DNA of 64,000 bases, from positions 213,466,001-213,530,000 of the forward strand of contig NC_135879.1 of assembly GCF_964194155.1 (NCBI RefSeq), read 5' to 3'. Source of the stretch: Cetorhinus maximus. Lineage: Eukaryota. Of the stretch, positions 1-64,000 are shown one piece after another (within the stretch, counting starts at the first letter, position 1; every line of letters begins with the position of its first letter). A program made the position numbers and the translations under genes. The notes below the pieces were generated by a model. It ran no database searches. It was given only the letters and a program-made list of their open reading frames with translations, and had not been told where the DNA came from.

Positions 1-1610
1 CCCCAGCATCACAGATGCCAGTCTTCAGCCAATTCGATTCACCCCATGTGATATCAAGAAACGGCTGAAGGCACTGGATTGTGCAAAGGCTATGGGCCCT
101 GACAATATTCCGGCAATAGTACCGAAGACTTGTGCTCCAGAACTTGCCGAGCCCCCTAGCCAAGCTGTTCCAATACAGCTATAACACTGGCATTTATCCA
201 ACTATGTGGAAAATTGCCCAGGTATGTCCTGTGTACACACAGCATGACAAATCCAACCGGCCAATTACCACCCCATCAGTCTACTCCCAATCATCAGTAA
301 AGTAACAGAAGGGGTTAGCAACCGTGCTACCAAGTGGCACTTGCTCAGCAACAACCTGCTCACTGACGCCCACTTTGGGTTCCTTCAGAGCCACTTGGCT
401 CCTGACCTTATTGCAGCCTTGGTTCAAACATGGACATAAGAGCTGAAATCCCAAAGTGAGGTGAGAGTGACTGCCTTTGACATCAAGGGCGCATTTTACC
501 GAGTGTGGCATCAAGGACCCTAGCAAAACTGGAGTCAATGGGAATCGGGGAAAACTCTCCACTGCTTGGAGTCATGCCTAGCACAAAGGAAGATGGTTGT
601 GGTTGTTGGTCAATCATCTCAGCTCCAGGATATCAGTGCAGGAGTTCCTCAGGGTAGTGTCCTCAGCTGAAACATCTTCAGCTGATTCATCAATGACCTT
701 CCTTCCATCCTAAGGTCAGGAAGTGGGGATGTTCGCTAATGATTGCACAATGTTCAGCACCATGCGCGACGACTCAAATACCGAATTAGTCCATGTCCAA
801 ATGCAGCAAGATCTGGACAATATCCATGCTTGGGCTGACAAGTACTAAGTAACATTTGTGCCACACAAGTGCCAGGCAATGAACATCTCCAACAAAGAGT
901 CTAACCATCACCCCATGATGTTCAATGGCATTACCATCACTGAATCTCCCGCTATCAACATCCTGGGGGTGACTATTGACCAGAAACTGAATTGGACTAG
1001 CCATATAAATACTGTGGCTACAAGAGCAGGTCAGAGATTAGGAATTGTGTGACGAGTAACTCGCCTCCTGACTCCCCAAAGTCTGCCCACCATCTACAAG
1101 GTGCAAGTCAGGAGTGTGATGGAATACTCCCCACTTGCCTGGATGAGTGCAGTTCCCACAACACTCAAGAAGCTTGACATCATCCAAGACAAAGCAGCCT
1201 GCTTGACTGGCACCACATCCACAAACATTCACTCCCTCCACTGCCAACGCACAGTAGCAGCAATGTGTACCATCTACAAGATGCACTGCAAGAATTCAGC
1301 AAGGCTCCTTAGACAGCACCATCCAAACCCATGACCACTACCATCTAGAAGGACAAGGGCAGCAGATACGTGGGCACATCACCAACTGGAAGTTCCCCTG
1401 CAAGTCACTCACTATCCTGACTTGGAAATAGATCGCCGCTCCTTCAGTGTTGCTGGGTCAAAATCCTGGAACTCCCTTCCTAACAGCACTGTGGGTGTAC
1501 CTACACCACATGGACTGCAACAGTTCAAGAAGGCAGCTCACCACTACCTTCTGATGGGCAATAAATGCTGGCCCAGCCAGCAAAGCCCAAATCCTGTGAA
1601 TTATTAAAAA
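1..1610 (+). mobile_element. LINE family B (CR1/L2 group), decayed RT and 3' end
   Basis: Frameshifted RT motifs (GVPQGSVL, FADD-like, ILGVTIDQKLNW, YKxQVRSVMEY); tail GGGCAATAAATGCTGGCC... Confidence 0.88.
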
Positions 1611-2127
1611 TTATAATGCTCTTCTATATGCAGCAGGATTGTGCTGTAAATAATGCACATTCCTAAAAGACTGAGTCATTTGTCATTTGGCAGAAGAAAG
1701 GACAAGGTAAACTATTTGAGCTATGTGGATCCCCAGTACTAAAACATTGGATGTAAATTTTTACCAAGCTTTTATAGAAAGCAATATTATGATGGTCACG
1801 TCATTAAATTTTTGAGAAGGACTAATTTTATGCCTTTTTTTTGGATAAATACACCCTTGTTAGAATGTATTCTGCTGTTTGTTAATAAGTTGATGGTGTT
1901 GAATAACTATCAGCAAATAATCCTCAAGCTTTGAGATAGAATGATGAGAATTAGACTGTTTATTTTGAGAGTGAAGCTCCAATGGTTTTACTTTGCAGCA
2001 GTTTTATTTTAGGTTTTAGGATTGGAGGTCTTCGAGGTTGTTCCATTTATGAGACGACATCCAACATTTTGCTTGGATAATCTGAAACAATTCTTGTGTA
2101 ACTGATGAACGTTAGAAAGATTGCATT

Positions 2128-2380
2128 GTTAGCTTGGCTTTTCCTCTTGAGTCAGAAGATTGTGCATTTTGGGTATCATTCTAGGAATTGAACACAATCT
2201 TGTACAGTACTGAGGAAGTGGTGCATTGTCTTAGCTACCTAGTCACCTGGGGATAAAAAATCCTATGGGCAATATTTGAGTATGTGCAGTAATTCTCCAC
2301 GCCCTCCCTAATACTTATTCCTTGGGCTAACAGCAAAGCAGATTACCTAATTATTTTGCATTTTGGGGATATGAAAGACT
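2128..2380 (+). mobile_element. Degraded DeuSINE-like SINE
   Basis: tRNA-like head (gagtcagaag) and core cagtactgaggaagtggtgcattgtc...aaatcctatgg; homologous to the copies near 34 kb, 51 kb and 61 kb. Confidence 0.5.
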
Positions 2381-2769
2381 CTTAACTCAGTGTGAGCAGT
2401 GGAGCTCAAAACAGTCAGGTTCACTTGTCAGAGTTTGTGCACCAGAGCACAGCTTTCATTCCAGCCATAATTAGAGGTCAGACCTGTTGCTTTTTACCAA
2501 ACAACCCCTACTGTAGCAAAGCAACAGGCAATTCTCCATGATGTTGTATTGAACCAGAAGAGTCATTGTTGGTGCTACCTGCTATGTTTAGCATTGTTTG
2601 CCTGGAAAGTATGCCAGCAATTGCCATAGGTTTCTTTTGACAGGACAGGCATCTTTAGAGTTAATGTTTGTGATCCTCTAAGAAATGCCAGCCAGGTCTC
2701 CATCCTGTTGGGCAGAGCCTTTAGATTTAGGGTGTCTGTTGGAACAACAGGCCACTTAGCTCTTGAAGC

Positions 2770-2965
2770 CTGTTTTGGCAGTTAGATCATAGCTAGTTGA
2801 ACTTCGTTACCTGCGATTGCTCCATATCCCATGATAGCTTTACCTAAAAAGAATGTGCATCTTGGCGTTGAAAATTTAAATTGACTCCATATCCATAGCG
2901 CTTTGGGGGATTGAGTTTCACATTTCTGTTATCCTCTGTGGAATAAGTGCTTGCTGATTTGAATT
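2770..2965 (-). mobile_element. CR1 3' tail fragment
   Basis: Resembles the reverse complement of the CR1 3' UTRs elsewhere in the window. Confidence 0.5.
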
Positions 2966-3104
2966 CAATTTTTATCACCAGGACAGAATGACTGAGGACT
3001 TTGAGATCAGTGTAACTTGAAATTTATTGACATTATATTGCATCTGTAACTTTTTTACCCTTCCACCATATTTCGGAAATCTTTGCCTTCCTTTGATCCA
3101 TCGG

Positions 3105-3400
3105 CCTTGACAATATTCCTGCAATAGTACTGAAAACTTGTGCTCCTAGCCAAACTGTTCCAGTACAACACAGACATTAACCCGGCAATGTTGAAAATTG
3201 CCCTGGTATGTTCTGTGTACACAGCAGGACAAATCCAACCCAGCCAATTACTGCCCCATTGGTCTACTCTTGAAGTAAAAAGTAAAGTGATGGAAGGGGT
3301 CATCAACGGCGCTGTCAAACGGCACTTGCTTAGCAATAACCAGCTCATTGACGTTTAGTTTGGGTTGTGCTAGGGGCACTCAACTTCTGACCTCAGGCCT
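3105..3400 (+). mobile_element. LINE family B internal fragment
   Basis: Near-copy of positions ~95-410. Confidence 0.8.
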
Positions 3401-3469
3401 TTTTGTGGTTCATAGTTTGTATATTCTATAGTAATGAAGATCAGGAAAGAAGGTCCCTAGAGTAATTGA

Positions 3470-5320
3470 TTTAAAAGGTTTAAAAGGATAAGTCATGGCA
3501 GGAGAGCTCAAAGCTGCGGTGTGCTCCTCATGCTCCATGTGGGAAGCCGGGAACATTTCCAATGCCCGGGACCATCATGTGTGCAGGAAGTGTGTCCAGC
3601 TGCAGCTCCTGGAAGCTCAGGTTTCAGAGCTGGAACGGTGGCTGGGGACACCCTGGAGCATCCATGAGTCTGAGAGCATCGTGGATAGCACGTTTGGAGA
3701 GGTGGTCACACTGCAGCTGAAGGGACTTGAGGGGAGGGAATGGGTGACCACCAGGCAGTCCAAGAGAAACAGGCTGGTAGTTCAGGAGTCCCCTGGGGCC
3801 CCGATCACAAATCAGTATTCCATTTTGGAGGCTCATGAGGGCGCTGGTTCCTCCATGGAGTGCAGACAGAGCCAAGCTTCTGGCACCACAAGCAGCCTGT
3901 CTGTACAGGAGGGAAGGAAGAGAGAAAGAGCAATAGTAATAGGGGATTCTATAGTCAGGGGAACAGATAGGCACTGCTGTGGCCGTCAACTCGACTCCAG
4001 GATGGTATGTTGTCTCCCTGGTGCCAGGGTCCGGGATGTCACTGAACGGCTGCAGAGCATCCTGAAGGGGGAGGGTGATAAGGCAGAGGCCAAGGTACAT
4101 GTTAGTACCAATGACATAGGTAGAAAGAGGGATGAGGTCTTGCATCAAGAATTCAGGAAGTTAGGTAGTAGTCTAAAAAGCAAGACCTCTCGGGTTATAA
4201 TCTCCCAGTGCCATGTGCCAGCGAGCTCAGAAATAGGAGAATAGCGCAGATGAATACGTGGCTTCAGAGTTGGTGCAGGAGGGAGGGTTTTAGATTTCTG
4301 GATCACTGAGACCATTTCTGGGCAAAGTGGGATCTGTACAAGAGGGACAGTCTATATCTGAACCAGAGCGGGTCTAACATCCTTGTGGGCAGGTTTGCTA
4401 CTGCTGTTGGGAGGAGTTTAAACTAATTCGGCAGGGGGAGGAGACACAATGTTAGCAGAATAGGGATACATCATAATACAGTAAAACAATTAAGTCAGAG
4501 GGAGTACAGCTGCATTAAGTTTCAAGGGAGTAAGGCAAGGCTGGATGGCCTCTACTTTAATGCGAGTATTACGGGTAAAACGGATGACATGTGGAATTGT
4601 GATATAGTAGCCATCACTGAGACGTGGTTGAGGGAGGGGCAGGATTGGCAGCTCAACATTCCGAGATATAGAATCTTCAGGCGAGACGGGAGGGGGTAAA
4701 AGAGGAGGAGGCATTGCATTATTAGTTAAGGAGTCAGTTACTGCAGTAAGGAGAGATGACATCTTGGAGGGGGTATTGAATGAAGCTTTGTGGGTAGAGT
4801 TTAGGAATAAAAAAGGGGCAGCCACATTGTTAGATGTTTATTATAGACCCCCAGATAGTCAGCGGGAAATCGAGGAGCAAATATGTGCACAATTTGCAGA
4901 GTTGTGTAAAACCAATAACAGCATAGAAGACAATGTGGGGGATAGGATTAGTAAGTTTGCAGATGACACAAAGATTGGCCAGGTGGTTAACAGTGAGGTT
5001 GAGTGTCTTGGGCTACAGGAAGATATAGGCGTGATGGTCAAATGGACAGATAAGTGGCAGATGGAATTTAACCCTGAAAAGTGAGAGGTGATACACTTTG
5101 GAAGGAGTAATTTGACAAGGAAGTATTCAATGAATGGCATGACATTAGGAAGTTCTGAGGAACAAAAGGACCCTGGCGTGTGTGTCCATCGATCTCTGAA
5201 GGCGGAGGGGCATGTTAGTGGGGTGGTGAAAAAGGCACATGGGACACTTGCCTTTATCAATCGAGGCATTGATTACAAAAGTAGGGAGGTCATGTTGGAG
5301 TTGTATAGAACCATGGTCAG
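3470..5320 (+). mobile_element. CR1 LINE with ORF1 (Zn finger + SGNH esterase) and internally deleted ORF2
   Basis: ORF 3495-4244 has CxxC..CxxC, IGDS, CLPGARV and HVSTNDI motifs; endonuclease motifs follow (ITETWL, YYRPP), then FADDTK. Confidence 0.9.
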
Positions 5321-6022
5321 AGATTGCAGAGCTCTGGGATGCAGAGGGACCTGGGTCTGTGGTTAGCATGCAGGTAGAGCAGGTAATTAGGAAAGCTAAT
5401 AGAATGTTATCGTTTATTGTGAGGGGAATTGGTTGCAACAGTAGGGAGGTTTTGTTTCAGTTTACAGGGCACTGTTGAGACCACATCTGGAGTACTGTGT
5501 ACATCATTGGTCTCCTTACTGAAAGAAAGATGTAAATGGGTTAGAAGCAGCTCAGAGAAGGGTTACTAGACTAATACCAGGAATGGGCAGATTGTATTAT
5601 GAGGAAAGGCTGGACAGGTTAGGCTTGTATCCACTGGAATTTAGAGTAAGAGGTGACTTAATTGAAACCTTTAAGATCTTGAGGGGTCTTGACACGTGGA
5701 TGTGACGACGGTGTTTCCTCTTGTGGGAGAATCTAGAACTAGGGGTCACTGTTTAAAAATAAGGGGTCGCTCATTTAAGACAGATGAGAAATTCTTTTGA
5801 TGGTAGTGAGCCTTTGGAACTCTTCTCAAAAGTGGAAGCATAGTCTTTGAGTATTTTTAAGGCAGAGCTAGATAGATTCTTGATAAGGGGGTGAAAGGTT
5901 ATTGGGTGTAGGCAGGAATGTGGGGTTGAGGTTACATTCAGATCAGCCATGATCTCAGTGAATGGTGGAGCAGGCTCCAGGGGCCGAGTGGCCTACCCCT
6001 CCTAATTTGTATGTTCATATGT
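5321..6022 (+). mobile_element. CR1 3' portion, second subfamily
   Basis: RPHLEYCV-like RT C-terminus and 3' UTR ending ...tgtatgttcatatg. Confidence 0.85.
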
Positions 6023-6027
6023 AATAC

Positions 6028-6090
6028 AGGATGGGCAATAAATGCTGGCCTAACCAACGACGTGCATGTCCTGTAAATGAATTTTTAAAA
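6028..6090 (+). mobile_element. LINE family B 3' tail
   Basis: GGATGGGCAATAAATGCTGGCCTAACC... Confidence 0.75.
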
Positions 6091-6094
6091 ATGT

Positions 6095-6670
6095 ATTATA
6101 CATTCTATGTTGGTTTGCACAACAATCCTCCTAGCGTTATATCCAAATCATTAATGTACACAGTGAACAAAAAAGCTCCAGAACAGAGCCCTGTGGAACA
6201 CTGCTACTTGCTTCCAAGTTCTCTGAGAAACCATCCTTGACTTCTGTTCTCTGGAAAAAAAACTAGTTAAAAGGGAGAACACGATTTGCAACTCTTACCA
6301 TAATTCAGCACCCTTTAATTTTCTCTAGTTGCCTTTTTTCAAGGCTTTCCAAACATCCATGTACATGACAGCTCCTGCATTTTGTTCCTCGACCATATCT
6401 GTCCCTTAAAAGAGCTCTTACCAGATTTGACATGAGTAATTATTTTCTAAAGTCCACTTTTGGCTGTTTATAATTATTTTCCTTTTTATATGGATATGTA
6501 ATTATTGTATCTGTAAAGTTTCCAAAATTTTCCCTACACAGATGTTAAATTAACTGGCCCGGATTATGTGTCTCCCTTTCTGAAAATGAACATTTTAAAG
6601 ACTACATTTGAGCCTTCCAGCACACATCCACTCTCAATAGTACCCCAAAATATATTTACGGTTTCTTTCC
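6095..6670 (-). mobile_element. Old CR1 RT fragment
   Basis: Degenerate VPQGSV and KAL motifs on the minus strand. Confidence 0.5.
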
Positions 6671-6674
6671 CTAA

Positions 6675-8775
6675 TTAGACCATAAGACATAGGAGCAGAA
6701 ATTAGTCCATTCGGCCCTTCGAGTCTGCTCTGCCATTCAATCATGGCTGATAAGTTTCTCAAACCCATTCTCCCGCCTTCTCCCCGTAACCTTTGATCCC
6801 CTTACCAATCAAGAACCTATCTATCTCGGTCTTAAATACACTCAATGACCTGGCCTCCACAGCCTTCTGTTGCAATGAATTCCATAGATTTACCACTCTG
6901 GCTAAAGAAGTTTCTCCTCATCTCTGTTCTAAAAGGTCTTCCCTTTACTCTGAGACTGTGCCCTCGGGTCCTAATCTCTCCTACTAATGGAAACATCTTC
7001 CCCACATCCACTCTATCCAGGCCTTTCAGTATGCTGTAAGTTTCAATCAGATCCTCCCCATCCTTCTAAACTCCATCGAGTATAGATCCAGAGCCCTCAA
7101 ACGTTCCTCATATGTTAAGCCTTTCATTCCTGGGATCGTTCTCGTGAACCTCCTCTGGACCCTCTCCAGGACCAGCACATCCTTCCTGAGATATGGGGCC
7201 CAAAATTGATCACAATATTCTAAATGTGGTCTGACCAGAGCCTTATAAAGCCTCAGCAGCACATCCCTGCTTTTATATTCTAGTCCTCTTGAAATAAATG
7301 CCAACATTGCAATTGCCTTCCTAACTTCCGACTCAACCTGCAAGTTAACCTTAAGAGAATCCTGGACTAGGACTCCCAAGTCCCTTTGCACTCCAGATTT
7401 CTGAATTCTCTCCCCATTTAGAAAATAGTCTATGCCTCTATTCTTCCTACCAAAGTGCATGACCTCACACTTCCCCACGTTGTATTCCATCTGCCACTTC
7501 TTTGCCCATTCTCCTAACCTGTCCAAATCCTTCTGCAGCCTCCCCGCCTCCTCAATACTACTTGTCCCTCCACCTATCTTTGTATCATCTGCAAACTTAG
7601 CCAGGATGCCCTCAGTTCCTTCATCTAGATCATTAATGTATAAAGTGAAAAGTTGTGGTCCCAACACTGACCCCTGCGGAATTCCACTAGTCATCGGCCG
7701 CCATCCTGAGAAGGACCCCCTTATCCCCACTCTCTTCCTCCTGCCAGACAGCCAATCTTCTATCCATGCTAGTACCTTGCCTCCAACACCATGGGCTCTT
7801 ATCTTACTGAGCAGCCTCCTGTGCGGCACCTTGTCAAAGGCCTTTTGGAAGTCCAAGTAGATAACATCCATTGGCTTTCCTTTGTCTAACCTACTCATTA
7901 CCTCCTCAAAGAATTCTACAGATTTGTCAGGCATGACCTCCCCTTGATGAAACGATGCTGACTTTGCCCTATTTTACCATGCACTTCCAAGTATTCTGAA
8001 ATCTCATCCTTAATAATGGACTCTAAAATCTTACCAACGACTGAGGTCAGGCTAATCGGCCTGTAATTTCCCGTCTTTTGCCTCACTCCCTTCTTAAACA
8101 GGGGGGTTACATTAGCGATTTTCCAGTCCTGTGGGACCCTCCCTGACTCGTGATTCCTGAAAGATCACCACTAACGCCTCCACTATCTCTTCAGCTATCT
8201 CCTTCAGAACATGGGTGTAATCCATCTGGTCCAGGTGATTTATCCACCTTCAGACCTTTCAGTTTTCCTAGCACCTTCTCCTTGGTAATGGCCACCATAC
8301 TCGCCTCTGCCCCCTGACTCTCTTGAACTTTGGGGATGTTACTCGTGTCTTCCACCATGAAGACTGACGCTAAGTACCTATTCAGTTCCTCTGCCATTTC
8401 TTTGTTCCCCACTACTACTTCACCAGCGTCATTTTCCAGTGGCCCAATGTCCACTTTTGCCTCTCTCTTACCCTTTATATATCTAAAAAAACTCTTGCAA
8501 TCTTCTTTTATATTACTGGCTAGTTTACCCTCATATTTAATCTTCTCCTCCTCATTTCTTTTTTAGTTGTCCTCTGTTGGTCTTTGTAGGCTTCCCAATC
8601 CCCTGGTTTCCCACTGCTCTTCGTCGCATTGTATGCTTTCTCTTTAGCTTTTATGCTGTTCCTGACTTCCCTTGTCAGCCATGGTTGCCTCATCCTCCCT
8701 TTAGTATGCTTCTCTTAGGGATGAATTTTTGCTTAGTCTCCCAAATTACTCCCAGAAGCTCCTGCCATTGCTGAT
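6675..8775 (-). mobile_element. Relatively young 5'-truncated CR1
   Basis: ORF 7934-7047 encodes RT (YLDFQKAFDKVPH, GIPQGSVLGP, FADDTK); KSPGPDG upstream; short-repeat 3' tail at ~6680. Confidence 0.95.
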
Positions 8776-10589
8776 TTCCTCAGAATCGTTCATTTCCTGA
8801 AAGGTCTTGGTATTGTTTCTTTAGCATGACTAGTTTCTCTCATAATTTTATCATGCTATGTTTCACGTGATTTGTATTTTTAATCATTTCATGATTTACC
8901 TCATTCTAGTATCTCAATTTGTAAACACTGAAGCACTTTAAAGTATCCCCACCAGTTTCACTTTATCCTTTACAAATGCATCGTCATCTCCTCTTGGGCA
9001 GCCCATTTCATTGAATAAATTCTGTTTACTGATATTTAATTTTTGAAATTCTTCTCCCTCCTTGTTTACCTATCTCCTTCGATCTTTTTCCTCTAGGTGC
9101 AGTATGCTCCCTTCAGTTTAGTTTGCTTCTAATGTGTAATCTGTCCTAGTACAGACAGAAGCATAGCAGGTCTTGAATTTCGTGAAAGCTACAAAATTTT
9201 GTTAAAGGGGTTATGTTCAGTTGTACAGAAGCTATGGTGCCTGTGTGGAAAATGCCAGGTTTACAGTTTTTTCTCATTGTATTAACTGGGAACTGTAGAG
9301 GAAGAGGGGGAAGTGAAAGACTCCATTGAAAATGGCTTTGATAGGATCATGCCCATGCATTTAATACATTATTCACCCCTCCGGTAAGCAGCTGAAAGTA
9401 GTCTTGTTCACAGGCATGTTTGAGTTTCCCCTTGATTCCAGTTTTCAAGGGGACCTTTATATTTCAGTTTGATGTTCTGTATGGACTGTTTCTGTAAGTG
9501 TACAATCTGGAAAGTGCCAAAGATTAGCATACCCTGCAAAGGTTTCAGCAATTCATCCTCAGGCATCTGGGATCTTTTTCCTAGTTAATTGGTATTCAGG
9601 TGAACTCCTATGGGCTTTGTGCGAGCTGCCTTCTTGAATGAATCAGATGATTTTTCCTCCTGGCTTAAATTTGTTGCCAGTTGATGTTTAAATGTTTCTA
9701 CAATCTGTTGGTGCAGATGGGTATTGGCAAACCTGCAGCATTGAGTAGCATGGGTGTATCCTCGAAATAAATTGACATGCTACCAAGTCCTCAGCCTCCA
9801 CTATTGATGTGCTTAAATTAAGAATGCTTTATTTAGGGGATGGCAGTTATATTTCAACATTAATTGAATATTAGGGAAAAGCATAATATAAGCAAATAGG
9901 CAATGATTAGTCTGAAAAATTACAATAAATCACAATTGGGTTCTCTACACATAAGTAGTAAAAATATATCAATAAAACACTTAACAGATATTTTAACAAA
10001 ACCTAGTTTTATTTTAAGTAATTAGAGCCATTTTCTTTGAAGCGCATTCCTCTAGCATGTTAGCATATTTGTTGAAGAAACCAACTACGCTTTACGTGAA
10101 TTTACACAGAAAACAATCAAATACAAAGATGGTGTACCAAAGTATTTGCTGACAAACATGTCAGTGGTATGAATAAAAGGAGGCTGTTAATTTAAAGTCT
10201 ACTATACTGCTGCTATATATTTGTGGCAAAAAAAGACGGATAACTGAAGATTTGTCCTGATCAAAATATACTTTCAAATAGCCTGACTTCATTAGACCTG
10301 TGCTTCAGCCTTTCACAAGGACAGTAACATATCTTCTGTTATGTTCCTCCTGGTTGAAAGGAACTAGCATAACTGCACATTGCAAATGTTTACCTTTCCA
10401 CTCAATGGGCTGACCTCCTACAGGTGTCTGAAATTGCTATTCCTTCAAGTTGATGGATCAGCGCCTTTGAATTTTGCACCTAATAACATTATGGAAGCAC
10501 CATCACTACAAGGATTGCAGAGGTTCAAGAGGGGCCACGACCAATCGAGGGAATGATCCATCTCTGCCTTCTCCTGAGGTCCCCAGGCA

Positions 10590-11525
10590 ATATCTCCAAA
10601 TTTGCAGATGACACAAAGCTGGGTGGCATGTAGAGCTGTGAGGAGGATGCAAAGATGCTTCAGTGTGATTTGGACAAGCTGAGTGAGTGGGCAAATGCAT
10701 GGCAGATGCAGTATAATGTGGATAAATGTGAGGTTATTCACTTTGATAGCAAAAGCAGGAAGGCAGATTATTATCTGGCTATAAATTGAGAGGGGAGAGT
10801 GTGTAACGAGACCTGGGTGTCCTCTTACACCAGTTGCTGAAGGTAAGCATGCAGGTGCAACAGATGGTAAAGAAGGCAAATGGTATGTTGGCCTTCATAG
10901 CGAGAGGATTAGAGTGCAGGAGCGGGGATGTCTTGCAGTTATACAGGGCCTTGGTGAGACCACACCTGGAATATTGTGTGCAGTTTTGGTCTCCTTATCT
11001 GAGTAAGGATGTTCTTGCTATAGAGAGAGTGCAGCAAAGATTTACCAGACTGATCCCATGGATGGCGGGACTGACATAGGAGAGATTGAGTCGGTTAGGA
11101 TTATATTCGCTGGAGTTCAGAAGAATGAGGTGGGGTGGGGGGGGCGGGGATCTCATAGAAACCTATAAAATTCTGACAGGACTAGACAAGGTAGATGCAG
11201 GAAGGATGTTCGCGATGGTGGGGGAGTCCAGAACCAGGGGTCACAGTCTGAGGATACGGGGTAAACCATTTAGGACTGAGATGAGAGATTTCTTCACCCA
11301 AAGGGTGGTGAACCTGTAGAATTTGCTACCACAAAGTAGTTGAGGCCAAAACATTGTATGTTTTCAAGAAGGAGTTGGATATAGCTCTTGGGGCGAAAGG
11401 GATCAATGGATATGGGGAGAAGGTGGGAGCAGGCTATTGAGTTGGATGATCAGCCATGATCATATTGAATAGCGGAGCAGGCTCGAAAGGCCGAATGGCC
11501 TACCCCTCCTATTTTCTATGTTTGC
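10590..11525 (+). mobile_element. CR1 3' end
   Basis: FADDTK, ALVRPHLEYCVQFWSP and the CR1 3' UTR. Confidence 0.92.
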
Positions 11526-11924
11526 TACCTTTGGAATAGTATTCTTGTGTTCAAGTTGAGGATGCCAGTGCTAAAGAATAGTCCAGTGAGCATTGGTAGT
11601 TTGGGTTTGGTACAGAACCCTCTTTTTTTCCACCACCCCTCCAAGTTTTCTAACCTCAGGCTGTTTGACAATCCGAATTCAAGATAGTCAAATTTAATTC
11701 AGTACTCAGTTATTTGGCTGTGGGCCTAGAGGCACTGAAATAGACTAAAATTGTTTTTCCTCACTTCATGTTGCACAGTTATAGCTGACTGAGGATACTT
11801 CAATCCCATCATTTTGCCAGGATTTGAACCGGTGTCAGATGTGAAAAGGGCAGTGTGCTAACTTGTTGTGTTGTTCAGCTCCCTTCTACAGAAACGTGTT
11901 GCCTAGACTTTCATTTTAACAAGT

Positions 11925-12302
11925 CGTGGTAGTGTCACTGAATTCGTAATCTTGAGGCCTAGACTAATGCTCTGGAATTCAAATTGTTGAATTCAAATCC
12001 CACTATGGCAGCTGGGAGAATTTAAATTGACCTAATTTATAAATCTAGAATAAAAAGCTCGACTCAATAGTGATCATGAAACTATTGGATTGTTGTAAAA
12101 ATCCATCTGGCTCACTAGTTTCCTTTTAGGGGAGGAAACCTGCCATCCTTACCGTCCCTAATAGCACTCTGTGTCCCTTCGTCAGATGAACTGCAGTAGT
12201 TCAAGAAGGTGGCTCACCATTACCACCTTGAGGCCTATTAGAGATGGGTAATAAATGCTGGTCTTGCCAGCAAAGGTCAAATCGCACAAATGAATTTTTA
12301 AG
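11925..12302 (+). mobile_element. tRNA-derived SINE ending in the family B LINE tail
   Basis: A/B-box-like head (gtggtagtgtcactg...ttcaaatccc), core atctggctcactag...ggaggaaacctgcc, then the family B tail. Confidence 0.7.
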
Positions 12303-12311
12303 AATGTTAAT

Positions 12312-12867
12312 GGCCCAGGTTTTGCAGTTTAAAAAAAGTAATGGTGAGGCTCTCCATACTCCATTATTAATGAGTATATTGGACAGTAGCTTCCAATGAC
12401 TGCACATGCACATTTAAATATGGGAACCAGGAAGTTGCTGTCTGTGTTGACTTGCTCCAAGAAACTTTGCAATGCTGATATCTCACCTGGAAACTTGTCG
12501 TTGAAACATGGAATGTAACTTGGTGTACTTAATACTAGATATCCACCCACTCAACTAGCCAGAGAAAGTTGAGCCTTGTCCTTCTCGGTATAAGTGGATT
12601 TTCAAGGCCTGATCAGTCTTAATTATTATCAAACAACCCCTCGTGATTTAGCATGACTTTAATATTCTAGGTTACAATTCCTGGTTAGGCTCTGTGCTGC
12701 TCAAAGCATTTTTCAACCGGATTATTTAAGGAGATACACAGTTGTTTTCCCTATTGACACAGGCCCCTGAAATTGATTTTTAATTAAAGTTCTAGTGTAA
12801 AAGTTGATAACTTTTTGGAAAAGTGTAACTCTGATTAACTTTGGCCACTGATGGCAAAGTCTAGGCC
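12312..12867. mobile_element. Non-autonomous DNA transposon (MITE), PIF/Harbinger-like
   Basis: Imperfect TIRs GGCCCAGGTTTTGC / GCAAAGTCTAGGCC flanked by aat / att. Confidence 0.45.
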
Positions 12868-12929
12868 ATTATTTGAGACCTTAAATGAACATCTCTAAGT
12901 TGCTTTGCTAAAATTAGTTTTTACTTGCT

Positions 12930-13200
12930 AAACATAGAATCATAGGAAGGAGGCTATTTGGCTCTATGTCTGTGGTGGCTCCTTGCTAAAACTATTTAGT
13001 TACACTCACCAATTGTCCCTCATAGCCCTGTAATTTTTTTTCTTCTCCATTATTCTCTTTTGTACTGAATCTGCTTCCTCCACCCTTTCAAACAATGCAT
13101 TCCACATCACAAAAACTGTTATTTTTAAATATGCTTCCTCATCTTGCCTCTGGTTCTTATTGCTAATCATCTTTTAAATCTGTGTCCTCTGATTATCAGC
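12930..13200 (-). mobile_element. CR1 3' tail
   Basis: catagaatcatag tail repeat and CR1 3' UTR on the minus strand. Confidence 0.6.
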
Positions 13201-13444
13201 ATGTGCATAGCTTACTTACCGAATGCTAGATCTCAGTGGGTCAGCAGTTGTTTCTTTTCCCTTTATTGCAGATGGATGAGAGGCTGGGAATTCTGTACTG
13301 AGTATCTCGCCACCTTATTCCCCAGAGTCTGTCCATCACTTGACAGTTAATGTGTGAAGGGTAAAGATTTAAGGCACAGTCTTTCTTCATTTGACCGCCC
13401 TTACACTTCGATTGGCATTGCCTGATTGTATTTTAACTACAATT

Positions 13445-14580
13445 TTTAAAAATTTTGGGATGGGGGCGCGCTGGCAAGGCCAACATTCTCCAGTTGCTTT
13501 TGAGAAGGTGGTGGGAAGTTGCTTTGCTGAACTGCTGTGATGTAGGTACCCACACTGCTGTTAAGGGCGGAATTCCAGTATTTTGACCCAGCCACAGTGA
13601 AGAGATGGCAGTGATGGTTCGAAGTCAGGATGGTGTGTGACTTGGAGGTGGAGTGCCCATATGCTTGTTGCTCTTGTGCTTCTTGGTGGTAGAGGTCGCA
13701 GGTGTCATTCATGGAGGGGGAGTGAATGTTTGAGGTGGTAGATGGGCTGCCGATTAAGTAGGCTGCTTTGTCCTGGATAATGTTGGGCTTCTAGGCAAGT
13801 GAAGAGCATTCCATCACACTCCTGACTTCTGTCTTGTAAATACTGCAAAGGGCCTGGGGATCAGAAACTGAGATATTCACTACAAAATTACCAGCTCTCC
13901 TCCACCTACAAGAAAGCCCTTGTAGCCGCAGTATTTAAGCCTAGGCTAGTAAAGTTTATGTGTAGTGGTGACCTGCAGGGTATTTTTATGCTGGTGGATT
14001 CAGCAGTGGTAATGATGAATATCAAGGCGAGGTGGTCAGATTCTCCCTTGTAAGTGGTCATTACCTGTCACTTGTGTCATGCAAATATTATTTGTCACTT
14101 ATCAGCACTAGCCTGAATTATGTCCAGGTCTTGCTGCATGCGGACTTGGACTTCTTCATTATCTGAGGCCTTGCGAATGGAATTGAACACTGCAATCATC
14201 CATGAATCTCCTTCCTCCTTAACTTATGATGGAGGGAAGGTCATTGATAAAACAGATGAAGGTGGTTGTGCCTAGGATGCTGCCCTGAGGAACTAATGGA
14301 GTGATATCCTGGGCCTCCCAACAACCACAACTGACTTCCTTTGTGCCTGAAACAGCTCCCAACTAGTGGAGAGTTTTTCCCTGACTTTCATTGATTTCAA
14401 TTTTGCTTGGGCCCATTGATGGACGTATGGCACTGCACAATGTTGCCTTGATGTCGAAGGCAGTCACCTCACCTCTGGAATTCAGCTTTTTTGCCCATGT
14501 TTGGACCAAAGGCTATAATGAGGTCTGGGAATGAGTGGTTCTAGTGGAATTCTCACTGAGCATCGTGAGCAGGTGTCGCA
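13445..14580 (-). mobile_element. LINE family B, 3' portion
   Basis: Reverse-complement homology to ~350-1610. Confidence 0.85.
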
Positions 14581-14594
14581 TGATAACACTCAGC

Positions 14595-17500
14595 TGAGGG
14601 CTGACAAATCCCTGGGTCCTGATGGACTTCATCCTAGTGTCTTGAAAGAAGTGGCTCGATAGTTGATGCGTTGGTTTTAATTTTCCAAAACTCCCTGAAT
14701 TTGGGGAAGGTTCCATTAGATTGGAAAATAGTAAATGTTACTCCTTTATTCAAAAAAAGGTGGGGAGACAAAGCTGGAAACTACAGGCCAGTTAGCTTAA
14801 CATCTGTCATAGGGAAAATGTTAGAAGCTATTATTAAAGAAGTTATAGCAGGGTACCTGGAAAAATTCAAGGTAATCAGACAGAGTCAACACAGTTTTGT
14901 GAGAGGGAAAACATGTTTAACCAATTTATTGGAGTACTTTGAAGGAGTCACATGTGCTGTGGATAAAGGGGAACCGGTGGATTTACTGTCCTTAGATTTC
15001 CAGAAGGCATTTGATAAGGTGCCATATCAAAGGTTATTGCAGAAAATAAAAGCTCATGGTGTAGGGTGTGACAAAGTGGCATGAATAGGAGATAGCAGAT
15101 GCTCTGAGGATGATTTTCCAATCTTCACTAGATACATGGGAGGTACTGGAGAAATGCAAATGTAGTTCCATTGTTTAAAAAAGGATGAAAGGACATGCCA
15201 AACAATTATAGGCCAGTTAGTCTTACATCGGTGGTGAGCAAATTAGTAGAATCAATCCTGAGAGATAGGATTAACTGTCATATGGAAAGGCATGGACTAG
15301 TCAGGGATGGTCAGCATGGATTTGTTAAAGGAAGGTCTTGCCTCACAAATTTGATTGAATTCTTTGAGGAAGTGACAGGAAGGGTTGATGAAGGAAGTGC
15401 AGTGGATGTTGTGTACATGAATTTTAGCAAGGCATTTGACAAGGTCCCACATGACAGATTGGTCAGGAAAGTAGAAGCCCATGGGATTCAGGGTAATGTG
15501 GCAAACTGGATAAAAGGTTGGCTTTGTAACAGGAAACAAAGAGTAATGGTCGATGGATGCCCTTGCGAATGGATAATTGTCTCAAGTGGTGTTCAACAGG
15601 GCTCGGTATTGGGACTCTTGCTGTTTGTGTTATATATTAACGATTTGGACGTGAACGTGGGGGGCACGATTGGGGAATTTGCAGATGACACAAAGATTGG
15701 CCGAGTAGTGGATAGTGTAGAGGATAGCCATAATCTCCAAAACGATATAGAATTGTTGGTGGAGTGGGCGATAAAGTGGCAGATGGATTTTAACATAGAG
15801 AAGTGTGAAGTCATACTTTTAGGGAGGTCAAACAGTTACAGGGATTACAAAATAAATGGGAATATACTAAGAAGGGTAGATGAAGTGAGAGATCATGGCA
15901 TACAAGTACACAGGTCCCTGAAGGCAGCAGTTCAAGTAGACAAGGTTGTAAAGAAGCCATATGGAATGCTCTCCTTCATTGGCAGAGGTATGGAATATAA
16001 AAGTAAGGATATAATGTTGGAATTGTATAAAACACTGGTGAGGCCACAACTGGAGTATTGTGTGCAGTTCTGGTCACCACATTACAGGAAGGACGTAATA
16101 GCTCTGGAGAGAGTGCAGAGGAGGTTTAGAAGAATGTTGCCAGGGTTAGAAAAGTGTAGCTACGAGGAGAGATTGGATAGGTTGGGGTTATTCTCCTTAG
16201 AACAAAGAAGGCTGAGAGGTGACTTGATTGAGGTGTACAAAATTATGAGGGGAATAGATGGAGTGGACAGGATAAAATTGTTTCCCTTGGTGGAGAATTC
16301 TAGAACCAGGGGACATAGATTCAAGATAAGTGGCAGAAAGTGTAGGGGGGGACATGAAGAACTTTTTTACGCAGAGGGTAGTGGGTGTCTGGAATTCGCT
16401 GCCCAAGTTGGTGGTAGAGGCAGAAACTTTAAACTCTTTTTAAAAAGTACCTGGATCTGCACCTAAAGTGCTGTAAGCTGCAGGGCTATGGGCCGGGTGC
16501 AGGAAGGTGGGATTAGAAAGGGCACCTGGGTGTCCTCAGGCTGGCATGGACAAGATGGGCCAAAAGGCCTCCTTCTGTGTTGTAACTTTTTTATGGTTCT
16601 TCTATGGTTCTAAGATTGGCTACTTAACAGGACAGAGGGTAATCATATATGGGTCTTTTTCTGATTGATTAGATGTAACAAGTGGTGTGCCACAGGGATC
16701 ACTACTGGGGCCTCGACTTTTTACAACTTGTAAAAATGACTTGAATGAAGGGACCGATGGCAAATTTGCTCACAATACAAAGATAGGTAGGAAAGTAAGC
16801 TGTGAAGTGGATGTAGGAGGCTACAAAGGAACATAGGTTAAGTGAGTGGGCAAAGATCTGACAAATGAGGTATAATGTGGGCAAATATGAAATTGTCCAT
16901 TTTGGCAGGAAGAATAAGAAAGAAGCATATTATCTGAATGGTGAGAGGTTGCAGAGCTCTGAGATTCAGGAGGGTCTGGGTGTCCTGGTGCATGGATCAC
17001 GAATGGTTAGTAGGTACAGCAGGTAATTCTGAAAGCTAATAGAATGGGTAATTGATTCCAATAGTAGGGAGGTTATGCTTCAGTGTGCAGGGCACTGGTG
17101 AAACCACATCTGGAGCACTGTGTACAGTATTGGTCTCCTTATTTAAAGAAAGACGTAAATGCGTTAGAAGCAGTTCAGAGAAGGTTTACTAGACTAATAC
17201 CAGAAATGGGTGGGTTGTCACATGAGGAAAGGTTAGGCTTGTATCCACCCAAGTTTGGAAGAGTAAGAGGTGACTTGATTGAAACCTTAAAAATCCTGAG
17301 GGGCCTTGACAGAGTGGATGTGAGAATGCTTCCTCTTGTGGGAGAATCTAGAACTAGGTGTCATGGTTTAAAAATAAGGGGTCGCTATAGGGGGAACTAT
17401 TTTCTCAGGGGGTCATGAGTCTTTGGAACACTCTTCCTCAAAAGGCAGTGGAATATTTTTAAGGTAGAGCCAGATATATTCTTGATAAAACAAAGGGGTT

Positions 17501-17630
17501 AAAGCTTATTAGGGGTAGGCAGGAATGTGGAGTGGAGGATATATTCGGATCAGCCATGATCTTATTGAATGGCGGAACAGGCTCAAGGGGCCAATTGTCC
17601 TACGCCTCCTAATTCATATGTTCGTATGGC
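14595..17630 (+). mobile_element. CR1 host copy split by a nested CR1 (host parts ~14595-15093 and ~16613-17630)
   Basis: KSLGPDG, NYRPVSLTS and DFQKAFDKVP before the insert; RT resumes (GVPQGS) after it. Confidence 0.9.
15094..16612 (+). mobile_element. Nested CR1 with a 423-codon open RT segment
   Basis: ORF 15195-16466 has the full set of RT core motifs; TTCTATGG-type tail; AGAT at both junctions. Confidence 0.95.
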
Positions 17631-18519
17631 ACTATTGCATTCACTAGAACTCTCCCATTATATTCCACTGTTCTTCTCTCTGCTTTAACAACACTCAGTA
17701 CTCATTTATTTGCATGGTTTTAGTCATGTCTCTTAACTCTCCCAACAAATGAACCAGGCCTGTTATGAATTATCTGCCACAAATTACAGTGATGCTGTTT
17801 GGGAAACAGAATTGAAATTGTCGTCTTTACACAGTCATTCATCAGTCAGTGGCAGGCACGTGACCAGCCCAGTACTCTGCTGCCTCATTCAAATTACTCA
17901 GCACACACTTGCACACTAAAGTGTTTGGGCATATCCCCCCTTTTTAAAATGCTATTTACATGCTGTTGTGGTTCTTGTAAATGGTGGAAAAGCTATTTGA
18001 CTATGGTATACTGGAGCCATTCCCAGTGCTATTCTCACTGGGCATATACAGGCACTTTCTGGTACTTTTTCCTTGCTCTCTGCACAAATCCAAATACTGT
18101 GGTGTTCTTGTGACCTGACAAAGTGCAGACAGGGAAGGACTTTTTCTGTTTGCATGGTTCAGTGCCATACTGGGCGTCATAAGATGTTGGATGGTGGGGA
18201 GGAGAAGCAGGAGTGTTACAGGAATTTTGTGCTGCTTTGTTGGAAGAGTGACCAGTGATGGCCACTTCCCATGACATTTGACCATCTCTAAACTGAATTG
18301 AACCATTTGCTTCACAAAATAGTGCTGATTTAAGGGGTATAATTTACTGTAGTAATTTAGTTAATTGGTGTACTTAAATCTATTCATGTACAGCCAATTA
18401 GTGATTTGAAGTGATAGACCAACCCATTTTAAACTTGCTCATATGGTGGATGCTGAAAATAGATACAATTCTGGACCACGGATGCTCATTGGTTGTGTCC
18501 GAAAATCTATAGATCTTGA

Positions 18520-18645
18520 TCTTTAATCTACTCAAAAGAGATCAAGGGATATGGGATAGGGTGGGAAAGTGGAGTTGAGATGGAAGATCAGCCACAATTG
18601 TCGAGCAGGTTCAAAAGGCTTTATGGCCTACTCCTACTTATGACC
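18520..18645 (+). mobile_element. CR1 3' tail fragment
   Basis: atcaagggatatggg...gatcagcc...ggcctactcct. Confidence 0.65.
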
Positions 18646-18649
18646 TTAT

Positions 18650-18865
18650 GAAAACACACTCTCTAGGTCAGGCAACATCAGCGGAGAGAAAAGCATTAAC
18701 CTGTCAGGTTAATGACACTTCATTAGAACTAGAAGATGTTAGATTGCAAATTTTAAGCAAGCACAGACCAGGGAAAAGGGGTGGGAATTGGGCAAAGGTA
18801 GAGAAGTGGGGAAAGTCTGTAATGGTGTTGAGGACAGGTGTGATTAAATAATAAAAGGAATGATG
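18650..18865 (-). mobile_element. Penelope-like terminal repeat fragment
   Basis: ggtcaggcaacatc..ggagagaaa..ttaac, homologous to 48430-48660. Confidence 0.6.
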
Positions 18866-19782
18866 GTGCAAGGTGGTGATGAGTAATCCATGTTGGCCTC
18901 ACCAGTGATGGCCACTTCCCATGAACAAATAAAGAACAAAAGATCAGCCCAGAGAAGGTGTTTTTCATATTTGGTGGGACTCAACTGACTCTCAACTGTT
19001 TACCCATAATGGATCCCTATCTCCTGATTGGAGCACTAAAGTAGAAAATGAGAATGGAAGAGAATATTCAAGACATGAGGAGAAGCATTTTATAGTAGAT
19101 GGGTTTATAATTGAGGATTAAAAAAATGCTGGGGCTTTTGGAATATTCCAAAGATGACCTGATCGAGCAACCAAGGAATCTATAAATGTGCTAAATTAAT
19201 TAATGATTTCCCACCCCCCCACCCCAGCTCGTTCCTTGTGTTCATCCAGGAAACCATGATGCCACAGGGATGGGTGCTGGGCCACACTTGTTTGTCATGT
19301 GAGCATTGAATTTGCAATTGTGGTTCAGGGTCCAAGACGAGTACCAAATGAAGTAATTTTTTTAGATAAGGCAGTCACTCAGCTGAGTAAGGCAAGGGCT
19401 TTGGCTTGATAAGCTTCAAATCAGAGGCTTAAAGTACCTGGTCAAATTGACCATATTTTTGTAACTACCTTGAGGAAATCAATAAATACATTGGTGCCAT
19501 AGGAGTAGAAAACAGCTAAAATAACAATTTTAAAAAGGGAGTGGAGGAACTTGTTACAGATGACTGAGCCATACATCTATTGTCGATGAAGTATTAAAAA
19601 ACACCTGAGTTATATATGGTAAGAGGGAGGCATTATAGACTGCCTAATAAATTGGCAGAAGTTTTTCAAGGAACTGGTGGACCTTGCTGATGATGGAAAG
19701 TCTGTATGTGTTTTTTTTCCCTAAGTTCAGCAAGCTGCTTGGGTGAATTGGAAGTTGACTAAACCAGAGGAAGTAAAACCAC

Positions 19783-19938
19783 ATCCCTTCCTATCAGCAC
19801 TGTGGGTGCACCTACACCACATGGACTGCAGCGGTTCAAGAAGGCAGTTCACCACCACCTTCTCGAGAGCAATTAGGGATAGCCAATAAATGCTGGCCTA
19901 GCCAGCAATACCCATATCCTGTGAAAGAACAAAAAAAT
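19783..19938 (+). mobile_element. LINE family B 3' tail
   Basis: Matches 1470-1610. Confidence 0.85.
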
Positions 19939-20106
19939 TGATGTGACAAGAGATCACAAACAAGGTTCAACAGTAATCATTATTGGGCCCAATGGAGGAA
20001 GTTCAGAAAAGGGCTACCAAGCTAACATTTGACTTTAGACACTTGAATTATAAGTGAAGGTTAAAGAGCCTGGTGGTATTTGGAGAATGGAATGCTCAGG
20101 GCAGAT

Positions 20107-21280
20107 ATTTTTTTTATTCTTTCATGAAATGTGGGCATCGCTGGCTCATCAGCATTTACTATCCATCCATAATTGCCCTTGAGAAGGTGGTGGTGAGCTG
20201 CTGCCATGAACCATTGCGTTGCTTGTGGTGTAAATGCACTCAGTGCTATTAGGGAGGGAGTTCCAGGATTTTGACCCAGCGATCGTGAAGGAACAGCAAT
20301 ATAGTTCCAAGTCAGGGTGGTGTGTTTATCGGAGGTGGTGCTCCCATGCATCTGTTCTCTTCGTCCTCCTTGGTGGTAGAGGTTATGAGTTTGGAGGATG
20401 CTGTCGAAAGATCCTTGGTGAGTATCTTGTAGATGCGTCAGTGGTGGAGGCGGCGAATGTTGAAAGTGATGGGTGGGATGCCAATCAAGTGGGCTGCTTT
20501 GTCCTGGATGGTGTCAAGCTGCTTGAATGTTGCTGGAGCTGCACTCATCCAGGCAAGTGGACAGTATTCCATCACACTAATGACTTGTGCCTTGTAGAAG
20601 GTGGACAGGCTTGGGGAAACAGGAAGTGAGTTACTCTCAGCAGAATTCCCAGCCTCTGACCTCTTGTAGCTGCAGCATTTATATGGCTGGTCCAGCTCAG
20701 CTTTTGGTCAATGGTAACCCCCAGAATATTGATAATGAGGGATTCAGTGATGGTAATGCCAATGAATGTCATGGGGATATGGTTTGATTCTCTCCTGTTG
20801 GGAGATGGTCATTGCCTGGCACTCGTGTGTCACGAATGGAACTTGTCATCTGTCAGCCCAAGCCTGAATGATGTTCAGGTCTTGCTGTATATGGACACAG
20901 ACTGCTTCAGTATCTGAGGAGTCACATATGGTACTCTGAACATTGTGCAATCATCAGCGAACATCCCCACTTCTGACCTTATGATGGAAGGAAGGTAACT
21001 GAAATTGGTTGGGACTTGGACACTACCCTGAGGAACTCAGCAGTGATAGCCTGGAACTGAGATGATTGACCTCCAACAACCACAACCATCTTCCTTTGTG
21101 CTAGGTATGACTCTAACCAGCAGAGAACTTTATCCCTGTTTCCTATTGATTTGAGGTTTTCTGGAGCTCATTGATGCCACATTTGGTCAAATGCTGTCTT
21201 GATATTAAGGGCAGTCACTCTCACTTCCCCTCTGGTGTTCAGCTCTTTTGTCTATGTCTGGACCAAGGCTGTAATGAAGT
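20107..21280 (-). mobile_element. LINE family B, 3' portion
   Basis: ILGVTIDQKLSW and the family B tail on the minus strand. Confidence 0.88.
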
Positions 21281-22700
21281 CACATTAGTAGATAGCTTAT
21301 CTCCAGAAGTTGAGAGAGAAAGTCAAGGAGGAGAAGGGAAGAATCAGATGGACCTGGTGAAGGCGAAGGAAGAGTGGAAGTTGGAAACAGTCAGTGAAAT
21401 TTTCCAGTTCATGGCGAGAGCAGAAGGCAGCACTGATACATTCATCAATATGCTGGGAAGAGGCCCAAGTAGGATTGGAATAATGAATGTTCCACGTAGC
21501 TCCCAAAAAGGCAGGCATAACTGGGACCAATGCGGGTACCCACAGCAACACCTTTTTATTTGGAGCAAGTGAGTGGAGTTGAAGGAGAAGTTGTTCAGAG
21601 TAAGAGCAAGTTCAGCCAGGTGGAGGAGGTTAGTGGTGGATGGGCACTACTTGGGCCTCTTGAGGAAGAGACTGAGAACTTTGAGACTGCCCTGGTGGGG
21701 GATCAAGGTGTAGAGGGTTTGGACATCTATAATGAAGAGGAGGCAGTTCTGGCCAGGAAACTGTTGAAGTGACATAGGGCATCAGAAGTGTTGCAGATAT
21801 AGGTGGGAAGAGATTATACATGGGGAGAAAATAGAGTTGAGATAGGAAAAAATAAGTTCAGTGGGGCAGGAACAAGCTGAAATAGTGGGTAAACATTAAC
21901 TCTGTATTTCTCTCCAATGTTGCTGTCAGACCTGAGTTTTTCCAGCAATTTTTTGTTTTTGTTTGAAATAATGGATTGATTGGGCAGTCATGTTTATGGA
22001 TCTTGGGAAGGAGGTAGAAGTAGACTGTTCAGGGTTGGGAACTATAAGGTTGGAGTCAGTTGAGGGAAGATCTCCAGAGGATGAGAGTTCACTGATGATC
22101 CTGGACACTGGCTAATATTTGATAGTGGGGTCATAGTCCAGGGGAGCTAAGAGAATGTGTCGGAGAGTTGGCATTCTGCCTCTTCTAGGAGGCTGGGTAG
22201 AGGTTAGTACACTAGACAACAACAGTATTCCAGTGAGATTCAATGCACGCTGCTTGAACATCCCCTTGTCTTTTGACTCGACACTCCACACCATTGGCAA
22301 CATTGAGTTCATAACACTTCCTCCATCTTGTTTTGTTTCTTTCCTTATCCCTTTATGTTGCATTTGGATGATTTTATGCAGCCATTCATCCCTCATTTGG
22401 ACAGGACCTTCATTTCTTTACAATATACATGACTACTGTCTTTGGCTGTTGCATCATTAAACCTTTTATCTCCCCTTGCTTCCATCTAATCTCAGACTAC
22501 CCTCTTCATTCTTCCTGCCTCCTCCCATCTTTCACTGGCTTAAAAACTTATATTTCTATCTTTGTTCAGTTCTGATGAAAGGTCATCTACCTGAAATGTT
22601 AACTCTGTTTCTCTCCACACATGCTGCCTAACCTGAGTTTTTTTCAGCATTTTTTGTTCTCATTTCAGATTTTGCAGCATCTGCAGTATTTTGCTTTTGT
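21281..22700. mobile_element. Penelope-like element: RT remnant on the minus strand (~21281-22250) plus an inverted + strand 3' end/terminal repeat (~22250-22700)
   Basis: Frameshifted PLE RT motifs (Q-x-K-G-V-A-x-G-T...GPSYA, HIDECI for YIDD); terminal repeat with a hammerhead core at 22572. Confidence 0.75.
22568..22604 (+). ncRNA. Minimal type I hammerhead ribozyme motif
   Basis: AGTT-CTGATGA-A-AGGT(catct)ACCT-GAAA-TG-T-T-AACT; helices I and II pair and the core is intact. Confidence 0.7.
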
Positions 22701-22934
22701 TTTAAATATTTAAATCAGTTGGGCCATCAGTTCTCCAACAGGTGGGCTGAACCCATCAATTGCATTAAATTCCACCCATAGTTGCAAGGTGACCAGGGTT
22801 TGGAAATAACTATTCCAGGGTACGCAACATTTCAAAAAGACAGGCAGAATGCAAAAGGAAGAGGGTTGGACCTGATAGTAATACTGAGAAAGGATTTTAG
22901 TTCAGAAATTCAGGAAGTAGCTCAGTTTAGGTTG

Positions 22935-24510
22935 AGCCTGGGCCACTCAGCTGCTGGCCTCATGACAGCCTTGGTTCAAACATGGACAAAAGAGCTTAAC
23001 TCCAGAAGTGAGGTGAGATTGACTGCCCTTCACATCAAGGCAGCGTTTGACTGAATGTGGCACTTGATTGAAACCTTCAAGATCCTGAGGGGTCTTGACA
23101 GGGTGGATGTGAAGAAGATGTCTCCACTTGTGGGAGAATCTAGAACTATGGGTCACTGTTTAAAAGTAAGGCATTGCTCATTTAAGACAGATGAGAGAAT
23201 TTTTGAGCGTTGTGAATCTTTGAAACTCTCTTCAAAAGGCAGTGGAAGCAGAGTCTTTGAATATTTTTAAGGCAGAACTAGATGGTTTCTTTGTTAACAA
23301 GGGGGTGAAAGGTTATAAGGTTAGGCAGGAATGTGGGGCTGAGGTGACAATCAAATTGGCCATGATATTGTTGAATGGAAGAGCAGGCTTGAAGGGCCGA
23401 GTGGCCTACTCCTAATTCGTATGTTAGTATCGAGGAGCACTTGCAAAGCTGGAGTCGGGGAAAACTATCTGGGGCTGGAATCGTAACTAGCACAGAGGAA
23501 GATAGTTGTGATTATTGGAGGTCAGTCATCTCCGTTCCAGGACATCACTGTGGGAGTTCCTCAGGGTAGTGTCCTGGCTCGACCATCTTCAGCTGCTCCA
23601 TCCTGACCTTCCTTCCATCATAAGGTCAGAAGTGGGGATATTTGCTGATGATTGCAAAATGTTCACCATTCGTGACTCCTGAGAATCCATGTCCAGCTCT
23701 TGCTGCATTTGGACAATATCCAGGCTTGGGCTGATAAATGGCAAGTAACATTCTGGCCACAAGTGTCAGGCAATGGCACATCTCCAACAAAGAATCTAAC
23801 CATCTCCCCATGACAGTCAATGGCATTACCACTGCTGAATCCCCCACTATCAACTTACTGAGGGTTACAATTGACCAGAAACTGAACTGGACAGCCATAT
23901 AAATACTGTGGCTACAAGAACAGGTCAGAGGCTGGGAATCTTGTGGCTATAACTCACCACCTGAGTCCCCAAAGGCTGTCCAGCACCTACAAGGCACAGG
24001 TCTGGAGTGTGATGGAATACTCAAGTTGCTTGGATGAGTGCAGCTCCCATAACACTCAAGAAGCTTGATGTCATCCAGGACAAAGCAGCCTGCTTGATTG
24101 GCACCATATCCACAAACATTCACTCCCTCCACTAAGCACAGTAGCAGTAGTGTGTACCATCTACAAGATGCACTGCAGGAATTCGCAAAGATTCCTAAGA
24201 AGGCGCCTTCCAAACCCACGACCACTACCATCTAGAAGGACAAGGGTAGCAGATAGATGGGAACACCACCTGGAAGTTCCCCTCCAAGTCACTCACCATC
24301 CTGACATGGAAATATATCGCTGTTCCTTCACTATCGCTGGGTCAAAATCCTGGAACTCCCTCCCTAACAGCACTGTGGGTGTACTTACACCACATGGACT
24401 GCAGCGGTTCAAGAAGGCAGCTCACCACCACCTTCTCAAGGGCAACTAGGGATGGGCAATTAATGCTGCCCAGCCAGCAAAGCCCACATCCTTTGATTAA
24501 AAAAAATGAG
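22935..24510 (+). mobile_element. LINE family B interrupted by a CR1 3' fragment (~23062-23428)
   Basis: Host sequence is colinear with 390-1610 on both sides of the CR1 tail. Confidence 0.88.
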
Positions 24511-25194
24511 AAGATCAGATCACTTTGTTGTGTGTGACATCGAGCTTCTTGACTAGTGTTGCTTCAGCACCTACCCAGGCAAGTGGTGGCATTTCATCAC
24601 ATTCCTGTATTGTGCCTTATGGTTGCTGGAGATGCTTTTGCGAGTCAGGAGGTGAGTCTGTTTATTTTACAGTGGCTGTGGGAGGTGGGTGGGGTGGGGC
24701 GGGTGTCAGCTTGAAGATTTGGTCCAGCTGTGAAGTGGCTGCTTAGGCTAAGTTGCAGAGTATTCTTCAGCTTGTCTGTAAATTAACCACCTGCATCAGT
24801 TTGCATGCATTTGCTAAGTACTTTGGTATTGTCATCATTTGGTCACTGACTGTAGTAATTTTTTTTAGCATTACTCTGTCACATTTGAAGGTGTTAAGCC
24901 TTTAAATTCCACTGCCAATTTCTATACTTAAAATGAAATAGAACTTGAATAAATGTTAGTTTTTTTTCTGCAGATACGGCCTTCCTTTGACACTATGCTT
25001 GCAAAAGACTCTACATGCAATGTTTAGAGAAGTTTTAATAGGTTGAGATGCTCTAGGTGTGTAAGTATTTTATAGTCTTTTCATAGTGATGTTTCAATGT
25101 AGGCTCCATTTAAAAAAAGTGAAGGTTATATTTTTTTAAAAACTGAACAAGGTTTTGGAAGGCTGTGAACAGAATATTAATTTCAGAAAGAAAT

Positions 25195-25455
25195 ACTCAT
25201 CTTGAGTAACAAAAACAGAATTACCTGGAAAAACTCAGCAGGTCTGGCAGCATCGGTGGAGAAGAAATCAGTTAACGTTTCGAGTCCTCATGACCCTTCG
25301 GCAGAACTGAGTCGTGAGGACTCGAAACGTTAACTGATTTCTTCTCCACCGATGCTGCAAGACCTGCTGAGTTTTTCCAGGTAATTCTGTTTTTGTTTTG
25401 GATTTCCAGCATCCGCAGTAGCTTTTAGCTTTTTGTTTTTAACTCATCTTGAGTA
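25195..25455. mobile_element. Fold-back PLE-terminal-repeat element with 14-bp TSD
   Basis: Arms 25208-25294 and 25311-25397 (85/87 complementary); ACTCATCTTGAGTA at 25195-25208 and 25442-25455. Confidence 0.9.
25269..25309 (-). ncRNA. Minimal hammerhead-like motif (core variant CUGCCGA)
   Basis: Minus strand reads CAGTT-CTGCCGA-A-GGGTC(atgag)GACTC-GAAA-CG-T-T-AACTG. Confidence 0.6.
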
Positions 25456-26184
25456 CTTTGGTAGAATATATCTTGCCCTCTTATGCCAAGGTTAAAATTT
25501 TAAAAATTTTAGATGCCATGATCATGGTCTTAATGTTAAATACATGAGAATTCTCAATGTAGCAATTAATTTTTCTGGAGCAGTGACCTGAAACATACAT
25601 CTTTTATACTGATGGTCAAGTTTATTGTGGTCTTGGCTATTATATAGTATTCATATAATATATTTCAAATATGTTATTCAGAACTTGTTTTTGACAAGTT
25701 GCACCTCATTACTCATTGCTTAAAATAAATTGGAAGGCAGGGGAATGTAATGTCATGGTTGTGAGATCTGTTTTGGCAATTACCTTAACTGACTTGTGTT
25801 CTTTGGTTTGTTTTGTGTCTGACTGTGGAGCATATGTGTTGGCTTTGAACAGAGGCTGGGTGATTCACATACGTTCAAATCTATGATTATGCCTGTCAGG
25901 TGAAGTGGAGTTGTTACAATGTGGACAGGAAATTGAGTCATGTGGTTATGATGGTAGCACCAATAGAGTTTGGCACAAACAATGACATTGTGTGTATTGA
26001 ATTTCTTGACAAAATTGAACTAAATTCTTCCTTCTGTTAGGAGCTTAATTTTTAAGTATTAAAAAAAAAATACACTACATATTGCTACTTAAAATTAAAT
26101 TCTAGTTCTTAATTGTAATTTTTGCGGTACACAGTAGGCTTTCCAAAGTTAATGGCAGCTAAATTTGCCAGCCACTGCTTCTCC

Positions 26185-26236
26185 CACCAACCCCCCCCAC
26201 CCCCCCATCCTCCTCCTCCTCCTCCACCGCCCCCCC
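26185..26236. repeat. C-rich / (CCT)n low-complexity tract
   Basis: Seen directly; explains the polyproline run in ORF 26122-26538. Confidence 0.85.
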
Positions 26237-26284
26237 GCTCTACTGTTTTTGTCACCACGTTTTTCTGCCTCTTGCAGATCCTCG

Positions 26285-26525
26285 GCTTTCATCTCTCCAC
26301 CATTGGCAGCTGTCCCTTCAGCTGCTTAGGCTGGAGCATTGGAATTCCCCCCCTCCCCCCTCCACTTATCTACCTATCTCTCGCTTCCTTTAAGTTGCTT
26401 ATGAAAAACTCTCTTATTGAAGCTTTTGGGTTATCTGTCCTAATATCTCTTTATGTAGCTGAAATGTCTTGCGATGTTTTTAGTATGTTAAAGGCACTAT
26501 ATAAATACAACTTGCTGTATTGTCT
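26285..26525 (+). mobile_element. L2 3' fragment
   Basis: ccttcagctgc..ggaattccc..aaaggcactatataaatacaacttg tail. Confidence 0.6.
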
Positions 26526-26756
26526 TCTGCAGGAATAATCTTGTATAAATTCTTGCTTGTGGAGAATTATCATTTGTGCAGGAGCCATGTATTCTCAGCT
26601 GAAATTTGTTAAGGAACTGGAATTCTGCCATAAGTGGGCCCGGATTTAATGCTTCAATGAAACTATTTCAGCTCTTCGGGAGCAAGTATTACAATTTAAA
26701 ACTGTTTGAACCTTGAGACTTCTCCAAGCATTTAACAAATAATTACTTTTCAAGGC

Positions 26757-27215
26757 CTTTTTGTTCATTCACGTGGGCATTGTTGGCAAGGCCAGCATTT
26801 ATTGTAAATCCCTAATTGCATTTGTGAAGATAATGGTGAACTGTTGGAGTAAGTGTGTTGTAGATACATCGACAGTGCTTTTAGGGAAGGAATTCCAGGA
26901 TTTTGACCCAACGACAGCGACGGATTGGCAATATATTCCCAAATCAAGATGGTTATGTGACTTGGAGGAGAACTTGCAGGTGGTGATGTTTTGACTGCCC
27001 TTGTCCTTCTAGTGGAATGGGTTTGGAAGGTGTTGCTGAAGTAACCTTGGCGAGTTTCAATACTGCTTTTAGAAGGTGCGCACTGTTGTCACTAGCACCA
27101 GTGGTGGAGGGAGTGAATGTTTAAGGTGGTTGATGGTGTACCAGTCAAGCAGGCTGCTTTGTCCTGGATGGTTTTGAGCTGCTTTAGTATTGTAGCTGCA
27201 CTCATCCAGGCAAAT
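26757..27215 (-). mobile_element. LINE family B 3' end
   Basis: Reverse-complement homology to 1140-1610. Confidence 0.82.
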
Positions 27216-28204
27216 TTACATGTCAATCAGACTGACTTTCATGTGGGGAACCTGTCAAAGCATAGCTACCCACACTGGAGTCAAAACTCTGCAGGGAAAT
27301 GCAAACTTGCAAGTTTTTCCTGACTGAAACTCTGCACACTACCCCCACCCCCCCAAATCCCTCAACCTACGTAGCCCAGCCCGTTCGAGATGCAGCCCAC
27401 GGAGTCGAAATGAGAGGTCTCCTCAAAGCGGGGTTAGTGTGCAGATAGTGAACAAAAATAAGTAAGATGTTTGATATACTGGATCTCCGATGCCTTTGCT
27501 CATAAGTCCCCTTCTGACCTGATGTTTTTCTTCTGCCTTTAATCATTGCAGAGGTATTTTCTTTGAGAGATCCATTTCTTGGGGCGTATAAGTATCCACT
27601 AATCTTGGTGTCCTTCCCTCTACTCTTTATGGCTCTGTCTGTAATTTGTTCGTTGAATGCCTGTAGACTTCTGCTACCATGTCTGTGTTAATTTGAGTCT
27701 GCCTAGCTTTAGAAACATTTGTTTCTGTGTCAAACTTGCCCTGAAGATATTTCTGACTTGGTTGTTTTTTTACCTAAACTGTGCGTAACCTGCAGCCTTT
27801 CTGCATATGCTTGTTTGTCCTGACACTCTTGTTAGCTGTTTTCTTTTATTTCCCCAATATGTGAATATTTCGGCACCCCACCCCACCATGCCTCTTCTAG
27901 TCCAGAATTTTGGTGAGTTGTGGCATTAAATAAGTGTAGATGGATCAGCAGGATTTTGTTTATGTTTTCTTGTATTTTGAAACCGTTGGGGTGTGGGGAG
28001 CAAGGGGATGCTGAGGTATGGGCAGTGATGGAAAATGCTCTTGAGGGAGTGATGCTGGGACCAGTGGCCAAGAGGAGGCTAAATTAGCTGACCAGTGGGG
28101 GGGACAGCAGAGGCAAAAAGGGGAACTGATATCAGGTGAAAGTTGGGGATAAAAGCCAACTTACAAGATTTTAGATGTTTTGTTTCAAATTTAAATCTTA
28201 ACAA

Positions 28205-29130
28205 TCAGAACATAAGAAATAGGAGCGGGCTGTTCAACAATATCGTGGTTGATCTGATTGTGGCCATAGCTCCACTTTCCTGCCTGCCAAACATCATAAC
28301 CCTTGACTCCCTTTTCAATCAAAAATCTGTCTAACTCAGCCTTGAATATATTCACTGACCCCACTGCTCTCTGTGCAAGGAAATTCCAAGGACTAACTAC
28401 CCTCTTGGAGAAGAAATTCCTCTCTGTTAAATGGGAGACCCCTTATTTTTAAACCATGCCCACTAGCTCTAGATTCCCCCACGAGGGGAATATCTTAGCG
28501 TCTACTCTGTTAAGCCCCTTCAAAATCTTTTGTTTCAATAAGATTACCTCCCATTCTTCTAAACTCCATTGAGCATACGCTCAACCTTTCCTCACAAGAC
28601 AACCTTCATACCAGTCATCAACCTAGCGAACCTTCTCTGGACTACCTCCAATGCAAGTATATCCCTCAAGTAAGGAGACCCAAGCTGTACACTGTACTCG
28701 TGGTGTGGTCTCACTAATGCCCTGTACAGTTGTAGTGAAACTTCCTGCTTATATACTCTTGTCACCCTTGCAATAAAGGCTAACGTTCCATTTGCCTTCT
28801 TAATTAATTGCTGTTTCTGCATGTTAATTTTTGTGACACCTGGATTCCCCTGAACTGGCCGTCTGTCTCTCTCTCCCCATTTAAATAATACTGTTTTTCT
28901 ACTGTCAAAGTGGAGCATCCCACATTCCTCCACTCTCTCTCCCCCCCCCCACAATTTTCTCCCGTCTGCCATTTTTCCCTCCCATTTTCCCCCATCTGCC
29001 ATTTTTTTCCCCATTCACTTAACCTATTTATATTCATTTGCAGGCTCTTTTATATCCTCTCAACTTCCTTTCCCACCTATCTTCTGTACCCTCAGCAAAT
29101 TTGGCTACAATGCAGTTGGTGTCTTTATCT
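28205..29130 (-). mobile_element. CR1 3' end
   Basis: LYRALVRPHHEYSVQ and the 3' UTR; agaacataagaaatagg tail. Confidence 0.88.
28954..29013. repeat. Imperfect 2 x 30-bp tandem duplication inside CR1
   Basis: attttctcccgtctgccatttttccctccc followed by attttcccccatctgccatttttttcccca. Confidence 0.75.
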
Positions 29131-29609
29131 GTCCTAAAAATCCCCTTACTAACTTGCTAACTCTCACTAACTTAAACTCTTAGTGACTTACTAATGTTTA
29201 ATAGCTTAATCTTTTGACTTGCCTCCCTGCTTGCCATTTCCACGCTCCTGCTCGCTGTGAGGGTTTGGGAGAGGGAAGCAGTGAACAGGAGGGAGCAAGG
29301 GGGCCGGATACCAGTGGCAAATGGGAGGGTCGGGGAAGGAAACGGAGATTGGAGAAGTGGCAGTTTGTTTTTTAAAAGAAATGACTGAGCATATGCAGTA
29401 ACTGCGCAAAACTAAGATGGAGTCAGTGCCATTTGGGGAACTTCCCTACAAACTGCGCTAAAATGAAAATGTTCCATTAGGATGTGCTTTAAACGGAGAA
29501 TACCTTTTTTAGTGAATGTGCTCATACACTAAAACTTTTTGCAGCTTGATTTTCTACTATTCTTGGGATGCTTTTTGTGTGCTCTGCTGTGAAGACAGAT
29601 ACAAAGTGC

Positions 29610-30213
29610 ACTCTAACCTCTCAAATCCCAAATGCTTGGGACCAGTAGTGTTAGAATGCCTAATCACAAACATGTGAACTGAATATAAATAGTTACCTGA
29701 GACATTAAAAAAGTGACAAAATATTATAAAGCAGTAATATAAGTTCTTGGATGCTAGGTTCAAATAAACCAAATTATATCCTAGCTCTACTGCAAACAAA
29801 GTAAGCCTAGAAAATGGCAGGTGATTGGTGTGGGGGGTGTGGGGGGTGGTGGAAAGTGTTGGGGGAAGGAGAAATGCAGTAACTTTAGCACGGGAAAGTG
29901 CAGGAAACACAATTATCAGACTCATCCTACCTTCTCAGCCTTCATCATCCATCTGGTATCCAGTTTGCCCTTATGCAGCAGTTCCTAAACTGGATCATAA
30001 CCCCCCAATGGGCTTTGAGGTGGCTTTTGGGATAGTGTTAAAAAAAAATTCCTGTTGCTTGACAATCTTGGTATTTTAAAACAGATTTCAAATTTCAACA
30101 CTGCATCTCCAACACCACATTGCAACACCGTAAATGCTGAATTGCATGCAAAAAAACCCCCAGGCAATTGATGTTTCCAAATTTCGGAGTTCCAGATTTG
30201 AGAGGTCACAGTA
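29610..30213. mobile_element. Tigger/pogo-like MITE remnant
   Basis: Inverted ACCTCTCAAATC (29616-29627) / GATTTGAGAGGT (30195-30206); subterminal aaatgcttgggaccag resembles MER46-type ends. Confidence 0.45.
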
Positions 30214-30944
30214 TACTTGTTCAAAGTCTCTGCCTTTTCCTTGCTTCCCATTATTAATTCCCCAGTTGTACCCCCAATGGATCAACACTCGCTCTAGCTA
30301 CTCTTTTTATATACTTGCAGATAGCTACTCTTCATTTGGTTCATGCCAGCAAACTGGAAAGGAAGACTGTTGTGCAGGTGAACTGAAAACTATGGTGTGG
30401 GGAAAGAAACTCCTCTGCAATTCTAACTTGTGACTAGTGCCTTTTAATTATGTGCAAAGCCAAAGCAGTTTTTCAAAAATCAAATCCACTGTTATACTAC
30501 CTTTGTACACTTTGCAGCCATTGGCTTTATTAACTTTAAACCTTAACCATAGCTTCCATTTTCTGTCTGATTGGTGTTGTGTATGTATGTTGGGTGTACC
30601 AACACTTTTTTTGAGATGAGATTTAAATGAGTTTGCTTTGGGAAGGGCTGCCAACCCTATCCCCTCAAACCTAACTGACGGGATGGCCAATGTTCTTTTC
30701 TTTCAGTAGACTCATGGGGCTGATGGGGCTTCCTGCACTTAGTCAATCTAATGTCTTGTATTTGTCTTTAACCTTGATTTCTCATTGTGCCTCCTATTGC
30801 CCCTTGTGGATATCTCTTCTGCCCTTTAACCATTTCCAGTTTCCCAACTCTAGCACTTTACAGATCATTGTATTGTTTGTCCCATGCCTGTAGTTTTTTT
30901 TCCATTCTTCATGATCTGTTCAATGTTTGTTCATCTGTAATATG

Positions 30945-31070
30945 TTAGTGCTGAGGAAAGGTTTGGACCAGAGACATCAACTGACTTTGTCTCTGTGGGT
31001 ATAGCTTGACCTGCTGACTATATTCTGTTTATTTTCCAGGTTTCAAACATCTTCAGTATTTTGCCTTTCA
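30945..31070 (+). mobile_element. Degraded PLE terminal repeat
   Basis: ctgaggaaaggt..acc..tgacctgctga..cagtattttgc. Confidence 0.55.
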
Positions 31071-31179
31071 TCATTATTGAATAATAGGTGTTAAGTAAAA
31101 AGCAAATTATAACCCTTTTGAAACTTCTAACTATGCTAGCTTTGGAGTATCAAGTATAGCCAACTATAGGAGTATCAGA

Positions 31180-32945
31180 TAATTATCACGGAATTGTTAC
31201 AACGCAGAAGGAGGCCATTTGGCTCATGTCTGCACTGGCTCTCCAAATGAACATTATGACTTAGTGCCATTCTCCTGCCTTTTCCCTGTAACCCTGCACA
31301 TTGTTTCTATTTAAATAATCACTTTAAATCCGTGTCCGCTTGTTCTCGATCCTTTTACGAGCGGAAACATTTTCTTCCTATCTGCTCTATCCAGCCCCCT
31401 CATGATTTTGAACACCTCTGTCAAATCTCCTCTTAGCCTTCTCTCCAAGGAGAACTGTCCCATCCTCTCCAATTTATCTTTATAACTTGAGTTTTTCATC
31501 CCTGGAACCATTCTTGTGAGCATCTCCTGCACTCTCTCCAATGCGTTCACATCCTTCCTATAGTGTGGCACCCAGAACTGTACACACTACTCCAGCTGAG
31601 GTCTAATTAATGCCTTGTATAAGCTCAGCATTACCTCCCTGCTCTTGTACTCTATGCCCCTATTAATAAAACCCAGGATATTTATGCTTTATTAACTGCT
31701 CTCTCCACCTGTCCTGCCACCTTCAATGATCTATGCCCATATACACCCTAGTCCCTCCGCTCCTGCACACCCTTAAGAATTGTATCCCATACTTTATATT
31801 ACCTCTCCATGTTCCTCCTACCAAATACCAAAATCCTCCTACCTCACACTTTTCCGCATTGAACTTCATCTGCCACCTATCTGCCTACTCCACCAACTTG
31901 TCTATGTCTTTTTGAAGCTCTATACTGTTGTCCTCCCAGTTTATAATGCTTCCAAATTTCGTTTCATCCACAAACTTTGCAATTATCTAGATCGTTAATA
32001 TATATCAGGAAAAGCAAGGTTTCCAATACCGACCCCGAGGGAACTCCACTACAAACCTTCCTCTGGCCCGAAAAATATCTATTGACCGGTATCCTCTGTT
32101 TCCTAATTTTCAGCTAATTTGGTATCCATGTTGCTGCTGTCCCTTTTATTCCATGAGCTATAACTTTTCTCTCAAGTCTGTTGTGCAGCACTGTATTGAA
32201 TGCCTTTTGAAAGCCCATGTACACCACATCGACAGCACTACCCTCATCTACCTTCTCTGTTATCTCTTCAAAAAAAACTCCTGCAAGTTAGTTAAACATG
32301 ATTTCCTCCTTAGAAATCCATGCTGGCTCTTGCTAATCAGCCCACATTTTTCCATGTGACTGCTAACTCTACCCTGAATAATTGCCCCTAGAAGCTTCCC
32401 CACCACTGAAGTTAAATTGACTGGTCTGCAATTACTGGGCTTATCCTTGCAACCTTTTTTGAACAAGGGTGTAATGCTTGCAATTGTCCAGTCCTCTGGC
32501 ACCTCCCCTGACAAAGATTACGGCCAGTACCACTGCAATTTCCACTCTTATTTGCTTCAATATCCTTGGATGCATTTCATCTGGCCCGGTACCTTGTCAT
32601 CTTTAAGTACCAACGTTTTACCGAACACTACGTATCAATTTTGAACCCTTCTAGTGACAGTTTCCTCCTCTGTCACTGTGACCTCGGTAGCATCTGCTTC
32701 CTTGGTAAAGACAGATACAGAGTATTCGTTTAGCACTTCAGCCATGCCCCCTGCTTCCATGTATACATCCCCTTTTATGGCCCCTAATTGGCCCTACTCC
32801 TTTTCTTCCTTTCATATCTTTTCTGAACACCTTGTAGCCAGGAATAGTTAACGCCCAGTCCTGCCCTGCCCTTGAGTCAGGTCTCTGTTATCGCCACAAC
32901 ATCCTATTTCCACACGTCAATCTGTGGCTTGTAATTCCCTAATCT
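31180..32945 (-). mobile_element. CR1, decayed with internal deletions
   Basis: PHYRKDVNALERVQ, VPEDWTIASITPLFKKG and RPVNLTSVVGK on the minus strand. Confidence 0.9.
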
Positions 32946-33630
32946 TAGGAACATAGAAACAGGAGTTGGCCATTCAGCCCCTTGAGCATGTTTTGTCATT
33001 CAGTTAGATCATGGCTCATCTGTACCCGAACTCCATTTGGAACTTATGCCCATGCGCAACAAAAATCTACTAATTTCTGTTTAAAAACTTCAATTGCCAT
33101 CATCTTTTAGCATTTTGGGGAGAGAGTTTCAGATCTCCACTGCCCTTTGTGTGAAGAAGTGCTTCCTGACACCACCGATGAATGGCTTAGCTCTAATTTT
33201 AATGTTATGACCCCTTTTATCTGTACTGCCCCACCAAAAGAAATAGGATAGATAGAGAGAAACTATGTCAACTCCTTTAATCATTTTAAAATACTCCATT
33301 TAGATCACCCTCTTAATCTTCAATACTTAAGGGCATGTGAGACTAGTCTCTGCAACCTGTCTCTATACTTGAAGTGTTATAGCCCCAGGATCATTTTGGT
33401 GAAGCTGTAATGCACACCACCATTCTGCCACTGCCCCCCCCCCCCCCCCCCAACTCAAAAAGGCCAACATAGTTTTTGAGGTGCGATGTCCATAAGTGAG
33501 CACAGTACTCTAGATGTGCTCCAACCAGAGCTTTACACAACTGTAACATAACTTTCACCCCCATTGTATTCAAGCTCTCCTGAGGAAAAGGCTAACATTC
33601 TATTGGCCTTGTTGATTTTTTTTGCAGCTT
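32946..33630 (-). mobile_element. CR1 3' end
   Basis: gaacatagaaacagg tail; KALVGAHLEYC. Confidence 0.8.
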
Positions 33631-34074
33631 GCTTATGGGGAAAAATGTAGACAATGCCCATGATAGATTTTAATGCTGCTTTATATATGTAAGTTGAAAT
33701 TTTTCGTGGGGTTTTCCGTGAAAGCTGGTTTACATAAGAATTTGCAATGGCGCATGTGTGCCATGTGTAATGTGTATATGTCCAGTTGGGGATTATATAG
33801 CTTAATTGATGACTGCTTCCCGGGCTTCCTTAACCGTGTTCTAGAGATTTGTTCTGACAACGGGGATTAACATGGCCCTCATGCCCCCAACAATCCTCTG
33901 TCCTAAAATTGCTAATACTGCTAGATTGTGTAGAATGCAGTAATTAAAGTGACCTATCTTGTAGGGACTTTATGAAGGTTAATACAGTTTGAAGAATGAC
34001 AAACCACAGTGACTCCCATCCATTCCTCTTGGGCTTTGTTGGTTTGGCTCAGTTTATAGTTGAATATATAGGGA

Positions 34075-34465
34075 TATAAAGAAAGAAGCTTGAGTTTATA
34101 TAGCAAAGCTTTTCACAACTTGATGTCTCATTGCTCCCCAGCCGCTGAACTACTTCTGAAGCGTAAAGCAGCAGCCGGTTTGTGCATGGCAATGAGATAA
34201 ACAATCAGATAATCTCTCTTAATGGGAGTGGTTGAGGAACCAATGTCGATCTGGACAAGAGACTTCCTGTGCTTTTTGAATAGTGTCATGGGAACTTTAA
34301 CGTCCATCTGAGTCTAGGGTTGTCAGTTATCATCTCATCTATGAAACCTCACCTCTGACCATGTAGCTCTCAATACTGCACTGGAGTGTTAGCCTAGATG
34401 CTTTGAAGTGGTACTTGAACTTAACCTTCTGACCCAGAGATGACCACTGAGTCAAAGCTGACACT
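34075..34465 (-). mobile_element. DeuSINE-like SINE with L2-type tail
   Basis: Minus strand has a tRNA-like head, the cagtgcagtattgag core and a ...tatataaactcaag tail. Confidence 0.65.
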
Positions 34466-34807
34466 TCAGAAGTAGTTCTGAATTAGTGCAGGACAAAAAG
34501 AAAACGCATTTTCCCCATAAGTAATAAAGATTGGACTAATCTCTACAGTGCTGTTAATTTGAAGAATGACACAGCTTCACAGTAGTTAGTTTTGCTATTA
34601 CTTTGTGCAAGTGCATGTCTGTAAAACATGTCTGTAAGTATTCAGTGAATAAGTAGCTGTTTAAAGAAAAACTCCCTTAGTAAAACCACAAACCCCATGA
34701 CTTAACCTAAAGAAATGTCAAGAATCTTATTTTTATAACAGTAATTCAGAATCAAGGCACATTGATCGAATGGACCAAGTGAACTTTTTGGCAAATTTAT
34801 AGGCTGT

Positions 34808-34955
34808 TAATGTTGTGGATCTGTAATATGGTTAACTCTTAACTGCCCTCTGAAATGACCTAGCAAGCCACTCAATTCAAGGGCAATTAGGGATGGGCAG
34901 TGAATCCTGGCCTTGCCAGCAACGCTCACTTCCCATGGAAGAATAAAGAAGGAAA
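34808..34955 (+). mobile_element. 3' part of a SINE sharing the family B tail
   Basis: ggttaactcttaactgccctctgaaatg...ggcaattagggatgggc. Confidence 0.7.
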
Positions 34956-35329
34956 ACGATTTGGGTTGAGAACCAATTAACTGCATGGAATAAGATCTGT
35001 GTTAAGAATACCCATGGTTCCTACTGTTTGGTTCCACATATAACCTGTACGATTGTCATGGGAGGTGCTGTGGTTCCAAGCATATTACTAAATGTGTGAG
35101 AAGATAATTGATTTACAAGTGGCCAGAGGGGAAAGTTGGAGGAATGGTAAAGGTGTGGCTCTCTAAGAGGAGGAAAGTAATAACGTGAAACTAAAATCAT
35201 CTTTCTGCCCTGAACCAATACCTCTGGATATCTCCATGGATCTAACTTGAAACATGAGGTCATCTAAAATTCTACTATCTATGGCCTTTTCTGCTCACCC
35301 AACAATTTTTTCCCCATTTACTCAAGCAT

Positions 35330-35705
35330 GCACCTGGTCCCTCATTGCCTGCAATTTAAAGTGTTCAACTTTGGGTTGAATCCCTTCAAGGATATTTCCC
35401 TCCTCAAATCTGTAACCTCTTCCAGGTCGCCAATCCCCCTCAAACCCACGATTCCTGCAACTGTTGCCTCTGTGCATTCATCAACCTTCCCTTCTCTACA
35501 TCATTAACAACCATGCCTTCAGACCCCTCGACCCATACCCTGGACTTCAATTGCTTAAACCTCTCTGCCTGTATGCCATTCTCCTTTTAAAATACTCATT
35601 AAAAACCCACCTCTGAACAAACATTTGGTCAGTCCTCCTCATCATTTTTGTTGGCTTGACATCCACCGAAGGAGCTTAAATCATTTTTTCACATCAAAGC
35701 TGCTA
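35330..35705 (+). mobile_element. L2 3' fragment
   Basis: Colinear with 47960-48375. Confidence 0.5.
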
Positions 35706-35999
35706 TAGGTTTTCATATACCTTATCTGAGCATTGCTATTCCACCATAGCTCTGATTGACCTTTCCTATTGTGAAGCTAACTGACATTCAGTTGCCCATC
35801 AGCTGTGCATTCTCTGATTTGATAAAGCTTCACAATTTCCTGAAGCTGAAGACTTCTATACCTATATCTACATCAGTGGTTCTCAAATATTTTCAGCCAT
35901 GGACCACTTAGGTGGAGCAAAAGAACTATTGACCACGTACCGGTCTACCCCACCTGTTTTCACTTGCCACTTCAAAAAAAAATGCATCAGAACTAATAG

Positions 36000-36441
36000 G
36001 TACTTGAGGATTGCTGAAGAAAGAGATGTTGAAGCTTTTGCACTCATCAGGACATTTCTCAAGAATATCAATATAAGGGGAAAACTGATCATAAAATGGT
36101 TGTCAGCGTAATTTTTAGCACACTGAGGATTATTTAGCAAATGTTGTCCAATCGCAAAATCACATCTAATGTTGGACACTGTTGAGTTTTGCAAGCATGG
36201 GCTGGTTGGGTACGGTCTGTACCTTGCCCGTTGTGAACAGCGGCTGGGACATGCTGTTTGATATGATCTGCCAGTCTTTGGGGTGTATGGCCTACATACC
36301 TAGCATCATGGAGCACTGACATTCATATACCACATTACTCGTGATAAGCAAAATATCTTTTTGATGGCAGCATCCTGTTAGTGGCGAATACCACTTCAAG
36401 CCAAAAAGACATTCTGTCTATCACAAGTGAGTAATGTGGTA
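36000..36441 (-). mobile_element. Penelope-like element 3' end (GIY-YIG endonuclease remnant)
   Basis: DARYVGHTPQRLADHIKQHVP and AIGQHLL; hammerhead remnant at 36026-36055. Confidence 0.8.
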
Positions 36442-36819
36442 AGGCATAAATCCTTTTTATGAAACCATGCTATTACTTGCATTTATGAGGAATTGTGTCG
36501 GCGTGTGGGAGCCATTCTGGTTGTGTAACATCAAGCAAGAGATGGAGAAGCAACTTCCAATGCGTTCTCTTGTATGGCCTCGGCCATGTCATTATGTGTC
36601 AATGATTTGCATTTTAGACCACTGTGCAGACAAACTGGAGGACCCTTGTGGACCAGTTTCCAGACCACACTAAGAACCTTTTCCCTATACCAATACAAAC
36701 ACACTGAGAAAATTCACTTTGTTTTGCCTTTCTGTGGGCATTGCCAAAGGAGGTTAGCATTTTTTTTTTGAAAGGGTCTATTTTTCAATGCAGCTTGATC
36801 AATTTAGAAAATTTGGTGG

Positions 36820-37420
36820 AAGATTTGATACCGAGGGAGGATTTAAACAAACTTGGCAGGAGGATAGGAACTGGGAAGTAGCAGAGAGGGAAAACAAGGT
36901 GCACAAAGAATTAGGAGAGACAGATGGCCCTAGAGTAAGGTATTAGTTGTGGCCAATGCAAGAGAAAATGCAAAAAGGTCTAAATTGAGTTTGCTGTGAA
37001 TTTATCTGAATGTATGGAGTATGGTTAAAAAAGGTTGGTCAACTGCAAGTGCACATAGCCATCCGGGACTATGAACTTGTGACAATAATGGAGACCTGGC
37101 TCAAAAATGAGCAGGACTGGGCACTAAGTATTCCTGGATACAAGGTGTCCAGGAAAGCTAGGGAAAGAAAAAGGAGGAAGGGTGGTGGCAGTATTGATTA
37201 AGGAAAATAGTACAGTGCCATAGAGAGAGAGGGCACGTCCTAGAGGGATCAAGGGCAGAATCTATTTGGTTAGAGTTAAACAATAGAAGCACCATTACAT
37301 CGCTGGGTGTATTGTATTGGCCACCAACTACTGGGAAGGATGTAGAGGAACAAATTTACAAGGAAATTACTGAGGTGCAAAAACTACAGAGTAATTATAA
37401 TCAGGGACTTTGGAACTTCT
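36820..37420 (+). mobile_element. CR1 ORF1/ORF2 junction and endonuclease fragment
   Basis: IMETWL..QDWALSIPGY motif. Confidence 0.8.
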
Positions 37421-37514
37421 GCACAAATGACAACTGATGCTGGATCAGTTGTTAATTTTAAAACTGATAATTGATTTTTGTTGGACAAACTTATCAAGGG
37501 ATATGAGGCATAAG

Positions 37515-38605
37515 TGTTTTTTTATTCATTCAAGGGATGTGGGCTTCGCTGGCTGGACCAGCATTTATTGCTCAGCCCTAGTTGCCCTTGAGAAGGTGGT
37601 GGTGAGATGTCATCTTGAACCGCTGCAGTCCATGTGGTGTGGGTACACCCACAGTACTGTTAGGGAGTTCCAGGATTTTGACCCAGCAACAGTGAAGAAA
37701 CAGAGATATATTTCCAAGTCAGGATGCTGAGTGACTTGGAGGAGAACTTCTAGGTGGTGTTCCCATCTATCTGCTGCCCTTGTCCTTCTAGATGGCAGTG
37801 GTCATGGGTTTGGAATGTGCTGTCGAAGGAGCCTTGGTGAATTCCTGCAGTGCATCTTGTAGATGGTACACACCGCTGCTATTGTGCATCGGTGGTAGAG
37901 GGAGTGAATGTTTGTGGATGTGGTGCCATTCAAGCAGGGGCTGCTTTGTCCTGGATGGTGTCAAGCTTCTTGTGTTGAGAGCTGCATTGATCCCGGCAAG
38001 TGGGGAGTATTCCAACACACCTGACTTGTGCCTTGTAGATGGTGGACAGGTTTAGGGGAGTCAGGAGGTGGGTTACTCGTCTCACAATTCCTAGCCTCTG
38101 ACCTGCTCTTGTAGCCACAGTATTTATATGGCTAGTCCAGTTCAGTTTCTGGTCAATGGTAACCCCCAGCATGTTGTTAGTGGGGAATTCATTGATGGTA
38201 ATGCCATTGAACCTCAAGGGGCGATGGTTGGATTCTCTCTTGGAGATGGTCATTGTCTGGCACTTGTGTGGCGTGAATGTTACTTGATACTTGTCAGCCC
38301 AAGCCTGGCTATTTTCCAGCTCTTGCTGCATTTGGACATGCACTGCTTCAGTATCTGAGGAGTTGCAAATGGCGCTGAAATTACGCAATCATCGGCGAAC
38401 ATCCCCACCTCTGACCTCCTGTTGAAGCATCTGAAGATGGTTGGGCCTAGGACACTACCCTGAGGATCTCCTGCAGTGATGCCTTGGAGCTGAAATGACT
38501 GACCTCCAACAACCACAACCATCGTCCTTTGTGCTTAGTATGACTCCAACCAGCGGCGAGTTTTCCCCGATTCCCATTGACTCCAGTTTTGCTAGGGCTC
38601 CTTGC
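37515..38605 (-). mobile_element. LINE family B inserted in a CR1 tail (~37435-37514 and ~38606-38700)
   Basis: MFADD, GVTIDQKLNW and YKAQVR motifs; CR1 3' UTR on both sides. Confidence 0.9.
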
Positions 38606-38742
38606 AAATGGCGTTAGGGTGTATGGGATTAGGCCATAGATCACCCATAATCTCATTGAATAGCAAAATAGCTTGGAGGGGTGAAATAGCCTATTCCCCC
38701 ACCCCAGAATTACATAGGAGCAGGATGTTCTGGGGTTAAGAA

Positions 38743-38763
38743 TGTTTGTTTGTTTGTTTGTTT
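38743..38763. repeat. (TGTT)n microsatellite
   Basis: Seen directly. Confidence 0.85.
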
Positions 38764-41700
38764 CTACCTGCTACGCTAGATGGCTTGATCTTTGACTTGG
38801 CAATGTGATTTGATTTTTCTTTTAGGTACCTACTTTTCATTTGGGTAACTTTGTTCTATCCAGGTTTCATTAAAAATGAAAAATCAGATGTTCTCATGTG
38901 CTAAAGTTAAATGTAAGATTTTTTGTTTTCTCAATGAAGGGCCAATAAGTAATCTACATTTATATGGGAATTGAGCTTTGCTTTCAGGTTAATAGGTCAA
39001 ATATAATTTGGGAACAGTAAATTATGCATTCTATCCCACGACTGAATTGCATCTGTAAGGTATGAATCTTGATGAGATTTTAATTCCATATTTTGTGAAC
39101 TGTTATAAGTTCTTTATAATCCTAAATTAAAAGATGTTCCAAATTGTGAATGACCTTGAGTGGATCTTGTTGAATGAGGTGTTTACCTTGTTCACTTGGA
39201 AAAATATTGTAATGCAGATGAATGTGTTCAATAATTGTGGTTTGTTCCATATAAGCCAGTGTTGTATGTTGTAAATGTTTTCCAACATTATTGATTCCAC
39301 TACCAAGGTGCAAGGAATGGCATTAATACTAAAAGTGGTCATAGTCTCTCGTAAGATTGATAATGTAGAGCCCTCATGCGGATAGATTTAACATCTTTAA
39401 ATTTAATCCTTAGATATAACTCATTTCAGTTTTATAATAGTTTCCATGCATAACTAGTTCAAGATGCATATTTAAGTATTCCTTCACAATTTCTTGAATT
39501 TGGCTTTGAGGAATTTCATAAACTCCAATTTTCCTTGGCCGGAAAAGATGAAATCCAATGAACTTTTATTTTAAAAATGTTATTTTAACTTTTATTGACC
39601 TTCTAATAAATACTTTGTAAAAAATCAGTGTGACAATTATCTTTCTAAGCATATGTATTGTTGTCAAAAGGCTTGGCATATTGCTACGAATCTGCTAAGA
39701 AAAGAAGCACCTTGTGCCAGTGTACTTGGTGATGCTCTTAATTCATCATTTCAAAATGGTGCCATCACTTAAACCATTTGTCAGCACCAGCACTTCATCC
39801 CAGCGTTCTATAACTCAATACTGTCCATCCACATCGAAAGACTAGAAGGATTAAATCAATAATCATGCATATTTTGATTTGTATGGTCATAATGCAGATA
39901 TTTCATCAAAACAAACACATCATAATACATTATTGAAATTTGAGCACCAATGCTGGTGTATTATTTTCTATAAAGACCTACACTGTTTATATAGAGATTA
40001 GTTCGGTATTCCTTGATTTAGATTCAAATCAGTGAAACTTCCAAAATGATAGACACGGGTGTTTTAAAAGAAACAGTACAAACTTGTGTATTTTGAGGGC
40101 CTTCCTGGCAACTTGGTGATAAGAGTGCTCATCAGGAGAGAAGGAATTCTTACTCCCAAGTTTTGTTGGAAATTTGTACTTGGCTTGGAAGTCACTGTGC
40201 CTTTGTTGCTCAAATGTGCCTCTCAGTAGATTGACCGAGGGAATTTTGGCAGCTACAGAAAATCCTCCAGTCTGCTTTGCATCAGTTGAGTGTGAGATTT
40301 AGTGAGGTGGGGAAGGGTATGGTATAACTAGGAGGAAATGATTTTATCCTTCCATTACAAGAAAATCCTGTAGTCTAGTTTGCTGCATAACACTGCAGAA
40401 TACAAAGGTCCTAAATTTAATCCTGGATTAGTACTGAATTATCTTCACTCAGGTGCTGCAATTAGCTCAACCCTTTAAGACTAAGAGGAGGAAAAATCAA
40501 CCAGGTTCTTGGCTGCAGATCATTATCTAGTGACTGACCCTTGTTGTTAAGAATGGCGAACTGAGTAACTTACCAGAGGGCAGTTGATCAAAACTATATC
40601 CCTGCACTAATTGGTGCAATGGGTGGATAGTGCTGATTTTAGAAAAGCAAGGGGTTAAAAAAAATTATTGCAATTAATATTTGTGTGCTGTAATGATTCT
40701 GAAACTATAGAGTTTTAAAATCTAAACTTTAATAAGTTTAATGTCCAATAAAGGATACGAAGTATTGAATTAGTTATGACCTGGACTACACTGCCCGTAA
40801 AGGCGGTGGAAAGTTTAATTTTAGATGGAGAAATGGATATATTTGCAAAGTCAATATTTGCATGGTTAAGTGGGAAAGCAAGACTAATTGAAGAGCTTTT
40901 CACGATGAGTCGAATGGCCTTGCCTTGTTCCGTAAAATTCTGTAGCCTTGTGGAAAATGTATAACTGTTACTATTTATCTTTCCCATCCTTCCTGGTTGT
41001 CATTTTTAGTATAGTGTTTTTACTTACATTAAGAAATTGCATCTTTTATTTGCTGTATAATTTCAATACAACATTAAAGTTCCATGTGTGTGGTTGATGA
41101 AACTATAATTTAGCAATCTCAAATTTCCTGCACCTTCATAGCAAGAGGGAATAAGTTCTTTTTGTTGGCCCATTCAAACTTGTCTTTGCATGTTTACCAT
41201 TTTAAATTATTGCCTCTAACTGTCATTAACTTCTATTCATTTGAAGATTTTTCACAAAATATTTGTTGGCAAAACCCATTTTAAAAGTTGTCCTTGGTTC
41301 AGGTGCTCCACACATCAGCAACAGATTACTGAAACTATATCTACTAAAAGGCTTAATAACGTTGTAGAGAAATACTTTCAAAACACCATGCTTGCTCTTT
41401 AATCTTCCCTGCATGAGGTTTTGAATATGTTTTTCAATTTCTTGTTGGGCTCACCACTTGGATTATTTTGGGTGTCTCATGGAGCTAATGAACTTCTCCA
41501 TTTAGTTAGCTTTTCGGAATTTGTGGAATATTTGAAGGGGAAATAATTTAGTTAGCTGGTCCCAATGCGGGGAAAGTAGTTCTGCAAGTTGAAGAAAATG
41601 GGACCTTTTATTTTACAAGATTACAAAATAAATTGTGACCAGGATGCCTTATGTTGAAGGTTTTGGTATGACACTTTGCTGGAAGTATTGGTAGACTGGG

Positions 41701-43282
41701 AGAGGAAGAAACTTTTTTGACCCTGGTTTGAGGGACTGGCAGACCGCAACCTTGTTGGAAAAGCTTGAGAGACTGCTGCAAAAGGGGGAGGGACACATTT
41801 TTATTTTAAATGTTTTCTCCCTTTCAGTATTGAAATGTCAATTAACAAGTAGGGAGTAGCACTACTTGCGCAGTTGGGCATGGGACTTGGGAAATGTTGG
41901 ATTTGGGCAGGTGAACAATGATTTTCGTTGCTTTACTGTGGAGCGTGGAGTAAACGGTAGCAATTCATGTTGCAATATGAGGGTTAAGCTTGTGAATAGT
42001 AAATAACCAAGAGTGAATATGTGAGTGACAAGTGACCATTGATATGTCAAATGATCAAGATGAGAGAGAAGGGCAATATGAAAACCTTTGAATTAATGGA
42101 TAAAAGTTGCATGATTTGGAACAGTTGGAATAATTTGAGAGACTGTTGTGCACATAAGCTGTAAACCTGTTAAAGATTTCATTCAAGGCAATGATGAATG
42201 ATTCATCAAAATGTTAGAAGCAGAGTTCCTGAAATGTATAATGAATGTCACGGTAAGTTGGGAATTTGGAACTTGTATAAGTTTCAAAAAGAAGTGATAT
42301 AAGGGCAATAGGTAGTAGTTTAATAAGTTGGGGTTTTTTGTGAATGAAGCATTTTGAATATGAGCAAATGAGCATTTCCAAAGTGAAGAATGTGTAGATT
42401 GAAGAGAAGACATGGGACAAGGTTTGGAGGCAGATTATCTTGAGGAACATAGTAGGAATGCTTTCAGCACCAGAGTAGTTCACGCAACCCAGAGGTCAGA
42501 TTAGCCTGTCTGGGTTAAAAATTGATATTGGTCTAAGTCTAGCAGAACAGCACAGGAGATATTTTAATTAAAGTGTTGGGAGAGTTTAAGGAAAGCCCAA
42601 AAAACTGCTTTCTTTTCAAAATCTAGCAAGTGCCGTCTGGATGGGATAAGAGTGGAAAAAGAGCAGAAAGAGGGCAACTGACAGTTTCGGCAGGGGGCCA
42701 AGAAGTATTAGAACATTTAGCTGGAGGGGCTGAAAGACCACTTGACATTCTTTTGTGTATACGATATACTATTTCTAAATAGCATTTTGTAGTGCTGGTA
42801 GCTTGTTGTCAGGAACTGTTCATCTTAGAATTTGTATTTGCCTTATGCGGTTTTTTTTAGGCTCAAATTTTTGATCCCTATTGGTCCAGAGGATCTAACA
42901 AAGGAAGTTGGCCACCCTAGTACAGTTTGATGTCTAACTAGGATTCATAACAGTGCTGAAACAAATACTTTTTGCTATTTGCATCTGGTACTAAATGTAA
43001 TACGTGTGGAGAATGTGAACTAAAGGATAAGCTGTGGTGCACTTTTACAGTCAGTTGATTTTATCTTAATATTGCATATTGTGATTACAGTTGAGATTCA
43101 TAACTTCCCTTGTTTTGTTTTAAAGGTTCCTTCATTTGAACAAAATTTAATGGCCATTTTTAATAAATATCATCTTTAATGCTGTCTTTACCTTGATTAT
43201 ATTCAATATTTTGTATATTTGGGCTGAAGGGAAAATATGAAGTGTTAAGTGCCTACTTGTTTATCACAAAATTATTTTGAAG

Positions 43283-43357
43283 CATGCTTTGTGAAAAATG
43301 TCTCTTGTTTCTGGCATGCATTGTGGAGCAACAACCACTATGCAATAAGCTTCCATG
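43283..43357 (+). other. Candidate alternative 75-nt exon upstream of exon 3
   Basis: gaag|C ATG...CCATG|GTAAGT; open and in frame with exon 3 (phase 2-2); weak polypyrimidine tract. Confidence 0.25.
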
Positions 43358-43538
43358 GTAAGTTGATCAAATGCATTTTCTCCTTTTTTTTCCTAAAACT
43401 TATTGTTTGAGTGGAACCTTGACATTTCTTATTTTAAAGAGACTTATTTTTATGTTTGTCTACATGTATGATCCTCCATCAGCTTTTCACTACACCATGC
43501 CCCATGTTTACCCTTTTTTTTTCTAATTTTATGCACAG

Positions 43539-43628
43539 CACATGCTCTGAAATTTGGGGACTGAGTACACCTGGTACAGTAGATCAGTGGGATACAACAG
43601 GCCTTTACAGCTTTCCTGAGCAAACCAG
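43539..43628 (+). CDS. SMAD2: SMAD2 exon equivalent to human exon 3 (30-aa MH1 insert)
   Basis: Splice context cacag|C...ACCAG|gtgaat; 90 nt, phase 2-2. Translates (S)TCSEIWGLSTPGTVDQWDTTGLYSFPEQT(R), the SMAD2-specific insert absent from SMAD3. Confidence 0.97.
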
Positions 43629-44331
43629 GTGAATATACAGTCACTAAAAGCTCTGTTCTTCCACACAGTGAGATGTTGGGATTAATTTGTGGGCATTTGA
43701 GAATTGTCAATGTTTGAATTCACTTTTGGTGTTTTTAGTTGTCTCTTTTTGTGGATTAAAAAAAAAGGCAAATAAAAACTGAGTGGTGGAAATACACAGC
43801 ACATCAACATCGAAAAGAGGGTCTACACCCAAAATGTTAACCTATCTTTTTTTCTTTACAAATGCAGATGTGCCTGATGTGTACTTCCGGTATTTTGTTC
43901 TAAATCTGATTTTGTGACAAATCTTGTGTAATTTATAAGCCAAATAATAAGACATGTATTTGTATTTAAAAGGGCTAATCCCAATAGCTGTTTCTACATA
44001 ACTTTCTGCTAATGACAGGTTAACTGTTCAAACAAAATAATGTTTACTAGGTTTCTAGTACTAGTATCAGTAATGGGAATATAATTTGAAAAGATGTTAT
44101 CTAGATTATAGCTATGATAATGGACATAGTCCATGTTTTAAAAATTATTACATGTTTTTAAATCTTTTACGAGCAGTGGGTAAGTCTGACAATAGGTGAG
44201 GATTTCTTGCATTGAGTTTTGACATGTACATAACTCTTCCTTGTGTGCTTGAGATTTTGATTATCCATATTCAAGCTATAAGTTATGACTTTCACATCAA
44301 TGCTATTTTCAGGATCCTGCCTTCAAGAAAA

Positions 44332-44517
44332 GCTTTGATCAGCCAGCACCTGTGGAGAGAGAAACAGAGTTAACGTTGCAGTTCTGATGAAATGTTATTG
44401 ATCTGAAGCGTTAACTCTGTTTCTCTCTCCACAGTTGCTGCCAGACCTGCTGAATATTTTTTCTTTATTGTAGATTTTCAACATCTGCAGTATTTTGCTT
44501 TTGTATTAGGCTTTGAT
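44332..44517. mobile_element. Fold-back PLE-terminal-repeat element with 8-bp TSD
   Basis: Arms 44344-44375 and 44409-44440 (31/32 complementary) enclose CTGATGA at 44384; GCTTTGAT at both ends. Confidence 0.8.
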
Positions 44518-46114
44518 TTAACATTTGACCCCTTTTGCTCAAATGTCACGTTCTATTAAAAATTCTAGGAGAGATTTAAAGACTGCTTCAGCTTGTACAG
44601 TTGATTAAATCGCAAACTAAAGCACCATGTAGTTGACCCACATGGCTCATTTGTACCCTACTGCCTCTCAATAAATAAGTAAATTACTGTATGCAGTCTC
44701 GGTTCTAATGTACATCAGCATTAACCTTCCTGGAAACCATTGCAGCCTGAAGAATTATCCTCAATGCGAGGAGAGATGTTAGATGAAGATTCTCTGAGAT
44801 ATTGCACTGGTATTATGTTGCTGGACTTTGCATTGAAAGCTTATTCCATTCTTATTCCACCAATCACCCATGCTGAATTATCATTTGTGTAACTAGTGTA
44901 ACCTCTTCATTTTCACAAACATGCCCACATCCTGGCCAGCCAAGTTATTTATAAATATCCTTAATTTTTCTGTAGATTTTTCTTGCTCATATCAAATACT
45001 CAAGGATTTTTTGTATTGCCCATGACGAGCATCATTCTGTCCTGATGTCGAAGGGACATATACTCCTAAAGAATTAATTCTTGAATTAACTGTCTAGTTA
45101 TTGATAGGGTAGAAAAGCTTTTGAGGATCATAATTTGTTCAATCATCTAAAATGACTTAAGTTTTTACAGTACCATTCTGAAGACTTTTGATATTTTCAT
45201 GTGTGTTCTGGATTATGTTTCACCAGGAAACATAATGATGCTGCTGAAAGTTTCTTTGCCCTCCTGTGCAGCTTTTTGTTGGGAGTTACAATTTCAAACC
45301 TGATTGTAACTCCAGGATTGTTAACCTTCATTCTTCAACAGTCTCAGTTTATAAATTGATTTCCGAATGTTGATTACCTACCATATCCGATTGCTGCCTA
45401 CCATGTCCGATTGAGGTTTGATTAGAAATTTGATGCCAGGGCTTGCTTACACCAAAGAAATTTTTACCTGTGAATTATGCATGACCACATTGGTTGTTTA
45501 GTCATGCACATGATAAATCCTAATGGAACACTTCAGTGGCCAATTATGCTTTTTGCGCAGACAGTTCACACTGTCTGGCAAGTGTTTGCTTAATTAAATG
45601 CAAATATCAACAGACTCAACTTCATTCAGCCATACTTTTAGAAAGCACTATAACATTTAGACTGCACTTAAAATTCAACAGATACAGCAGAGTTGTATTT
45701 ATTGAATGTACTTGCATTATTTGTTCTGATACCTTTATAACTAATATATTCCTGGGTTTCTTTTGAGTTTTGAAGAAAATATCTTCCTTTCAGGGAAGAG
45801 TCAAGCTGATTCTCCTTTTACATTGAAATTACTCAAAAGATCATGCCTTCTGATGGAATATTGGAACTGATTATGCCCAGTGTGATGGCAGAGAAGGAAA
45901 CCTGATTAGACTAATTCAAACATGGAGTTCCATTTAAGATGGGCACAGATTTGGGTCGAGGTAGGAGAGCAATATGTTCAATAACTTTGTAGAAGAAAGG
46001 AAATTTGGAGATGGGAGGATAGTTTGAAAGGACAAGAGGGATTAAACAGGGTTTTTGATGAGTGGAGATGCGACAGCAAAAATGAGAGTGCATGGAACTA
46101 GAGGAAACCTATTG

Positions 46115-46960
46115 ATATGCATAGAGAAACTGGCAGATAATCACACTATCCTCCACTCTGTTACTTCATCAAAGAACTTGATCAAGTTCGTCAAACATGA
46201 TTTGCCTTTAACAAATCCACGCTGACTTGCATTTATTAACCCATACCTCTCTCAATGCCAATTCATTTTGTCCTAAGTTATTGCCTACAAGTTTCTCCAC
46301 CATTGATGTTAGTCCGGCTGCCCTGCAATTGCCAGGTTTATAACTTCTATTTTTCTTAAAATAGATGTAGTATTTGTGACATCTTTTGGTTATCTCCACC
46401 TATCACTGGCCCTCTATCCAGCTCTTCTTGTCCCACCACCCCCTTAAACCAGATTATATTTCACCTCTCTTCTATTTTTACTTAGTTCTGTTGAAGGGTC
46501 ATTCGGACTCGAAACGTTAACTGTGCTCCTATCCGCAAATGCTGCCAGACCTGCTGAGTTTTTCTAGGTGTTTTTTGTTTTGTAGTATTTGTAATCCTCC
46601 AGTCTTTTGGCACCAACTCCATATCCAAGGGGGATTCCCTTAATGACCTAGGATGCATCCCATCCAGGCTGCGTGACTTTTCTACTTCAAGGACTGCCAT
46701 CTTTTAGCCCCTGGAATATTGTTACTGCTTCCTTCTTTACTGGTACATTGGCTTCATTCTCTTCTCTAGTGAAAGCAGATGAAAAGTACTTATTTAGTAA
46801 CTTCAGCCATGCCCTTACCTTCCATAGAATGACCTGTCTCATCTCTATTTGGCTTAACCCTTCTCTTGTCTACCCATTTTACTATTTGTTTATCAGAGAC
46901 TTTGTGCTCACTTTTATGTTGGCTGTTAATGTATTCGCATGCTCTTTTTGCTCCTCTTAT
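46115..46960 (-). mobile_element. CR1 fragment interrupted by a PLE repeat
   Basis: EKSRSLDGMHP and PKDWRITN motifs; colinear across the insert. Confidence 0.8.
46366..46592 (+). mobile_element. Solo PLE terminal repeat with 12-bp TSD
   Basis: TGTAGTATTTGT at 46366-46377 and 46581-46592; hammerhead-like motif at 46484-46522. Confidence 0.85.
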
Positions 46961-46969
46961 TTCCTTTTT

Positions 46970-47430
46970 GACATCAAGGCTTTGGAGTGGGTGCAGGAGC
47001 AATTTGCTAGAATGGTACCTGGGATGCAGGATTTCAGTTACGTTGAGATTAGAAAAGCTGGGATTGTTCTTCTTAGAGCAGGGAAGGCCAAGAGAGATGC
47101 AAGAGATGTTTAAAGTCATGAAGGGCTTTAATATAGTAAATAGGAAAAGATGTTTCTGGTAACAGAATGGTTGGCAACCAAAGAATGCAGATTAAAGGTA
47201 ATTAGCAAAAGAGCTAGAGTTGTTGAAATCGGGAATACATTAGCTGAAAGAGTGGTGGAAGCAGGTTCAATAATCCCTTTCAAATGGGAATTGGATAAAT
47301 GTGGGAAAAATTGCAGGGCTATGAGGAAAGGGCAGAGGAATGGCACTAATTGGATAACTCTTAGAGCTTGCACAGGTAAAATGGGCCAAATGACCCCCTA
47401 ATATGTTCTATCATTCTATGATCCCTATTA
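46970..47430 (+). mobile_element. CR1 3' end
   Basis: DIKALEWVQEQFARMVPGM and a ttctatcattctatga tail. Confidence 0.8.
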
Positions 47431-47729
47431 CCACTTGGCTATTTTTTTGGCTGCTGCACAGGACTCAGTAGTGCCAAGTGAAGAGAATTTTGCATCACTG
47501 AAAATAAGCTCCACTGTAAATCATGTTAGAGAAGCATTAGCAACTTGACTGGTAACACATTACAAATAAAATAACAGCCGTGTCAGAGTTATTTAGCTTG
47601 TGAGGTAGCAACACACGTAAACCATTCTTTTGGTGCAGTATTATATGGTGGACTTTTGTTGGTTGGTACTGTTTTTGAAATGTTCAATTGAAGAAAGCAA
47701 TGTGCCCTGTAACTGCATATCTGCGCCAT

Positions 47730-48375
47730 CATGAAGAACTGCCTATTTTCAGCTTTAACATCGCCTGACTTTGCCCCTGCCTCTGCCCATTTGTTGCTGA
47801 AATCCTCATTTGTGCCTTTGTTAACTCCAGATTTGACAGTTCCAATGTACTATTGGCTGGTCTGTTTCATTCTAAGCTCGAACCTTGGGTCATCCAAAAC
47901 TCTGCTGTCCCTGCTTTAACTCATGGTAAATCCCATTCCTCCATTACCTTTGGGCTTGCTAACTTCCCAGTCAAGCAACAGCTCGATTTTAAAATTCTCA
48001 TCCTTGTTTTCAAATCCTCCATTGCCTCGCTGTTTCCCCTCAGCCTCGTCCCTAGCACCGCCTCCTCCCCAAATCTCTGCTCTAGCCCCAAAGCTCTCCC
48101 AGACATCTGCACTCACCTAAACCTGGCCTCTTGAGCATCCCTAATTCTAATTGCCCTCAGCTACCTCTGCTCTAAGCTCTGGGTTCCCTCAAATCTGACT
48201 TTCCACCCCTCTTTCATCTTATAAGACACATTAAAGCCTATCTCTTTGACAAAGGTTTTTACCATCTGCTCTAAATCTCCTAATGTAGCTCAGTGTCTGT
48301 CATGCTGTATAATGCTCCTGTGAAGGGCCTTGGGACGTTTCACTGTTATAGATAGATACAAGTAAATGCAAGTTG
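47730..48375 (+). mobile_element. L2 3' end
   Basis: VIQNSA.., PVKQQLDFKILILVFKS and an aaatgcaagttg tail. Confidence 0.8.
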
Positions 48376-48421
48376 CAACCTGCAATTTTAGATACTAATG
48401 AGAAAACCTATTTGTCTTTCA

Positions 48422-49960
48422 AGAGAAAATGCCAGATATGCTCAGTAGGTCAGGCAGCATCTGTGGAGAGAGAAACGAGGTTGACATTTCAGGTCGGTAA
48501 CTTTTTGTAAGAACTGGAATATGTTACAGATGTAATAGGTTTTAAGGAAGCACAGAGGCAGGGAAGTTGGGAGAGGAAAGAACAAAAGAGGAAGATCTGT
48601 GATGAGGTGGAACACAGGTGTGAATTAATGACAAAAGGGATGGCAATGGGGCAAGTAAATAAAAAGATTAGGCTAGAGTTGTAAATAACAACAGAATCTT
48701 TCTTCAGTACCCTGCTGTCTGTGGAGAAATGGAAATGCTGTTTCTGACCCTGATTGTTGAAGTTCAGAAGACTGTAAAATGCCCAATCGAGAGACGACGT
48801 GCTGTTCCATGAGCTTCTGTTGAGCTTCATTGGAACAGTGTAGGGGAGAGAGAAGTGGGAGTGGCTGGAAAATTAAACTGGCAATCGATGGGAAGTTCAG
48901 GGCCACACTTGCAGGCAGAACAGGCCTTCAGCAAAGGGATCACACTCTGCGTTTGGTCTTTCCGGTGTAGAGGGACTTCTTTGTGAACAATGAATATGGT
49001 ACACTAGCTTGAAAGAAGCACAAGTAAATCACTGTTTCACCTGGAAGGAATGTTTGTGGTCCTGGAAAGTGGGAAGGGAGGAAGTAAACAGACATTATCT
49101 ATGCTTGCATGGGAATGTGCTGGGAAGAGTAGCAGGTGTTGGAGATGATAGAAGAAGGGAACAGCCCCAGGAATGCTGAAAGGGGAGCAAAAGATGTGTT
49201 TGGTGGCATTATGCTGCAGGTGGTGGAAGTGGTGAAGGATGATGTGTTGAATATGGAGGCAGATGTATTGGAATGTTAGGACAAGTAGAAGCTTATCATG
49301 GTTCTGTGAGGCAGGGAAGAGTTGAGAGCAGGTATAGAAAATATGCTGGGACTCCACTGAGGCGTGTCAACCACAGTGGAGGGGAATCCTTTGAGGGAAT
49401 AGGAACATGTTTCTGAAGCATTGGTATGGAAAGTTGCATCATACTGAGGACCGGAAGGGAAAAGTTGGAAATAGACTATATGAAGATGAGAGTGGACTGG
49501 AGATTTGAAGCAAATTTGAAGTTTTCCACAGGGTGGGGCAATAATGTGACTGGGCACATTATGACCTTCCGTATTCAACATAGTGTTCAACAATTTCAGG
49601 TTATAATCATTGCTCCCTTTTTTGAACAGCAGGCCCTGGTAATAATTCTGTTGTTGCCATTTATAGTTTCTTTTCTTTTTATAACACGTTCCATTAACAT
49701 CCTGTTTTGCCATGCAGCATTGTCCCTTTTCTCATTTAATCACTCCAGCCTTCCATCCCATCATAGACCACCCCTATTGTCCTCAACTGCCCCTTTCCCT
49801 GTTTCTGTTCTTGCTTAAAACCTGTTAACATCCATAACATTTTCTGTGATAAAAGACTGTTGATTTGAAATGTTAACGATTTCTCTCTCCACAGATACTG
49901 CCTGACCTGAGTATTTTCAGCATTTCCTGATTTATATTTCAGATTTCCAACATCCAGTGT
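48422..49960. mobile_element. Penelope-like element, inverted arrangement (minus-strand body ~48422-49555, + strand 3' end ~49556-49960)
   Basis: Terminal-repeat sequence at both ends in opposite orientation; EAQQKLMEQHVVSRLGILQ endonuclease C-terminal remnant. Confidence 0.75.
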
Positions 49961-50869
49961 TTGACCTTTACATTTGACTGTAGCAATGGCTTAAGCTGTT
50001 TTATCTTTAACTCTCTCCAGCAAGACAAAACAACTCCCTTTCTATGATCCTGCATTTAGCCATCACAAAGAAGTGTGCTGTCTTTGGCCTCCACTGTTTT
50101 TGTATTCAAGATCAACTATTATAACCAGGGAGAAAGAAAAATAAGAATACAATTCTGCATTTGAAAATAGTTTGTGTCTTGCTGAATTGGAGGTTTTGTC
50201 TACTGGTGGGCTAAAAATGGATTATTTTATATTACTGAGTTATAATAAAGCAACAGGAAGTGAGCACTCTGTAGTCTGAGATATTGTGTGGTGTTTATAC
50301 ACCTCGAATGTAATTGAAACTCAAGCCTATGTTCTGTAACTGTTTGAATTGCTTGAATGAGCCTCAATGTGAACTGAAACATTTACTTGTTTCCCCTTTT
50401 TACTTTTCCATACTTACTGAACACAAAATTGGAATATTAATACTTGATGGTAATTTCATTGGATAGAGACCCTTCCCATCCACATTTTTCTTTTCATTGA
50501 AGGCACCAACTCTTGCTGTTATTGATTTTAAATATGCTGGTAACTTTCTCATACCTCCCTCAAGTTGCCATTCTACCTGTATGATTGTTGATATTGTGTT
50601 GGGAGGGTTTTTGACTTGAGGACAGCTGTACCTAATCATGTTGTTCTCCTCTCTTGATATCCACATAAGTACTTCCTAGTGATCATGAGAAAGAACCTTG
50701 GCTAATTTTCTGTTTTTCCATGCCCACCCCTAGATCTAAATCATAATATCTCAACTGCTGCACTTGCTAAGATCCAAAATTTCACCTCTGACCAAAAATC
50801 AAACCTAGCACTTTTGGGTTTGTGTGCCTTGGTGATCCTTTTACATTGAACAGCATTGTCTGTTATGCC

Positions 50870-51185
50870 GTCAAACATGGCAGCTATTTTTGGCACAAGA
50901 ATCTGCAAACAGCAGTGAGATGAATGACTTTTAATGTGTTTTGGTCATCTTGGTTGAGAGAGAAATAGTGACATACCACAGGAGATGACTTGAACCTTTC
51001 ATGCTTGCAGTCATAGTTTAACATCTTATCGAAAGTCTACTTCCTTGCAATGGTGCGACACAATCTCACTACAGCACTGGAATGTCAGTCTTGGTTATGT
51101 GTTAAAGTCCTGGTGTGGAACTTGAATTTATAAACTTGTGATTTGAGATGAGAGCAGTATTGACTCAGCCAAACTGTCACAAGGC
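50870..51185 (-). mobile_element. DeuSINE-like SINE
   Basis: Colinear with 34170-34465. Confidence 0.55.
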
Positions 51186-51387
51186 CATTGAAGGAGTGGA
51201 TGTAAAATGCGATCTTTGAGAGCTAACCTAGTTATATCAAATGTAGATTTCAATAAATTTATGTTGCTTGCTCTTGTCCTACATGTCCAGTACTGTTGCT
51301 GGTGGCTATGGCCCCAGTCTGGCAACAGTACTGTAGTATTAGAAATGCTGCTTTTTGCTTAGGTTATGACTTGAATACCTTGCCACC

Positions 51388-52250
51388 TACGAACATACAT
51401 ACAAACATATGAATCGTGAGCAGGAGTAGGCCAGTCCGCCCCTCTAGCCTGCTCTGGCGTTCAATAAGATCGTGGCTGATCTGATTATAATCTCAACCCA
51501 AAATTCCTGCCTACCCCCGAGAACCTTTCACCCCCTTATTAATGAAGAATCTAGCTAGCTGTGCCTTAAAAATACTCAAAGACACTCTTCCTCAAAAGAT
51601 GGCGGAAGCAGAGTTCCAAAGACACACTCCTCTGGGAGGAAAAAATATCTTCTCACCTGTCTTAAATGAGCGACCCTTATTTTTAAAACTGTGACCCCAC
51701 TAGTTCTAGATTCTCCCACAAGAGGAAACATCCTCTCCACATCCATCCTGTCGAAACCCCTCAGGATCTTAAAGGTTTCAATAAAGTCACCTCTTACTCT
51801 TCTAAACTTGGGTGGATATAAGCCAAACCTGTCCAACCTTTCCTCAAAGACAACCTGACCATTCCTGGTATTAGTCTAGTAAACCTTCTCTGAACTGCTT
51901 CCAACACATTTACATCTTTCCTTAAATAAGGAAACCAATACTGTACACAGTGCTCCAGATATGGTCTCACCAATGGCCTGTACACTGAAACACAACCTCC
52001 CTACTTTTGTAATCAATCCCCCTCAAATAATAGCGTTCTATTAGCTTTCCTAATTACTTGCTGTATCTGCATACTAGCCTTTTGAGATTCATGCACTAGG
52101 GCACCCAAATCCCTCTGAATCTATGAGCTCTGCAATCTCTTACCATTTATATAATATGCTATTTTTTATTCTTCCTGCCAAAATGGGCAATTTCACATTT
52201 GCCCACATTATACTCCATTTGCCAGATCTTTGCCAACTCACTTACCTGAA
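51388..52250 (-). mobile_element. CR1 3' end (same subfamily as 5321-6022)
   Basis: LVRPYLEHCVQYW; gaacatacatacaaacatatgaa tail. Confidence 0.9.
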
Positions 52251-52956
52251 AGGTCTTTAATGTGCAGGGAAAATAGGAATTTAATAATTGTATCTGGTTG
52301 ACACATTATGAATACAAGAGATCGGGGTAAACAAATACTTATGTAATTGAAAATGATTAGTAATTGAAAAAGATTGTAACCTCAAAACCTTTTCCATTTT
52401 CTTAGATATGTTAATGAATCTTGGATAAGCTAGGTCTGACTGATCACTTGCAACTAGTTATATTCTCTTTGGTCAGGTTAATATTGATATAGCTAGTCTA
52501 TTAAATAGGGTTGCAAATTGCAGGTAAAACTTTTAAGAAAATGAAATACCAAGAAGAAATATGTAGCCAATTAAAGCCAAAGATGAGATTTGAATTTAAC
52601 TGGTACTAGGTTTTTGAAGAAAAACAGTCTAACGCTAGTATAATGACATCCAGGCTAATTTTACCCCTGAGAATATTCGTACTGTCTGGGGAAAAAAATG
52701 GACTTATGATTTGATATCTCCAGCACGTGATGTTCTGAGAGTGTTCTGTGATTGCAGTAAAGTACTGTATAATGTGAGAAGTTTAATTGCTTCTCTCTCT
52801 TCCCCCCTGCCCCCCCTCCCCCAAATTCCCTGGCCACTTCACCTATACCAATAACCCACAAGATGGTAGTAAGTGGTCAGTTACTTAATTTTCTTTGGTA
52901 AATTATATGTTAAATCTGATTTATTTCAATAATAACCCTAATGCTATTACTTCTAA

Positions 52957-53229
<273 letters not shown>

Positions 53230-53271
53230 TAATTTTGAAAATTTGAATTTAATCTTATCCCTTCTCCCGCT

Positions 53272-54205
53272 TTTTATTCTTTGATGAGATCCATGTTGCT
53301 GGCAAGGCCAACATTTGTTTGTTACACTTGAGCAGGTGGTGGGGGGCCTCCACCTTGAACCATTGCAGTCTATCTGGCGTAGGTACAGTGTTAGGAAGGA
53401 AATTCCAGGATTTTTACCCAGCGATATTGAAGGAATGGTGGCATAGAATAGTGTGTGGCTTGGAGGAGAAATTGCAGGTGGTGGACCTCCCATGTGTCTG
53501 CTGCCCTTGTGCTTTTAGTTGGTAGAGGCCGTGGGTTTGGAAGGTGCTGTCAAAGGAGCCTTAACGAGTTGCTGCAGTGCATCTTGTATATAGTACACAC
53601 TTTTGCCACTCTGTGTCAGTGGTTGGTGGGGGGGATGAATGGTGAAGGTGTTGGATGGGATGCCAGTCAAGTGGGTTGCTTTACCCTGGATGGTGTTGAG
53701 CTTCTTGAGTGTTGGAGCTGCACTCATCCAGGCAAGTGGTGAGTATTCTGTCACCTTCCTGACTTGTGCCTTGTGGACAGGCTTTGGGGAGTCAGAAGGT
53801 GAGTTACTGACCTCAGAATTCCCAGCCTCTTACCTGCTCTTGTAGCGATGTATTTATATGGCTGTCCCAGTTGCATTTCTAGTCAATGATAACTCCCAGG
53901 ATGTTGTTAGTGCGGGATTCAGCAATGATAATGTTGTTGAACATCAAAGGGCGATGGTTAGATTCTCTCTTGTTGGAGATGGTCATTGCCAGGCATTTCT
54001 GTAGCGTAAATGTTACTTGCCATTTATCAGCTGAATGTTGTTCAGGTCTTGCTGCATATGGGCATGGACTGCTTCAGTATCTGAAGAGTTGCAAATGGTG
54101 CTGAACGTTGTGGAAGCATCTGTGAACATCCCCATTTCTGACCTTATGATGGAGGGAAGGTCATTGAAAAGGCTAAAGATGGTTGGGCCTATGACACCAC
54201 CCTGA
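53272..54205 (-). mobile_element. LINE family B 3' portion
   Basis: EYSPLAWMSAAP motif; tail begins ~75 nt after the exon 4 donor. Confidence 0.88.
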
Positions 54206-55426
54206 TATCTTGCTGCATGTGGACACAGACAGCTTCTCTACATAGCCGAGTGGTTTACTTTGACTGTGAAGCCCAAGTGGGCAAACATAACTATTAAATA
54301 GGGGTTTTTTAAATTAGTTTGTTAAAATGTGAGCATCAAGGATACTACGCTTTATGTGGAACACTCCTTGAAATCCCTGGTGGAAAAGTTATGACAACTT
54401 CAACATTTCCGTGCACTTCTAGGTTGCTAAAGGAGAATTTGCTGCAGTGTTGAAGATCTTTCCTCATTGGATATCCCTGGACCATTTGTCTGTGCATTCC
54501 ACTACTGTAAGATGTAGCTGCAATCTGAGTGTTTGCATTTTGAAAACTTTTGCATTTGTGTGAAAACACATTTTTCCATGAGCTTTTAATGGAATGCAGA
54601 AGCCAATTTAAATACTGCATTGTGTGCATTAAGGAGTTCGTTGTGGCAGCCATGTGAATTGCCTCCAGTGTTCACTCTGCATCTGGAGTATTAGCATATG
54701 CTTGGCTTCTTGCAGCTTATTGCCACCTGCCAGCTGGAGCCAACAATGTTGCCAGACAAGCCTCTTATGATATATAAGCCACAAGAAATAGTCAATGAAG
54801 GCTAGTGATGTTCTGATACTATTGACACCCTCCAGACTAATGGCGCCTACTCGGTTAGACACCTTTCAGACCAGAGTAACCTTTAGCCTAGTCTAGAATC
54901 TTCACTCATTGCTAGGACTTGTAACATTGATTCATTTCTCAGAATCTTGTTACTGATGTAAGGGTGTCTTAAAGAGAGCAAGAATGCATTCAGAGAGGCT
55001 TCCCATTGAAAAATGCTTATTTGTAAGCATTTAAATGAATAGTTTGGTTGCCTTTGGGGTTTTAATTTGCTGGTGATGAGCAGGATTCAGCATTGTCTGT
55101 TTTTTAAGGTCCAGTGCATTTTGTTACATGCCTTTACATCTTGAAGATGAGACTCTTCCAAGCCTTCAGTGCATGCATTGAACCATTTAGAGCTGGTAGG
55201 TATTTCTAAGGCTAACTCTTAAGGTTTTCACAGGAATGGTGAAACTCCCAGTTATTCCTGAGTTGCAAGAATTTGAGGTGGAAGATTTCTAGGGATGTTT
55301 TTATATCATTAGTATAAATGTGAAGGATGGATATATTTGTACCCTGCATTATGCTGTAACTGTGGTCCCTTGCACAATTTGAAAAATGTTAAAGCCTCAG
55401 AACAGTGTTTTTCAGTGTATTTATGA

Positions 55427-55594
<168 letters not shown>

Positions 55595-55651
55595 TAACCA
55601 GCAGTGGAATTAATTGGTTTATCTGTTTTAGCCATCTTGCTTCAACATAAT

Positions 55652-55692
55652 GGTGGGGTGGGGGGTGGGGGTTGGGTGGGGGTGGGGGGAGG
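55652..55692 (+). repeat. G-run tract (potential G-quadruplex)
   Basis: Six runs of three or more G. Confidence 0.75.
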
Positions 55693-56301
55693 TCAAAGCG
55701 AGCACAAAATATTGTATCACAGCAATCCAGTTATTGGAATTTGTAAATTCTGTTCTATAAAATTATATTGGTATTTGTCCATAGTGTATTATTCATGAGG
55801 CAGTTGATATGGCTTTAGAAAGAACAGGTCTTGTCTCTCAAAAATGAATAATGTTACTGGTAAAATAGATGGATCCAAATTGATTTTAAACAACAGAAAA
55901 CAGGTGGTGAGGTGTTTAACAGGGTTGTACTTTTATTCTTTTGTTCTCTGTCCATAAGCGTTAGGGATGTGGATGTGAATCATGTTATAAAATTTGATCT
56001 TTGACAAATGATGCGATTATGCCCCTAATAGAGGCGAGATAGAAAATACTAAACAAGGAGAAGTTATCTAGATGTGATAAATGAGAAGAAGTGCCAGATG
56101 ATATATTGTTAGTAAATTGAACTTTATACTGAATGGATGGGTTTCTGTTGATGTGAAGGAGAAAATAGAAGATTTGGGTGAGACTGAGGCATTGTTGGAC
56201 CAGAGTTGTCACCCAATGAACTTATCACGTAGGCCTAATGTGCAATGCTGTGCTTGACACCGAAAATGTTCCTCTAAATTTGCAATGAACTAGTGTGTAA
56301 G

Positions 56302-57560
56302 GAATCATAAAATGGTTACAGCACAGAAGGATGCCATTTGACCCATCGTGTCCATGCCAATTCTCTGCAAGAGCAGTTCAACTAGTTACACTCATTAATC
56401 CTTTCCCCTCAGCCCTGCAAATCTTTCTCTCTCTGGTTGCTTATCTAATTCCCCTTGAAAGCCAAGATTGAATTCACTTCCACAACACTCTAGCAGTGCA
56501 TTCCTGGTTATAATCAGTCACTGGGTTTGGTGGGGGGGAAAAACAGTTTTCCTCATGTCACCGTTGGTTCTTTTGCTAATCACCTTACATCGGTGGCCTC
56601 TGGTTCTTGCCCCTTTTGCCATTGGGAGCAGTTTATCTCTCTCTATTCTGTTTCGACCCCTCATGATTTTGAATGCCATTATCTGAACCTTCTCTAAGGA
56701 GAACAACTGCACATCCTTCAATTTATCAACTTAACTGAAGTCCTTTATCCCTGGAACCATTCTCCTGAATCTTTTGTGCACCTTCTCGAAAGGCTTCACG
56801 TCCTTCCTGAATTGCAGTGCCCAGAATTGGACTAAGTATTCCAATTGATGCCAAATCAGCATTTTATAAATGTTCTTCATAACTTCCTTGCTTTTGTACT
56901 CCATCTCGTGCACCCCTATAACTACTATCTCAGCCTGCCCTCTCTCGCCTTCAATGACATGTGTACATGTACCCCAGGCCTATCTGTTCCTGGGTCCGTT
57001 TTAGAATTGCACCCTTAAGTTTATATTTCCTCAACTTGCTCTTCCTACCAAAATGTATCACCTAGCCCCCCTCTGTATTAAATTTCATTTGCTACGTGTT
57101 GCTCATTCTGCTGTCCTGTCTGTTGCCTTAAAAACTATCACTATACTCAATACTCACAATACTTCCATTTTTTTTAAAACCTCAAACAAGTTAGTTAAAC
57201 ACTATTTGCCTTTGACAAATTCATGTTGGCTTTCCTGACTTGAATCGTATTTGTCCAAGTTGACCTGTTAATTTTGCCTTGGATTATCTTTTCTCAAAGC
57301 TTTGCCACCATCAAAGTTAAACTGACTGGGCTGCAGTTACTGAGTGCGTCCTTGTACTTTTTTTGTTTTGAACAATAACGTAACATTTGCAGTTCTGAAG
57401 TCCTCTGGCACCACCCCATGTGTCTAAGGAGGATTGGAAGACTGTGGCCAGTATTTCTGGAATTTCCACATTTACGTCCCTCAGCATTTTTTGATGTATC
57501 CCCTCTGATCCTGGTGACTTTTCAACTTTAAGTGTAGCCAGCCTCTCTGATTCCTTACCA
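56302..57560 (-). mobile_element. CR1 fragments
   Basis: EKSPGSEGIH and LEYLVQFW motifs plus the 3' UTR. Confidence 0.85.
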
Positions 57561-57564
57561 TCTC

Positions 57565-57601
57565 CACACACACACACACACACACACCCACACACACACA
57601 C
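57565..57601. repeat. (CA)n microsatellite, one interruption
   Basis: Seen directly. Confidence 0.9.
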
Positions 57602-57614
57602 CCTCCCACCTTTC

Positions 57615-57772
57615 ACAGGATATGGGCATCGGTGGCTAGGCTAGTATTTGTTGCCCATCCTAATTGCCATGAGGTGGCGGCAGCGAGCCACCGCCTTGAA
57701 CCACTGCAATCCATATGGCGTAGGTACACCCACGGAGCTGTTAGGTAGGGAGTTCCAGGATTTTGACCCAAT
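57615..57772 (-). mobile_element. LINE family B tail
   Basis: GSKSWNSLPNSSVGVPTP motif. Confidence 0.8.
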
Positions 57773-58020
57773 TTTGGAACAACTTTGACAGCATCTGTTG
57801 CAATCTCCGTAGAGACCCATAACCTTAAAAAAAATCAAACTTCCAGTTGACCTGACAAAATTTCCTGTGATAAATCCAGTTAATATATAAAACAAATTAA
57901 ATAAACATCAGAAATACTGGTGAAAATGCAGTTGTAAATTGACCCTATTACTGCAAGTGGATTTGATCACTTCAATAATTTGGCTTTATGGCTAGGATGA
58001 CATCTGTCTCATTTTAATAG

Positions 58021-58095
58021 AAACACCACCACCTGGCTATATCAGTGAAGATGGGGAGACAAGTGATCAACAAATGAACCAAAGTATGGATACAG
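58021..58095 (+). CDS. SMAD2: SMAD2 exon 6 equivalent (linker, PY motif)
   Basis: aatag|AA...ACAG|gtgagt; 75 nt. Translates (E)[24 protein letters not shown], with the PPxY motif and the TP phosphosite. Confidence 0.97.
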
Positions 58096-58549
58096 GTGAG
58101 TTTTTTTTTCTTGAAGAGCATGTGGTATATTGGTGAATTTACATTGAATCGTGGAACTTTTAATTGGTTTGCTGTTGGAATAGGATTTTGTATAGAGGAA
58201 GCTAGAGACTGATGTACTGTTAACTTTAAAGAAAATGTTTTGACTAATTCAATAACTTATTTGGCGCTCTGAAAGCAAGATTAGCATTAAATGGCACAGA
58301 TTTTTTTGCTAACAAGAAATTTATACTGAAAGTGAAGGAATTTCAACCTATAAATTACACATTTAGAATGAGCATTTTTTTTGCTCGCTTCAGAGTGAAT
58401 GCAAAAGAGGAGCTTATAGTACAAACTGAGGAAAATTTAGCTTAAAATCCTCAAATGCAATCTATAATGAATAGCAAAGCAATACATTAATTGTATATTC
58501 TGTGCAATTGCTTTTTTTAAATAAAGAAGTCACTTATTTATTTCTTTAG

Positions 58550-58603
58550 GGTCTCCTGCAGAAATGTCACCAAGTACCTTGTCGCCAGTCAATCATAGCT
58601 TGG
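58550..58603 (+). CDS. SMAD2: SMAD2 exon 7 equivalent (linker SP phosphosites)
   Basis: tttag|GG...TTGG|gtaagt; 54 nt. Translates (G)SPAEMSPSTLSPVNHSL with three SP sites. Confidence 0.97.
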
Positions 58604-58657
58604 GTAAGTGGACATTCTTTAAAAAAAGCTTTGTATTAAAAAGAGTTATTAACTTGG

Positions 58658-59800
58658 TTTTTTTTTACTTGTTCTTGGGTTGGGAGCATTGCTGGCAAAA
58701 CCAGCACTTATTGAGCATTCCTAATTGCCCATGGAAGTAGGTGAGCTGCCTGCTTGAACTGCTGTTGTCCATGTGTTGTAAGTACGCCTACAGTACTGTT
58801 AAAGGAGGGAGTTCCAGGATGTTGTCCGAGCAGCAATAAAGGAAAAGCGATGTAAGTTCCAAATCAGGATGGTGCGAGACCTGGACAGCAATTGCAGATG
58901 ATGGTGTTCCCATGTGTCTGCTGCCTATGGTCTTTCTGGATGGTAGAAGTCACGTGATTGGAAGGTGCTTTCGAATGAGTCTTTGTAAGTTGTTGCACTG
59001 AATCTTGTAGATGGTACACGCTGCTGCCACTTTACGTTGGCGGTGGAAGAGTGAATGTTTAATGTGGTGGATGGGGTGCCAGTCAAGCAGGCTGCTTTGC
59101 CCTGAATGGTGTTGAACTTCTTTGGTATTGTTGGAGCCGCACTCATCCAGGCAAGCGGAGAGTATTCAATCGCACTCTTGACTTGTAGATGGTTGACAGG
59201 TTTTGGGGAGCCAGGAGGTTACTCATTGCAGAAATGCCAGCCTCTGCTCTGTTTCTTTAGCCACAGTATTAATACGGCTGATCCAGTTCACTTTCTGGTC
59301 AGTGGTAATTCCCAGGATATTGATTGTGGGATTTCAGTGATGATAGTGTTGTTGAACAAGGGGAAGTAGTTGGATTATCTCTTATTGGAGATGGTAATTG
59401 CCTGGCACTTGTGTGGCACAAATGTCAATTGTTATGTATCAGCCCATGCCTGGATGTTGTCCAGGTCTTGCTGCATGTGGGCAGTACCTGTTCAGTTACA
59501 AATAGTATTGAACGATGTGCAATCATCAGCAAACTCTGCAACTTCTGACCTTATGATGAAGGGAAGGTCATTGAAGCAGCTGAAGATGGTTGGGCCTAGG
59601 ACACTACTGTGTCACTCCTGCAGTGATCTCCTGGGGCTGAGATGATGGCCTCCAACAATCACAACCAGCTTACTTTGTGCTATGTATGATTCTAGCCAGT
59701 GGAGAATTTTCCCTCTGATTCCCTTTAACTTCAGTTTTGTTGGACTCCTTGACGCCACATTGGGTCAAATGTTGACTTGGATGTTAAGAGCAGTCACACC
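58658..59800 (-). mobile_element. LINE family B 3' portion
   Basis: Reverse-complement homology to ~460-1610. Confidence 0.87.
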
Positions 59801-59947
59801 CCCTTTACCAGAGGTTAAAATACATCCACATCTTGGTCATCATGTAACTGCTTGGGTTGTAATTATTTGAACCACTGGAATTATGTGAAGTCTTTGTCAT
59901 GAAAATGAACGATCAATGAAAAGGAGAGATTGATGAATCTTGACTGA

Positions 59948-60046
59948 GGCTCTGAAGAAGTCATATGGGCTCAGTGTTAACTGTTTCTCACTCCACAGAT
60001 GCTGCCAGATCTGCTGAGTTTTTCCAGAATTTTCTGTTTTTATTTG
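59948..60046 (+). mobile_element. PLE terminal repeat fragment
   Basis: ctgaagaagtc..gttaactgtttctc..gctgccagatctgctgagtttttccag. Confidence 0.7.
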
Positions 60047-60519
60047 ATTGGTGAAACTTCAGTCTCAAATACTACAAAGTATTCATTGGCATATAATATC
60101 ATCCAGAAATAATCTATTTTCAATAAATGTAAGATCTCTAAGGTCCAATTAGCAACACAAGTTTTGGTTCAAAAATAAGCTCAATATATTGCATCTCCGT
60201 TGTATAACATCTTTGAACTCCTAGAAAACTCTTGCTCCTGTGCGAGGTCTATCATTCTATACTCATGACGACTGCATAGATTCTTTGGTGGTGTTGCCTG
60301 GCTGTAGAAGACCACAAGTTGTAGCTGGTTTAAGAAAAAGAGCTGTCCTGCTAAAATTTAGCCTAAGGAGAGCTTCAGTGGCGTAAATTGATGTGCCTAT
60401 ATACCGTACCCAACCTGATCTCTTGGATAAGGGCGTGGGAGGGAATTTTGGAATCTATATTTAAAGATGAAATTACAAAATATCCATCTAGATAAACAGA
60501 AAATATTAAAAGTTTCCAA

Positions 60520-61035
60520 TGCAGAGTATTGAGAAAGGGCAGCTATGCTTCATCAACCTAATGGAGTTCTTTTGACACTAGTGATATGATGGAAATGCAC
60601 TATGTATTGAATGTGGATTTTAGGCAAGCTCCAACAAGGTAGCATACGTGATATAGGTTAATAGGTATGAAAAATAGGGGGCGTTTAAAAGAAATTGTTT
60701 CCTTGTTTCTAACTGGTTTTTAAATCCATTGATAACCTGGCATATGCAATTTCTGAGGCTAATTAGAAGTGCTTCACACAGTTCTGTTCGAGGGTCCCTT
60801 TTCGCTGTTGCATCATGAATTTGGATATTGGATGCGAGGGAATGGCCCAAATTTGCAAGTGCTCGTAAAATAGGGGCATTTATAAATAATTCTGAGAGCA
60901 AAAGGAAACAGTATTTTTCTAAAATGGAGAAATGGACAAAGCAGTTGCAGGTGGAATTCAATGCCAATAATTGTGTTTTTTTTTTGCTTAAAGATTAATT
61001 TTACATTGGAGAAAGGCTAGGTGATGTGGAAGTGA
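60520..61035 (+). mobile_element. Old CR1 RT fragment
   Basis: Degenerate NLMEFF, DFRQA and W..QLQVEFN motifs. Confidence 0.5.
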
Positions 61036-61264
61036 AAAAGACAGGTCATAAAAACAGCACCTCATGGAAAAGTTCTGTTTGTTATACATAGGTTTGTGTA
61101 CAAGTTTTGTCCTTTATGATCCATTTATCATTCGATAGGCACTTTCTCCCAAGTCAAGTTAAGCTCGCTCTTGTTCCCATTTGGAACTTTAATTTAGGTC
61201 AGTTTACCCACTAGATATTAATTGAAAAGTGAGCAATAGATTAGTCTTGAATGATTAGTGAACT

Positions 61265-61712
61265 GTAGAAGCAACAAAGAACTTGCATTGAAATGGTGCT
61301 TTTCGCAACTGTAGGATGAATCTAAATTTGCTTCACAGCCAATGAAGTACTATTGAAGTGCAGTTAACAGTTGTAATGGAGCAGAATTTGAAGCCAGTTT
61401 GTGCATTGCACAATGGAGATAAATAGTCAGCCAATCTGATTTGGTGTTTTAAGAGGCAAGCATTGGCCAGGACACTGGGAGAATTGTCTGTTCTTCAAAT
61501 AATGCCACGAACATTCAAGGCCACCTCAAAGGACAGTTGGGACCTTGGTTTTACATCTCAACTAAAAGATGGCACCTTAGACAAATGACCAACACTCCTT
61601 TAGTATTGCACTGAAGTGTCTACCCAGATTATATGCTGAAGTCTCAAGAGTGGTTTTGAACTTGTGCACTCCTGACTCAGGTGAGCGTGCTACCTCTAAG
61701 CAAATCTGACAT
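61265..61712 (-). mobile_element. DeuSINE-like SINE, near full length
   Basis: Tail aagaacttgcat..cacagccaatgaagtac; core ttggccaggacactgggagaa..aaagatggcacct; tRNA-like head. Confidence 0.75.
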
Positions 61713-62235
61713 GGTGGATGATTCCCTTCATTTATGCTATTCAGCTTAGCTGATTTTCAATTCACCTGTACGTATGTGGGTCAGATGTTGGCCCCTACTT
61801 TGATCACCTGAAAGCACTAGATTTAAAGTACCATTTAGCACATCTTATCACTACTTTGTTAATATTTTGTAACAATGTTTTATGACAGTCAATTAAACTG
61901 GTTGCAGTGGCATGTTGGTATGTATGAGTGTGTCCTGTTTGCTAGTTAGATTAATTTGGCTTTGCTTTAAGACAGATGCTGCCTTGTACTGAACAGCCAC
62001 AATCCTATCCAAGCAGATAGATAAATGTAGTATGACAGGACTTGCCTATAATGTATGAAAAAAATTCTTGCGTCTGCATGTATTTGTTGTCTGCGCTGCA
62101 TGGTTTGTTGACATTTTTGTGTCTCATTCTGTCCAATTTTTCACGATTTCACAATTTTCTAATGTTTCATTTGGAACTTGTCACATTGTAATTACACATT
62201 CTGACCATGGTCGCATATGAATCAAATCCCTCAAG

Positions 62236-62284
62236 AACCTCTGTCTTCAGTCACCAAGTTGTTTTTCTTGAGCTAAAGCTTGAG
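62236..62284 (+). other. Candidate poison (premature-stop) cassette exon of SMAD2
   Basis: First AG after a 195-nt AG-free tract; branch-like TTCTAAT and TTCTGAC upstream; donor GAG|GTAAGT; TAA at 62274-62276 in frame with exon 7. No transcript evidence available. Confidence 0.45.
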
Positions 62285-62359
62285 GTAAGTAGCTTTTTTT
62301 AAAAAAAATTAAAAGTAGAAGTAAGATATATTTTACAAATAGTCAATTGGTTGTATAGA

Positions 62360-63225
62360 ACTTGGAGTATTGCTGAAAAAGGAGACCATGCTGTCTAAGC
62401 TTTTCATCTTGGACTCATCAGGTCAGATTCGCAAGAATACCAAATCTAAAGGGAACAGCAGTTTATACTGCATGAGGAGTGTGTGCTAATTGGCTGGCAA
62501 GAGGACTCTAATTGATAGAGGCATTGCCATGGAGAATGTACCAGGGAACAGTTAACTGCCAAGCTTTTGTTTAAATTCAAACCAGGCAGGCTGACTCTGG
62601 TCAAGGCATTGCCATGGGGAGTGAACCAGGGACTAGCTGTCCCTCAAGCTTTTGCTTAGTTGAAAAAGGTGCAAAGCATGGATATGCTCTTTGTTTGCAA
62701 AGGACAGGGCTCTAGAATATATGTAGCTTTTAGCAGATGTAAGTGAGCCATACTGCAAGTCTGACCATCTTAAATTGGTTGTCAGTGCAATTCTTAGCGC
62801 AGTCAGGATTGTTTGCAAGTGTTGACCAATCGCATGATCACATCTAACATTGGACACTGTTCTGAGTTTTGCAAGCACAGGCTGTTCGAATACAGTCAGT
62901 ACTTTGCCTGTTGCAAACAGCTGAAGAATCGTGCTGTTTGATTCGATCCATCATTTGTTTGAACATACAGCCTACGTAACTGGCATCACACTGGCACTGA
63001 AATTCATGTACCACATTACTCATTTATAAGAGGCAGAATGTTTTTTTGGCTTTATGGCAATGTCCTGTTATTGGAGAATACCACTTGTGTTGCTACTGCA
63101 CAATAACAGTGTGAAACAGCTGGCTTCACCTGTTGCTCAAATATTTGAGGCACCTGGCCCTTCCAGGGTAATTTGAGAGAGACTGGACACTTTTCAGGAC
63201 CAGAAGTGACAGTCCTTTTCAAGTA
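62360..63225 (-). mobile_element. Penelope-like element 3' end (GIY-YIG remnant plus hammerhead)
   Basis: GPEKCPVSLKLPWKG, VVHEFQCQCDASYVG and HAIGQHL; homologous to 36000-36395. Confidence 0.85.
62392..62425 (-). ncRNA. Minimal hammerhead ribozyme motif, second family
   Basis: Minus strand reads TGAC-CTGATGA-GTCCAAGAT-GAAA-AGCT-TA-GACA, with a palindromic helix III loop. Confidence 0.6.
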
Positions 63226-64000
63226 AGTGTTTTTACTAAATGTTTCTGTATACATTGTCCCCTATTGTCTGCCTTAATGCCCAAGCTCTAGTGTGAATGC
63301 TGTTATATTTTGGATTAGAACTGTCAAAAAAGACACTTCTCAGCATGGGCTTTATTGACGAGTTAAAGGTTCATCAGTACAACAGACAGTCTGTTTACAG
63401 ATTGACACTATCTTCAACAGATGAAAAAGAACAGACCATACTTTACTGATCCAAGAGTTAAGAAATGTCTGTTAACCAAACCAATTCTATCTTGCATGCA
63501 TGCTTCTAGAGATGTATTAATCGGGGATGTGCTCAAAACTGTACCTTAGGCCTTAGGCACATGTGATACAGGGTCATGTAATGGATACATGTGCCAAAGT
63601 TAAAAGCAATTCCATATGAGAAACTAATGAGTAAATAATATACCTTGTCTATAATTTGGTTAATGAGCAAATATATATCTACCTACAGTTAACAAAATCA
63701 GTACAATTTTATCCTGTTATCTTATCAAACAGAACTTCCTGCAGTTAATTACAGTTCAGTAAAGTAACTTTCTGACCATAAACAGTTAATTATTCAACCA
63801 AGTGAATTTTCGGATCAGAACCCTCGTTTTAATTCTGTATTGTTTCAGTATCTTGAATATATAGTCCAGTGTTATTTGTACATTTTACTACGTGAATTCT
63901 ATATTCCAAATTTTGGGACGTTTGGAAGTGGGAACTGACCCAATGATAATGCTGAAAAGAAAATGTATATACACAAGATCTGGAGAGCAACTTTGTTTCA

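Follow-up and report, generated by a model that had tools for sequence, protein, structure and literature searches.

A candidate poison exon with a predicted distant branch point in intron 7 of shark SMAD2

SMAD2 is a dose-sensitive relay of TGF-β, activin and Nodal signals, and the locus described here raises the question of whether its seventh intron harbours an exon whose inclusion would remove the message. The window, by which we mean the whole 64,000-nucleotide stretch of Cetorhinus maximus DNA that was analysed, carries exons 3–7 of SMAD2 on its + strand, as judged from translation and splice sites, and the exon peptides are closest, among the matches listed, to shark and ray proteins. 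Exons 8–11 lie downstream of the window in the same 4.0-Gb genome, and intron 7 is 33 kb long (58604–91674). A preliminary description had placed a candidate regulated poison exon between the linker and MH2 regions; the region concerned lies inside intron 7, 3.4–3.7 kb 3' of exon 7 (Table 1). It is a single-copy island of ~550 nt with repeats on either side: in a search of the shark genome, both 62030–62300 and 61780–62050 matched themselves alone, which bears out its description as non-repeat DNA, and a repeat begins at ~62325, 3' of the candidate donor. A repeat origin for the stretch itself was rejected, as a second copy is absent from the genome in this self-comparison, which a very old element could escape.

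At the heart of the candidate is the AG-free tract, bounded by the AGs at 62037–38 and 62234–35; at 195 nt it exceeds every other such gap on the window's + strand. This gap, the TGCATG motifs at 62075 and 62097, and the GAG/GTAAGT donor with its exon end at 62284 had all been reported beforehand, and all stand. The reported AGs at 62234 and 62249 are likewise present, but three more (62257, 62271 and 62277) had been missed; five AGs thus separate the tract from the donor and define candidate exons of 49, 34, 26, 12 and 6 nt. All five acceptors lead to a premature stop, with either exon 8 or exon 9 next, and an in-frame microexon was rejected because the 12- and 6-nt options run into a stop too. 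Exon 7 joined to the two main acceptors (62234 and 62249) reads EPLSSVTKLFFLS* and VTKLFFLS* (asterisk, stop), and both readings end, as had been claimed, at the TAA at 62274–76. That this stop lies upstream of later junctions also proved correct, the distance from the TAA to the last junction being 8 + 213 + 138 + 145 = 504 nt. Judged by consensus alone, the candidate segment is flanked by acceptors at 62233–35 (AAG) and 62248–50 (CAG) and by the donor; the first acceptor is without a local pyrimidine tract. By the published definition, the AG-exclusion zone measures 196 for an exon start at 62236 and only 14 for a start at 62251. A structured RNA was also sought: there are no Rfam matches at E ≤ 1 across 58000–64000, and the folding z-score of +0.38 denotes no unusually stable fold.

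Table 1. Features of the candidate region and of the flanking SMAD2 exons (positions are those of the window; window-equivalent positions continue its numbering downstream)
Feature	Position	Strand	Basis or remark
SMAD2 exon 6 (linker, PPPGY)	58021..58095	+	translation and splice sites
54-nt SMAD2 exon 7 with a phase 1 end; donor would pair with candidate exon	58550..58603	+	
AG-free tract, 195 nt, 41% T, 16% G; candidate AG-exclusion zone	62039..62233	+	
TGCATG, RBFOX consensus site 1	62075..62080	+	unchanged in relative B
TGCATG, RBFOX consensus site 2, 9 nt 5' of predicted branch A	62097..62102	+	
TTGAC, predicted distant branch point, A62111, 124 nt 5' of first AG	62108..62112	+	inferred
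U-rich tract immediately 3' of predicted branch point	62113..62156	+	
TTCTAAT, alternative branch-like motif	62157..62163	+	
TTCTGAC, alternative branch-like motif, 31 nt 5' of first AG	62199..62205	+	pyrimidine share 0.52, without tract
First AG past tract (AAG), predicted acceptor by the scanning rule (PMC1431707, available part), 49-nt exon	62234..62235	+	
Second AG (CAG), alternative acceptor with a short local pyrimidine tract, 34-nt exon, same frame	62249..62250	+	
Candidate poison exon of 49 nt, or of 34 nt with a start at 62251	62236..62284	+	sequence anatomy
TAA, in frame after exon 7	62274..62276	+	unchanged in relative B
Consensus donor GAG/GTAAGT, exon end 62284	62282..62290	+	unchanged in relative B
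ATTAAA, weak poly(A)-signal-like hexamer, 24 nt 3' of donor	62308..62313	+	
SMAD2 exon 8	window-equivalent 91675-91887		downstream of window, own genome
SMAD2 exon 9	window-equivalent 102587-102724		downstream of window, own genome
SMAD2 exon 10	window-equivalent 104870-105014		downstream of window, own genome
SMAD2 exon 11	window-equivalent about 110601		downstream of window, own genome

The position of the branch point is where our reading departs from the preliminary description, which had nominated TTCTAAT at 62157 and TTCTGAC at 62199. Both motifs are present, but branch-like YTRAY motifs occur at chance level (three seen against 2.8 expected), and branching at these motifs would leave the 195-nt AG-free zone unneeded; TTCTGAC, at a normal distance and lacking a pyrimidine tract, would need no long zone. 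The TTGAC at 62108, with the U-rich tract behind it, fits better. It sits 70 nt into the AG-free zone, and, among seven branch-like candidates, its A62111 ties with A62126 for the highest downstream pyrimidine share (0.71 over 45 nt), a level also reached by 844 of 14,914 genomic YTRAY motifs. The two TGCATG sites lie 36 and 14 nt 5' of A62111. A NOVA-type cluster of YCAY motifs was considered as well and discarded (six seen, 6.4 expected).

From this anatomy, we propose, with a probability of roughly 45%, that the locus is a low-inclusion poison exon in SMAD2 intron 7 that employs a distant branch point and is repressed by RBFOX beside it. U2 would use the branch at about A62111, backed by the U-rich tract, and from there the spliceosome would scan on through the AG-free zone to the first AG at 62234–35; the CAG at 62249–50, in the same frame, may compete, lying 15 nt from the first AG and so just beyond the 12-nt competition range given in the available part of PMC1431707. 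The 3' end of the exon would be set by the consensus donor at 62284. RBFOX bound to the two UGCAUG elements would block recognition of the branch point, such that the exon would be skipped at high RBFOX and would leak in at low RBFOX, with degradation of the transcript to follow. We infer the 49-nt exon and the skipping at high RBFOX because the TGCATG pair lies just 5' of A62111 and because, at calcitonin exon 4, Fox bound to a UGCAUG beside the branch point blocks SF1 (PMC2777236, available part). Were the exon used, its UAA, ~500 nt 5' of the last junction, would be expected to trigger nonsense-mediated decay under the 50-nt rule (PMC11632617, available part), and any transcripts escaping decay would encode an MH1-plus-linker protein without MH2.

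Several characterized exons may be set beside the candidate. In the accessible text of Gooding et al. 2006 (PMC1431707), exons with large AG-exclusion zones (AGEZ), such as α-tropomyosin exon 3 and PTB exon 11, have their branch motif, followed by a pyrimidine tract, towards the 5' end of the zone, an order that the predicted parts of the candidate follow too; as in the candidate, the zone exceeds 150 nt, regulatory motifs lie inside it and the first AG is the acceptor, in the candidate a predicted one. Those exons are confirmed by transcripts, whereas the candidate exon is putative; moreover, skipping of PTB exon 11 causes decay, whereas for the candidate it is inclusion that would do so. Cassette splicing was observed in 32.5% of cases at an AGEZ of at least 150, compared with 19.8% overall (PMC1431707), the available part of that report leaving unaddressed a zone in open intron as the mark of an exon. 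An upstream (U)GCAUG represses calcitonin exon 4 and F1-γ exon 9, according to the sections at hand of PMC2777236 and PMC10835012, and the candidate likewise has this element in its upstream intron. Those exons are coding or terminal and have their branch points near, whereas the putative RBFOX sites of the candidate, 139–161 nt before the exon, are sensible only with a distant branch point.

The human gene provides a further comparison in its cryptic poison exon 5b (chr18:47,868,052-47,868,097, 46 nt; Margasyuk et al. 2024, PMC11632617), for which the available part of the report gives a testis PSI of up to 0.262 and a slight rise under cycloheximide. It is like the candidate in belonging to the same gene, in being short (46 against 49 or 34 nt), in bringing a linker stop before MH2 and in its low baseline inclusion, which for the candidate is the expectation. 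Exon 5b was found in conserved sequence and demonstrated by reads and qPCR, whereas the candidate is known from sequence and displays no excess conservation (see below). Furthermore, 5b falls in the intron that separates exons 5 and 6, and the candidate in that separating exons 7 and 8; since the introns differ, the candidate is not an orthologue of 5b. A simple donor scan of shark intron 5 (55581–58020) for a counterpart of 5b gave three weak hits in two places, none of them clear. The same intron contains a 123-nt AG-free gap at 57066, without a donor.

The preliminary remark that no such exon is annotated holds for intron 7 in the tables searched, but a human SMAD2 poison exon, that of intron 5, has been published. 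We found no SMAD2 intron-7 exon in the literature and supplementary tables searched, VastDB, GENCODE and bioRxiv supplements being outside this scope. As far as their available portions go, the human and mouse tables give SMAD2 exon 3, a 5'UTR exon and exon 5b and no intron-7 exon, brain and neuron tables give exon 3 and the 5'UTR exon (PMC13078869), the supplements of PMC7347940 are without a SMAD2 row, and 12 of the 15 files of PMC5989265 hold one Smad2 cassette row, its exon unassigned. SMAD2 is alternatively spliced across vertebrates, as seen from the accessible text of PMC11063908 and from database isoforms. The frame is kept in the delta-exon-3 form (PMC11063908) and in the isoforms lacking exon 8 or exon 9, whereas inclusion of the candidate would truncate the protein.

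How unusual the arrangement is was gauged against 87 stretches of the shark's own genome (1,111,800 bases; with both strands, 2,223,600 strand-bases or 2.22 Mb), a non-random sample composed of round-number places together with the SMAD2 and paralog loci, the candidate included. Among 386 AG/GTRAG donors, that of the candidate has the longest AG-free zone upstream (195 nt; the next is 88 and the median 30), and it is the only one with an AG-free zone of at least 100 nt ending no more than 110 nt upstream. Conversely, only one of the 395 AG-free tracts of at least 100 nt has an AG/GTRAG donor within 110 nt, and only one contains two TGCATG motifs; in both cases, this is the candidate tract. By comparison, the real acceptors of SMAD2 exons 4–10 have AG-free zones of 19–49 nt. 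The combination of signals in the candidate is therefore an outlier in its own genome, although its parts are weaker when taken singly. AG-free tracts of at least 195 nt number 27 in the 2.22 Mb, four of which are complex and not C-rich, long tracts of this kind being mostly C-rich or of low complexity; two TGCATG motifs occur within 250 nt upstream of three of the 386 strong donors; base shuffles of the tract were without AG in 3 of 20,000 cases (P 0.00015); and two TGCATG were seen where 0.29 were expected (P 0.029, 5,000 dinucleotide shuffles). Multiplied by hand (0.26 tracts per 64-kb strand × 0.019 for the donor × 0.03 for the TGCATG pair), the joint chance is ~1.5 in 10,000 windows, for a set of features that was chosen after the fact. 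Rarity alone leaves the odds of a real exon near even, because the features were chosen afterwards and because real unannotated exons with the full set are, by our estimate, rare too.

The sole relative compared (relative B) is ~3% diverged and is represented by one contig, of depth 3.6, spanning 61691–62335. We counted 21 substitutions (20 of them listed) and four indels over the aligned stretch. The listed changes introduce no new AG into the tract and leave the donor, the TAA, the two main AGs (62234 and 62249), the TTGAC and both TGCATG motifs untouched; a single change moves the minor AG, that at 62277, by one base. Thus, the donor, the AG-free tract and the TGCATG motifs, for which an alignment to relatives had been suggested, are kept in this one species, but the substitution rate is neutral: positions 62039–62290 carry eight substitutions in 252 nt (3.2%), against 7.9 expected and 3.1% in flanking contigs (Fisher P = 1.0), and three fall in the 57 nt around the candidate exon. 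The 75-nt core from the TGCATG sites to the branch point has no changes where 2.4 would be expected (P 0.095, for a window chosen afterwards), and neutral drift would retain all of the signals with a probability of about 0.2–0.27 (0.50–0.66 × 0.40). Because relative B changes there at the neutral rate, the candidate block is, on this alignment, no conserved (or ultraconserved) block, and such divergence weighs against a deeply conserved switch. The splicing switch originally envisaged survives in part: its anatomy stands out in the genome and agrees with that of a poison exon whose branch point is distant, but excess conservation is absent from relative B. Beyond this species, a search of metagenome contigs for distant orthologues with a degenerate exon-7-donor pattern returned three matches, all three of them non-SMAD chance hits. 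The matching intron of SMAD3 is without a counterpart of the candidate, and three SMAD1/5/9-type paralogs also have none up to 30 kb 5' of the matching exon. Sensitive blastn with 62001–62320 against SMAD3 and the three SMAD1/5/9-type loci gave short hits only, the best of which (E 0.002) falls in a different SMAD3 intron, with two more at E 0.069 in one paralog (C1); on reading, none has an AG-free zone with a donor, and they were set aside.

The neutral rate across the block is what would be expected of a pseudoexon, i.e. old, T-rich and AG-poor intron DNA in which a donor and two TGCATG motifs have arisen by chance and which is spliced at noise level. We consider this explanation quite possible. 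The chance-level branch motifs and the want of a paralog counterpart agree with it, as does the occurrence of ten complex AG-free tracts of at least 170 nt in the 2.22 Mb; moreover, with very many windows examined, rare coincidences get reported. The predicted peptide, too, was found in none of 370 proteins, 251 of which include the end of exon 7; these comprise the best 120 of 588, the best 120 of 217, 58 of 58 and up to 15 listed members per cluster for two clusters. However, protein annotation seldom includes the targets of decay, and since the clusters are moreover listed in part, the missing peptide is weak counter-evidence. A looser peptide match in a bird model proved to be an intron-derived stretch. 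Among the sequencing runs listed as containing 62000–62330, none is on record as RNA, and the one run presumed to be RNA (11 million letters) matched repeat pieces alone within 57900–64000 and nothing over 61690–62345, a result without bearing on expression. What a pseudoexon accounts for poorly is the joint chance calculated above, the functional order of the parts and the retention of all of the signals in relative B.

The same signals might also be bound by the spliceosome without yielding an included exon, serving instead as a decoy or as a recursive site that slows or relays the removal of the 33-kb intron 7 and thereby controls its retention; decoy and recursive splice sites are established concepts. 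Here, a perfect donor stands directly 3' of an AG (GAG/GTAAGT), and, together with the extended 3' region, this donor could keep U1 and U2 bound while ligation stays inefficient; intron retention is, in the available part of PMC11632617, common near conserved cryptic poison exons. Against this, the AG at the donor is a GAG, with four further AGs in the preceding 50 nt, and would make a poor ratchet acceptor, and we regard the explanation as improbable. Less probable still, and in our view very much so, is an alternative last exon, terminated at the ATTAAA at 62308 and yielding a stable, MH2-less SMAD2 message not subject to decay. The hexamer lies 24 nt past the donor, no listed change falls there in relative B, and the human RefSeq SMAD2 protein of 263 aa does end in unrelated sequence after exon 6; on the other hand, ATTAAA is the weaker hexamer, is located in a T/A run adjoining a repeat and follows directly 3' of a consensus donor, and U1 binding at a donor usually suppresses cleavage just downstream.

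A distant-branch-point poison exon remains our preferred reading, and a broader version of it may be entertained, in which a real RBFOX-gated exon of this type has been kept across sharks and rays, sets the dose of SMAD2 by tissue and arose separately from human 5b; we judge this to be rather unlikely. If it were true, muscle and neurons, being rich in RBFOX, would keep TGF-β/activin output high and other tissues would throttle it, the RBFOX splicing programme of muscle and neurons would be tied directly to the level of SMAD2, and, because the intron differs from that of human testis exon 5b, control of SMAD2 by unproductive splicing would have evolved twice. As this kind of element is well known and a human SMAD2 poison exon is already published, the gain would be one well-specified new case and no new principle.

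A number of other observations on SMAD2 splicing were made along the way. A second AG-free tract in intron 7 (window-equivalent 64071–64187, 117 nt), 1.8 kb downstream, has one TGCATG and no donor behind it. Among the matches listed, 30 of the 251 proteins join exon 7 directly to exon 9, an in-frame skip of exon 8, which is the first MH2 exon; these models come from birds, mammals, amphibians and teleosts and correspond to an isoform with a damaged MH2, and a widespread exon-8-skipping SMAD2 isoform was not met in the literature examined. Exon 9 is skipped, also in frame, in the sawfish and zebra-shark models; in the present genome, a TGCATG lies 197 nt upstream of this exon, and an AG-free gap of 99 nt begins at 102272. 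The MH2-less human RefSeq form departs after exon 6, in a different intron from the candidate, and songbird models contain an extra ~20 residues, in frame, between exons 6 and 7. Exon 3, which is known to be alternatively spliced, is located at 43539–43628 in the window, with two GCATG motifs 225 and 257 nt upstream.
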